From assembly GCA_001938485.1 (NCBI GenBank), contig MQRK01250900.1, forward strand, positions 1 through 62,425: a DNA stretch of 62,425 bases, read 5' to 3'. The number at the start of each line of letters is the position of its first letter. The first letter of the stretch is position 1. A model generated the notes under the pieces. It saw nothing but the letters and a program-made list of their open reading frames with translations, searched no databases and had not been told where the DNA came from. This DNA is from Girardia tigrina. Taxonomy: Eukaryota. Both the position numbers and the translations under genes were made by a program. Of this stretch, positions 1 through 62,425 are shown piece by piece.

Positions 1-45
<45 letters not shown>
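1..45. repeat. (AT)n microsatellite (others at about 14717, 26966-27016, 27466-27511, 38705-38745, 49012-49130, 56876-56997, 57337-57392, 61794-61828)
   Basis: Directly visible dinucleotide runs. Confidence 0.95.
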
Positions 46-48
<3 letters not shown>

Positions 49-56
49 TTATTTTT

Positions 57-92
57 GACAACATGTTTCACCTTCACATGCATCTTCAGGTC
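57..92 (-). ncRNA. Minimal type I hammerhead ribozyme of a Penelope-like element remnant
   Basis: Minus strand reads GAC-CUGAAGA-U-GC(augugaag)GU-GAA-AC-AU-GU-U-GUC: CUGANGA and GAAA core, palindromic stem III (ACAUGU), GAC/GUC stem I; stem II is weak. Next to (AT)n. Confidence 0.55.
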
Positions 93-1099
93 TTATGTTT
101 GAGGTTTGTAAAGCGATCTTCTTTTACGTTGAGAAATAGAGGATGGATTTTATTAATTTTGTATTTTTTAATACTTTATACAAAAATTTATACTAGTGAT
201 CATACTCTGTTATAAGTTTGTCTAATTACTTTTGCCTTTAAATTTTAAATTTATTTATTCTAGATGCGATTGAACTTATGAACGGTATTGTATGTGAATA
301 ATGTATTCTGTATAGGTTTTACATCACAACATATTTACAAAAAAAGAGAAATTTACATTAAGTTCAGAATTTTTCATATTAAATTGAATTTTTTTAAAAA
401 AATGTTTTTTTACAAATTCGTGAATTTTAAAAAGTGAATGCGGAAATTATACGAATTCGGCATAACACATAAAAATCAACTTTTTTGCTAACAGATAAAG
501 GGTTCCGAAGCGATTTATTTTGATGGAAAATTAATCTAATTAGAAGGGGAGAAAAAAGTCAATATTATTGGATTATCATTTATTATTAATATTTCAAATG
601 AATATTTATTCTTTATTTTATATTTTTATTTTGATTTAAAATAAATGTCATTCTAATTGAATTGATTATAGATGTACACAGTGGTAACTCATGATATTTT
701 TCACAGATTCATGATATAGTTTTTACATTGACTAAATAGACTTATTCAAGTTAACTTTTCGGCATTGATTTCAAAAGGTGATCGTCGACACTTTAGATAA
801 TTCAAGTTATCAAAATCAAATACATTCAACTTAGGTCTCCTTTTTTGAACAGAACAAGTTCACATTGGGTTAAATACACAGATTTGATTTTTCAACAAAA
901 TTTAGTGAACAATCAACGCTATACAATTGATTATCATGTAAAAGACACAGTCATCATGATTACGATATTCTCCACCATCATCCCTTGTAAATCTTCTAAT
1001 TAAGTTACTATTTAACCATTTATGACAAACACTTTGCTACCGAAGAAAACAATTAAAATTGTCTTGATTTTACAATTATCACTTCTTGTTTGTTTAACT

Positions 1100-4000
1100 T
1101 GAGGTTAAGATTTAAACTTCCATTTGGCGTTTCGACGCTTCTTATCGAATCGTGCTGAAAACACTATTTCTCGTCAGTAGTGACAATAGTTTTCAGAAAG
1201 GTTGGAATATTATTGCTGCTCGTACGATCTCTTTAAAACAAATTTTCCACGACCTTTTTTTCCAAAATTCTCTTTCAAAGTTTGAATTGTTTCTTTGATT
1301 ATGGCTAATGCTTTTCACATAATTTTCTATATCACTTGGTGATCATTAAATAGAAATTCTTGCACTTTTCGCATTTGCCCTAGTATTCGAATTGTTATTG
1401 GTCTTATCATTCGTTTGTTGTCTACCGTCCAAAAATTGTTTATCATTTCAAAGTCTTTGAACGTGATAAACACTTCCATAAACTTTTAACACCAGTTTTA
1501 ATGTTTTTGTGAATACTGATGAAATTTCCGTGCATGATTGTTTTCCCTTGGAAAAAGATTTATAACTGAATATAATAAAATAACTCAATATATTTCGCAG
1601 CTTCTTTCATGACAAAGATTTTTACTCTGAAATTTACAACCGAATTGTGTTTATGCGCTAATACTGTGCATAAATCTTCGTGACTTATGTCTAAATTCGT
1701 ACACTTCAAAGATGTACCATAATTTATGTGCTCATAATTACTGAGCACGCAAACAAATCGAAATGTTTCTAGGGTGTTTATGAACTTTACTCTTGATTTA
1801 TTTGACTTTGCTCCGTGATGACGTGTCAAACATTGAGTACATAGTTTTTCATCAATTCTTAAAAGTCCATCAGCATTAGTATGCTCTTTTCCTTTCCGAT
1901 ATTCTAAAATAAAATTCTCGTTACCAATATTATCATCTTCACTCAAACTGCTACGATAGCTCCATAACTTGCATCCGTATCTAAAATCATTGTTTTCTTC
2001 ATATCCGGATATGCTAGTATTGGAGCTGTTGCCAATTCACTCTTCAACTTATTAAAACTCGACTTGCAATCTTCCGTCCAGTGAATTTTTTTCTCTTTTT
2101 CACTCAGCATAGCATACAATGGTGTGGTAATTAATGCGTAATTTTTAATGAACCTCCGATAATAGTTTTCTAACCCTAAAAATGACCTCAGCTGTGTAAT
2201 ACATCCTGGGCTTGGAGCTTGCATAATCTTTTTAATTTCGTTTCAACGCCCTTGTTGCTGATTGTGTGTCCTAAAAACTTAAGTCTTCTGGTTCCAAAAA
2301 CACATTTATATGGGTTTGCCATCAAACCAGATTGCTTAATTATTGTATATACTTGTTTTAATATACTTAAATGGTCTTCCTCATTATTAGCATAAATTAA
2401 TATATCGTCTAAATATACAATAACTCCTTTTTAAAGCAAATCCTTAAAAAATAAATTCATAAGGCTCTGGAAAGTTGCTGGAGCTGTGCATAATCCAAAC
2501 GGTAAGCGATTAAAACAAAATTGACCGATTTTAGTACTAAAAGCTGTTTTTAATTTTGATGCTTCATCCAGTTCCACCTGGTAATACGCTTGACCTAAAT
2601 CAATGGACGAAAAAATTACTGACGCCCCTAAAGTATCCAACAATGTGTAAATATCCGGTACAGGAAATGTAAATTTCTCCGTAACATTATTCAGTCGTCT
2701 AAAATCTAAACACATTCTGACGGATTTATCTTTTTTTCGGTACAATAACCAGAGGAGAATTCTAAGGACTCTTACATGACTTAATATTAGCTTTTAATAA
2801 ATCAACAACTAATTTATCAATCCTGTCTTCAAGATGCATGGGCTGGCGTCTAGGATTTGCAGAAATTGGTAGACCGGTAGTCCGGATTTCATGTTTGATT
2901 ACCGTTGTGGCCTAAATCAAATTTTGAAGCCATAAAAATTGATCCATATTCTTTAACAATTAAAGTTAATGGCAAGTTTGACTTGTCAATTAAACTCCTT
3001 AACGCGGCAGTAATACGATCACGATTATTAAATTTCAATTCCACGTCCGAAGTATCTATAGTATTCACTTCCGTTAACCCTATGCCACACATACTCATCA
3101 TATCGATTCCTCCAATAAATCCAGGGGATATATTTCGCACAATCACTATTCCTTTTTTCCCCTTAACACCGTCCCACAAAATATCAACATATATTTTACC
3201 TAAACACATTTCAGGACTTGTAGAAAAACACCTGAAAGTTTAATGTCTTCCTATCCGATGCCAGTTATCTTCGCTCATAACTGTGATTGAAGCACCGGGA
3301 TCCCATAACATTTCAACATTAATTCCATTTCAATTCATCAAACTCCATATTTTACCATCTGCCTTCTGGAACATCCCCTCTTTCATCACCTGTCTCATTC
3401 TTCATCCTCTATCTATGCCTTCAATCATATTTACTGACTCAACCCCTCCACGAGATAGGCACGAGGGGTTGATATCGGTTTTTTTCGTCCTTATCTTCTT
3501 CAATTTCCTGTAATTTTTCCTCGATCGAGTCATCAGTTTCATCATCATGAATGTACATTATTCGTCTTGAGAAAATTTGATTTGGTTTTGTTGCCAAATA
3601 ACAATCTTTGAATCTATGATCGTGCTTACCGCATATTAAACAACGATTTCTCAAGGGACATTCTCTTCTTTGATGGCTTATGTCTCCAAAACAGAAGCAT
3701 ACACCGGGACGGAGAACCTCCGGTTTCGGCGGGGCAATACCTCTACACTTATTATAAAATTTCTTTGCTATCATTTTCATAGATATCTGAGGCCTATTAT
3801 ACTGACCATATCGATCTTCAGACTGCCTTTGAGATGGGGTTGTGAGACGCAAATATCTATTTTCAAAAAACGATTATTATTACCGACAATAGGCTGTGAT
3901 CTGTCTGGAATTCGTGATGGCTGTCGAACGGAATGACTGGACTGTGTAAACTGAGGCGCATACTCTGGTTTGGTATTTCTGGATACCATTTCGGCATACT

Positions 4001-4604
4001 TAGGTTTGACCGCATTGGTCTCCTGAGGCATTGTCAATTTTTTCCAAATTGCAAGCCAGTTCTCGGCGCCTGTCATCACTTAATGAAGGATCCAACGCAA
4101 AAGACTCTCAATTTGTCACATTTAAGTCCCTGAAATACAAATAATCGAGTCATTTCTTCTGCGTATAACTTTAGATTGAAAATGTCATCCACCATTTTCC
4201 GAACTATAAACTCAAAACTTCGGTACTTCTCGTCAGCTCTTTGCTGAAGGACGACAAATCTTTCATTTTGTCAAAAACTGTCCGCACATCAACAAATGTT
4301 TCGGAAAACCATTTTTCCACTTCTTCATCGGCAATACTATCTCTGTGACTACTGAATTCTTGTCATAACTGCTTGGCATCCCCTCACAGTAACATATCGA
4401 ATGCAAAATTCAATTCCATGTGGTTGAAAATTGCAAAATCCTTGGTCGTTTGAATCCAATCTTCAGCCTAATCAGATACGCCATCAAAAAATGTTGGTTT
4501 AGGAACCAACAACTCTTGTGTCTTCTGCGGCAAATTGGAAAATATTTTCTGTCGTTCTACTCGCTTCGCTCTGGTAACTGCATTTAGTTCGGCGTGGTCG
4601 CCAG
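1100..4604 (-). mobile_element. Decayed Ty3/Gypsy LTR retrotransposon internal region (gag-PR-RT-RH-partial IN)
   Basis: Zinc knuckles CFCFGDISHQRREC and CLICGKHDHRFKDC (3439-3852), protease LWDPGAS (about 3290-3310), RT CLDFRRLN...LPFGL and YLDD (about 2404-2415), LRSFLGL and DTDAS, RNase H end NADGL. PBS-like TGGCGACCACGCCG at about 4590-4604. Many frameshifts and stops; paired LTRs not identified. Confidence 0.9.
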
Positions 4605-5099
4605 TTAGAAAATCAGTCATCTGCAATAAAATTTATTAAATAATTCAAAATGTGACACGCAATTACACAATCAAATAATTATTAAAACAACGTTTTATCT
4701 AACTAGAACATTTAATCTCGTGTCAGTAAAGAGTAGAATGGTTTAAAGGATGAATTCTCGATTCTGATTTAAAAATTCAATATTTTTAAAATACATTTTC
4801 TACAATGAGAAAAGAGAACATTGTAAGAGAATTGGTTGTAATTTTTAAAAATAATAATTGAACTGTTTACTGCCTAAGAAGATTTTAAAGATATTCTTTG
4901 GTATCACGTCAAAACGTCGAATATAAAACGTAGAAACGTTAAAACATCGAAAAAAGTTTTAACTTTTAATTAATAAATATAACTTAAGGGAATTAATTAA
5001 TAATTTAATGAAATTTCTAAATATACTTAAATTATTATTTTGATCACCGAAAATGCACAATTAATTATTCTCCGAATAATTAATAAACAACATATTAGT

Positions 5100-5470
5100 A
5101 ATGTTTTTAACTTTTTCAAATCAGGTGAGTCTTTTCCAAACTACCTTTCAGAAATTTACTCATATTTTCAAGAATATTATATGTGAACGGAACTTGATGA
5201 AATTTTAGGTAGGGTCAGTTTTCCATTGCATTTATGGCATGCAAGAACACATCTTTTTAATGATATTCCAAAAACTAATAATGCCATTGAATGATGGCAC
5301 AATTCGTTCAGAAATATATTTGGTATTCTGAATCCAACACTTAAAAAGTTTATGCAGAAAGTAAAATTTCCTTATGTTGACGAATGGTGAAACCATTAAG
5401 AGAAAAAAGAAATATGTGGTTTTTAATGAAAAGTTAATAGCTTTTTTAATAGACCGAGCCAAAAGAAATC
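5100..5470 (+). mobile_element. MULE transposase C-terminal remnant
   Basis: Manual translation gives LWHARTHLFNDIPKTNNAIE*WHNSFRNIFG, matching the MULE RTNNxxEGWHN motif. Confidence 0.6.
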
Positions 5471-5814
5471 CAGAAACATATATTTTGGAGTAGGCTGGTT
5501 TTATTTATTATTAATAAATATTTTTCGGTGTTTTAACGTGCCATGTATTCCTTGAAGGCAGTTATTTTGAGTATTAATTTAATAAAATAATTTCTTAATA
5601 TATTTGGATAAAAGTTATTGAAATATTTGATAAATTTTGTAGTACAGCTCAATGTTTAAATATGGCTTTATTAGTATTAAATTATTATTTACTAAATTTA
5701 GTTTACCAAATAAAATATTAGTTTCAAATGTTTTGAAGAAATATTAGGTAAAATAATTTGCGGCTTTCAAAAAGATTACTATATCTTATTTTAAACGGAA
5801 ATCAAAATTAATAG

Positions 5815-6551
5815 AAAAGAAGACTCTGCGTCAGTCTACTCAGTCAAAAACTGCTGAAACCCTTCGACAGAAAGAACTGGAATATAAGGAGAAAATGTTA
5901 AAAGAAATAGCTCTGCGCAAAAACGTACCCGAAGTTCGAAGATTAACACAAGAAGAATTATTAGAAGAAGCTAAAATAACCGAAGAAATTAATATCAGAT
6001 CTCTCGGTTAGTTTCCGCTTTCGACTTTATTTGCATTCCATGATGAATTTAGCTCAATATCAACGCCTGGAATTGGAAAAAAAGAAATCACGAGCACAGA
6101 AAGCCAAAGTGAAGGTTCCAATGATCCGGTATCATTCAGTTACTGTTCCATTGATCGATGAAAACGGCATTGATTTTGAGTTAAAATCTTTCTCGTACTT
6201 ATTTTTTTCAATTTGATTTTTTCCAGAGATAGTTTAACAAACGAAATTAAATCCCTTGGAATACCAGGTGAAACGAAATGTTCCCGAACATTTATCACAT
6301 TTGAGGACGATGCTTCATTCAACCACACATTTCCGCCGAATATTAAGCCGAAAGCCAAAGATAAATATTGTCCAATAACCGGAGAAAAAGCGAAATATTT
6401 CGACCCCCTCACAAAAACGCCCTACGCTAATTTAGCAGCGTTTCGAGTTCTCAGGAAACTGTACAGTATTCACAAACAAACCGGAGCAAAAGCCATTGAT
6501 TTAGTTCGTAAATTCCGGCGAGGAGAAGTGCATATTGCAGGGACCGATTAA
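5815..6551 (+). CDS. VPS72: Vacuolar protein sorting 72 / YL1 (SWR1/SRCAP H2A.Z chaperone), 3' exons 5815-6006, 6053-6194, 6227-6551
   Basis: LTQEELLEEAKITEEINIRSL, IRYHS, KCSRTFITF and the YL1_C motif CPITGEKAKYFDPLTKTPYANLAAFRVLR. GT-AG introns of 46 and 32 nt keep the frame; AATAAA about 27 nt after the stop. 5' exons not located. Confidence 0.92.
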
Positions 6552-6827
6552 TCAATGTTATAATCAATCAATGTCTTAATAAATGTTCTGAAAAATTGAT
6601 TTACTCTTTTCATTTGTTTTTCATTTGTAAATTATAAAGTGTGAGGAATGCGATTTTGTACTCTCATAGTGATCGTTTTTGGTAATTAAAATATAAATCT
6701 TCTAGAAATTGTTTTCTGAGACCAACTGTGGCGACAGAAAAAATTAAATATTGATATATTCAAATTTTGATATTTTTGATATATTGATATATTAAATATA
6801 TTCAGATCCAATATTCATATTAGTAAC

Positions 6828-7276
6828 TAGACGTGGGCACGTTTTAAAATTTTCTAAACGTTTAAACTGTCTTCGTTTAGCAAATTAAACGTTTAAAATT
6901 TTAATTATAAGCCAATACCAATACCTTTTCTTCAATGCAATACATTTCGTTTTTAAAACTTTTACTCGAAAAAAATTTAGAAAACCAACATATATAATTT
7001 AAATAATTTTACGTCTAACAAAAAAATTTACTGGAAATTTTGATGCAATTCTCAAATATGATATTAATGCCACTTTTAATATTTTGTATTTATAGTCCTT
7101 AGAAAAAGCTCAATAGATTCGGACAATGTGTTCTTTACAAGTGAATAGGCCTTACGTAGCGTGATAAAAGTTTCAAAAAAGTATAACCCATATCGTCAGT
7201 TTGAAATACGAACTTAATAACTATACGCTCGTTTATAAATCGCTAAACGTTTAAACGCGAAACGTGCCCACCTCTA
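6828..7276. mobile_element. hAT-like MITE
   Basis: TIRs TAGACGTGGGCACGTTT / AAACGTGCCCACCTCTA; degenerate 8-bp TSD ttagtaac/ttagtcaa; subterminal AAACGTTTAAA motifs. Confidence 0.7.
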
Positions 7277-7299
7277 TTAGTCAATCAAAATTTTTTTTA

Positions 7300-7600
7300 A
7301 TATCCATTTTTTATGCTGTTAGAAATCTATTTGGCCAAGAGAATTTTTTTTGTTATCTTTGTAGAAGAGAAACTTACTATTACATTTACTTTTTTTGCGT
7401 AATATATAAGTAGATATTTTTATACTAATATTGTTCAGGAAGACCTATTTAACCGAGTTTCCCATTTTGGGACCTTAAGAAGCTTCTTTGATCAAATTTT
7501 CACATAACCATTTATTGTCATCGAGAATGAGTAAGTGTGCAAAGTTTGAAGAAAATTAATTGAGTAAAAAGCCTTCAAAAATATGTTTCTAAATTCCATG
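7300..7600. repeat. Dispersed repeat family (inverted copy at about 43110-43440; short terminal piece at 38663-38703)
   Basis: cccattttgggacc...tttgatcaaattttcacataa...ttcaaaaatatgtttctaaattcc here matches the reverse complement of 43112-43260. Confidence 0.7.
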
Positions 7601-8193
7601 GTATTACTTCGATTTAACGCCGCGGCGTTTATTTCAAATGCTGAATCGAAGGTACGGCGTTAAATCGAAGGCGGCGTTTATTCGAGGGCGCGTTTATTTC
7701 AGAAATTAAAAAAATTAAAATTAAAAAAAACTATGCTTACGACTGGACATGAAAAAAGTCACATCACAGTGTGTCTGTCAGCTATGGCTGATGGACGTAA
7801 ATTGTTTGTCGTGTTTAAAGGAAAAAGAATACTGACGGAGTTGGTAGGAATATTAGGCGTTATCATTGAACTGTTTGACAATGGTTGGATGAAGCCTTAC
7901 AACACTATGACGTGGATTAACAAGGTGTCGGGTAACTTTGCCTTTCATCAGACTCTTGGTATGGGACTCATTCCGTTACCATTTAACCGCTGAGGCGTGA
8001 TATAAATAGGAGTGATATAATACTTTAATTAATAAAATTATACTGGTGCTTGAAACACAATATTACTTTTAGATATATTAATAAATTATGATTGATTGTA
8101 TAATTGTATTCTTTAATGCTGTGTTTATTCGAGGGCGGCGTTTATTATTAAATATCGCATAAGGATGCGGCGTTCAATCGAAGTAATACGGTA
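7601..8193 (+). mobile_element. Internally deleted pogo/Tigger-type DNA transposon
   Basis: TIR gtattacttcgatt / aatcgaagtaatacggta; repeated GCGGCGTTTATT subterminal motifs; DDE_1 fragment TTGHEKSHITVCLSAMADGRKL (7733-7993). Confidence 0.8.
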
Positions 8194-10644
8194 TATGGGA
8201 AAGTTGGAAAACACGAACTTTTTTTAATAATTTGGAAAGCATTAACTATTTCTTTAAAATTGGACAATACTTTTTTTTATAAAAATGAGAAAACACATTA
8301 ACTTTTTTTAAAAAAGTTAGGCAAATTTGTTTTAATATATTTAATAAAATTACTATTTTAAAGCCCTATGAATGCTTTTAACATGTAAATTTAAATGAAT
8401 TGTTTTTACTTGCTACTGTTACAATACAAATGACTTAACCTTCCCAATATTGACACCATCCAACATACATAGAAAGTTGTGAAAAAGTGGGTAATAACCT
8501 AACTCGATTATTACCATTACGTGTAAATGAGTCTACGCACATGAAGGACGGCGAACAATACGGGAAGGTCAGTTGACATGAGTATCGGTGGCTGAGAGCA
8601 CAGAGTTCCCGAGACTGAATGCGAATTAATAAATTGAAATACCAAAACCCCGAAAATGCCTTAAGAGCTCACCTGAGAGTGATGGAGGCCGGAAAAACGA
8701 CCCCGACGAAGATTGCCGACCAAGAGGTACTTAAAGTCTTAGAAAGAGACTGAAACATTGTCGGAGACCCCTGAGAAACCCTTGAAGAAATCTAAAAAAC
8801 CAAGGTAAAATTAAAATTAATTAAGAAAATTAATTAAAAACAAACCATCATCCGATTGCGAGACAGCTGTGGAGGCGAGATCCGAATCATCCTGAATGAG
8901 AGATAATTAAATCAGAACATCTTTATGACATGTTTACCAGAACGGCACAATCCGCTTGAATGCCGGTACAGTCGCGGAGATAGGGAGGCCAGTCTTCAAG
9001 CATCAGGTATGGGCCACATGAACAGCGATACAGCGGCATAATTATCTAAATTATAAAGTAATCAGATGGCAATCAGGAACGTAGATAGTTACCACCCGCA
9101 GTTTCATTGAATAGCAAGGACGGAAAATAAACAAATGAACCATAATAATCTCGCAATTCCTCGCATTCTACCACTGGTAGTTAAGTATCTATGAAGCACA
9201 GATACATCCTGCCGTGCTACACACAGGAGGTCGTGAAAACAGTTGCAGTTGTTCCCCCATCCTACAAGACAAGAACATGCCACCTGTTACACACAAATGT
9301 GTAGGTGCGCAGGCAGGCTCAGATTATAAATCGCAGTATAAATAGCGAATCTATTCGTATAGCAAACACAATAACTTATCACGCAATTTTAAAATACCCA
9401 AAACGACAACCTTATTTATTAATATTTTATTCTGCACAACCAGTGATTTTCCATTAATTATCTGCACGAGTGTCTCAAAGTTTTGATTCATTTGGTTTAT
9501 TTTCAATTATTTATTCGCTCGAGCTTCTTGAAGAAGAAATTGAATTTTTGCGAAGTGGCGATATAATTGCATCAGTAATTTTTACATTTGTATTTATTTG
9601 ATTTTATGGAACGTTTTGGTTCTATATATAATTTTATGTTTAATTATCGAATATATCTTTAAAAATATTTTGGTTCTGGATATAATTTTTATGTTGTTTT
9701 GATTCTGCATATAATTTTGTTGAATCTAACTTTAAAGAAAGGCTTAGTCATTTTCTTTATGCAATTCCATTTTAGAGAATATTTTGATGATTATAAATGA
9801 GTAGAGTTAGTTGCTTTATATAGCTGCACAGGTGGATTTAATCTGTTTGTATAATCTCACTGGAAATATCTTTCTGGGACGTTAGTCCTTTACCCAAGAT
9901 TGTCATAGTCATTGTACGCAATCTTACTTTTGAAAATTATTTGGAGCGACGAGATTTCTTAATAAGGAGTCGCGTCTATTCGAGATACCTTCAATGCCTG
10001 AGAATAACTGTCCCGTTTCTAACGCCTCCGTCGATCCTCCCGTTTTACTGTTAATAAGTAAGGGATACTTTCGTTGCCTGCTGGACAATAATATTCAGTT
10101 GAATTTTCAAATATTGTTGAAGTAACTTTTTTATTGCTTTTTGCCCATTGATAACCTTCAGCCCATTTTTGCAGTTCAATAGTTGGTTTCTCTTTAAATT
10201 TTTTATCATTATTTGCGTATTGTCTTGACCATTTTGAAACTGTGTCCAAACATTGTTCCAAAAACCGAGATAAAGGTATTCTTTCTCTGAATGTTTTTTC
10301 TTTTTTTATAACTAGATTGTGCGATTCTAACGCATTGTTTTGAGATGGTGTGTTATGAGCTGCTCCTTCGTACCAGTTTTGATGCATTGAAAACCAGATT
10401 TGCTTCATGTATTCGATAGATACCTTATGTTTTTTGGTAAGTAACTTTTTAATAAGCAAATCTTTTGTTTTCTCAAACACGTCTTTACTGCATGCCAATT
10501 GAAGTGTATCGATATCTTCCATAATATTTTCATGAAATTCCTCATCGGTTACATGAATATTTTTCACCACATTGCGATGCATATGAACCCAGCACACGAA
10601 TAGTAACTTATTTTCGCCAAACAGTTCTTTGAAAGCATTACAAA

Positions 10645-12702
10645 TGTTGGGTGTGATATTATTAATGCTGGATTTTATATTATTATTTTAATTTTATTAA
10701 TTCAAATTTGTGAGTTTCATGTAATGCTTTAGCATCTTAGTTTATTTTGACCCAACATATTATTTAGATATGTCTCTCCGGTAAGTGTCTCTAACTCACA
10801 CTTATTAGAGATTCATATCGTACTCCATCAACCTCATCTGGCCCTTTTATCTCGCCAGTGAAGTCGATGAAGTACCTATTGGGTTCTACATTATATTTAA
10901 ATATATTAAGTCTATGAAAGTCGGCTTATGCTACTTCTATTTAATTAATGATCATCTTATTTTTTTCCTCAACATGTTTTTTTTATTTGATTACTATATT
11001 TCTTACTATAAGTTTATCATTTTCACATCAGAGATTTAAGTTAAAAGAACATGAACAAATTATATGTTTACATTGTTTATTAAAATATAACAAAAGAAAA
11101 GACTAATCAAAGGCAATCCACCCATNNNNNNNNNNNNNNNNNNNNNNNNNNNNNNNNNNNNNNNNNNNNNNNNNNNNNNNNNNNNNNNNNNNNNNNNNNN
11201 NNNNNNNNNNNNNNNNNNNNNNNNNNNNNNNNNNNNNNNNNNNNNNNNNNNNNNNNNNNNNNNNNNNNNNNNNNNNNNNNNNNNNNNNNNNNNNNNNNNN
11301 NNNNNNNNNNNNNNNNNNNNNNNNNNNNNNNNNNNNNNNNNNNNNNNNNNNNNNNNNNNNNNNNNNNNNNNNNNNNNNNNNNNNNNNNNNNNNNNNNNNN
11401 NNNNNNNNNNNNNNNNNNNNNNNNNNNNNNNNTTGAGCCTTTCGCTTCCTCTGCTCCCGCCGCTTCTGAGATCTGCTGAGCACCCCAGAGGAAGATGATG
11501 CCATATCCTCTTTCATAATTGACCCATAAATGTTCGGGTTCGTCACCAGAGACTTCTTTTCTGTATTTGATCCAATCTTGTTTGCTGTTTCTATAATTAT
11601 TTCCGGTTGCTCTTCTGAAACCTTTTCGATCACTTTCTTGTAGTAGTTGGACATATTTTGTTGAATTCTTATCTCGGTGACCTCGTTTTACAAGGACTTT
11701 ATTTTTTGTTGTCCTAGCAAATATTTGTCCACAACCGGTTTGTGAATTGATAGAGGAACGGAATTCTTTCTGTAGTCCTCAAATTCGGTTGTCCTCTTCG
11801 TTAATTCACCATTCAGCTTGTCACATTCGCCTTTCCACTTCTGCAACTCCAGCAGCAGTTCTCTTTGTTGTTTTTTGGTTTCATATTTTCTATCCATGCT
11901 GAATAAGGACGATGAGTGAATTAAAAAAAATAAATAAATAAAAAAAATAAAAGAACAAAAAGAATAATTGATGGAGGCTGAGAGAAACAAATTCTCTTCC
12001 AGAAATGAAACTTGGCAAGGACTTTCTCAAATTTCCAGATCGTCAATAGTCTCGGCAGGCACTATAAGCACCTGCCGTTAATCTATTAACAGATCGGCAG
12101 TCATCAAATTACTTCACAACCTGTTCATATTCCCTACCTGATCGCAACAGTCTCGGCAGGAACTATAAACCCCTACCGTTATCTATCGACAGATCGGCAG
12201 CCTTGATGTGCTCCCAAACCTCCATCAACTTTCAAAAAAAAATAAAAATTACCTAAGAACAAAACAAATCTTTTCAAATAAAATTTATTCAAAGAAAAAA
12301 GTCTGATCATGTGCACAAATTCGGATGAATTTATACCAATCTTTCATCACAAAAACTCACAGAACCAGCAAGCAGACAATTCTCACAGTCAACCTTCAAT
12401 CATCCATCACTAAGTCAATAGTCCTCAGGTAGAAACAACCCGGAGATGGCCAAAATTCCGATCAAACCCACGTCAACAAATCAGGCCATCAAATTCTCAC
12501 AAGAAAATATTCAAATCAACAGTATCCAAGGGTCAAAACCAATTAAAAGTTTCTCTTTTTTAATTAATTAATTATAAATTATCATTATAATGTTTTATTT
12601 TTTGTTTTTTATATTTAGGGAGTTTTTCCATCGCCTGCCTCGGTGCCGGTGCAATGAATAGGCCCGAGGCTGACGCGAAGGAAAAACTCACTAGTACCAA
12701 CA
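10645..12702 (-). mobile_element. TG..CA-bounded insertion (large solo LTR or non-autonomous retroelement) with internal ORF and multiple hairpins
   Basis: Ends TGTTGG / CCAACA; 4-bp TSD caaa/cgaa (one mismatch); interrupts the MULE ORF precisely; includes an N gap at 11126-11432. Confidence 0.75.
11433..11897 (-). pseudogene. Coiled-coil plus Arg/Lys-rich basic protein of unknown family inside the insertion (one in-frame TAA at 11688-11690; runs into the gap)
   Basis: ORFs 11688-11990 and 11103-11654 are in the same frame: MDRKYETKKQQRELLLELQKWKGECDKLNGELTKRTTEFEDY...SRSQKRREQRKRKAQ. Confidence 0.55.
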
Positions 12703-13809
12703 CGAATTGCATCTGAACTATTAGATATTAATGTGTCTACTTTAATTTTTTCACCAATTTTCTCAGTTGATTCTACCAAAGCTTGGAAAATAAATACAAA
12801 GTCTAGTTTCAATTCATTTGTGCAGATGCTGATACCATAAGGATGAAAATGCCGGTCCAAATCAGTTGTACCACTTATCAAAACTTGCCTGCCTTCCCAA
12901 AACAATTTGTATGTTTCATCGGCATGGATTCTGCTTGATTTAATAGCCATTCTTAATAGCCGTATTGTGGAAAAGAATATTCGAAATTGTTTTTCATTCA
13001 TATCTTTATTATCATCATTGTCACCATAATTTATAAAATGCTTTGCCACATAACCTTTGTCATCGTCGTCCGTTGCTTCATTGTGATCAATGCACCATCG
13101 CTCAAGCTCGCCAATACTAATTTTTGTCGGTCCATATTTCTTTTGTCGCAGTTGACTGATGCAATTTGAAATTTGCGTTTTGTTATTGATTTGAACATTG
13201 TTTTCTCGCAATTTTTCAAAATTGCTTTCGGCTTAAATCTTAAATCAAAATATTTTTTTATCTCTGCTTTTAATTCATTAGTTAGTCTGTTTAATGATTG
13301 TAAATTGGTATGATCATGTTCGCTGTCGCTTCTGAAAAGAATCACGTCTTCACTGTGGCTATCAAATAACAAGTACACGCCAGTTGGACATTGGTCACCT
13401 ATCAATTTTGCTTTTTTTGCAGCGGTAATATACATGATTTCCAACTTGAGTATGATTTATATAATGACAACTCCATGTATCTTCATCATAAATAAACGCC
13501 ATTGCAGTTTCTTTATTTGGGTAGATGTGTTCCATTTCCCAGTTACGTTTTCTTTTTGCTCTTCGTTTTGCTTGAATTGCACCATTTTCAACACTTTCCA
13601 TATCGATTTCCTCCTCTGAGACGTATTCTGGAATGCTTGATGTTGCCATTGAATATTGAAATAAATTAGTAATGTTTCTTTGAATTGAATTTGATTGTAT
13701 ATTCGATTGTATACACTGGCCATTGTCCGTCAATTTTAATTTGTTTTTGTTGCTAAAAACGTATTGCAGTGGCATTTTAATATATCTTTCTAAAAATAAA
13801 TAATACAAC

Positions 13810-14322
13810 TCATTTTAGGCGCGGATTTCCTAACACATCATGAATTGCTGGTCGACTGCCATAATAAGTAACTTTTGTCATGATCAGGACTTGAATACGA
13901 AGACTCCACTATCAAACCAAACCTAGAGAACTTCGTACCATCATTGAACAGTCTGAAAAACCTCGCTCCACCAATCTCGAAGTCCAAAAACTCCGTTGCA
14001 AACACAATGCTATCCGAAGAACAAAATATTACCACCCTGCCATCAGACCTATAAGATTTAATTTATATGAACTGCCGGAACACCATCCATAAAAAACAAC
14101 ACCTTCCACACGAAGCTCCACATGGAACATCAGATCATTACACCTTCTGATCAGCATATCCGACTAAGACGCAGAAAACTGGCCCTGTATCGTCGCACCT
14201 CGGTAGAGACATAATTCCTGTAGTTAGAAAGAATGGGAATCATGAGGCGATCAAAATCACTTTTGGCATCCCAACAACACATCGTGCAGAAGAAAGATGG
14301 AATAATTGGACTTTGTAGAGAT
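13810..14322 (+). mobile_element. Gypsy pol fragment (end of protease to start of RT)
   Basis: ILGADFLTHHELLVDC and MGIMRRSKSLLASQQHIVQKKDG (degenerate GIIRPSxSPWASPLHLVPKKDG). Confidence 0.75.
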
Positions 14323-14550
14323 GGTGTAAGTAAAATAATTGAAGGAAGGGATGAATTGAAACCCGACATAGAAACAAATGAGAGACTTAATTGTGTTTAC
14401 AGATTAACTGTTCCTTATTCTGAAGGTTTTAAAAAATTGATTGAATAATTGGTTACGTAGTCAGTATTTTAACATATGTAAACTTCACAACTAGAATCAG
14501 AATCGCCTGATAATGACGGATATTACGTCGAAATATATTCCGTTAATAAA
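14323..14550 (+). mobile_element. Penelope-like remnant ending in a degenerate hammerhead (14504-14542)
   Basis: YRLTVPYSEG-like peptide, then CUGAUAA-U-GACG(gauauua)CGUC-GAAA-UAUA; the core G of CUGANGA is mutated. Confidence 0.45.
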
Positions 14551-15198
14551 AAATTATTTTAAAATGGCGAATTTTAATTTCACATATCTCAATTGGATTG
14601 ATATTTGCGTGAGAATAATAACGAAAGCTGATTAAATTCATTTTTTATTATGTTTAAAAAACTCTGCAGTGTTTATTAAAAAATATTAAAAGATAAATTA
14701 AAAGATAACCTAACATTATATATATATATATATATATAAATTTAAATTTTTCTTTTTTATTTTTAAATTCGCTTCATTTTATCAACTTTTCTGTGTGTGA
14801 GGAATATTTTGAATGTTTATTGTTTTATGTTTAAATGTTGTATGTTGATTTGGAATTGTGTCGATCCTATCCAGATGGCTGATTAATATTTTAATTCTTA
14901 TAATAATTGTCAAATTTTAAATAAGTAAATTAATTTTATTTAAAATTTTTAAAGAAATAAATTAAATTAATGTTTTAAATAATTAATATTCATTTTAATT
15001 TTTAACCAATAAAATTTGAATAAATATTTTAACAATTTATTTAGTTTTCCATTTACTCAGATAATAAGATTAAAGTCGTTTATTAATTAGACGAATGTAA
15101 TCTTAAGAAAGCTTTAACAAAGATTGTCCTCAGGATAATCAAACGTGTTGTAATAATAAAAATATTAAAAGTCATATTGTTCTTAAGACTGTGTATTA

Positions 15199-16461
15199 TT
15201 AGGTTATTTAAAAAATAATGTCGTTTTTTCACTTTAATCTTTATAGACAAATATCTCAGCGTCAAATCAACTTTAATAAGCGAAATAACAACCGTTAGCA
15301 TCAATACACTTTTGGCAACTTTGCAAAAGTTTATTTATTCCGGTTGCATAAAATTCTGACTTTCTGGAGGCTATGAAATTATTGAAGGCAGGTTTAGCAT
15401 CCCAATGATTTTCGAAGTATTTCTCCTGGAGGAAAATATCAAGATGTTTGAAAACGTGATAATCAGTAGGTGAGAGGTCAGATAAGTATGGTGGATGATT
15501 CAAAGTTTCGTTGCCAAGTTCGTTCAACAGTTGCATTGTCAGACGTTCGATGTGTAGCTGAGTGTTGTCGTGGAGAAGAATAGGCACCTCCCTATTGACT
15601 AATGCTGGTTGTTGTTGTTGTTGTTTTTGGTTCACTTTGACAATTTCCTGACAGAATCTCTCTGCCGTAATTGTTTCTCCTGGATTTAGGAAGCTATGAT
15701 GAATAACACCGGCTGCAGACCACCAAACAGTCACCATTATATTGTTTTGGAACAATTGCAGTCTCAGAAAAGGTTGCGGAGCTTGATCGTGGTGCAACTG
15801 TTGAGAAGAACATCTCCGATTGTCGTAGAGAATCCACTTTTCATCACACGTTAAAATTTGGTCCGGAAATGGATCATTCTTGTTCCGCAAAGAAGTGATG
15901 ACGATGCCTCAAAACGACGCATTTTTTGATTGTCATTTAATTCGTATGGAATTCATTTATGCAGTTTTTCGACTTCCCAATGTCACACAGATGGTATGAA
16001 ATTGTTCCTCCGCAAGCTCTCGAACTTTTGTGCGTGGATTTGCTTCTACTAGAGCCTTCAAATTTTCATTTTCAATAGCAGGTTTCCGTTCACGGCCATC
16101 ATCATCTTTGAGGGTCTCATCTCCTTCTTGAAATTTTTTGAACCAACGTTGTAACATACGTTCGTTTGTGGTTCCATCGCCCAATGTACCGTTGATATTA
16201 CGGACAGCCTCCGATACTTTGTGGTCAAGTTTGAATTCATATAAAAAAATTGCTCATAATTGCGCTTTTGCATATTGACAACTATTTAAAAAAACGCGTT
16301 ATTTTAAAGTTAATATTTAAACAAAGTATCATAAAAATATAGAGTTTTTCATAAGCTTTAAAATTATGTATAAAACATGAATAAATGATAAGGATTTATT
16401 TCAAAACATGAACAAAAATCAGGACCATTCAAAAAACGACATTATTTTTTAAACAACCTAA
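15199..16461 (-). mobile_element. Full-length decayed mariner (DD34D) transposon
   Basis: TIRs ttaggttatttaaaaaataatgtcgttttt / aaaaacgacattattttttaaacaacctaa, TA TSD; motifs TCDEKWILYDN, LLHDN, PYLSDLSPTDYHVF; frameshifted. Confidence 0.93.
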
Positions 16462-17569
16462 TATTTAATTCTTATGTGACAGCACTATATAACTTTTTTG
16501 AGCAAAAATTTACTTAATATTTATTTTTTGTTTACATTATGTACACAAATTTGTAAAGACTACTTAGAATGAAGAAAGCATTGATTCAATAAAAAACCGC
16601 AAATCGAGATTTACTCATTACTTAAATATGTATAAAAGGTGTAGAAAAAACAAATAAAATTTATAAATTGAATTGAATTCAATCTAATTAATTTCTCTTA
16701 CTGAAATGTAACTGTTTAAATTCTTGTATGAAATTGTTTAGTAAATGTTTTTATGTTTTAATCATTAATTTAAAATTTTGATTATAAGCAGCTTTAAATA
16801 GAAAACGGGAAGTTCAAAGACGCTAATTATTTAATAGTTATGTGATGACTCAATTTTTACTTTTGGAGTTTTTGAATATTCTTTTCAATATAAAAAATAG
16901 TGTACAACAACTGAAAGTGTCAATATTTATGAATATTAACTCACAAGTACAACCAAATTAAACAACGAGAACCAGTACATAACAATGTGTATAAATCTTG
17001 TGGTGCATCGGTCTAACGATCAAAATTAAAAAAGCGAACTTTTGTTTAAGTAAAGTAAACAAAAATAATTCAGACACACAAATTCAAATTTTGTAATTAT
17101 GGTGATGATAATAAATCTTTTATGAAAACCACCGACTTATTATTTTTCCTTATCAATTTTTTATTACCACGTTTTACTTAACTTGCTTTGGGTTCTGTCT
17201 GTCTTTCTGTTTGTTTGTGATGTTTCACTTTTCACACGCTTTTTTAGACCACTTCCACTCATCCGATCGTTCTGNNNNNNNNNNNNNNNNNNNNNNNNNN
17301 NNNNNNNNNNNNNNNNNNNNNNNNNNNNNNNNNNNNNNNNNNNNNNNNNNNNNNNNNNNNNNNNNNNNNNNNNNNNNNNNNNNNNNNNNNNNNNNNNNNN
17401 NNNNNNNNNNNNNNNNNNNNNNNNNNNNNNNNNNNNNNNNNNNNNNNNNNNNNNNNNNNNNNNNNNNNNNNNNNNNNNNNNNNNNNNNNNNNNNNNNNNN
17501 NNNNNNNNNNNNNNNNNNNNNNNNNNNNNNNNNNNNNNNNNNNNNNNNNNNNNNNNNNNNNNNNNNAAC

Positions 17570-18320
17570 TGCTATTTCCTCTTTACTGCTTTTTAGTAAC
17601 AATCGATTATTTCTATGCCCCACGTTTTTGGTTAGGTATAAAATTTCTCACATGTCTAGAAAAAATTTATTTTCCTCTTTTTAGTTCATTGGTAATGCTT
17701 GAAAAACGTAGTTAATTGTTTTTGTTCATTAAACTTGTAGTTAAGTTTTATACAACTGATGTGGGGATATTTCGGTGTCCCTTTACTCATTGTACGAAAT
17801 GTGTTTACACAGGTAAAGATTTTCAGAATCATGGTACGAGGGATCATGATTGGTCCTTTCTGACTAAGAAACCGAAGCGTGCCCCTGTACTGAAAGCTCG
17901 CATTCTTACATCTAAACGCGTGCGAGAAAGTCACTAGGCTCTGTATTGTCTATTTATGGATTCTACTAGATACAGAGTCTACTGCTCACTACCATGTACG
18001 CCAATGCTGATACTGTAGTCTCTACGATACTAAATTATTCGTCCAGTTGGGGAGGCTTCATAATCTCAAGATTCTGTGTAAGCATTTTGTTGGTTATTGG
18101 GAAAGATTGTCGTGTAAAGCTTTACTAATTAAGTCGCATGATCCTACAATCAATGTTCAATCGGCAATCTTAAGAAACTTATTGAAAATTTTCGATTAGC
18201 TTGATTTCATGCAATCGAACGCATAATCATTATTGCTTCATCTATTTATAGGTGAATTAAACTATTAATCAGTTACCTAAATATGACGGTTGATACGTCG
18301 AAATAAATTGTCTTGAAATA
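17570..18320 (+). mobile_element. Penelope-like element remnant (GIY-YIG region)
   Basis: FRCPFTHCTKCVYTGK...TR and ERLSCKALLIKSHDPTINVQ resemble PLE GIY-YIG; degenerate hammerhead-like GACG...CGTCGAAA at about 18285-18312. Confidence 0.45.
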
Positions 18321-18409
18321 TATTTTAATGGACGAATTTTGTTTCTTAAAAAGGCCGTATATTAATTTTACCAAAAAAACATGTAATCAATTACCATTGT
18401 CCTCCTTTC

Positions 18410-21400
18410 TGTAACAACGAATCACAAATCTATAAAATTTATATTTCACTAACAAATACTTTTTAAATAGATATTATTTAAACAAATAATTATCTATATT
18501 TTTTCATGTTAAATATTTAATTTAAGAAATAAATTTAACATGTAACACTCCCCACAGATTCTTCATAACAAGAATCTATATCTACTACATACTCGTTCAA
18601 ATAATTTGGTTTTCGTCTTTCTCTTTGGGGTCTGTTGCTGATTCCCGATTCACTTTGCTTAACACTCGGAGCTGATTCGTTGTTATTTTCCAACATGTAA
18701 TCAGAGTAAGAGTTTCGCGGCGGGTCTGGTTGTCTTGGTCGAATATCTGCTATATGCCGTGGACCGCAAAAACCATCACAATTTATTAAGTACTTTCTTT
18801 GATCCAATTTTCTAACGACAACGCCTCTTGTCCATTGCTTTGTNNNNNNNNNNNNNNNNNNNNNCTTTACCCAGACTAACTGTTGCTCTACGAAGTCTGT
18901 CTTTACCTTATTGTAAACCGGCTCCTTTTCAATTCTTTCGATTATCTCCAAACCGACTGGAATGTACTTGTAAAGTACTGAACTAAGTGTCTCCTTTCCG
19001 TCGGACGGTGTATTGTTATACCATCATAAGGCTTCCATGATACTGATATTCGATCGAGACACAATTCTCTTGATTGTCTTATGATTTCTCTCTATTATTC
19101 CGTTGCAATTTGGTCGATTAATAGCACGGTATAAGACATGTACATTCCACTTTTCCATCAACTTGCTGAATTCGGCTGAATGAAATGTCGTATAATTGAC
19201 AATAATCAACTCCTTTAGAGATCCACGCTCGCAGAACAAATTTGAAAACTCTGTAACAATCGACTTGACATCCTCAGCTTTGATTAGTTTCCATACTGCA
19301 AATCGAGAGAGTCCACAATCAATGATACTTAAGAATTTTTGTTGATCAAATTTTGTGACATCCGCTGCAAGTCTTGTCCAGTTTTCATTGACAGCTAATT
19401 TTCCAGTTTCCCATTTTATTGGTGCCGGATTGACAACTTTGACACTTCGAGATCAAATCCTTTATATCCGCATTTGACACATTTATTTCCAACTTATCGC
19501 ACAGATATCGCATTCTCTTTGCACCTAAATGACATCTGTCATGAAGTTTNNNNNNNNNNNNNNNNNNNNNNNNNNNNNNNNNNNNNNNNNNNNNNNNNNN
19601 NNATTGTTTGGGTATTCTTGTCAGTTCATCAGCCTTGTTGTCTTCACTATTAACAAACTCAATTTTCAAAGTTATTTCGTATTCCTGGCACAACTCCTTA
19701 ATCATTGACAATCGGCGCTTTATGAAAAGTTCGGAAGAGGCTTTCGTGTGTAATTTATTTCGCTCTGATAGTGCCTCAGTTATCCAAGAAACAACTGATT
19801 TGTTATCTGATTTTACTACAACATTCGTTAGTCCCCATTTACTACACAGATTTAGACCCTTTACAAATGCTTCTAGTTCAGCTACGTTTATGTGCCTAGA
19901 ATCATCAGTTTTTCTTAACCACGATGCGTCTTCTATAATATTTCCTTTAACTTCCAATGTTGCCCCAATGGCTATCGAACTGGCATCACACCATATGATG
20001 CCGTCTTTACAATCATCAATACTCCATATTCCTCTACAAGGATCTTCCTTCTTAACTTTTTCAAAACAAATTTGATTTTCTCGAATAATTCGACATATAT
20101 TTTCTCATCCCACTTTCCTTCACTGAGCCTTTTCATGTAGGAGCATGATGGACGTAGCCAACCTGCAACAGGGTGGATTCCTATTAATTGGCCACACAGC
20201 GAATATAACTCGCGACGCGATATTGATTCGGCAAATATCTCGTCCTTGAAATGATTATCTCTCATCCATCTCATCGAATTCTTATCTTTAAAGACTTTAA
20301 CTCCCAACACTCGCACCTCTTTATCCATTGAGAGATTTTCTGGTTTTTTACATTTAAGATTAAATTTCTCGAACAGCATTCTAATTTCGTCAACTGTGAT
20401 TGTAGATTCGTCAATGTAAATGTCATCGATGTACGAGTCGGTGTTTTCACGTGCTCTAGGATCAGAATTTAAAATCCACTTGACAATTTCAGTCATAATG
20501 GCCGGAGCAATATTTAAACCAAAGCCCATCCTGGTTAGAGCGTACTTTTTCCATTAATGATGCATGATTGATAACGCCACATTTCCTTGTGAACGCGAAT
20601 CTGCATATACACCTCTGATAAATCAAGCATTGAAAATCTTGATCCTTTTCGCCGCCAGGTGCGAAGTTTTTCCAGACATATATCTGCTGAGCCACTGTAC
20701 ACATCTACATAATTGTTTAATTTCCTAAAATCAAAGATTGGTCTTATCTTGGATTTGTTAACTTGCAATATTCCAAATATGAGTATAGATCATATCGATT
20801 TACCCATTTCCTTCTCTTCATAATGGATTAAATAACCCTTCTTCATCCACTCCTCAAGGATTTTCATTGTAGCTATGTCTTTCGATTTGTCATCCTTAAA
20901 GGTCGAATGTCAAATTGGTAGATAAATCGGCGCTTCATCTTTCCACTTCCATTTAACCGTCCAATTATCCTTAAATTCAATCTCATAATTGTGTTTGTTC
21001 AGGCTAACACTTGGCACAACACCCGTGACACAACTCATATTGTCACCAGCCTTCATTAGTCCTTCTCCTACACACACACCAAATTCGACAACACCCTTAT
21101 TAATTTTTACACCCCCAAGTTCACTTATAACATCCATGCCAATTATAATTCCCAAATCATAGGGTAAGTATTTCATGACAGAACATTCTACTTTCATAGT
21201 TCTATTGTCTATAGTCAATTCCACATCACTAATCCCCACACATATATCATCGCCATTAGCCAAAANNNNNNNNNNNNNNNNNNNNNNNNNNNNNNNNNNN
21301 NNNNNNNNNNNNNNNAACGAGTTTCCCTTGATCAACCCTTTCAAAACAACAGTTTTTGAGTAACCCGAATCTATCAACGCTGTAACCGACTTGTTGTTAA

Positions 21401-22342
21401 CAATGACAGTCATGGTTGGCAGCGCCGGAAATGTCAGAGGGAAAGAGCCAGCGCCTACAAACTCCCCTGTCCGTTTCCCGACTTGCAATATTTTCCAATA
21501 TGTCCAACTTGCTTACATTTATAGCAAATTATTTGTCCATTAGATTGCCGCTGAGAATTTTCATAACGGTTAACCCTTGTTTGTACCAGATTTCCGTCAT
21601 GTGGCATACGGGGTTTTGTAAAGGAACTCCTTCTACCGCCGCTGACCTCACTTCGTTCTTTAGAAACGATCTTGCCTTCCCCAACGTTTTGTACCGCTGA
21701 TATTGAACTTTGTGTGACTCATTTTTTAATTCTTAAATATCTGCGACTATATTCAACCATTTCGGTTAAATCTTGATCGCCGGCCTGCTCTAAATTCAAT
21801 TGCAACTCGAACGGCAATCCAGCCATAAAGGCCGCCTTGGTCAGATCGTCGATTTTTGATGCCAACATCTTTACTTGAGAAACGTAATCGTCAATAGTTT
21901 GTCCTTCGTAATATTTCATATTAATCAGTTGGCTGTACGCAGATCGTCTGGTTATTCCGAATGAATTGTCCAAGATTTGCAGTACTTCTTCACAGTTGCT
22001 CTGTTCCTTTTCATCCAATTCCATGTATATATTTAACGGAACATCAATCAACAAAAAAGGAAGATATGGGGCCGGATCCAAAATCCCCTGGATTTTCATA
22101 ATCATCCTGAACTTTTTCTTCCAAATTTCAAACTGCCGTTTCCATTAAATTTCTCAAAATGATCGAGTATAATTTTTAAATCGCTTATCATTGTCTGTAT
22201 AGCTTGTAACAACGAATCACAAATCTATAAAATTTATATTTCACTAACAAATACTTTTTAAATAGATATTATTTAAACAAATAATTATCTAAATTTTTTC
22301 ATGTTAAATATTTCATTTAAGAAATAAATTTAACATGTAATA
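18410..22342 (-). mobile_element. Complete compact Gypsy-type LTR retrotransposon (3933 bp), frameshifted
   Basis: 138-bp LTRs 18410-18547 and 22205-22342 (about 3 mismatches); 5-bp TSD CTTTC on both sides; PPT-like GTGGGGAG before the 3' LTR; gag, protease ALIDSG, RT YIDD, RNase H, integrase NGIIERNHKTIK. Confidence 0.95.
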
Positions 22343-23644
22343 CTTTCTTTGAATTTAGTTGAATGTAGGTTAAGTACAATTTTATAAATTGTTCTCGGAG
22401 CAACGAAAAAGTCTTTAAATTATAAAACGTGTAGATCTTGAATTTGTTCCATTAATTTGAACCAAATATAAAAAATTAAAAGAATAAATATAAAAAATCC
22501 ACTCGATTACGCTAATAATAATTAAATTTTTATTCGGTAATGTAATTTTGTCGAAATATTTTGTGGGAAATTTAATATAATGTTTATGCAAAAGAATTAT
22601 TTATTTGAAGGCGATCTGATATATTTTATTAAACTAACATTTATAGCAAAATTTATTTCATTTTCTGTCATATTATTTTCTAACGAATTAAACTACAAAA
22701 AATTGAATAATAGAAATTAAGTATCAATTTAAATCTTTTAAATATTCAAAAATTTTCTCACTTATAAACGGATAACATTTGTTTTAATCGCTAATATCTA
22801 CGAAACAATACCAAGTACAATTTGAAAAAAAGTAAGTGAATAAATATAAATTAAATGTATTAGTTTTGGTTGGAATATCATTTCTGTTTTATGTTAAATA
22901 ATGCATTATTTGATGTCTGGTTTTTGTTATTTTAATGTTTATTGAAAATCCAATTGTTATAGTCATGTGTGTGCGAGTCAAACAAACTGATATACAAACG
23001 ATTCGTTATCAATTACTTCAGCGTCATATCTTTCAATAATTAACGACTTCTCCTGACTATTTTTTCAACGTCAGACATTAATAGAATTGTTGAAATTTTC
23101 TATTGAATTGTTTATTTCATAATCAAACTAGAACAGAGAGTTCGTTTGCTTTACAATCTTTTTTATTGTATAAAACTATATGAATTAAAAAAAGAAATTG
23201 AGTTAATTTATTATTTATGACCAATTTTATAAATTTTAAATTAAAACAATTTTAACCAATCATATTCACTCGAATGCAAATTAAGAGGCCCAACTACCAA
23301 TCGGTGTACAAATCTCTTTTTCTCCACATTAGTATCTAATTCAATTTTATAATTTTGTTTAAAAAAAATTTTCCATCAGTAATTTTTTATTTAAAAATGG
23401 CGTATGAAAACTCACAAAGATATCTACACTTGTAAGATATGGTTTTGTTAATTAAATTATTTTTTTCAATGAATTTTCTGTTGAATGATTCCCTTAAAGT
23501 TAGTCTTAAAAATGTAAATTATCAATTATGTAATAATAATATTTTTTTCTTTAAAATTCAATTCAATTTAATTCACTTCAATTTAATTTTAGAATTCAGG
23601 TGATAATTCATTACACATAACCATTCCATAAAAAAATTATATTA

Positions 23645-24867
23645 TTAGATTGTCAAGTATGAAATTTTTAGGCATAAAAAATAGTTATTATTTATAGTTA
23701 TTTATATTATTAAATTCAAATAGTAATATTTTGACGACGACTTAAAATTTTGTTGATACGTTTTTTGTTTGATTGCTACACATCAATAAAAATTAATTGA
23801 AATTATTGATAACTTTTTTTAATAATCAGTATTTAAAAATATGAAAAAGGCAGAATTGAACTATTATGAAGTACGAGTTTCTACTCGGAACCTCAGCATC
23901 AAAAATCATGTGACACATCAATAGTCTTTTCAGATACTATACGCAGCAAACAATCTCAAATTTGTTCAGGAAATTTGTAAAATGTAATTTTAACCTCAAT
24001 AATGACTCTCTGAGTCATCAAAGAACGCAGGTAGATAATTACGAACTGAACGTAACCGTGAAGTCGGATTCATGACAAAGTTATTATGATTTACCGCTAA
24101 CTTTTGTTGATACAAAGCAAACATTATTGAATCGCTTCGCTGAAATCGATAAAGTGAACAAGTTAGATAAGTGCATTCAATTTGATTTGAATGAAAAACA
24201 GAAACAAAAGTGTTTGGATGCTTGCATGATGATGATTTCACGTTATAAATATGATCACTTTTTGAATCAAATCGTCAGTTGTGCTAAAAAGTGGATCCAA
24301 TATGAATATCGCAAACGTTTAGCAAGCTGGATGAACACGAATGAAAATCCAAAACACAGTCCAAAGCACAACATTCATGAAAAGAAGCTGAGGGTGAGTG
24401 TTTGGTTATCTGCCGTAGATGTAATCCATTGACTTCATAAAACCGGGTTCGTCGATAAGAACAAATGTCTACGGCAGCCAATTGTAAGATATGATGCGGA
24501 AACAGCAGCGTTTGGTAAACAGGTCGACTTCCATCTTACTTAACGACAATGAAAAATCACATACTGTATTTAAGACCGTGACAACACTATTTTGAACATT
24601 TGCATAATCATCCATGCTCACCAGCATAATCATCCATACTCCGACTGAACAACTTTTGATAGGAAAAAAATTCAACTCCGACGATGCCGTAGAAAATGTC
24701 TTTCCAGAAAATTTTTATTAAAATGTCCTAAACAAGCTGCCACTCAAATGACAATAGTGTATCGATGCTATGACTGTATACACTGATGAATGACATAAAT
24801 ATTTATATTGGTAAATTATCAATAAACTTTGACTCTAGTTCTACAAATTTCATACTTGAAATCCCAA
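23645..24867 (+). mobile_element. Full-length decayed mariner transposon
   Basis: TIRs ttagattgtcaagtatgaaatttt / aaatttcatacttgaaatcccaa with TA flanks; FLNQIVSCAKKWIQYEYRKR (degenerate TGDEKW). Confidence 0.85.
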
Positions 24868-25449
24868 TACAATATAAAACAGTCTGTCAAATATCTTTTA
24901 TCTTTTCCATTTCTTATTTCAACCGAATTTGATCAATTTTAATTTATAAAAAGGAATTAAAAATAAAAACTTTGTGGAAATATAATAAATTGAATTACTA
25001 TTAATTATAATCACTAATTATAATTATTAATTATACATAATAATTGTCATTAAACTTTATTGAATTACATATTGAATATTTTTTTCAAATTGATCTTAGT
25101 CTATATATTTTTGAAGTTATACAAAGTCATAACTGCACAATGAGTTCATATCATTATTCATACATTAAGTAATTAAATAATTATGAAATAAAGTTTTTAA
25201 TGAAATTTTTTTTTCGACGAAATAAATTGTAAAAAAAATTAGTTGAATAGAATATTTTTTTCATTTTCATTTAATTCAAAACGATATTTTAAGTTTGAAA
25301 CTCTTATTAATAAAAATTGCACAACTTATTTTATTTCAAGTATTCTTAAATAAACTTTACATTTATATTGTTTCAAATACTTTTTCTCAATAATTTTTGT
25401 TGATAACGAGCAAAAACAACAATAATAACAAATAAATAATATTTTCTTT

Positions 25450-26300
25450 TTAAAAATGGACTCCTTGTTTCTTCACATAAATTCTAACTCTTATGAAAGT
25501 TCCTTATGATCTTTTGCAAGCTTTGAGCGCTAATCTCATCTTACACTTTGATCAACGCTTGTTTCAAAGATTGCGCACATGGGTGGGACTTTGTGTATGA
25601 ATCTTTTCTTAGGTGATGAAAACTAAATAATCCAGATGGCTTTAATCTGATAAGTATCAAGTTTCTCCAAAGGGGATCGATCTTGAGGAAATTATAGAAG
25701 TTGCGACGAAGAAATTATTTACCGCGTTAGCATTTAACCCAAGCTCTCCGTTGTATTGAAAAAATTACCAGTTATAATCAAAATGCTGTTTAGCCCATTT
25801 CTCTTCAAACATAGAAATGTATGCGCGACCATTTATTTTCACACTGGTATCAACAAAAATAATAAGAATTTTTCCTGTCGTACAATTTTTGACCCTTAAC
25901 ATGAGCACTTGATTTAATAAAAACGTCGTGTTGTCTCTCTAACCTCTTGATTTCTTAGTCACAGTTTTACTGTTGCTGAAGGCTACATCCAATTTATCCT
26001 AATTGAGCATAAAATCCTGAACAATGAAATACTCGATTTTTGGTGATTTAATTGACCAACAATTTGTAGAACGCAATCCAGCAAATGACACTAGCAACTG
26101 ATAAACTTTGGTTTGGCAGCTGAACAAAAACATTTGTCTTCTTGCTGGTATTCACGTTTGTTATGTCAGCAAAAACCATTACAACATATTGCATATTATG
26201 CATACATTATTGTATATTAGGAGTTTTATATTTACTGTGAAAAGTACATGCCCTGATGCTGGGTTATGTATATATTCCAGTGTTTTAAAATAAAATTTTA
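25450..26300 (-). mobile_element. Highly decayed Tc1/mariner (maT/DD37D-like) remnant
   Basis: Manual minus-strand translation gives IFVDTSVKINGRAY, and an SPDLNPLDY-like stretch near 25625-25655. Confidence 0.5.
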
Positions 26301-26498
26301 GCACTTTTTTCCTGTCTGCATTTTTGTGGAGTTCAAAGTAATATTTACCATTAAGTCTTTAAAAGTACATAATCAAGTTTTCTAAAACATAATTAACAAT
26401 ATTTTTGTTGATATTTTTTAACCAGTATATTCGTTTTCACAGTTTTAGCACGTTTTATGGAATTTAATATGACTTTATTTTAATGGATGTATTTCTAG

Positions 26499-26748
26499 AT
26501 TAGAACTTTTAAAAAAGAAAAGAAGAAACAGAAAACTTGTTGACGTTGCTCTTGAAATCAGAAAAATGAATCAATATGATTCAAATGGTTGGGATAATAT
26601 CCATTCGGCTGCTTTCAAGGGATTTATATCGTCTCTTGAAAAATTGGTTGAAAAACACCCTGATAAATTGGAATTAACAACCATAGACGAGTTACGGTCT
26701 ACACCCTTATTACTGGCCGTTATGTCGGGCAATCTGAATACAGTTCAG
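26499..26748 (+). CDS. ANKAR: ANKAR-like ankyrin/armadillo repeat gene, exon (ankyrin repeats)
   Basis: GWDNIHSAAFKG...TPLLLAVMSGNLNTVQ; AG and GT boundaries; upstream exon/start not established. Confidence 0.75.
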
Positions 26749-26965
26749 GTAAAATTGTATTTTATACATTTGTATTTTGTCTAATATCTTTACTAAAAAT
26801 TTCAATTGCTTTTTCGATCAAAGTCATTTGAACTTCTAAAATAAACTATATATTATGTTTATTCTTTTATAGCTTATAATTGTCTAAGTTTAGCCTCCCT
26901 TAACAATACCAGAAATTTGTTACTCGTCTCTTTAAGTACAATTATGAACATTATGTGACATACGT

Positions 26966-27016
<51 letters not shown>

Positions 27017-27463
27017 CGTTGCCACAAATCTTCATATATTTTATATTTGAATCTTTATAGCTCAGCATTTCATTGTCATATTGTTTTTAGAAAAGTAGAA
27101 ATATTTTCATTAAGTTGAATATAAATGAAGGAAGCTATTTGATGAGTTCCGACACATTGTATATATTTTAATTTAACTATTGGTTTATTTTAATGTGTTA
27201 TTATTTATTTATATTTACGGTAAAAATTTTCAAATAAAATCTAGAACACATTAAAAATATGCATCTCATTTTAATGCACAGAGAATTAAAGTGCATTTAA
27301 TTTGGTTTAATTCATAATTTTTATTGTATCGTGATTAAAATTCAAAGTCATAATTTGCAAACTTTATTTCTTATACAACTTTCATTATTCAAACAAATTT
27401 ATAAGGAACAATACTTCAGTTACATAAACCAGATTTTGAAATTCTAAATATAAATAATAATAT

Positions 27464-27514
<51 letters not shown>

Positions 27515-28675
27515 AACTTATTCAATTTTGCATAAAACATATTTTGTTTTTGTTTTATTAATTTTTACAATGTTTATTAATTTGGAATATAAATTTAGAT
27601 CTTTAAAATTATTTTAAAAATTCAATTATAAATTATTTTTTAATTCGAATTTCCGTTGACAATTAAATTCAATAAACATTATAATTTCTATTTTAAAAAG
27701 TGTTACAAGATATATCAAAATCTTCTTTACAATATTCTTTTACTCTGAAACTGTTATTTTAATTGTGATTTTTTAAACCTAATTTTTTATAAAAGTTCTT
27801 TCAATTTAATTAATAAAATATTATCATTACACTATAATTTTTATTAAACTTATTTCATTTTAAGTAGTAAAAATATTATCTATAAACTTACATTTTTTAT
27901 ATATAATTTCTTTCAAAAGTTCTTTCAATTTAATTAGTAAAATATTATTTTTTAATTTATCTCAAATATAATTATGTTTTTTAATTTAAAAATCTCAAAA
28001 ATTTACAGTTCACCAAAAAGAACTCCTAACAATTTTATTTAAGAAGAATATTGTGTTTTGTTAAAAAAATTAATTTTTTAACACTAAATCAAAAGAACAA
28101 TTTGATAGCAAATTGAACTTGAAAGTTTCATCTCTACACTCTGTACTTGTTAAACCAAAGTTAATGCTGAGATTTAAGTAAGGAAATTCATTTAATTAAT
28201 AAAATTATTATTGAATTAAAACGTTTTATGTTTGGTTAAAATAAATCGCATATTGTTTAGACCTACGTAAACAATAAAATAAAGCTATAAAATGCAGAAG
28301 GTACAGGCTTTATTTAACATCTAACATCTTGGAATGATTAAGTGTTTAAACAATGTCATTCAAATCAAAATTCCAGAAAAATATCCTTTTTAAACAGGAA
28401 ACTGAAATCAGCCCTAAAAAGTTTTAAGGAAACTGTCCATTCAGACCAAACTACACAAAGAATCATTCACGAGCGTATTATTTATTTTATTTGTATAATA
28501 CATCTTTTAAAAGAACGAATAATTAATAAACAAATCCAATAAATTACACGCTGCGAATTATTTTTAATTGTGATAAAATCTCATTATTCCAAATTATCAG
28601 AAATTAAAAAAGTAAATATTTTAACTATATATCCAAAACAATCATTGAATCAAATCCTTCATAAAAATTCGATCG

Positions 28676-28799
28676 AAGTTATCATTGCATAACTCTTTGA
28701 ATATTCCTGGATCCTAAAGTTATCATTACATAACTCTTTGAATATTCCTGGATCCTAAAGTTATCATTACATAACTCTTTGAATATTCCTGGATCCTAA
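28676..28799. repeat. Tandem repeat, 41 bp x 3
   Basis: Unit aagttatcatt(g/a)cataactctttgaatattcctggatccta, no spacers. Confidence 0.95.
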
Positions 28800-29446
28800 A
28801 TACTCCTGTTCCATATATCAGCTATACCGTAATCTGCTCAGTCCAACCGATTCAACGTGAGTGTTTGTTTCCTGATATATATGATCATTTTCAATATTAT
28901 TTACCACCTAACATCAAAATCGATTGTTGTGCAGTGTTCTTAAAACAGTTTGAAGAATCCATGATTCTTTGTTTCCTTTTTCCTAATCTGATTTCCGGTT
29001 TTTAGTAATATCCTGGTTTTACCAAATATTTTTATCTTAATTACAAGTTATTGTTAATATTTCTTATAACTATCATTTATTAATAATTATTTATTTATTA
29101 ATAATTATTAATAATTTATTATTAATAATTATGAGTATTTGTACGTATTATTAGCATTTACATTGATGAAAGAAAATTATTTTTCCATTGGATCAGAAAT
29201 CGATTAGAAAGATTCTTTTGTAGAAGAATTCATTTTTTCCAAATATATATGTAGTTCGATCTCGATTACTTATCAAAATGATTATATCTACGTCACTTAA
29301 ATGAAATCAACACTAAACTAATATCTTTCGATCTCAGCATAAATATCTATTTAAATTCTTTGTCTTAATTGCAACAATTAAAGAAGATATGATGTCGATG
29401 ACTTCCTTCCATTTTCGAAACACTACATTCCCTTTGACTCGCAAAA

Positions 29447-29780
29447 ATGACTCGTCAAGTACGGGGATCTCGTCCAGAGACCATTGAGTTTTACTCCCAC
29501 AAGCTCTCACCTGCACAAACGCTATACTCTACCTTTGATCGCGAGGTGCTAATTTTATTCTTTTCTACGCGCCACTTCGAAAACGTTATGATCGCCACAC
29601 CTACAACTGTCTACACCGATCATAAACTGCTGCTCCAACTTTAATCCATGAAACCCCAATCGCCCAGGCAACAACGAAAAATCAGTTACCTTTCCAAATT
29701 TAACTTCGAAATTAAATAAATCAAAGGAGCTTATAAGGTAGTAGCTGATTGTCTGTCAAGAGTAGATATTTCTAGTCTGA
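29447..29780 (+). mobile_element. Gypsy RNase H fragment
   Basis: FYSHKLSPAQTLYSTFDRE, YTDHK, SPRQQR, VVADCLSR. Confidence 0.8.
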
Positions 29781-30029
29781 TTTTGAACCATTTTTACAAT
29801 GGAAATATTAGACCAACATCGACTAACGGAAAAAGATTTAAGTTGTTTTCAGATTCCACCTCTCGCTCGTGGAAAAGTGTTCTTAGAGACGTCCTTTTGT
29901 GAATGTCTTCGTGGAATGTCATAATCCATAACACCTGAAGACGAATGGGTGATGTAAAATTAGAGTAGTCAGAAGAAAATTTGAAATGCTCAAATGATAG
30001 TAAACTGGTAAATATATGTAAGGTACAAC

Positions 30030-30854
30030 CAGAGCCGTGGCAACCACCCCTCGCGCCCCCCGGTCGGGGGGGGCCTCACGCTTGCATGGGGCCTCTCCAA
30101 ATAGGGTCAATATTTGAAAATGTAATAGAATAACAATAATAAGATCNNNNNNNNNNNNNNNNNNNNNNNNNNNNNNNNNNNNNNNNNNNNNNNNNNNNNN
30201 NNNNNNNNNNNNNNNNNNNNNNNNNNNNNNNNNNNNNNNNNNNNNNNNNNNNNNNNNNNNNNNNNNNNNNNNNNNNNNNNNNNNNNNNNNNNNNNNNNNN
30301 NNNNNNNNNNNNNNNNNNNNNNNNNNNNNNNNNNNNNNNNNNNNNNNNNNNNNNNNNNNNNNNNNNNNNNNNNNNNNNNNNNNNNNNNNNNNNNNNNNNN
30401 NNNNNNNNNNNNNNNNNNNNNNNNNNNNNNNNNNNNNNNNNNNNNNNNNNNNNNNNNNNNNNNNNNNNNNNNNNNNNNNNNNNNNNNNNNNNNNNNNNNN
30501 NNNNNNNNNNNNNNNNNNNNNNNNNNNNNNNNNNNNNNNNNNNNNNNNNNNNNNNNNNNNNNNNNNNNNNNNNNNNNNNNNNNNNNNNNNNNNNNNNNNN
30601 NNNNNNNNNNNNNNNNNNNNNNNNNNNNNNNNNNNNNNNNNNNNNNNNNNNNNNNNNNNNNNNNNNNNNNNNNNNNNNNNNNNNNNNNNNNNNNNNNNNN
30701 NNNNNNNNNNNNNNNNNNNNNNNNNNNNNNNNNNNNNNTTCTGGGGCAGAATTTATTGCACCGCCATTAGCACGAGAGGATTGACAGTGAAAAAATCTAA
30801 GGGGCCTCATAAATTTTTTCGGGGGGGGCCTCCGGGTACTCTGCCACGGCCCTG
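30030..30854. mobile_element. Non-autonomous hAT element (mostly N gap)
   Basis: TIRs CAGAGCCGTGGCA / TGCCACGGCCCTG; perfect 8-bp TSD GGTACAAC. Confidence 0.9.
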
Positions 30855-31179
30855 GGTACAACTAATTGTGACAGTTTGTGCAAGAAAAGGAAAAGTAACA
30901 TCTATAGTTGTCAGAAACATATCTAATTTTCTGTATTTAAAACCTTTTTAGACATAATTAAAAAAAATTAATAAAATAAGGTATATTTATTTATACTTTA
31001 AATCGTAGTCATCATTTGTTTTAGTATGATTATTTATGATATGTCATTATATATTTGTAATTATAGATTTATAATTTTATTTTTATTTTTATAAACATTT
31101 TTATTATCATTTGTTATTCGTATTTATTATTATTATTTTTTATAGTACAGGTAGTCGTTGACTTGTCAAGTCGACAAAA

Positions 31180-31550
31180 ATGAGCATTTCCGACACCATC
31201 TATTGTTTGCGTATAATCGAGGCGTGAGCTTTGTGCTTTATGCGGAGAAGATGCTATAGCTGATAGAACCGTTCGTGATTGGTTCGCAAAATTTAAAATT
31301 GGCAATTTTGACCTCAAGGATGCACCTCGTTCAGGACGACCAAATGAATTCGATGAAGAGCGTTTGAACAAACTTTTGTATGAAGACGCGCGTCAAACCA
31401 CTCGAGAATTGGGAAACTCGTTGAACGTTGAGAAGAAGTCGTGAACAATGACGGAGATTATATTTGTGATTAATTTGTAGTAACTTTTTTGTTAAAATGT
31501 AAAATTCTAATTTTTCAAAAAACGGGCGGGAACTTATTCCTCAACCAATA
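31180..31550 (+). mobile_element. Internally deleted mariner
   Basis: RTVRDWFAKFKIGNFDLKDAPRSGRP HTH joined directly to the C-terminal NDGDYICD*; 3' TIR ...ggaacttattcctcaaccaata. Confidence 0.8.
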
Positions 31551-32003
31551 TATAGCTATTAAAACAATTTATTATCATAAATATTTTAATAAAAAATATT
31601 TGTACTTCTAGATTCACTGATCTTTAAACTTAATCGTTTCTAAGTTAGTTTAGCTATTGCAGACATAATTGAAAAAAATTTAAAAAAATAAGTTTGCATT
31701 TAAAATACGCTTTTCGAAGTGCATCATCAATATTTGTCACAGTATCAGCGACGGCAATTATGGTCTTCCTTTCAGACATTTTCCTATTAGAAATATTTTT
31801 TTCACTTCTTTAATTGAATTGAAAGTTGTTTCAGCCCTGTTATGAACCCCATATTTATTTATAAATCAAGATCTAAATTTAAATATAAATATATATGGAT
31901 ATTGATTTAATTGTCCCAACATTAATAAAAACAAACGCTTTTGTAAGAAGAATATGGAAGCAATGTGGATTTTTCTTCTGTAATAATCATAAATTATTTG
32001 CAG

Positions 32004-32303
32004 AAATTAATAGAACTGGGTGCTCAAATTCATACTCGAAATTCTCAAGGTCATGGAATAATAGAGATTTTATGCCTCAGAAAGGATATCTCAATGCTTT
32101 CTTATTTTCTCGATGAGGTCGATGAAAACGTTTTGCCTGTTTGGACACATCTGGTGGATTTTATGAATTCATTTGATGATGAAGAAAGTCTTCGAGCGAG
32201 TTTTTGTATTAATGAGATTCTTATCAATAATAAATCAAAAGAAAATAGAAAACCTTATGAAGAAAAATGTATATCTGCTGATATAGTTTCTATAATAATT
32301 AAG
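32004..32303 (+). CDS. ANKAR: ANKAR-like gene exon
   Basis: KLIELGAQIHTRNSQGHGII continues the ankyrin repeat in phase 0 from 26748; CAG acceptor, GTAAT donor. Confidence 0.8.
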
Positions 32304-34084
32304 GTAATTTATTAATATGATTGTTATGATATTCAAAAAATAGAAATGATAATAAAATTATTTATAGAATTTTTATTTAATAAATCAACCCAGGTAGCAT
32401 GTATGACAATCACTATTACAATTCATTAACAAAATTTACCCATCTCACGGTTCACCGGTTTTATAAATGGTCTCGCTATACTTTTTGTCTACCCATCTCC
32501 GCTGCGTTAGAATACGATAATTGAGCTGGTAAATGACCCAGGCTCTTAGCATTTAAACCCAGTAAAAATTTTGATTCCAACATTTTTGAATTTAATTTCA
32601 CTCTGTTTGTTTTATTTTCTTTTCTGTATTTTTGATCGATTTATATTGAATTTTGAGATACTCATGATTGTTTTTATTCCATATCGATAATCTATTTAAA
32701 TTATGAATAAAATCTTTTGATACATTTACCATACGTCTGTTACTGTTACATTTTATTGATTAATTTCAATATTTTCCTCGTTTGTCAGAGTTGTTGACGG
32801 GTCTTACTTTTTATGTGATGGAAGTTTGAGTAGGATATATGTCATCAATAGTCAGTTGCCAACGTTAAATGAAGTGAGGATAAAAAATATTAAGACGTTG
32901 TTTGGACTTTAATGTTAATCTCCTTTTAAGTTGATCCCTGTAAACAATTTGATAATAAATTATTAAAAATTTTAATATTAGAAATTATAATGATTGATGT
33001 AAATTATTTCTACTAATCTTTATTTAAATTTTATCGACTTTGATCGGAGCTCGTTTCGAACTGACATGACGAATTCGAATGGAGCTCCGAGCAATCTGGA
33101 AATGACGTAGGATGGTAAATAGCACAACTTTCCTCGACGAAATGTTCTTTTAATACTTCAGTGATTTTTATGATGATTAAATTTAACATATTATTTCTTT
33201 ACATGTCACAGCAGCATTTCATGAGAGTGCAAACATTTGGTGACTTTCTACATGAAAAAGAATATGCGCTCATAATTCTGCTAAAATCCCATGCAGTAAT
33301 AATAATATCTTACAAATAATATCTTACTCCTTGTCATGCCAATAGAAATCCAAAGAATTTCGATCTTAGAGAAAATACTTTCTTTGACTGAATAAGCACG
33401 TGTTGCATATGATCTTACAAGTGTCGAAAATCCAAAATCAATTAACTTAAATCGGAAAGACTAAGGGTGTGAATCACAAGGGTACCTCCAACCCTCAGAA
33501 AAGCACTGGATAAGATATAATCGATTGTTGGGATAAGGCTTGGATTGTAAGGAGGATAGACCATTAGGTCAAATTAATTTTCGTCCAATACTCGCATAAT
33601 GCTGCACTTTTGTGGATTAATTCGTTGTCCTAAAGAAACTACGTGGGAATGACCCGTTATAATCGTCAAGTATATTGGCATTTACATGTAAGATAAGAGT
33701 AGTGTACATAGTTGAATCTGGTATTTTTTTCATTTACGTTGAGAAGGTTAACACCACAGGCATCCGTAAAAAGACTTAACATCAAGTGTTTACAGTGGGA
33801 GGTTCTAAATCGCATCTTCTTGTAACTTGATTCGCCTAAAAATTCTCACTCACTTATTTGTGCTTAGACTCTGGTAAATACGTACTTAGAAAGATTTCGT
33901 ATAGCGTTTATATATAACACAGGAACACCTCATCATGCTATTAGAAAATTAAGAAAGTTTTTCTGAGAGCACTCCAGTCTCTTCTCACACATCTCTCATG
34001 AAAGAAAACGGAGAACAAATCTTGACGTTAGCCTTTTCCATTCCAATTCACGCAGGATTACTTGTATGATTTCTTTGCTTACAT

Positions 34085-37000
34085 TAACAGCATCAGCCAG
34101 AACCCCCGTTGTGACTCGACAGTTTTATCACAGTAACGATTCATATTTTTTAATTGTGTCCTACATTTCAGATTGGCGTTAAATCTTTTGGCTATCATGT
34201 TTATGCTATTGAACACAGCCCTGATTGATGGAGAGTCGTCGACATGTCTTCTACAATCTACAAAGACCAATCACACTCTCGATTCATGATGATTTTTAAA
34301 ATTGGTTTCTCTGCAAGTAAAGCATCTGTGACGATTTCTGCGATTGCATTATGTCTCGCCTGTATCAGAGTGCTGTTGGGTTTACACCAACATAGAACAT
34401 GGATCTGTGTTTCTATATCTTGACCACATGCCCTACACGTCGATTGTTGTCTTGGTTTTTTCGGCTTATAATTTGTTGGTAAACTATTTGTCCTTGCGTT
34501 GTGTAAAAATCGCCATTCCTCGATTGATAGTGACTCATTGTATAATACTTTGGAGCTGAAGTTGTGTTCTGCAAATGAGATGGCTGACATTCCAGCCATC
34601 ATTTGTTTGCTCCATTTGTCAAATTTCATTTTGTTATAGATTCTGTGCAAGTGGAAAGTTATACTGTCTATTGAGTGTTTACTTAGTATCATGGAATCAT
34701 TGGATATGTGAACTTTTAAACAAATACCTAGCTCGTTAGTGANNNNNTGAATTTGTAACCCAATGCCTTTCAGGTATTTGATTGAATTCCGAATCTTGGT
34801 CCACCAAGATTTAAATCCATTCTCTTTGTCACCTGTGTTGATCCAGTTTAGGTAATCAGAGAGTGTCCATTCTTCTTTAGTACCGTGATATCTGTCTAGG
34901 GTGTTGAATAAATTGATAAAGGTGAGATGACGCGATGTTTCGTCTGAGCACACCATGTTCCTGTACGCTTGAATTATAGATTGCATTGCGTATTCATCTC
35001 GGGCAGAGACTAAACCTAAACCACCTTTTTTCTTGTCAGCATAAATGTAATCATTGGATGAATTTGGGACCGTTCCACAAATCTTCTTCAAGTAACAACG
35101 AATTTCCACGTCAAGGCCGCTTTTAAAGATAGACTTCGTGGTTTCGTGGTGGCCATAATCCGTAAGTTCCCTGTTTGTATGTTATAGTTTTGAAAATAGA
35201 AGGTGAATCGTGAGTGTATAAAGATTCTATACGCTTCTATTTTCTGCCAGGGAAATAGTATTGATTTGGTTATTTTTTTCAAGTCCTTAATAGTTGATAG
35301 AAATAGACGTTCAGGAGTGAATTTTGTCTTTCTGGTAAAGTCTACTCCGAGATAACGGTAACCTTCTTCATCCGTTACTATAGGTATTGGTATGTTATTA
35401 ATATGGATTGATTCATTCATAAGAGGAGTTGATAAATATCCATATTTGGCTGGGTTAAACTTCATAGAAGTCCATTCAACCATGTCACATACAGATGAAA
35501 CCATGGCTTGTGTAGTCATTTAATTTATATAGGATTTAATTCCTATAATATAATTAAATCGATTAACAAATTGACAAAATGAAATGTTAAATTGTTACAC
35601 GTTGGAAATATATTTTGGAAATATTATTCTCGGTTTTTTTATTTTAAAAAGTGAAGACACTTTCGGTTCTTCACAATTGGATCCCACTTCTGACACCAAT
35701 TGTGAAGAACCGAAAGTGTCTTCACTTTTTAAAATAAAAAAACCGAGAATAATATTTCCAAAATATATTTCCAACGTCTAACAATTTAACATTTCATTTT
35801 GTCAATTTGTTAATCGATTTAATTATATTATAGGAATTAAATCCTATATAAATTAAATGACTACAGCTTGTAAACAAGAGTTGCTGGTTGCAACTAGTGC
35901 AATATCATCTGCATATGCCAGACAAGTAATCTTACCAGCCTCGGTGTCGATACCAAAAGCATCATTATCTTGTAGTGCAGCCAANNNNNNNNNNNNNNNN
36001 NNNNNNNNNNNNNNNNNNNNNNNNNNNNNNNNNNNNNNNNNNNNNNNNNNNNNNNNNNNNNNNNNNNNNNNNNNNNNNNNNNNNNNNNNNNNNNNNNNNN
36101 NNNNNNNNNNNNNNNNNNNNNNNNNNNNNNNNNNNNNNNNNNNNNNNNNNNNNNNNNNNNNNNNNNNNNNNNNNNNNNNNNNNNNNNNNNNNNNNNNNNN
36201 NNNNNNNNNNNNNNNNNNNNNNNNNNNNNNNNNNNNNNNNNNNNNNNNNNNNNNNNNNNNNNNNNNNNNNNNNNNNNNNNNNNNNNNNNNNNNNNNNNNN
36301 NNNNNNNNNNNNNNNNNNNNNNNNNNNNNNNNNNNNNNNNNNNNNNNNNNNNNNNNNNNNNNNNNNNNNNNNNNNNNNNNNNNNNNNNNNNNNNNNNNNN
36401 NNNNNNNNNNNNNNNNNNNNNNNNNNNNNNNNNNNNNNNNNNNNNNNNNNNNNNNNNCAGCCATTGTTCCAGTTGAGTACATAGGCAAGATGTGAACAAC
36501 TTGGCAATGCATTCCATCAGGGCTATTGGTCTCCATGATCCTATATCTTTGTAATTTCCTGACTTACCTGGTTTAGCGTCATCATCTTTTTATATCATCA
36601 TTGCTATTATTATTTTTTTTTATACTGACAGTTTTTTTGAGTGTTCTCAGAGGCAACTTTAATGCCATTCATCGAAAATAGACTTTTGACAATTGCATAG
36701 TTTGATAAAGTGATTTTATGTTCTTTGACAATATTTTGTAAGGTAATCTTTAGCTTAACATCAGCATCTCTAAGTCTAAATGTGCTATCTAGATTGTTTA
36801 GTAATTTTAGAGTTTTATATATTTTATTTTTGGCTTCTTCGTGATTTTCTTTTTTTAGAGAGTCATGAAGTTGCAATGAAATCTCGTCACACAGCAGCCT
36901 GACTGCAATGCCATAGCCATCGCACTGTTTGTGATATCTGTCACATATAGATTCAAAGATGTACTCTAATTTCTCTGGAGAGAAGACAGTCGGAGCTCTA

Positions 37001-38660
37001 TGTGTTATGAGCGCTTCTTTCCATGAGGGTGGTGCTGGGCTTCCTAATTCAAAAGCCTGTCTATTTAGTTTGTCCAAGAACCAGCGTGGGATATTGTTTA
37101 CTCTTTCTATCCCCTCCGCAACACAGTGAATATTTTTTATAAAGGTTGATAAAATTTTATGTCTATGAATCTTTTCTAGAGTTTTAATTGCGGAATCGCT
37201 AATTACTATTTTTTCAGCCGTTACGATGCTGGCAACTGCAGCAGATTGTTTTTTAATTTGGTCATGAATCAATTCGAAAGCGTGTTCAAAATTATCTCTA
37301 CTGACATGATCTGCTGCAAAAATTGGTGGTAGAAAAAATAGTGGTTTAGTCAAGTCAGATGCGACCGGTGTAATATGAATGAGGTCATCGCTATCATGAC
37401 CTGAATAATCCTCTTTCTGGTTAACTAAAGGTGTTTCAACGGTCTCAGAAGATTTATATAATATTACATCATTAGATAATAAAGTGTTATTTTCATTATT
37501 TTCAGCGGTATCGTGTTTCTCGTTAGAGTTTTCTATATTTTTAGTATTATTTTGTATAGTAATACGCAGCTCGTTAGAGACCGCACGGTCCACCCCAGTT
37601 GTTTCGGGTTCTACCGAGCGGAAATCCGTAGGGTTTCCGCGAGGAAAATTTTTTTCCATTTTTTTGAATTATTGTTATTATTTGATGATTTAAACAGATC
37701 TGAAAATGTTTGCTTTTTTTATTATTTTTAATTTTTCAATATTATTAATTTCATGATTATTAATTGATTTTTGGTTTTTCCAACCGCTACTGTTATAAAA
37801 TTTTTTTTATTTTTATTAATAGCTGTTGTCCAGCCATCGTCATCGTTAAAAATAATATTTTCTATGTAATTGTTAAATAGAATTTCAAAGATTATATTTC
37901 CAAATAATAGAAATAATGAATTAAGATTTCCATTATTTAATTCAATTATTTCATCGGAATTAAATTCCATATTGTAATTAGTTTTGAATTGTTTACTTTT
38001 GATAAATTTCATGAAGCATTTATCAAAGTATTCAATAAATAGCATTTTAAAAATTTTTTTGTTATTTTTGCTTTTAAAGAATATTTTCAATAATTCGTCA
38101 AATTTGATTAAAGAGTCATTTTTATTATCATTTTTTAAATTATCATTAAGAAAATTATTAAATATTGACAAATTAATATTTTCATTATCAATAAATTTAT
38201 TTAAATTTTTTATAAACGATTGATAGTTTAAAAACTGAAAAAAAAGATCATGAAAATTTTTGTTAATGAGGCTATTTATGTTCTTATTATTTAAAATAGT
38301 TAAATTATTACGATATTCTTCGTAAGAATCACTCAAACCGTCTATTTCCTTTGTTCCATTATCCGGTCGGTCGGTCATTCGGTTAGTCGGTCGATTTCTC
38401 CAGTTTCCCTTGGTCATGTCCACAAATCGGGGCACCAGTATAACCGCACGCGTTTGGACTTTCTGAAAAGTCTTCCATTCGGCATGGGTTCATTCCGACT
38501 CGTTCTCTGTTGTTTATTTTGTCAAACTTTATGGATTTTATAGTTGTATCCAGAAAATCTTCGGCCACCACATTTAATAATTCGATATTCTTATTATTAA
38601 AGTGGTTAACCGGCATTTTATTAATTATTTCGACCATTTCTTTAGTGAAAGGCGAAAAGA
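34085..38660 (-). mobile_element. Decayed non-LTR retrotransposon with restriction-like endonuclease (R2/NeSL-type)
   Basis: RT WRPIAL (about 36520), LAYADDIAL, FNPAK, YRYLGV, KGGLGL; zinc knuckle CRACGQDIETQIHVLCWC followed by RHNAI; long N-terminal ORFs 36610-38637. Confidence 0.88.
35511..35865. mobile_element. Palindromic LTR-PBS-inverted LTR insertion (355 bp)
   Basis: 170-bp arms with one mismatch; each arm contains a 165-bp TGT..ACA unit; centre ATCCCACTTCTGACACCA; 5-bp TSD GCTTG; excision restores the RT frame CLQA|MVSSVC. Confidence 0.9.
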
Positions 38661-38706
38661 CCTTGAGTGAAAGGCCTTCAAAAACAGGTTTCTAAATTCC
38701 ATGGAT

Positions 38707-38737
<31 letters not shown>

Positions 38738-40253
38738 CCTATATAGAAAGTAAGTTAATAAAAAGAATGGAAAAAACTGTGTTTGAATTGCCGTTTAGAA
38801 ATTATGTAAGGAAGAAAACACTGATGTAAATATACATCATCATGCATTTAAGGGTTAAACCATTTTTCCTCTAGTTTTATTGGTTAATTTCTCTTATTAC
38901 TCTATCGAAGTAGTGAATATTTTTTTTAAATTCTGTTGTCTGATGTAAAGTATAATTAATATGTAGATAAAGTATAATTATTATACATAAGTCAATTGAC
39001 TGTGAAATTCCATCGCATTAAATGTGTATTGATTTAACCTATGATTGTCTTTTATTCTAATAAAATTGATGTATTTGCAATGAATTCACTAAATGGTTTA
39101 TCTCATAATTAAAATAAAAAATATTTTGATTTAAAACGATAAATGTCATGGGTATCGTACATTGGATATACAAATCGTTATGTTGAGTATAGTATTTAAA
39201 TAGTAATTAATAAAAACATTTCATAAAATTTCTATTTTAATTAATTGAAGTTAAATAGTAATATTTACTTTTTATCATATTAAATATATGAATTATATAA
39301 ATAATCAAGTAAAATTGATTAAAGAATATAAGTAATAAAGATAAAGAAATAAGAGATTTATGGGAAGGAAATAAATATACGTAATAAAATTTTAAATAAA
39401 GAGAATAAAAAATTGAATTGACAGATATAAAAGGAAGAAGATTTTTAAAGGAAGGAGACACAAGAATTTTCAAAAATGGTCAAGATGAACCTAATTAAGA
39501 AACTCAAGAAATTATTAATTATATATTGAGAAAGAAGAATTTTAAGAATTTGAAAGGTCAAAAATCGAGCCTAAAAGTGCAATTATTGTTTATCGAATAG
39601 TTGCATAAACTATCTCTCGCGGAGATAAATAAATAAATTCAAGAGAGTTATAAAAACTCGTGATTGATTCGTAACAACCAGTCGAGCTTAAATTATACAG
39701 ACAGTGAAAATCGTCAATCATCAGTTAATAAAGTACGAATATATATAACCTATATATCTCGTTTAATATATTTTTATATATTTCTAAAATATATTCTAAG
39801 CAAGCGAAATATCGTTTCCTCAATTACCCAAAATCCAAAATCAATAGGTTTAATTTCCTTTTAAATATTTCAACTTTGACTTATTAATTTTACATTTGTG
39901 CATAATAAATAAATATTTAAAAACAATATAAATCTTATTCTTTTGATTTCTGTTTTATAAAGATCGTTCCGATAACCCAACAGTTATCTCAAAACCCGAA
40001 TTAGTGATCATTTTCTGTCGCCTTAATCGAGTGAGATACCTGACCACTAATTGTGTTGTAATAGTGGAACCTGAACCACTTCAAAGAAAGACTTATATTT
40101 TGCAAAAAAGTTTCAATTCAACTTACGAATTGCATTTATGTGAATCACCGTTGATTAAATATTACAACCAATTAATTAATATTCAAAATAGACAAACTAT
40201 GATCTCAATTTTTAAAATGTTTCCAACTATGATCCAATACTATTTGACTTTAA

Positions 40254-42715
40254 CCCTAGAAAGATAAACTTATTTTTTTGTACAGAAAAGATAAACAGGC
40301 GCCTCAGAGGCGCAAAATTTTAAATACCAATTTATTTAAATATTAAAATAAAAAAACTTATTTTTTATATATCAATTAAATGTTACATTATTATTAAATA
40401 AATAAAACACAAATAGGTATTATTATTTGTTTATTTTAGGGAATCATGTTCAATTTTCAAAAAAGTAACAAAAATTATAAATTTTTATAGTACTAACAAT
40501 TTTTAAGCATTTTTTTAAGAATAGCTAACTTTTTATAACATTTTGTCTTACTAACTAATAAGTTACAATATAATCAGTCTCAAATCACAAAAAATACTGA
40601 AAAAATCACGAGTTATAAAAATTTGTTGCAAACATCTTTTTTATGTTCGCCACATACGGTTTTTTTACATTTCGTACAAGTCATCTTAGACATTCTCTTT
40701 TTTTTTGTTGTACAAATGCTACAATAACGCCGCACTTTAGTTGGAGGTTCTTCATCAGCTTCTTGAGGAAGTTCTAGATTAGCCTGTGGTAGGATCTTCT
40801 CTATATTTTCTCTCAAACTTNNNNNNNNNNNNNNNNNNNNNNNNNNNNNNNNNNNNNNNNNNNNNNNNNNNNNNNNNNNNNNNNNNNNNNNNNNNNNNNN
40901 NNNNNNNNNNNNTTTTTCTTGTTTTGACAAAATATTGTGAGTGTAAATTATATAAGAATTGACAAAAGCTATATTTAACATGCCATAAAACATTGTCATC
41001 GGCCATCTGTTAGTTTTCCTAGAACAAGACATCGAAGAACACATCTGATCAAAAGCATCGACGCCGACTTTAGTCTGGTTGTAGAACATAATGATCTCAG
41101 GTTTACCAGTTGTTAAATTTATTGCAGCATCTTCATCACACGATGATAGCATATACACCATCTTTGAAGGCTTCGGCTTGTATGATGCTAGGGTCAAAGG
41201 TCCATCAAAACAGAACATAGATGTACCAACAGGTCGAGAACGACTGTTTTTCAATTCTTCAGGAATTTCCCGTTTGTTTGACCGAACAGTACCCATAACT
41301 GTCTATTTATACGGTTCCAGAAGTAATGACTTAGCAGCAGGGATAGATGTGAACCAATTGTCGCATGTAATATTGCGGTTGGAACCATGAACTGGCTGAG
41401 ATAACTCCTTCAAGTAATATTTTCCTTGCGGCAAACCATTTGTATTTGTAGCTTTTCCAATGTATGGCAAAGCATTTATCATATAATTGGTCCCACTATC
41501 GCACATCATTGGAATCTTTATACCATATTTATTTGGTTTGTTTGGTATATACATCCTAAATGGACATCTACCACGAAATCCAAGTAATTGTTCATCAATA
41601 TTCACATTACTTCCAGGGGAATAATTCATTTTGCATTGAGCTATAAACATGTCCCAAACCTTTCTAATTGGAATAAATGGATCTTTCTGGCGACGATTTG
41701 GACGTAAAGTTTTGTCATCCATTCTGAAACCTGACAATAAAGTCAAACCTATCTCTACTCATTACTGCCACATATCTTGAGCCCGTAAATGAACGGCCAA
41801 ACAGCTCAACTGTTGATAAATGATTATCTTTCATCGCAGCGCTAAGAGTAAGCAGTCCTGTGAAAGCTTCGATTTCAGTGGCATTTGTGTCTGCAAATGT
41901 CAAACCAGTCATAGTATCAGAACGTTTTTTCAATATCTCTACATTGGTCCACTGAACAATTTCTTGAATGATTTCTTCCGTAATAAATAATTGTAAGCAT
42001 CCAAGTGGTTCAAAAACGTTTCTACACATACGACTAGGACCACTATTAGAGCGAACTATATTGATCGCAGCTGTTCTGCCACTACTTTGCCCTTTAGAAG
42101 TAGCCCAAACATGGCTGTTCTTACCTCTGATCACTCTTTGCGGCGGGATTACTATGCGGTGGTCATGTCTTAGATTTTCAGAAGTTGTTGAGGTATCATT
42201 CAGGCTTTCTTCGATAACTTCGTCTATGTATTCGTCTTCGGAATCACTCTGAACGTTATCTTCACTTACATGGTCCTCCGTCTCGCTGTTACTGCCATCC
42301 TCGGTCTCTTCATCTTCCTCGATCAAAAAAGAAGCAATTTCGCTTTCTTCCAACCGTTTTCTGTACGCCATGATGTTAAAACGTTCCTAAAAACCATTAA
42401 AATTTATTTAGTAATAATAAAATATCTTTATATATTTACCATAAATACGTAATAATAGGTAAAAAGTAAAAAAAACAAAATCACTAATAAATGTGTAAAA
42501 GTTACAGAGTAGATAAACATGCGCCTCTCGAGTGCAACGCAATGTCATAGCGGCGAAACTAAAGTACTTACCGGATAGCAGCGGTCGTCCCTCTGGCCTG
42601 TTGACCGACGACTGAGTTGGCTCGAAAACACAAGCGTAAACTCGCGCGGGTTAGAAAAAGACAGCGATATATCTGTTTCGCGGGCGCCTCTGAGGCGCAG
42701 TTTATCTTTCTAGGG
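40254..42715 (-). mobile_element. Full-length piggyBac transposon (T. ni type), transposase frameshifted (42371-40613)
   Basis: TTAA TSDs; TIR CCCTAGAAAGATA; internal repeat GCGCCTC(A/T)GAGGCGC; IDEQLLGFRGRCPFRMYIPNKPNKYGIK, TCDNWFTS, VDAFDQ, C-terminal cysteine-rich domain. Confidence 0.97.
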
Positions 42716-43776
42716 TTAATAAATTTGATTTTTAATAAATAATAATTATCAAAGGCTTTGAAGACGCAAAACTTGGTCTTGTCTTGTCCATGTATTTTTC
42801 AACTTTATTGTGTCATCTTACTAATACTATTATATACTATGAAACTGAGTAATGTATATAAATCCTACAAAATTTTAAGAAATAAAATTTAAATGAGTTT
42901 TAAAATAATAAGAAATTAGTCTTATAAAAATTCAGACACCGTTCAAATTATTTATTGGAAATTATTGTTGAGTGAAGATATAATTTTTTTAATTGTTTGT
43001 TTTGTCTCATCATGACTGGTGCATCCATCGAAATTAATTAATTCTTTTAAGAATAGATAATTTGTATCATGTATGAATTTTTATTCTATTATTTATATTA
43101 ACTTACTTTCTAGGAATTTAGAAACCTATTTTTGAAAGCTTTTTACTCAATCAATTTTCTCCAAATTTTGCACATTTACTCATTTTCGATGACAATAAAT
43201 TATTATGTGAAAATTTGATCAAAAAAACGTTTTATGGTCCCAAAATGGGAAAAACGGAAAATTCAGAGTTCCAGAACAATATTAATTGTAAAAGATTTAC
43301 TTATAAATTATAAGTAGTTTATATTAATTTTTTATTATGTTTTTTAAAATATTTTTTCAATTAAAACTTTGTTGGCAAAGTAGAGTTCTGTTTGCATAAA
43401 GAATGGATATAAAAAAATATGTTTTTTGATTTACTAGTTAAATGAAACTTAATTTACTTTTTTTCTGACAAAAGAAACTTAGTAGCAAAATCTGTATTAA
43501 CATGTTTCAATAAATAATGTTTACTCCTCATTATTGCTTAGAAAAACTTTGATAATATATCATGTTTAAATATTTAACTTTCTGAATAAATTTTAGTAAA
43601 TATCTTCAATTGAATAAAACAATATTAACATAAAAATTAAAATATTACCATTTCGAAATTCAAAGGTAAAATATTGTTGAAAAATTCAGTATTATTTATG
43701 GTAAATAAAGATATTTCAATTCCGATAGGGTTTTACTTATAAATTTTTTTAATAAATAACAAAATATTAATTTTAG

Positions 43777-44370
43777 GTCATTAAAGGAAATCATGGCTTT
43801 GAATGTAAAAAACAATGCCTGACCGTACTGTTACAACTGATAATATATCAAATAGCTCGAGAATATTTTGTTAATGGTGGAGGACTAGAAGGTTTGCTAC
43901 CGTTATTGAGACCACCAAGTACTCCGGATACAGCAAAGGTTGTTGTTCAGGTATAAGCTATATTATTAGTTAAAATGACATAAAACATTAGCTGAAATTC
44001 ATTTAAATGTTCTAATCATTCTAGAGTAGATTTTTGTCAGATTTTCTGTTTAATCGCTTTTAATATTTAAAAATTTTTAAATCTAAATAATTTTCTTTTC
44101 CAGATACTGGATATTTTAATAATCGAACCGGATGGATTTTCAGAAAAGGTTTTCCATTCTGGAGTAATAAGCGATATGAATAAAATCTTTGAATGGTCTG
44201 CTAATTTTATTGAAGAAAAATACAAGAAATATAATTCTGAATTTGAAGAGAAAAATGAAGAAAACGGAAATATGGCCGATGATTCAGAACCTAATAATGA
44301 AGTATATTCAAATTGGTACAGATCAGATTTATTAAAAGAAATATGTCAGGTGTTAGGAAATCTTTCTGAG
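43777..44370 (+). CDS. ANKAR: ANKAR-like gene exons 43777-43950 and 44104-44370
   Basis: Open, phase-0 GT-AG exons; ARM-like FVNGGGLEGLLPLL and ICQVLGNLSE. Confidence 0.75.
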
Positions 44371-44565
44371 GTTTGTTTATTGAAATTATTTTAAAGAATA
44401 AATTTTACTTCTATATATTGTTTATAAAAACAATCATTTAAAATTTAAAATCTGATACCGCATCCGGTCAAAATAATGATAGTAACTACGCTATTCAAAA
44501 TAGTCACAGTTCGAAAAAGTACTATTCACAATACCATACTATAAACACTAATGAACAATTAAGAA

Positions 44566-44833
44566 ACATTAATTTCCAAGTTATAATCGATTGATTGTTG
44601 TAAATATTTTTTGGTTTGGACAACATTAATTCTTTTATTTGTGGCTAAATATATTCTGTCTCTTAAAATTTGAACTTAATTTACTCGTTAAAGAGATTAC
44701 ATTAATTTCCAAGTTATAATCGATTGCTTGTTGTAAATATTTTTTGGTTTGGACAACATTAATTCTTTTATTTGTGGCTAAATATATTCTGTCTCTTAAA
44801 ATTTGAACTTAATTTACTCGTTAAAGAGATTAC
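44566..44833. repeat. Tandem duplication, period about 133 bp x 2
   Basis: Near-identical copies starting acattaatttccaagttataatcg. Confidence 0.9.
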
Positions 44834-45099
44834 TCTTATTGTAACACCTCAATAAATCTAGAGATGGTTGCGTGTAATATTTTTATTGACCCTTGGTAGG
44901 CATCGTCGCTTCAGCTTTAAAGGTGGTTGTTTGTATGAGGAAGTCCTAGTTCTTGACTTGTTCTTGCACTTCACATTTCTATCGGGAATAATTGGGTTCT
45001 TCACATCTCTCGGTTTCTTCTATCTCGTTAATTGTCTTCTAAATAATTTAGTAAAAACGTTTGTTCTTAGGGTTTTTGCAACTAGTTAGTTACAAGTTT

Positions 45100-45300
45100 C
45101 ATTTTGTTCGTTTGTTGGAAAAAAGGCTAATTTAAGGGATGTTATTTTGATATGCGGAAATTTTCGTTTAACATATAATGTATTTAATCTTTCATTCTGT
45201 ATTTTTCTCCAAATCGATTGTCCCAAATGTAAATAACAACCATAAATGCATCTTTCAAGGAATTCTTAATAGCATTTTTCGAAATTAATTCAGTCTATTT
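45100..45300 (-). mobile_element. MULE transposase remnant
   Basis: GCYLHLGQSIWRKIQNERL (CxxH motif) by manual translation. Confidence 0.6.
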
Positions 45301-47885
45301 GAATTATTCTAGTAGAAATTTCATGTTATAAAGACATGATTTGTCTTCACATTTCACATTAGGATGAATGTTGCTTATTTGAAAGTGGAGCAAACAAATT
45401 GAAAAATACAGTGTCGTATTATTTATGTATTATATATTATATATTTATGTCGTATTATTATGTATTTGAAACACTTGATAAAATTGTGTTGAAGACCCTT
45501 TGATGAGCTCATTAGATATCCCATGCTTGAATTCAAGTAATTGTTTGAAATATTGATCTTTACTGTATAATCATCACATTGACAGCTTTCATAAATTTCG
45601 AATTTAAACGAATCACAAATTTTATAGGACATGTAAGGACTGAAGAACATTTGCAGTCAGTCTTTCCTTTTCATCTAATAATCTGAAGAAGATTCATCAC
45701 AGAATTTATAACTAAGGAAATTTTCTCATTAATACAAGTAATGATATCCTTTATAATTCTTTGAGTTCTATTACGTACTCTAATATCATTTATTTTTATA
45801 AGATTTTCATTTTTACAAACTTCCATATTTTTGAAGATTTACATATGTACCTGATCTCCAAATTAAAAACATAAATATAATACTATATAATATAATATAT
45901 TTATTTATCTCCATTTGACTATTGTTGATCGTATTTTATATCTTTAAGATATTACTTACTTGAAATTGATTTTTTTCCAAAATTTTTATTTGTTTAAGAA
46001 ATTCCATAACTATAGAAACCTCAAATTGACAAAAAATTAAATTTTTTTTAAGAAAAAACTAAATTTTAAAATTAAAATTACAATAAAAATTGATTATGGT
46101 TTGAGATTAAAAAACTTTAATAATAATAAACAAATAAAATTATTAATATTTACTTTCTATTGAAGAGTGAAGAAGATAAAGTTTTCTTATAACCGACTCT
46201 AGTTCTGACCACATGTGGACTGTCTGACTCCACACCCTTCAATTGAAATAAAATTTGTATTTTTTTAATAATAAATATGAAAAGAAAAAATGAAAGTACT
46301 TTTTACAATTGGAAAATTTTGAGATTTATTTATCGCTAATTGTTTTGTTTATGGCTGGAGAGTGAATTTTGAACGCTATAAATATTGAATTGAATTAATT
46401 TATTATGAATAATAAATTTTGCGAATCTAAATCAAGTTATTTTGTTTATTTTGGTATGCAAATGAATTTAATTAAATTTAATTTAATTCTTCAAATATGC
46501 TGACTGTTATCCATTTAAAATAAAATTACTAATTCCGATTCTAAGATTTTATTAATTAACAAAATATCCATAATCTCGACTGTTTAATGGGGAAAATAGT
46601 GATGTTATAATGACTCACATTTTCAAAGCCTTTTCATTGGTTTACACTCTCAAACACACACATACTATCAACATACATTCAACATGAGACAAGTAACCCA
46701 TTTTATTGTATCATCACAACTGACTTTACACAATCAATTTCATCAGCAATCACACATTAATTATTACTTAATTAATCTTAGTTATTTCTGTTAGTGACGA
46801 AAATATTTATTATGTAACTATTCAGTACTGATGATCTGTTAAATGGATTAAGTAAAAGTGGATTATTATATCTTGAAATTTAATATAAATTTCATTAAGC
46901 ACTATTTTGTTTGGAATCCATCAATTTTCGTCTTGTTATTTAATTTTATTTTTAATTACTTATTCTAAATTTAACATTTGAATCTAAAGAAAATTATATA
47001 AATAACGGCATTCAAGAATATAAGATTCTTCTAAATATTGTTTAATAATAGTTAAACGAACAAAATTAAGTATTTTTTGTAAAAAAGTATTTTTAAACTG
47101 TCCTAAGACTTGATAATTAAAAAGTTCCTGGAGTTTCTTAATATTAACATTTATTTAATTAATTTGCACTTAAAATAATTGAGAGGAAATGAAATAGTTC
47201 ACAAAACATTATGAAATAAAAATGAACGTTAGCGGTAACTCAACAAAGTAGGTAGTGCCAGTATCATTCTACAGATTTGCAAATAATTGGGACAGTAACA
47301 GCTCGGACAATGAGTTGTTGTTTCAATAAATAATTGAATGCCCAGACTGTATTGTATCTTTTGTTATTTGTCTTTCCATATCAACCAAACTCATGGCAAC
47401 GTTCAGATAGAAATGAAATTATCAAAAGACAAATTAAATTTACAATAGACAAATAATACATAGGTTTGGATTAGAAAATTTTGGATTAATGACGAGAAGA
47501 TATTTTTAATATATCTAACAATATTTTCAGAACTTTCCTTTATAGTATTATTAATAATTATTTTTAATCAATTTAGATTAGTTATTTCCAGCAGTTAGAA
47601 AATATTTTTATTAAAGTTTCCTTTTCTAATTTAAAAAATTGGTTCAAAATAAGCTGTTTTAGTGTTATTTTTCTGTTAAAACTATTGATTATTTGGTATT
47701 TTTGACGGGGTACAAAATCTCTTCAATATTATTAGTTCATTAGTATGAAATGTATAGATCTGATTAAAAAACTGTTAGGGTTCTGAAAAAATACATGTGA
47801 ACACTTTTGATAAAATTTTATAAAGGAAAATTTTTAAATAATTCTTTTAATAAAATTATTAATTTCAAATAAAATAATATTTAGT

Positions 47886-49007
47886 TTAACAAAACACCAT
47901 AATAGAAGCACCACCGAAATTCATCTTAGAAAAAAACAGAGGATCCTTTCGTAAATCCCGCCAATAACTGATAAACCCATTTGGACCATCCAGATTAAAT
48001 TTTTTCTCATCTAAGAATATAATCTGTATAAAAATAATGACGACTAAAATAAGATATTTTGTTGCAATCTGTAATAATATCAATAACTTACATGTTCCCA
48101 ATTTCTTTGCATATTATTACGACAAAAATCCAACCTTGCTTGCTTGTGTATTTTTGTTAGAGATGGCGCGACTAGCATTTTTTGATGAGTGATGTTTTGA
48201 TATGTTGAATCGATCGAAGAATTGTCGTTTGATGAACATTTACTCCAAGAGTTGATTTGATTTCTTTACAAGTAACTGTAGAATTGGATGCCATTCGAGA
48301 AATTCACTTTTCAACTCGCTTTGTTAGCCTTTTCTTGCTACCCATGCGCTTTTTTTCAATAGACGGTATGACTTTTTAAATAATTCATGATAACATGATG
48401 TGAACGATTCAGTAGCCTTGCGACAGCTCGTATTCCTATTCCGTCTCTGTGAAATGCATTGATTTGCCATTCCTCATATTCACTCAATTGAGTTCCGCGC
48501 GGCATTTTCTTAAAATATTAAAATAGTTCAGTGTGTAAAAGACAAATATATATTGGTACACACACAATCCACACAAACACCCATATTTATTATTGAAGTC
48601 AATAAAAAAGAGCCCATTATCATGATACAACGGTAAATAATGTTGACATACACACAGTTTATATTTTTAGTAACAGGCGTCATTCAGTTTACGGTGTTTT
48701 ATTATTTTTAGTAATCAGAAACATTGATTGAATGAATAGCAGTAGAGACTAGTCATCAAAACTTTCTTATATTTATATTTACTTGTGGATTAAGTGTCAG
48801 CGAAACAGGGGGTTCTATAATTTTGTACACTCATTTTTTTTATCATTTTACCTTATAACTTTTTTCATACAAACAAGAACTATATAAGAATTAATATTTA
48901 AATGTATTTTAATATGCTTCAAATTCTGAATGTACTGTTAAATTCGTTTGATTGCAATTAGTATTAAATATTGAAAAAACTATGGTGGTTCTATAATTAT
49001 GCACATC

Positions 49008-49010
<3 letters not shown>
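47886..49010 (-). mobile_element. Tc1/Tc3-like transposon, 5' half
   Basis: Start MPRGTQLSEYE (about 48505); IIFLDEKKFNLDGPNG...YWRDLRK...FGGASIMV; repeated GGTTCTATAATT motif in the terminal region. Confidence 0.85.
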
Positions 49011-49068
<58 letters not shown>

Positions 49069-49202
49069 NNNNNNNNNNNNNNNNNNNNNNNNNNNNNNNN
49101 NNNNNNNNNNNNNNNNNNTATATATATATATTGTAGGAATATAGTAGTTAAATCCGTTAAATATTGTGATTATTCTATTAGTAAATATGAACTTTTGTTT
49201 AG

Positions 49203-49709
49203 ATTCATCAAGCATACCAAAGTAGTATTGGAAGAGAGCCAGGATGCTTCACGAAATTAAGTATTTTATTCAAAGAAAATGAAAATAGAGCATTCCTTAT
49301 TGAATTGATAAACTGTGTAAAGAAATTAGCCTATGAAAATTTGACAAATCAGTTGGCATTCATGAAAGTGGATATAGATGATTCTATAATAAATTTGACG
49401 AGAGTTAAGGTATATCGAATACACATACCATTTCATTTTATTACCTTTTAAATTTAGGACCAAACAATCCGTTTAGCTGCAGTTGATGCTTTAATAAGTT
49501 TAGCTAAAGATAATGCAGAATATCAAAGTCAATTAATGAATAAAAATGCTCACAAGCCACTTTTAAATATGCTAAAGAAATCAGGCAGAAATGTACTTAT
49601 CAATGAGAAAGCTTCAACGGCTCTTTGGTCTCTTGCAGGAAAAACCAGAGATAGTAAAGCAGAAATGGCAAATTTAATTGGTGTGGATCTATTACTTGAC
49701 TTTTTACAA
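49203..49709 (+). CDS. ANKAR: ANKAR-like gene exons 49203-49409 and 49458-49709
   Basis: ARM repeats LAYENLTNQ, LAKDNAEYQ, EKASTALWSLAG; 48-nt GT-AG intron. Confidence 0.85.
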
Positions 49710-50433
49710 GTAACATTTTTAATATTAAATAATTATTTTTATTTTTATTTACTACTATATTCCCTCAATGTGAAGTTGATTTGAATGTTATGAGTCAGAT
49801 TCATTTAAGACAGTGATTTATTACATCGTAAATTAAAATTATCTAAACCAGAATAATAGAAGATTATTCAGTTGAAGAATTAAGAGCATCAAATAAGAGA
49901 AGACTTTTAGAACTGTTGGAAAATCTGTGTATTTGGCAGAAATTATTAAAGATAACTATATTATGTTATTCTATATGATTAATGAATTGTAATTAATAAA
50001 TTAAAAACAGTTATTATGACATTACTGTTGAATTTTCAACAGGAAACACTAATAAACCTTTACTAACAGTAAACACAACAGGCTATTAAAGACCATTCAA
50101 TGGTAAAGTAGATCGACTTATTATTAAATGTAATGCTAATTAAAGTAGACTTATAAAAATCTATCTTAAAAATCTTTCGTCAATTTAGCAAATAAACTCT
50201 GGTTATTGTCTAATGAGTTTAGTTACGAGCATACGAAAATTATCGCAACCTCATTGTTAATTTATTATTTATAAATATTCCAAAATAAATATCTTTTAAT
50301 TTTATTTGTTCAACTATCAAGTATAATCATTTTCAACTTCTAATGCATACAGATTTACTTCGTCATTTGTGGTGCTATTAAATGGATCTTAAAAGTACAA
50401 ATAATATACTTTTTTTCATTTTATAAATGATTG

Positions 50434-62425: not shown

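Follow-up and report, generated by a model that had tools for sequence, protein, structure and literature searches.

Giant Gypsy elements of planarians, Burro/GYPSM1, were described by Arkhipova and Yushenova, in the accessible text of whose paper the internal region reaches up to 25 kb and holds domains such as MATH, BIR and BCL2, which lie within the polyprotein or ahead of it (PMC6431247). GAG-ENV-POL errantiviruses with an HSV/gB-type env have been reported from Platyhelminthes, Nematoda and Bryozoa by Chary and Hayashi (accessible part of PMC13524379). As far as these two texts are accessible, the accessory genes of described LTR retrotransposons lie in the internal region (PMC6431247, PMC13524379). 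In MMTV, the LTR is long because it encodes Sag, and an acceptor lies just upstream of that ORF (accessible part of PMC3026287). Our literature search found no Ty3/gypsy element whose LTR encloses a gene; Repbase and subscription journals, which were beyond our reach, may describe the LTRs reported here.

Here we analyse a window of 62,425 nucleotides from Girardia tigrina (the whole stretch of DNA under study), in which a 2.06-kb unit is, with near certainty, a solo LTR of a Ty3/gypsy element. The parent is of a known type, a flatworm-style GAG-ENV-POL Ty3/gypsy element; the LTR carries a gene of its own.

Insertion site and boundaries of the unit

The unit and the gene that it interrupts are laid out as follows:

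10645..12702, minus strand: family A solo LTR, from a Ty3/gypsy element of GAG-ENV-POL type; the sense strand is the minus strand
10641..10644, no strand: target-site duplication (TSD) CAAA, with one mismatch (sequence, empty-site comparison)
12703..12706, no strand: target-site duplication CGAA, with the letters found at empty sites (sequence, MULE copies)
10019..10640, minus strand: MULE transposase gene, portion 3' of the insertion (empty sites, Pfam)
12707..13232, minus strand: MULE transposase gene, portion 5' of the insertion (empty sites, Pfam)
11126..11432, no strand: assembly gap of 307 N

The unit ends given in the preliminary description are present, TGTTGG at 12702 on the minus strand and CCAACA at 10645. 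The TSD has the claimed length of 4 bp and one mismatch, CAAA standing on one side and CGAA on the other. Insertion into a MULE reading frame is borne out by the uninterrupted MULE copies that we fetched, in all seven of which the two flanks abut over a single CGAA, and the open frame across the empty site matches the MULE family of Pfam (E=2.6e-7). The two sides of the N gap, which might have belonged to different insertions, are parts of one unit: they occur together in 28 of 30 loci, and gap-free copies have 317 bp where the window has 307 N. RT, IN and transposase are absent from the unit, as stated before for its visible part (Pfam on two gap-free ORFs; ORF lists).

The genome assembly comprises 1.43 Gb in 255,254 contigs. 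With the right half of the unit, a first look gave 2485 candidates, of which 40 were scored and 30 fetched; candidate numbers are not copy numbers. Twenty of the fetched copies have both ends and are mostly 2.03-2.09 kb long, and every one of these complete copies has its own 4-bp TSD (17 exact, three with one mismatch).

Elsewhere, the window holds a Mariner-type transposase fragment at 15273-15908 (Pfam Transposase_1, E=1.4e-20); an inverted repeat of 170 bp at 35511-35865, 99% complementary and with arms 15 nt apart; a dispersed inverted pair at 7400-7597 and 43113-43310 (84%); a direct pair of 140 bp at 18410-18549 and 22205-22344; a tandem pair of 133 bp at 44566-44831; and a tandem triplet of 41 bp at 28676-28800.

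Parent element and LTR families

Two readings of the unit had been offered, a giant solo LTR or a satellite retroelement. The former stands and the latter is needless, since the 2.06-kb unit flanks gag-env-pol in rarer copies: it precedes the primer-binding site (PBS) and follows IN in contigs C228438 and C180126/C231843, and in C228438 the unit is followed by the 9-nt spacer, the PBS and PR-RT-RH-IN, after which a second unit begins. Exact LTR-spacer-PBS junctions numbered 36 and exact internal-LTR junctions 29, against none for reversed-pattern controls. The solo state is likely to be the leftover of LTR-LTR recombination.

Behind the PBS lie a leader, gag with zinc knuckles, a linker ORF and a gB/chuvirus-type fusion gene, and the Pfam order in the internal region is Retrotrans_gag, zf-CCHC, Monjiviricetes_fusion, protease, RT, RNase H and integrase. 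The fusion gene, an env (PF24664, Monjiviricetes_fusion, E=2.8e-40), is in frame with the protease and is found in family D as well. The linker ORF between gag and env has no Pfam match and no resemblance to the LTR ORF; MATH, BIR, BCL2 and ankyrin domains had no match in the gag-env ORF pieces of two decayed copies with deletions or stops. Integrase at more than 60% identity occurs in about 30 contigs (among 145 rows), all internal copies seen carry stops, deletions or insertions, and about 12 kb lie between the LTRs in one family D copy. Membership of Ty3/gypsy holds despite the missing polypurine tract (PPT), because the class rests on pol and LTR structure.

Four families, A to D, are all present in the host genome within LTRs of 1.8-2.1 kb with TSDs, and the spacer between LTR and PBS is 9 nt in A, B and C as in D. 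The PBS of family D is the exact complement of the 3' end of host tRNA-Pro(TGG) (tRNA-Pro genes accounted for 9 of 12 hits), and that of families A, B and C we take to be for tRNA-Lys. Families A, B and C have a common PBS with two leader types in mixed combinations (L198-L227), and A and C have their 3' 550 bp in common; judging from these sequences, LTR modules appear to have been swapped among the three. The host tRNA-Pro(TGG) genes themselves are in tandem, with a spacing of about 647 bp (L294, L297).

Several further observations concern the internal region. A laminin EGF-like coding fragment lies right behind the PBS in 2 of 30 junction loci (L222, L225/L117; Pfam EGF_laminin) and extends to the protease in one copy; it looks like a captured host mRNA that was then copied, and with only these two loci it is rejected as a family trait. 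A NOMO coding fragment behind the leader is a second host capture (L206, L227, also L210 and L221; NOMO_3rd, E=3.2e-7 in L206). The integrase frame is extended by about 100 residues that make up a hydrophobic, membrane-like tail (L234:1-1281, L232, L238), and the interval between protease and RT (L117:8224-9261) looks dUTPase-like by eye, as reported for Burro, with no such Pfam match. A Ginger-like DNA transposon with TGT..ACA ends is ruled out by the gag-env-pol junctions; a parent devoid of gag, for which the LTR ORF would supply the capsid, was likewise discarded, as gag with zinc knuckles is present.

Putative plus-strand priming site

The plus-strand primer of LTR elements follows a purine-rich rule with an upstream T-box (accessible part of PMC10085805), and PPTs admit single pyrimidines as exceptions (accessible part of PMC3185511). 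In the present element the upstream T-rich tract and the AATG at the U3 boundary are as in retroviruses, Ty1, Ty3 and Tf1; whereas known PPTs tolerate a single pyrimidine, the tract here is C6, and over the 60 nt that precede the 3' LTR purine runs reach at most 3-5 nt at all 29 junctions (found with a pattern that fixed the last 8 nt; five junctions found without the pattern agree). The C6 motif occupies the plus-strand site in all four families, and family D reads CCCA-GTAA-TG in 7 of 7 hits (free gap of 2-6 nt). In sister families, whose IN is about 50% identical and whose LTR starts were inferred without a TSD check, the site consists of a T-tract, a GGG-loop hairpin, a linker, CC(C), GGAGG or GGGAGGAA, and AATG (6 of 9 stretches displayed). 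Because the sister families show the same layout with purines, we regard the site as homologous, with its purines turned into C6. Two sister Gypsy families have a pol frame that continues 3-4 kb past the integrase and a much shorter LTR without the ORF described below (L326-L343).

The most likely primer is the C-rich stretch itself, set by upstream structure; the 3' junction is no better folded than shuffles (z 0.46 and 0.22). An alternative that we consider a long shot is that a tRNA primes both strands, in which case C6 would be an inverted second site where tRNA-Pro anneals to minus-strand DNA and replaces the PPT. Read on the minus strand, the 3' junction is att-TTAC-TGGGGGG and mirrors the att-spacer-TGGGGG of the family D PBS; a scan of two loci placed the best site for the 3' 18-mer of tRNA-Pro at the junction (-21.9 and -19.8 kcal/mol, compared with -42.5 for the true PBS), and 3 of 369 and 3 of 399 windows were as good or better. 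Against this, the G-run alone would win in AT-rich DNA, and in the sister families purines come after the same hairpin-linker-CC arrangement. If it were true, double tRNA priming together with an RNA-binding, SUMO-engaging LTR regulator would amount to retrovirus-like complexity and a new priming route.

We found no C-rich plus-strand site in Ty3/gypsy elements in a literature search beyond whose reach lay subscription journals and bioRxiv supplements. Such a site in a successful family offers a natural test of the features of RNase H-resistant primers, and it accounts for the failure of tools that demand a PPT, or a PBS only a few bases away, to detect these LTRs.

Conserved hairpins and the stem beside the PBS

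The following structural features lie in the LTR:

12617..12693, minus strand: hairpin H1 at the LTR 5' end (z -6.4), common to families A, B and C, not D
12134..12200, minus strand: hairpin H2a, a rod with an internal loop, copy 1 of a 57-nt repeat (z -3.2)
12035..12097, minus strand: hairpin H2b, copy 2 of the 57-nt repeat (z -7.0)
10819..10875, minus strand: hairpin H3, covarying across families
10767..10818, minus strand: hairpin H4, covarying across families
10750..10765, minus strand: 5' arm of a 16-bp stem, AAATAATATGTTGGGT, which in 5'-LTR copies pairs with the LTR end and the pre-PBS spacer
10645..10757, minus strand: the last 113 bp of the LTR, probably U5 (56 bp in family D), with no instance on its own

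The preliminary description noticed at least five hairpins around the ORF; five fold better than shuffles (z as listed, and -9.8 for the adjacent 3' pair), and a sliding scan of one family A copy gave three regions with five hairpins, mostly stronger on the sense strand. In H3/H4, 92% of cells are paired and 11 of 40 pairs have changed on both sides, against 0 of 500 shuffles (13 sequences), a count for which the structure came from the window copy and which related sequences inflate. H2 is also 92% paired (14 sequences), with two covarying pairs, a number reached in 318 of 500 shuffles; H2 could be a DNA site, because its conserved pairs do not covary beyond shuffles. At least one H2 copy precedes the ORF in all four families. 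The H2 core has 246 exact occurrences, and of 28 loci examined, 18 were informative, with 300 nt or more of downstream sequence; the ORF follows the core in 17 of these. One locus, L316, has the H2 core without a downstream ORF and with little other LTR similarity; RNA contigs, too, carry H2 in other contexts, possibly from further families.

The terminal 113 bp had been taken for a sub-unit in its own right. Its bounds, TGTTGGGT and ACCCAACA, and two AATAAA motifs (10693 and 10741) are there; a separate mini-element is not, and AATAAA is not conserved, the equivalent stretch of family B having none. The stretch makes better sense as a loop enclosed by a 16-bp stem that closes on the 9-nt spacer beside the PBS; in this stem the inner TGTTGG and the preceding AAATAATA pair with the LTR end and the spacer. 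At least 14 of the 16 pairs form in 24 of 30 junction copies of families A, B and C (several of the other six have gaps, edges or decay) and in 9 of 9 of family D, with loops of 56-116 nt; the stem is thus kept across the tRNA-Lys and tRNA-Pro families, and its energy is not beyond shuffles (z +0.65, one copy folded). It presumably resembles the U5 inverted-repeat stem of retroviruses. Two other candidates were rejected: a mini-LTR or TRIM, as the 113-bp stretch was never alone or paired in 27 loci, and a ribozyme or known RNA family, for which Rfam gave only sub-threshold generic hairpin matches and none at gathering score.

The LTR-encoded protein

The gene occupies the middle of the unit:

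11433..11897, minus strand: LTR ORF, visible 5' part, with a helical N-terminus and a basic helix; the last ~100 codons fall in the N gap
11898..11960, minus strand: pyrimidine tract and AG directly before the start codon, a putative splice acceptor (from sequence)

As first described, a minus-strand ORF with a basic motif starts at 11897, holds RSQKRREQRKRKAQ and runs into the gap. It has the orientation of gag-pol; the window copy has a premature stop at codon 70, and gap-free copies are open for 258 aa. The protein measures 256-289 aa across families A to D, at 40-50% identity: a database search gave five clusters that form these four sequence families, a profile search of 1.84 billion representatives gave seven hits, all within them, and 31 columns are invariant in 23 sequences of the four.

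The preliminary description claimed an accessory protein of the element's own and named a lack of conservation among copies as evidence to the contrary; no such lack was found, and selection is seen across the four families. Ten uninterrupted ORFs passed the filter for dN/dS analysis (seven A, two C, one D, no B). Between families, silent sites are saturated in 14 of 14 A-C, 4 of 7 A-D and 1 of 2 C-D pairs, with pN of 0.34-0.40 (0.34-0.37 in the A-C and A-D comparisons), and it is this between-family pattern that carries the claim. Within families, dN/dS is 0.26 in 21 A-A pairs and 0.53 in one C-C pair, which is weak evidence because the non-coding stretches diverge about as little as pN: family A copies have a pN of 0.043 and a pS of 0.15, and two of their non-coding LTR stretches differ by 0.068 and 0.039 (15 pairs each), near pN and far below pS. 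From these comparisons, the LTR ORF very probably encodes a functional accessory protein.

The predicted structure consists of long helices throughout and is poor overall (mean pLDDT 62.9, pTM 0.20); the basic helix is modelled as a helix at pLDDT 82-88. The Arg-rich motif was found in 105 instances, most commonly as RSQKRREQRKRKA, and the helix is invariant at E, Q and A positions as well as at K/R, a degree of conservation that would seem to exceed the needs of a bare NLS. The C-terminal tail (FVNLSDLDD, FIVLSDSEN, YVNLTDSDD, FVVSSDSDD and variants, 100 instances) is the second conserved motif. The consensus of SUMO-interacting motifs (SIMs) is a core of hhXh/hhhh with a Ser/acidic flank (accessible part of PMC8616421), and the extreme C-terminus matches such a core and flank in all four families, with the caveats that the consensus is degenerate, that F/Y and not I/V/L comes first, and that family D has only three hydrophobic residues. 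We lean, if narrowly, towards reading this tail, which in the window copy falls within the N gap, as a true SIM.

Relatives of the LTR protein were found neither in Pfam, the ESM Atlas (all matches <0.9) or metagenome contigs nor by tblastn in 20 sister-family stretches, fold matches were found neither in BFVD nor in the PDB, and a PDB sequence search with the C-terminal tail gave nothing. A search for host SUMO through PF11976 gave ubiquitin-like domains, and no SUMO, in all eight loci read. The ubiquitin domains lie in long open frames (L346-L351), one of them beside an Hsp90-like piece and a gag-like stretch, both named by eye; a first look with PF11976 gave 2210 candidates, a number which suggests that a mobile element has amplified them.

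By reading, the pyrimidine tract and AG precede the start codon in all four families. RNA contigs from eight runs cover the LTR in pieces, which is not proof of expression because DNA carry-over of a high-copy repeat could explain such cover; these contigs held no GT..AG joint into the ORF and gave no transcript start, end or strand.

Proposed model and alternatives

On balance, if by no wide measure, we favour a reading of the locus as a solo LTR with a nuclear regulator that would bind the LTR hairpins and engage SUMO, keeping the element expressed. In its parts, the model would run as follows: the ORF lies in U3 and would be read from a spliced RNA through the acceptor-like site, as MMTV sag is; the N-terminal helices may oligomerise; the invariant basic helix would contact the element's own LTR hairpins; the C-terminal motif would engage SUMO and keep the element expressed; the 16-bp stem would present the PBS; and the plus strand would start at the C6 motif, at the position of the sister families' short purine tract. 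That the LTR protein is a nuclear regulator of the element's own expression we consider probable; its direct binding to the hairpins is a tentative proposal, possible rather than probable. A role in chromatin or anti-silencing is also pointed to, because the protein has the SIM-like tail (hidden in the gap).

Among the alternatives, the 2-kb units might spread by themselves, as a non-autonomous element with an RNA of its own, and not be leftovers of recombination; first-look candidates do number 1009-2485 for LTR parts as against 94 for the protease region, and a PBS was present at 0 of 30 sampled 3' ends in one sample and 1 of 27 in another, the one being C228438. Lone units, however, lack the PBS and the pre-LTR motif, both of their att ends are exactly as in two-LTR copies, 27 loci held no tandem or 113-bp-only units, and the fragmented assembly also hides two-LTR copies; we regard autonomous spread as very unlikely. 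Just as hard to credit is an ORF captured as a piece of a host gene and of no use to the element: although the element does take host mRNA pieces behind its PBS (laminin EGF, NOMO), the profile search gave no host relative, and the reading frame, the start context, the position of the stop and the motifs persist in four families between which silent sites are saturated.

Two further alternatives concern the task of the protein. Were it purely Rev/Rem- or Tat-like, the basic helix on an LTR hairpin would drive the export of unspliced RNA or transcription, and the acidic tail, unrelated to SUMO, would be an activation or partner site. An invariant Arg/Lys helix, a rod hairpin that has an internal loop and precedes the ORF in each of the four families, and covarying H3/H4 near the likely RNA 5' end would all suit this role, and MMTV has Rem with a responsive element (accessible part of PMC3026287). 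No sequence or fold link to viral proteins emerged from the searches, however, no leucine-rich export signal is obvious by eye in the protein alignment, and co-divergence is not visible, H2 being nearly constant while the protein is 40-50% identical, and A and C having a common 3' block; we think this role rather unlikely. A similar doubt attaches to an anti-silencing factor that does not bind hairpins, whose SIM tail would interfere with SUMO-dependent silencing, whose basic helix would be an NLS or a protein-contact surface, and in whose LTR the hairpins would serve packaging, dimerisation or reverse transcription. The SIM-like tail stands at the extreme C-terminus in all four families, the IVLSDS of family C also occurs in the Daxx SIM string (accessible parts of PMC8616421 and PMC3174244), and planarian LTR elements are under nuclear PIWI control (accessible part of PMC8532177); yet the SIM motif is degenerate, and the invariant non-basic residues of the helix argue for a specific ligand. 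The SIM-like tail would tie a transposon protein to SUMO-dependent silencing.

Comparison with known systems

The errantiviruses of Chary and Hayashi are like the present element in the Ty3/gypsy pol order, in the gB/chuvirus-type gene between gag and pol, and in a tRNA PBS. In the accessible part of that survey, compared here by description, no LTR or PBS is given for the six Schmidtea and two Prostheceraeus elements, and no LTR-encoded gene or missing PPT was found (PMC13524379). Burro, as far as its description is accessible, is alike in having env in frame between gag and protease, a mononegavirus-like fusion protein and accessory ORFs; the accessory gene here lies inside the LTR, unlike in Burro. 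With MMTV, the element has in common a long gene-bearing LTR, an acceptor-like site before the ORF and a gene that is kept in solo copies; MMTV, however, is a vertebrate betaretrovirus and its Sag a membrane superantigen, whereas the protein here is soluble-looking, helical and basic, and there is no homology between them.

HIV Tat/TAR and Rev/RRE combine an Arg/Lys-rich helix with rod-like hairpins that have internal loops. An Arg/Lys-rich helix and rod-like hairpins recur here, by analogy; in contrast to HIV Tat and Rev, with which there is no homology, the LTR protein has no export signal obvious by eye, has twice the length and carries a SIM-like tail at its end. The Tat/Rev analogy, drawn already in the preliminary description, may serve as a hypothesis.

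As part of the LTR, the gene is retained wherever a solo LTR remains, so that copies of a possible regulator of chromatin or RNA are scattered through the genome in hundreds or more. In conclusion, the locus is a solo LTR of a known element class, whose unusual traits are an LTR-encoded orphan gene under selection, conserved hairpins and a missing PPT.

What the first reader, a model, noticed from the sequence alone, without database searches (positions are those of the whole stretch)
35506..35870. Palindromic LTR / tRNA-Leu PBS / inverted-LTR element: apparent integrated fold-back of (+) strong-stop DNA
Seen: 170-bp inverted arms (35511-35680 and 35696-35865, one mismatch), a perfect 5-bp TSD GCTTG, and clean interruption of the RLE element's RT frame. 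Each arm holds a 165-bp TGT..ACA unit (35511-35675, 35701-35865). The centre, 35681-35698, is ATCCCACTTCTGACACCA, so the minus strand reads LTR-AT-TGGTGTCAGAAGTGGGAT-CCAAT-inverted LTR. Established: that 18-mer is the 3' end of eukaryotic tRNA-Leu(CAA) including CCA (positions 59-76, stopping at m1A58), a common Gypsy PBS. LTR plus exactly 18 nt of PBS is the (+) strong-stop DNA, and TG..CA ends with 4-6 bp TSDs are an integrase signature. Inference: strong-stop DNA snapped back and copied itself instead of doing the second strand transfer, and the product, with two U3 ends, was integrated. It looks like a MITE but is retro-derived, unlike TRIMs or solo LTRs. It could be a route from LTRs to TIR elements, and its transcript would be a 170-bp dsRNA able to trigger silencing of the parent family. 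It lies in a host intron, so it is probably transcribed.
Basis: partly seen in the sequence, partly recalled or inferred. Interest (0 to 1): 0.88.

Follow-up and report, generated by a model that had tools for sequence, protein, structure and literature searches.

The report
Inverted LTR pair joined by PBS
A 355-bp insertion made of two inverted copies of a retrotransposon LTR joined through one exact tRNA-Leu primer-binding site sits, with a 5-bp target duplication, inside an R2-like reverse-transcriptase gene; it looks like a rare integrated by-product of faulty reverse transcription, but only this one copy could be examined.

Summary
Arms 35511-35680 and 35696-35865 are 170 nt with one mismatch. 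The centre is 15 nt. A perfect 5-bp duplication (GCTTG) flanks the element, and the reading frame of the interrupted gene is the same on both flanks.

The 18 nt at 35681-35698 (minus strand) are the exact complement of the mature 3' end of metazoan tRNA-Leu(CAA). They lie 2 nt after a TGT..ACA unit of 165 nt.

The element therefore reads LTR, spacer, complete PBS, then an inverted copy running from the third PBS base back to the U3 end. It has no polypurine tract and no internal sequence.

The best reading is an aberrant reverse-transcription product. A complete plus-strand strong-stop DNA was joined 3'-to-3' to a second plus-strand copy, and integrase inserted the product through two U3 ends.

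No base pairing explains the join.

Four reader claims are untested here: 'Gypsy', 'host intron', 'silencing trigger' and 'route to TIR elements'.

No second copy exists in the window or in any reachable collection. None of 110 other loci carrying this PBS shows the structure. I found no paper describing it. I rate it a rare, probably one-off, new variant of a known kind.

The parts
35506..35510 (.). Left copy of the 5-bp target-site duplication (GCTTG)
   Evidence: identical to 35866-35870.
35511..35675 (+). LTR-like unit, 165 nt, TGT..ACA, read in LTR sense on the + strand (left arm)
   Evidence: It differs from the reverse complement of 35701-35865 at one position. GC content is 23%.
35676..35680 (+). 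Spacer AT plus TGG. This is the innermost 5 nt of the left arm and equals the spacer and first 3 PBS bases.
   Evidence: the arms extend 5 nt beyond the 165-nt unit.
35681..35698 (-). Complete 18-nt primer-binding site, complementary to positions 59-76 (with CCA) of tRNA-Leu(CAA). 35681-35695 is the unpaired centre; 35696-35698 pairs with 35678-35680.
   Evidence: unique exact match in the window; first 18 nt of the tRNA-Leu(CAA) probe in PMC7997516; 3' end of the tRNA gene L049:1768-1877.
35699..35700 (-). 2-nt spacer (AT) between LTR end and PBS
   Evidence: Spacers of 0-3 nt after CA occur in 84 of 113 other loci with this PBS.
35701..35865 (-). LTR-like unit, 165 nt, read in LTR sense on the - strand (right arm). 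With 35681-35700 it forms a complete plus-strand strong-stop DNA of 185 nt.
35866..35870 (.). Right copy of the target-site duplication (GCTTG)
34258..36536 (-). RT-to-endonuclease part of an R2-like non-LTR retrotransposon gene, given as one part. It is interrupted by the palindrome, carries one frame change and contains two N runs.
   Evidence: A YADD motif and a weak RVT_1 match lie just upstream of the insertion. The piece just downstream matches R2Bm RT chains 8gh6/8ibw, residues 682-767, E = 0.003. The C-terminal piece matches R2 proteins 9nl3/9dou, E about 0.001-0.002.

Best explanation
The element is a dead-end by-product of reverse transcription of an LTR retrotransposon that uses tRNA-Leu(CAA) as primer, inserted by that element's integrase.

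One arm plus the centre (35681-35865, minus strand) is a complete plus-strand strong-stop DNA: the whole LTR, a 2-nt spacer and the 18 nt copied from the tRNA primer. It did not make the second strand transfer. Instead its 3' end became joined 3'-to-3' to a second plus-strand copy that ends after the first three PBS bases. The second copy was either the same molecule (snap-back) or a sibling strand in the particle. Copying then ran to the U3 5' end.

Once both strands were complete, the product was a 355-bp duplex whose two outer ends are both U3 termini (TGT...). Integrase used these two ends in a concerted reaction and made the 5-bp duplication.

The anatomy, the PBS identity, the TSD and the clean interruption of the host gene are shown. 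The order of events, the enzyme that made the join and the self-versus-sibling template are inferred. The product has no PPT, no direct R repeat and no genes, so it should not be able to copy itself again.
For: The join at 35680|35681 falls exactly at the end of the 18-nt tRNA copy, which is the natural 3' terminus of plus strong-stop DNA. The general scheme of 18-nt PBS pairing and plus strong-stop DNA is in PMC6088434. The stop before m1A58 is from my own knowledge.

Both arms end exactly at the outer TGT of the 165-nt unit, where a plus strand primed at the PPT begins. No PPT or internal sequence is present.

[quoted passage not shown] Another LTR element in this window, 18410-22342, also has a 5-bp TSD and short 138-nt TGT..ACA LTRs.

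The PBS 18-mer is a real, widely used PBS. At least 116 metagenome loci carry it, CA lies 0-3 nt upstream in 84 of 113, and Ty3/Gypsy-order pol genes lie downstream in 4 of 7 long cases.

The host frame is identical on both flanks. Fold-back self-priming is an established failure mode of the minus strong-stop DNA (PMC6088434).
Against: Only one copy was found. The 165-nt unit was never seen as a direct LTR pair or next to gag/pol.

The join has no templated homology. The predicted fold of the 185-nt strand leaves its 3' end unpaired and nowhere near the entry point.

A pure snap-back gives a hairpin with a single duplex end. A further, undocumented copying step is then needed before two-ended integration.

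Why a plus strand should end after TGG is unexplained. An early RNase H cut that leaves the tRNA's CCA on the minus strand is a guess.

The structure is absent from 110 other loci with the same PBS.

A 473-base N run begins 115 nt from the element, so local assembly quality cannot be judged.
Confidence: 0.68

Rival explanations
1. The origin is the same, but host end-joining made the join rather than reverse transcriptase. Two double-stranded LTR-plus-PBS fragments were ligated tail to tail, one end intact and the other trimmed back by 15 bp. Integration followed.
For: The join has no homology and is asymmetric (18 nt against 3 nt of PBS), as end-joining with nibbling would give.
Against: It needs two free duplex LTR-PBS fragments whose minus strands stop exactly at the U3 boundary. 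No known step of reverse transcription produces these. The trimmed end stops exactly after the complement of CCA, which random nibbling does not predict.
Confidence: 0.1
2. It is one member of a multi-copy, MITE-like family of palindromic LTR elements that recurs or is mobilised in trans, not a one-off.
For: It has the size and shape of a MITE, perfect ends and a TSD. The arms differ at only 1 of 170 positions, so it is young or homogenised.
Against: There is no second copy in 62 kb and none in viral, metagenome or prokaryote collections. LTR integrases do not excise DNA. A transcript of this element lacks a PPT and a direct 3' R, so ordinary retrotransposition of the palindrome itself is not expected (inference).
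Confidence: 0.12
3. It is an assembly, cloning or amplification fold-back artefact.
For: Palindromes are typical chimeric artefacts. The window is a gapped scaffold with 12 N runs, one of them 115 nt away.
Against: An artefactual fold-back duplicates local sequence. It does not create foreign LTR-plus-PBS DNA flanked by an exact 5-bp duplication inside a gene whose frame and collinearity with R2 proteins continue on both sides. The asymmetric 15-nt centre equals a tRNA 3' end.
Confidence: 0.05
4. It is a non-autonomous Ginger-type or other DDE DNA transposon whose terminal inverted repeats merely resemble an LTR.
For: Ginger elements have TG..CA termini and an integrase-related transposase (PMC6839031). 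The structure is TIR plus TSD.
Against: The reported TSDs are 4 bp (Ginger1) and 6 bp (Ginger2, GingerRoot), not 5. An exact 18/18 match to a tRNA 3' end placed 2 nt after the CA end has a chance expectation far below 0.02 per window, and a DNA transposon gives no reason for it.
Confidence: 0.03
5. A normal full-length element inserted here and was later rearranged in the chromosome by deletion plus inversion.
For: LTR elements are often rearranged. The host region is full of decayed transposons.
Against: The 3' LTR would have to be inverted with breakpoints exactly at its two ends, keeping the TSD. The deletion would have to start exactly after PBS base 18.
Confidence: 0.03

Closest known systems
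Plus-strand strong-stop DNA of LTR retroelements (replication intermediate)
   Same: One arm plus the centre has exactly its composition: a full U3-R-U5 unit, a spacer, and 18 nt copied from the tRNA primer (scheme in PMC6088434).
   Different: The intermediate is normally transient and is consumed by the second strand transfer. Here it is fixed in a chromosome, joined to an inverted copy.
Self-primed (fold-back) minus-strand strong-stop DNA
   Same: It is a strong-stop DNA that copies a strand of its own polarity instead of transferring, giving a dead-end hairpin (PMC6088434).
   Different: That case concerns the minus strand, is driven by a real 3' hairpin, is described in vitro, and is not known as an integrated product. 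Here the plus strand is involved and no priming hairpin is predicted.
Solo LTRs and TRIM/LARD-type non-autonomous LTR elements
   Same: These are non-coding LTR derivatives with TG..CA ends and a 4-6 bp TSD. TRIMs keep a PBS.
   Different: Solo LTRs have one LTR and no PBS. TRIMs have direct LTRs plus both PBS and PPT and can be retrotransposed in trans. This element has inverted LTRs and no PPT.
Ginger1/Ginger2/GingerRoot DNA transposons
   Same: They have an integrase-related enzyme and inverted terminal repeats. Ginger has TG..CA termini (PMC6839031).
   Different: Their TSDs are 4 or 6 bp, they have a transposase gene or derived MITEs, and they have no tRNA-complementary centre.
MITEs and foldback elements
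   Same: They are short, non-coding and nearly perfectly palindromic, with a TSD.
   Different: Those are deletion derivatives of DNA transposons and are multi-copy. This one is built from retroelement parts and is single-copy as far as can be seen.
DIRS retrotransposons
   Same: They are retroelements with inverted terminal repeats (context).
   Different: DIRS use a tyrosine recombinase and make no TSD. They have an internal complementary region and no tRNA PBS (my own knowledge, plus the abstracts of PMC3950715 and PMC7192593 listed).

Membership tests
LTR-retrotransposon-derived sequence | Terminal unit with 5'-TG..CA-3' ends | tested here: met
   Both 165-nt units read TGT..ACA.
LTR-retrotransposon-derived sequence | PBS complementary to a tRNA 3' end within a few nt of the LTR end | tested here: met
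   18/18 match to tRNA-Leu(CAA) with CCA, 2 nt after ACA.
LTR-retrotransposon-derived sequence | Target-site duplication of 4-6 bp | tested here: met
   GCTTG on both sides.
LTR-retrotransposon-derived sequence | Two LTRs in direct orientation | tested here: not met
   The two units are inverted.
LTR-retrotransposon-derived sequence | Polypurine tract next to the 3' LTR, and internal gag/pol or remnants of them | tested here: not met
   Only 25 nt lie between the two 165-nt units, and all of them are spacer or PBS.
LTR-retrotransposon-derived sequence | The same LTR found in full-length or solo copies elsewhere in the genome | not testable with these tools
   There is no copy in the window. 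The source genome is not in any collection searched.
Ty3/Gypsy parentage | PR-RT-RNaseH-IN gene order in the parent element | not testable with these tools
   The parent was not found. The PBS precedes this gene order in 4 of 7 long metagenome loci, which makes it plausible only.
MITE / TIR DNA transposon | Multi-copy family sharing TIRs with an autonomous transposase-bearing element | tested here: inconclusive
   It is single-copy in 62 kb, and no relative was found among 119 loci. The whole genome is not available.
Ginger1 / Ginger2 / GingerRoot | TSD of 4 bp (Ginger1) or 6 bp (Ginger2, GingerRoot) | tested here: not met
   The TSD is 5 bp. Family values are from PMC6839031.
DIRS | No TSD; internal complementary region; tyrosine recombinase | tested here: not met
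   A TSD is present, and there is no internal region at all.
R2-like (RLE-bearing) non-LTR retrotransposon (the interrupted host element) | RT followed by a C-terminal zinc knuckle and restriction-like endonuclease, collinear with R2 proteins | tested here: met
   Three separate pieces match in collinear order: RVT_1 around YADD (E = 0.02), R2Bm residues 682-767 (E = 0.003), and R2 proteins residues 920-1028 / 1141-1249 (E about 0.001-0.002). Each match is weak alone. No rRNA target was seen.

The most novel reading that the evidence does not exclude
Plus-strand strong-stop DNA that fails to transfer may be a recurrent source of integrase-inserted palindromic 'retro-MITEs'. These would have a defined join after the tRNA's CCA. 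They would occur in many LTR families, act as ready-made hairpin-RNA loci against their parents, and offer a structural route from LTRs to the inverted repeats of integrase-type DNA transposons.
Probability: 0.08. Interest if true: 0.85.

Novelty: new variant of a known kind. Interest (0 to 1): 0.55.

Why it matters
If real, this is a chromosomal fossil of a replication intermediate that is normally invisible. It would show that an LTR integrase can insert, in vivo, a product carrying two U3 ends. It would also show that a failed second strand transfer can leave heritable DNA. Such insertions are perfect 170-bp hairpins when transcribed, so they could in principle feed small-RNA silencing of the parent family. 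They also mimic MITEs and could be misclassified in repeat annotation. With a single copy and no access to the genome, these consequences stay hypothetical.

Tried and rejected
Searches for relatives:
- Other copies of the arm in the window: none.
- Family-specific patterns (U5 end plus PBS start; U3 start) in viral contigs and genome contigs: all blank.
- The junction pattern in viral contigs: blank.
None is related to the arm. None carries an inverted LTR after the PBS: the best local score was 36, against 335 for the window.
- Other palindromes in those loci have no LTR/PBS centre.

Attempts to reach the source genome:
- Exact-protein look-ups of three window ORFs found nothing on record.
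- A homology search with the R2-like C-terminal piece gave only two metagenome fragments at 56% identity.

Other blanks:
- The window has no tRNA genes and no Rfam families.
- Pfam at default threshold was blank on all ORF pieces.
- The 39-aa upstream piece found no informative PDB match.
- Nine literature searches found no description of an integrated LTR-PBS-inverted-LTR element. An older paper on defective retroviral DNA that I had in mind could not be located, so I do not cite it.

Considered and rejected:
- Autointegration, because its products are circles.
- The 2-LTR circle junction, because that is a direct U5-U3 join.
- Tf1-type self-priming, because the PBS here is tRNA-complementary.

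Not run: a protein search with the 65-aa ORF inside the palindrome. The source genome is evidently absent from that collection, so the shared compute was not justified.

Full report
OBSERVATION.
- Arms 35511-35680 and 35696-35865 are reverse complements over 170 nt. The one mismatch is at 35598.
- The arms are separated by 15 nt and flanked by GCTTG at 35506-35510 and 35866-35870.
- Each arm contains a 165-nt TGT..ACA unit. The innermost 5 nt of each arm are AT plus TGG (or CCA plus AT on the other side).
- No other long, high-identity inverted repeat in the 62-kb window is anything but simple sequence.
- As RNA the region folds into one hairpin of -249 kcal/mol, z = -45.7 against shuffles.

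THE CENTRE. Read on the minus strand, 35698-35681 is an 18-mer.
- It is unique in the window. Allowing up to three mismatches, 0.02 matches are expected by chance.
- It is identical to the first 18 nt of the oligonucleotide that PMC7997516 lists as the probe for mouse tRNA-Leu(CAA).
- Independently, a metazoan contig from the metagenome scan carries a tRNA gene at L049:1768-1877. That gene has anticodon CAA, an intron and a long variable arm. Its last 15 nt equal 35681-35695. With the added CCA this gives the 18-mer.
- Counting back from the 3' end, the 18 nt are positions 59-76. The copy therefore stops just before position 58. That this position is m1A and stops the polymerase is established knowledge that I did not test.

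The 18-mer is a genuine, common PBS. Of 113 non-tRNA contexts, 84 have a CA dinucleotide 0-3 nt upstream. Of 7 long downstream ORFs, 4 have protease, RT, RNase H and integrase in Ty3/Gypsy order.

CONTEXT. The element lies in a minus-strand gene of an R2-like non-LTR retrotransposon.
- The stretch just upstream of the insertion carries a YADD motif and matches Pfam RVT_1 around that motif (E = 0.02).
- The stretch just downstream matches the Bombyx R2 RT structures 8gh6/8ibw at residues 682-767 (E = 0.003).
- The C-terminal stretch matches R2 proteins 9nl3/9dou (E about 0.001-0.002) and weakly matches zf-RVT.
- Each match is weak, but the three are collinear.
- The codon phase is the same at 35870 and 35510, and insert plus one TSD copy is 360 nt. 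The insertion is therefore clean.
- Between 34258 and 36536 the gene carries, besides this insertion, one frame change and two N runs. I give no positions, and the N runs were not filled.
- ORFs further upstream (36610-38637) had no recognisable domain and are left unassigned.
- There is no rRNA or other Rfam family in the window. The neighbourhood is a transposon graveyard.
- Whether the region lies in a host intron could not be tested.

WHAT IS MISSING. There is no polypurine tract, no internal sequence, no direct LTR pair and no second copy.
- The arm has no relative in the window, in 119 fetched loci, in viral contigs or in prokaryote genome contigs.
Exact look-ups of window ORFs found nothing. 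The R2-like protein has only two metagenome relatives, at 56% identity.

RARITY. Among the loci with the same PBS, 110 non-tRNA contexts had enough sequence to test. None has an inverted copy of its upstream LTR after the PBS: the best score was 36, against 335 for the window. Other palindromes in those loci lack an LTR/PBS centre.

MECHANISM. The anatomy constrains the mechanism strongly.
- On the minus strand, 35865-35681 is LTR, AT and an 18-nt tRNA copy. This is the exact composition of plus-strand strong-stop DNA (scheme in PMC6088434).
- What follows is the complement of a plus strand, from the third PBS base back to the first U3 base. That first base is where a PPT-primed plus strand starts.
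- Seen from either strand, the join at 35680|35681 links the natural 3' terminus of a full strong-stop DNA to a plus strand ending after TGG. It is a 3'-to-3' join.
If it is a sibling plus strand that ends at TGG, extension of both 3' ends yields a fully complementary 355-bp duplex with two U3 ends directly.
- The snap-back version yields a hairpin with one duplex end and needs another copying step before a two-ended integration.
- The sequence cannot tell the two versions apart.
- No templated homology exists at the join. The predicted DNA fold of the 185-nt strand leaves the 3' end free and far from the entry point. The join was therefore a homology-free template jump or a ligation.
- A plus strand ending at TGG would follow if RNase H left the tRNA's CCA on the minus strand. 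This is a guess.
- Integration through two U3 ends is inferred from the outer TGT termini and the 5-bp duplication. A separate LTR element in this window (18410-22342) also has 138-nt TGT..ACA LTRs and a 5-bp TSD.
- Fold-back self-priming is documented for minus strong-stop DNA as a dead-end (PMC6088434). I found nothing comparable for the plus strand, and nothing for integrated products. The paper library is incomplete, so this is not proof of absence.

RIVALS.
- An assembly artefact would duplicate local sequence. It would not import an LTR and a PBS with a TSD into an otherwise continuous gene.
- A Ginger-type transposon is contradicted by the TSD length: 4 or 6 bp in that group (PMC6839031). 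It also gives no reason for the tRNA match.
- A chromosomal rearrangement of a normal insertion would need three exactly placed breakpoints.
- End-joining of two LTR-PBS fragments and recurrence as a family remain open.

- 'Gypsy' is plausible, not shown.
- The 170-bp dsRNA is a correct prediction of folding if the locus is transcribed. Transcription, silencing and the 'route to TIR elements' are conjecture.

LIMITS AND CONDUCT.
- The metagenome loci are retrotransposon-bearing contigs of unknown hosts. I used them only for counts, spacing and domain order.
- I did not scan viral contigs with the bare PBS, so as not to fetch animal retroviruses by pattern.
- Slip: notebook entries 1 and 2 cite the bounds of the ORF pieces that I used as search queries. 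The place of the frame change in the R2-like gene can be inferred from them. I noticed this afterwards, deleted nothing, and do not repeat those bounds here.

VERDICT. This is a real and unusually clean structure. It is best read as an integrated tail-to-tail plus-strand product of an unidentified LTR retrotransposon. It is rare, probably a one-off, and its wider significance is untested.

Noticed in passing
window 18405-22347 (minus strand): An LTR retrotransposon with 138-nt TGT..ACA LTRs (22342-22205 and 18547-18410, about 98% alike) and a 5-bp TSD, GAAAG. A purine run lies before the 3' LTR. The pol gene is fragmented into protease, RT-connection and RNase H pieces and holds three N runs. 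The sequence after the 5' LTR does not start with TGG, so its primer is unclear. It is unrelated to the palindrome's arm.
   Followed up: partly
window 15273-15890 and 40613-42371 (minus strand): A mariner-type transposase fragment (Transposase_1, E = 1e-20) and a piggyBac-type transposase in several ORF pieces (DDE_Tnp_1_7, E = 1e-27 and 8e-17). The region is dominated by decayed transposons.
   Followed up: partly
window 7400-7601, 38654-38704, 43113-43310: An unclassified repeat shared by three places at about 84% identity (one copy inverted). The middle copy lies just beyond the upstream ORFs next to the R2-like gene.
   Followed up: no
window 44566-44831 and 28676-28800: A 133-nt unit duplicated in tandem (99% identity), and a 41-nt unit present three times in tandem (98% identity).
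   Followed up: no
window 36610-38637 (minus strand): Three ORFs (349, 235 and 84 aa) directly upstream of the R2-like RT have no Pfam match. One is very rich in N, K and I. Whether they are the N-terminal part of the same element is unknown.
   Followed up: partly
L021:7857-8214: In one metagenome LTR element, the 179 nt starting at the PBS are duplicated in tandem (98% identity). This gives two PBS copies in direct orientation.
   Followed up: partly
L015:1753 and L117 (minus strand, 562): In two related loci the PBS is followed at once by 7 nt that are the reverse complement of the LTR's last 7 nt. The inverted match does not extend further, so it may be chance or a short stem.
   Followed up: partly
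L049:700-3996: A metazoan contig in a metagenome carries a dense cluster of at least 12 tRNA genes plus a signal-recognition-particle RNA gene. The tRNA-Leu(CAA) gene in it happens to be followed by CCA in the DNA.
   Followed up: partly
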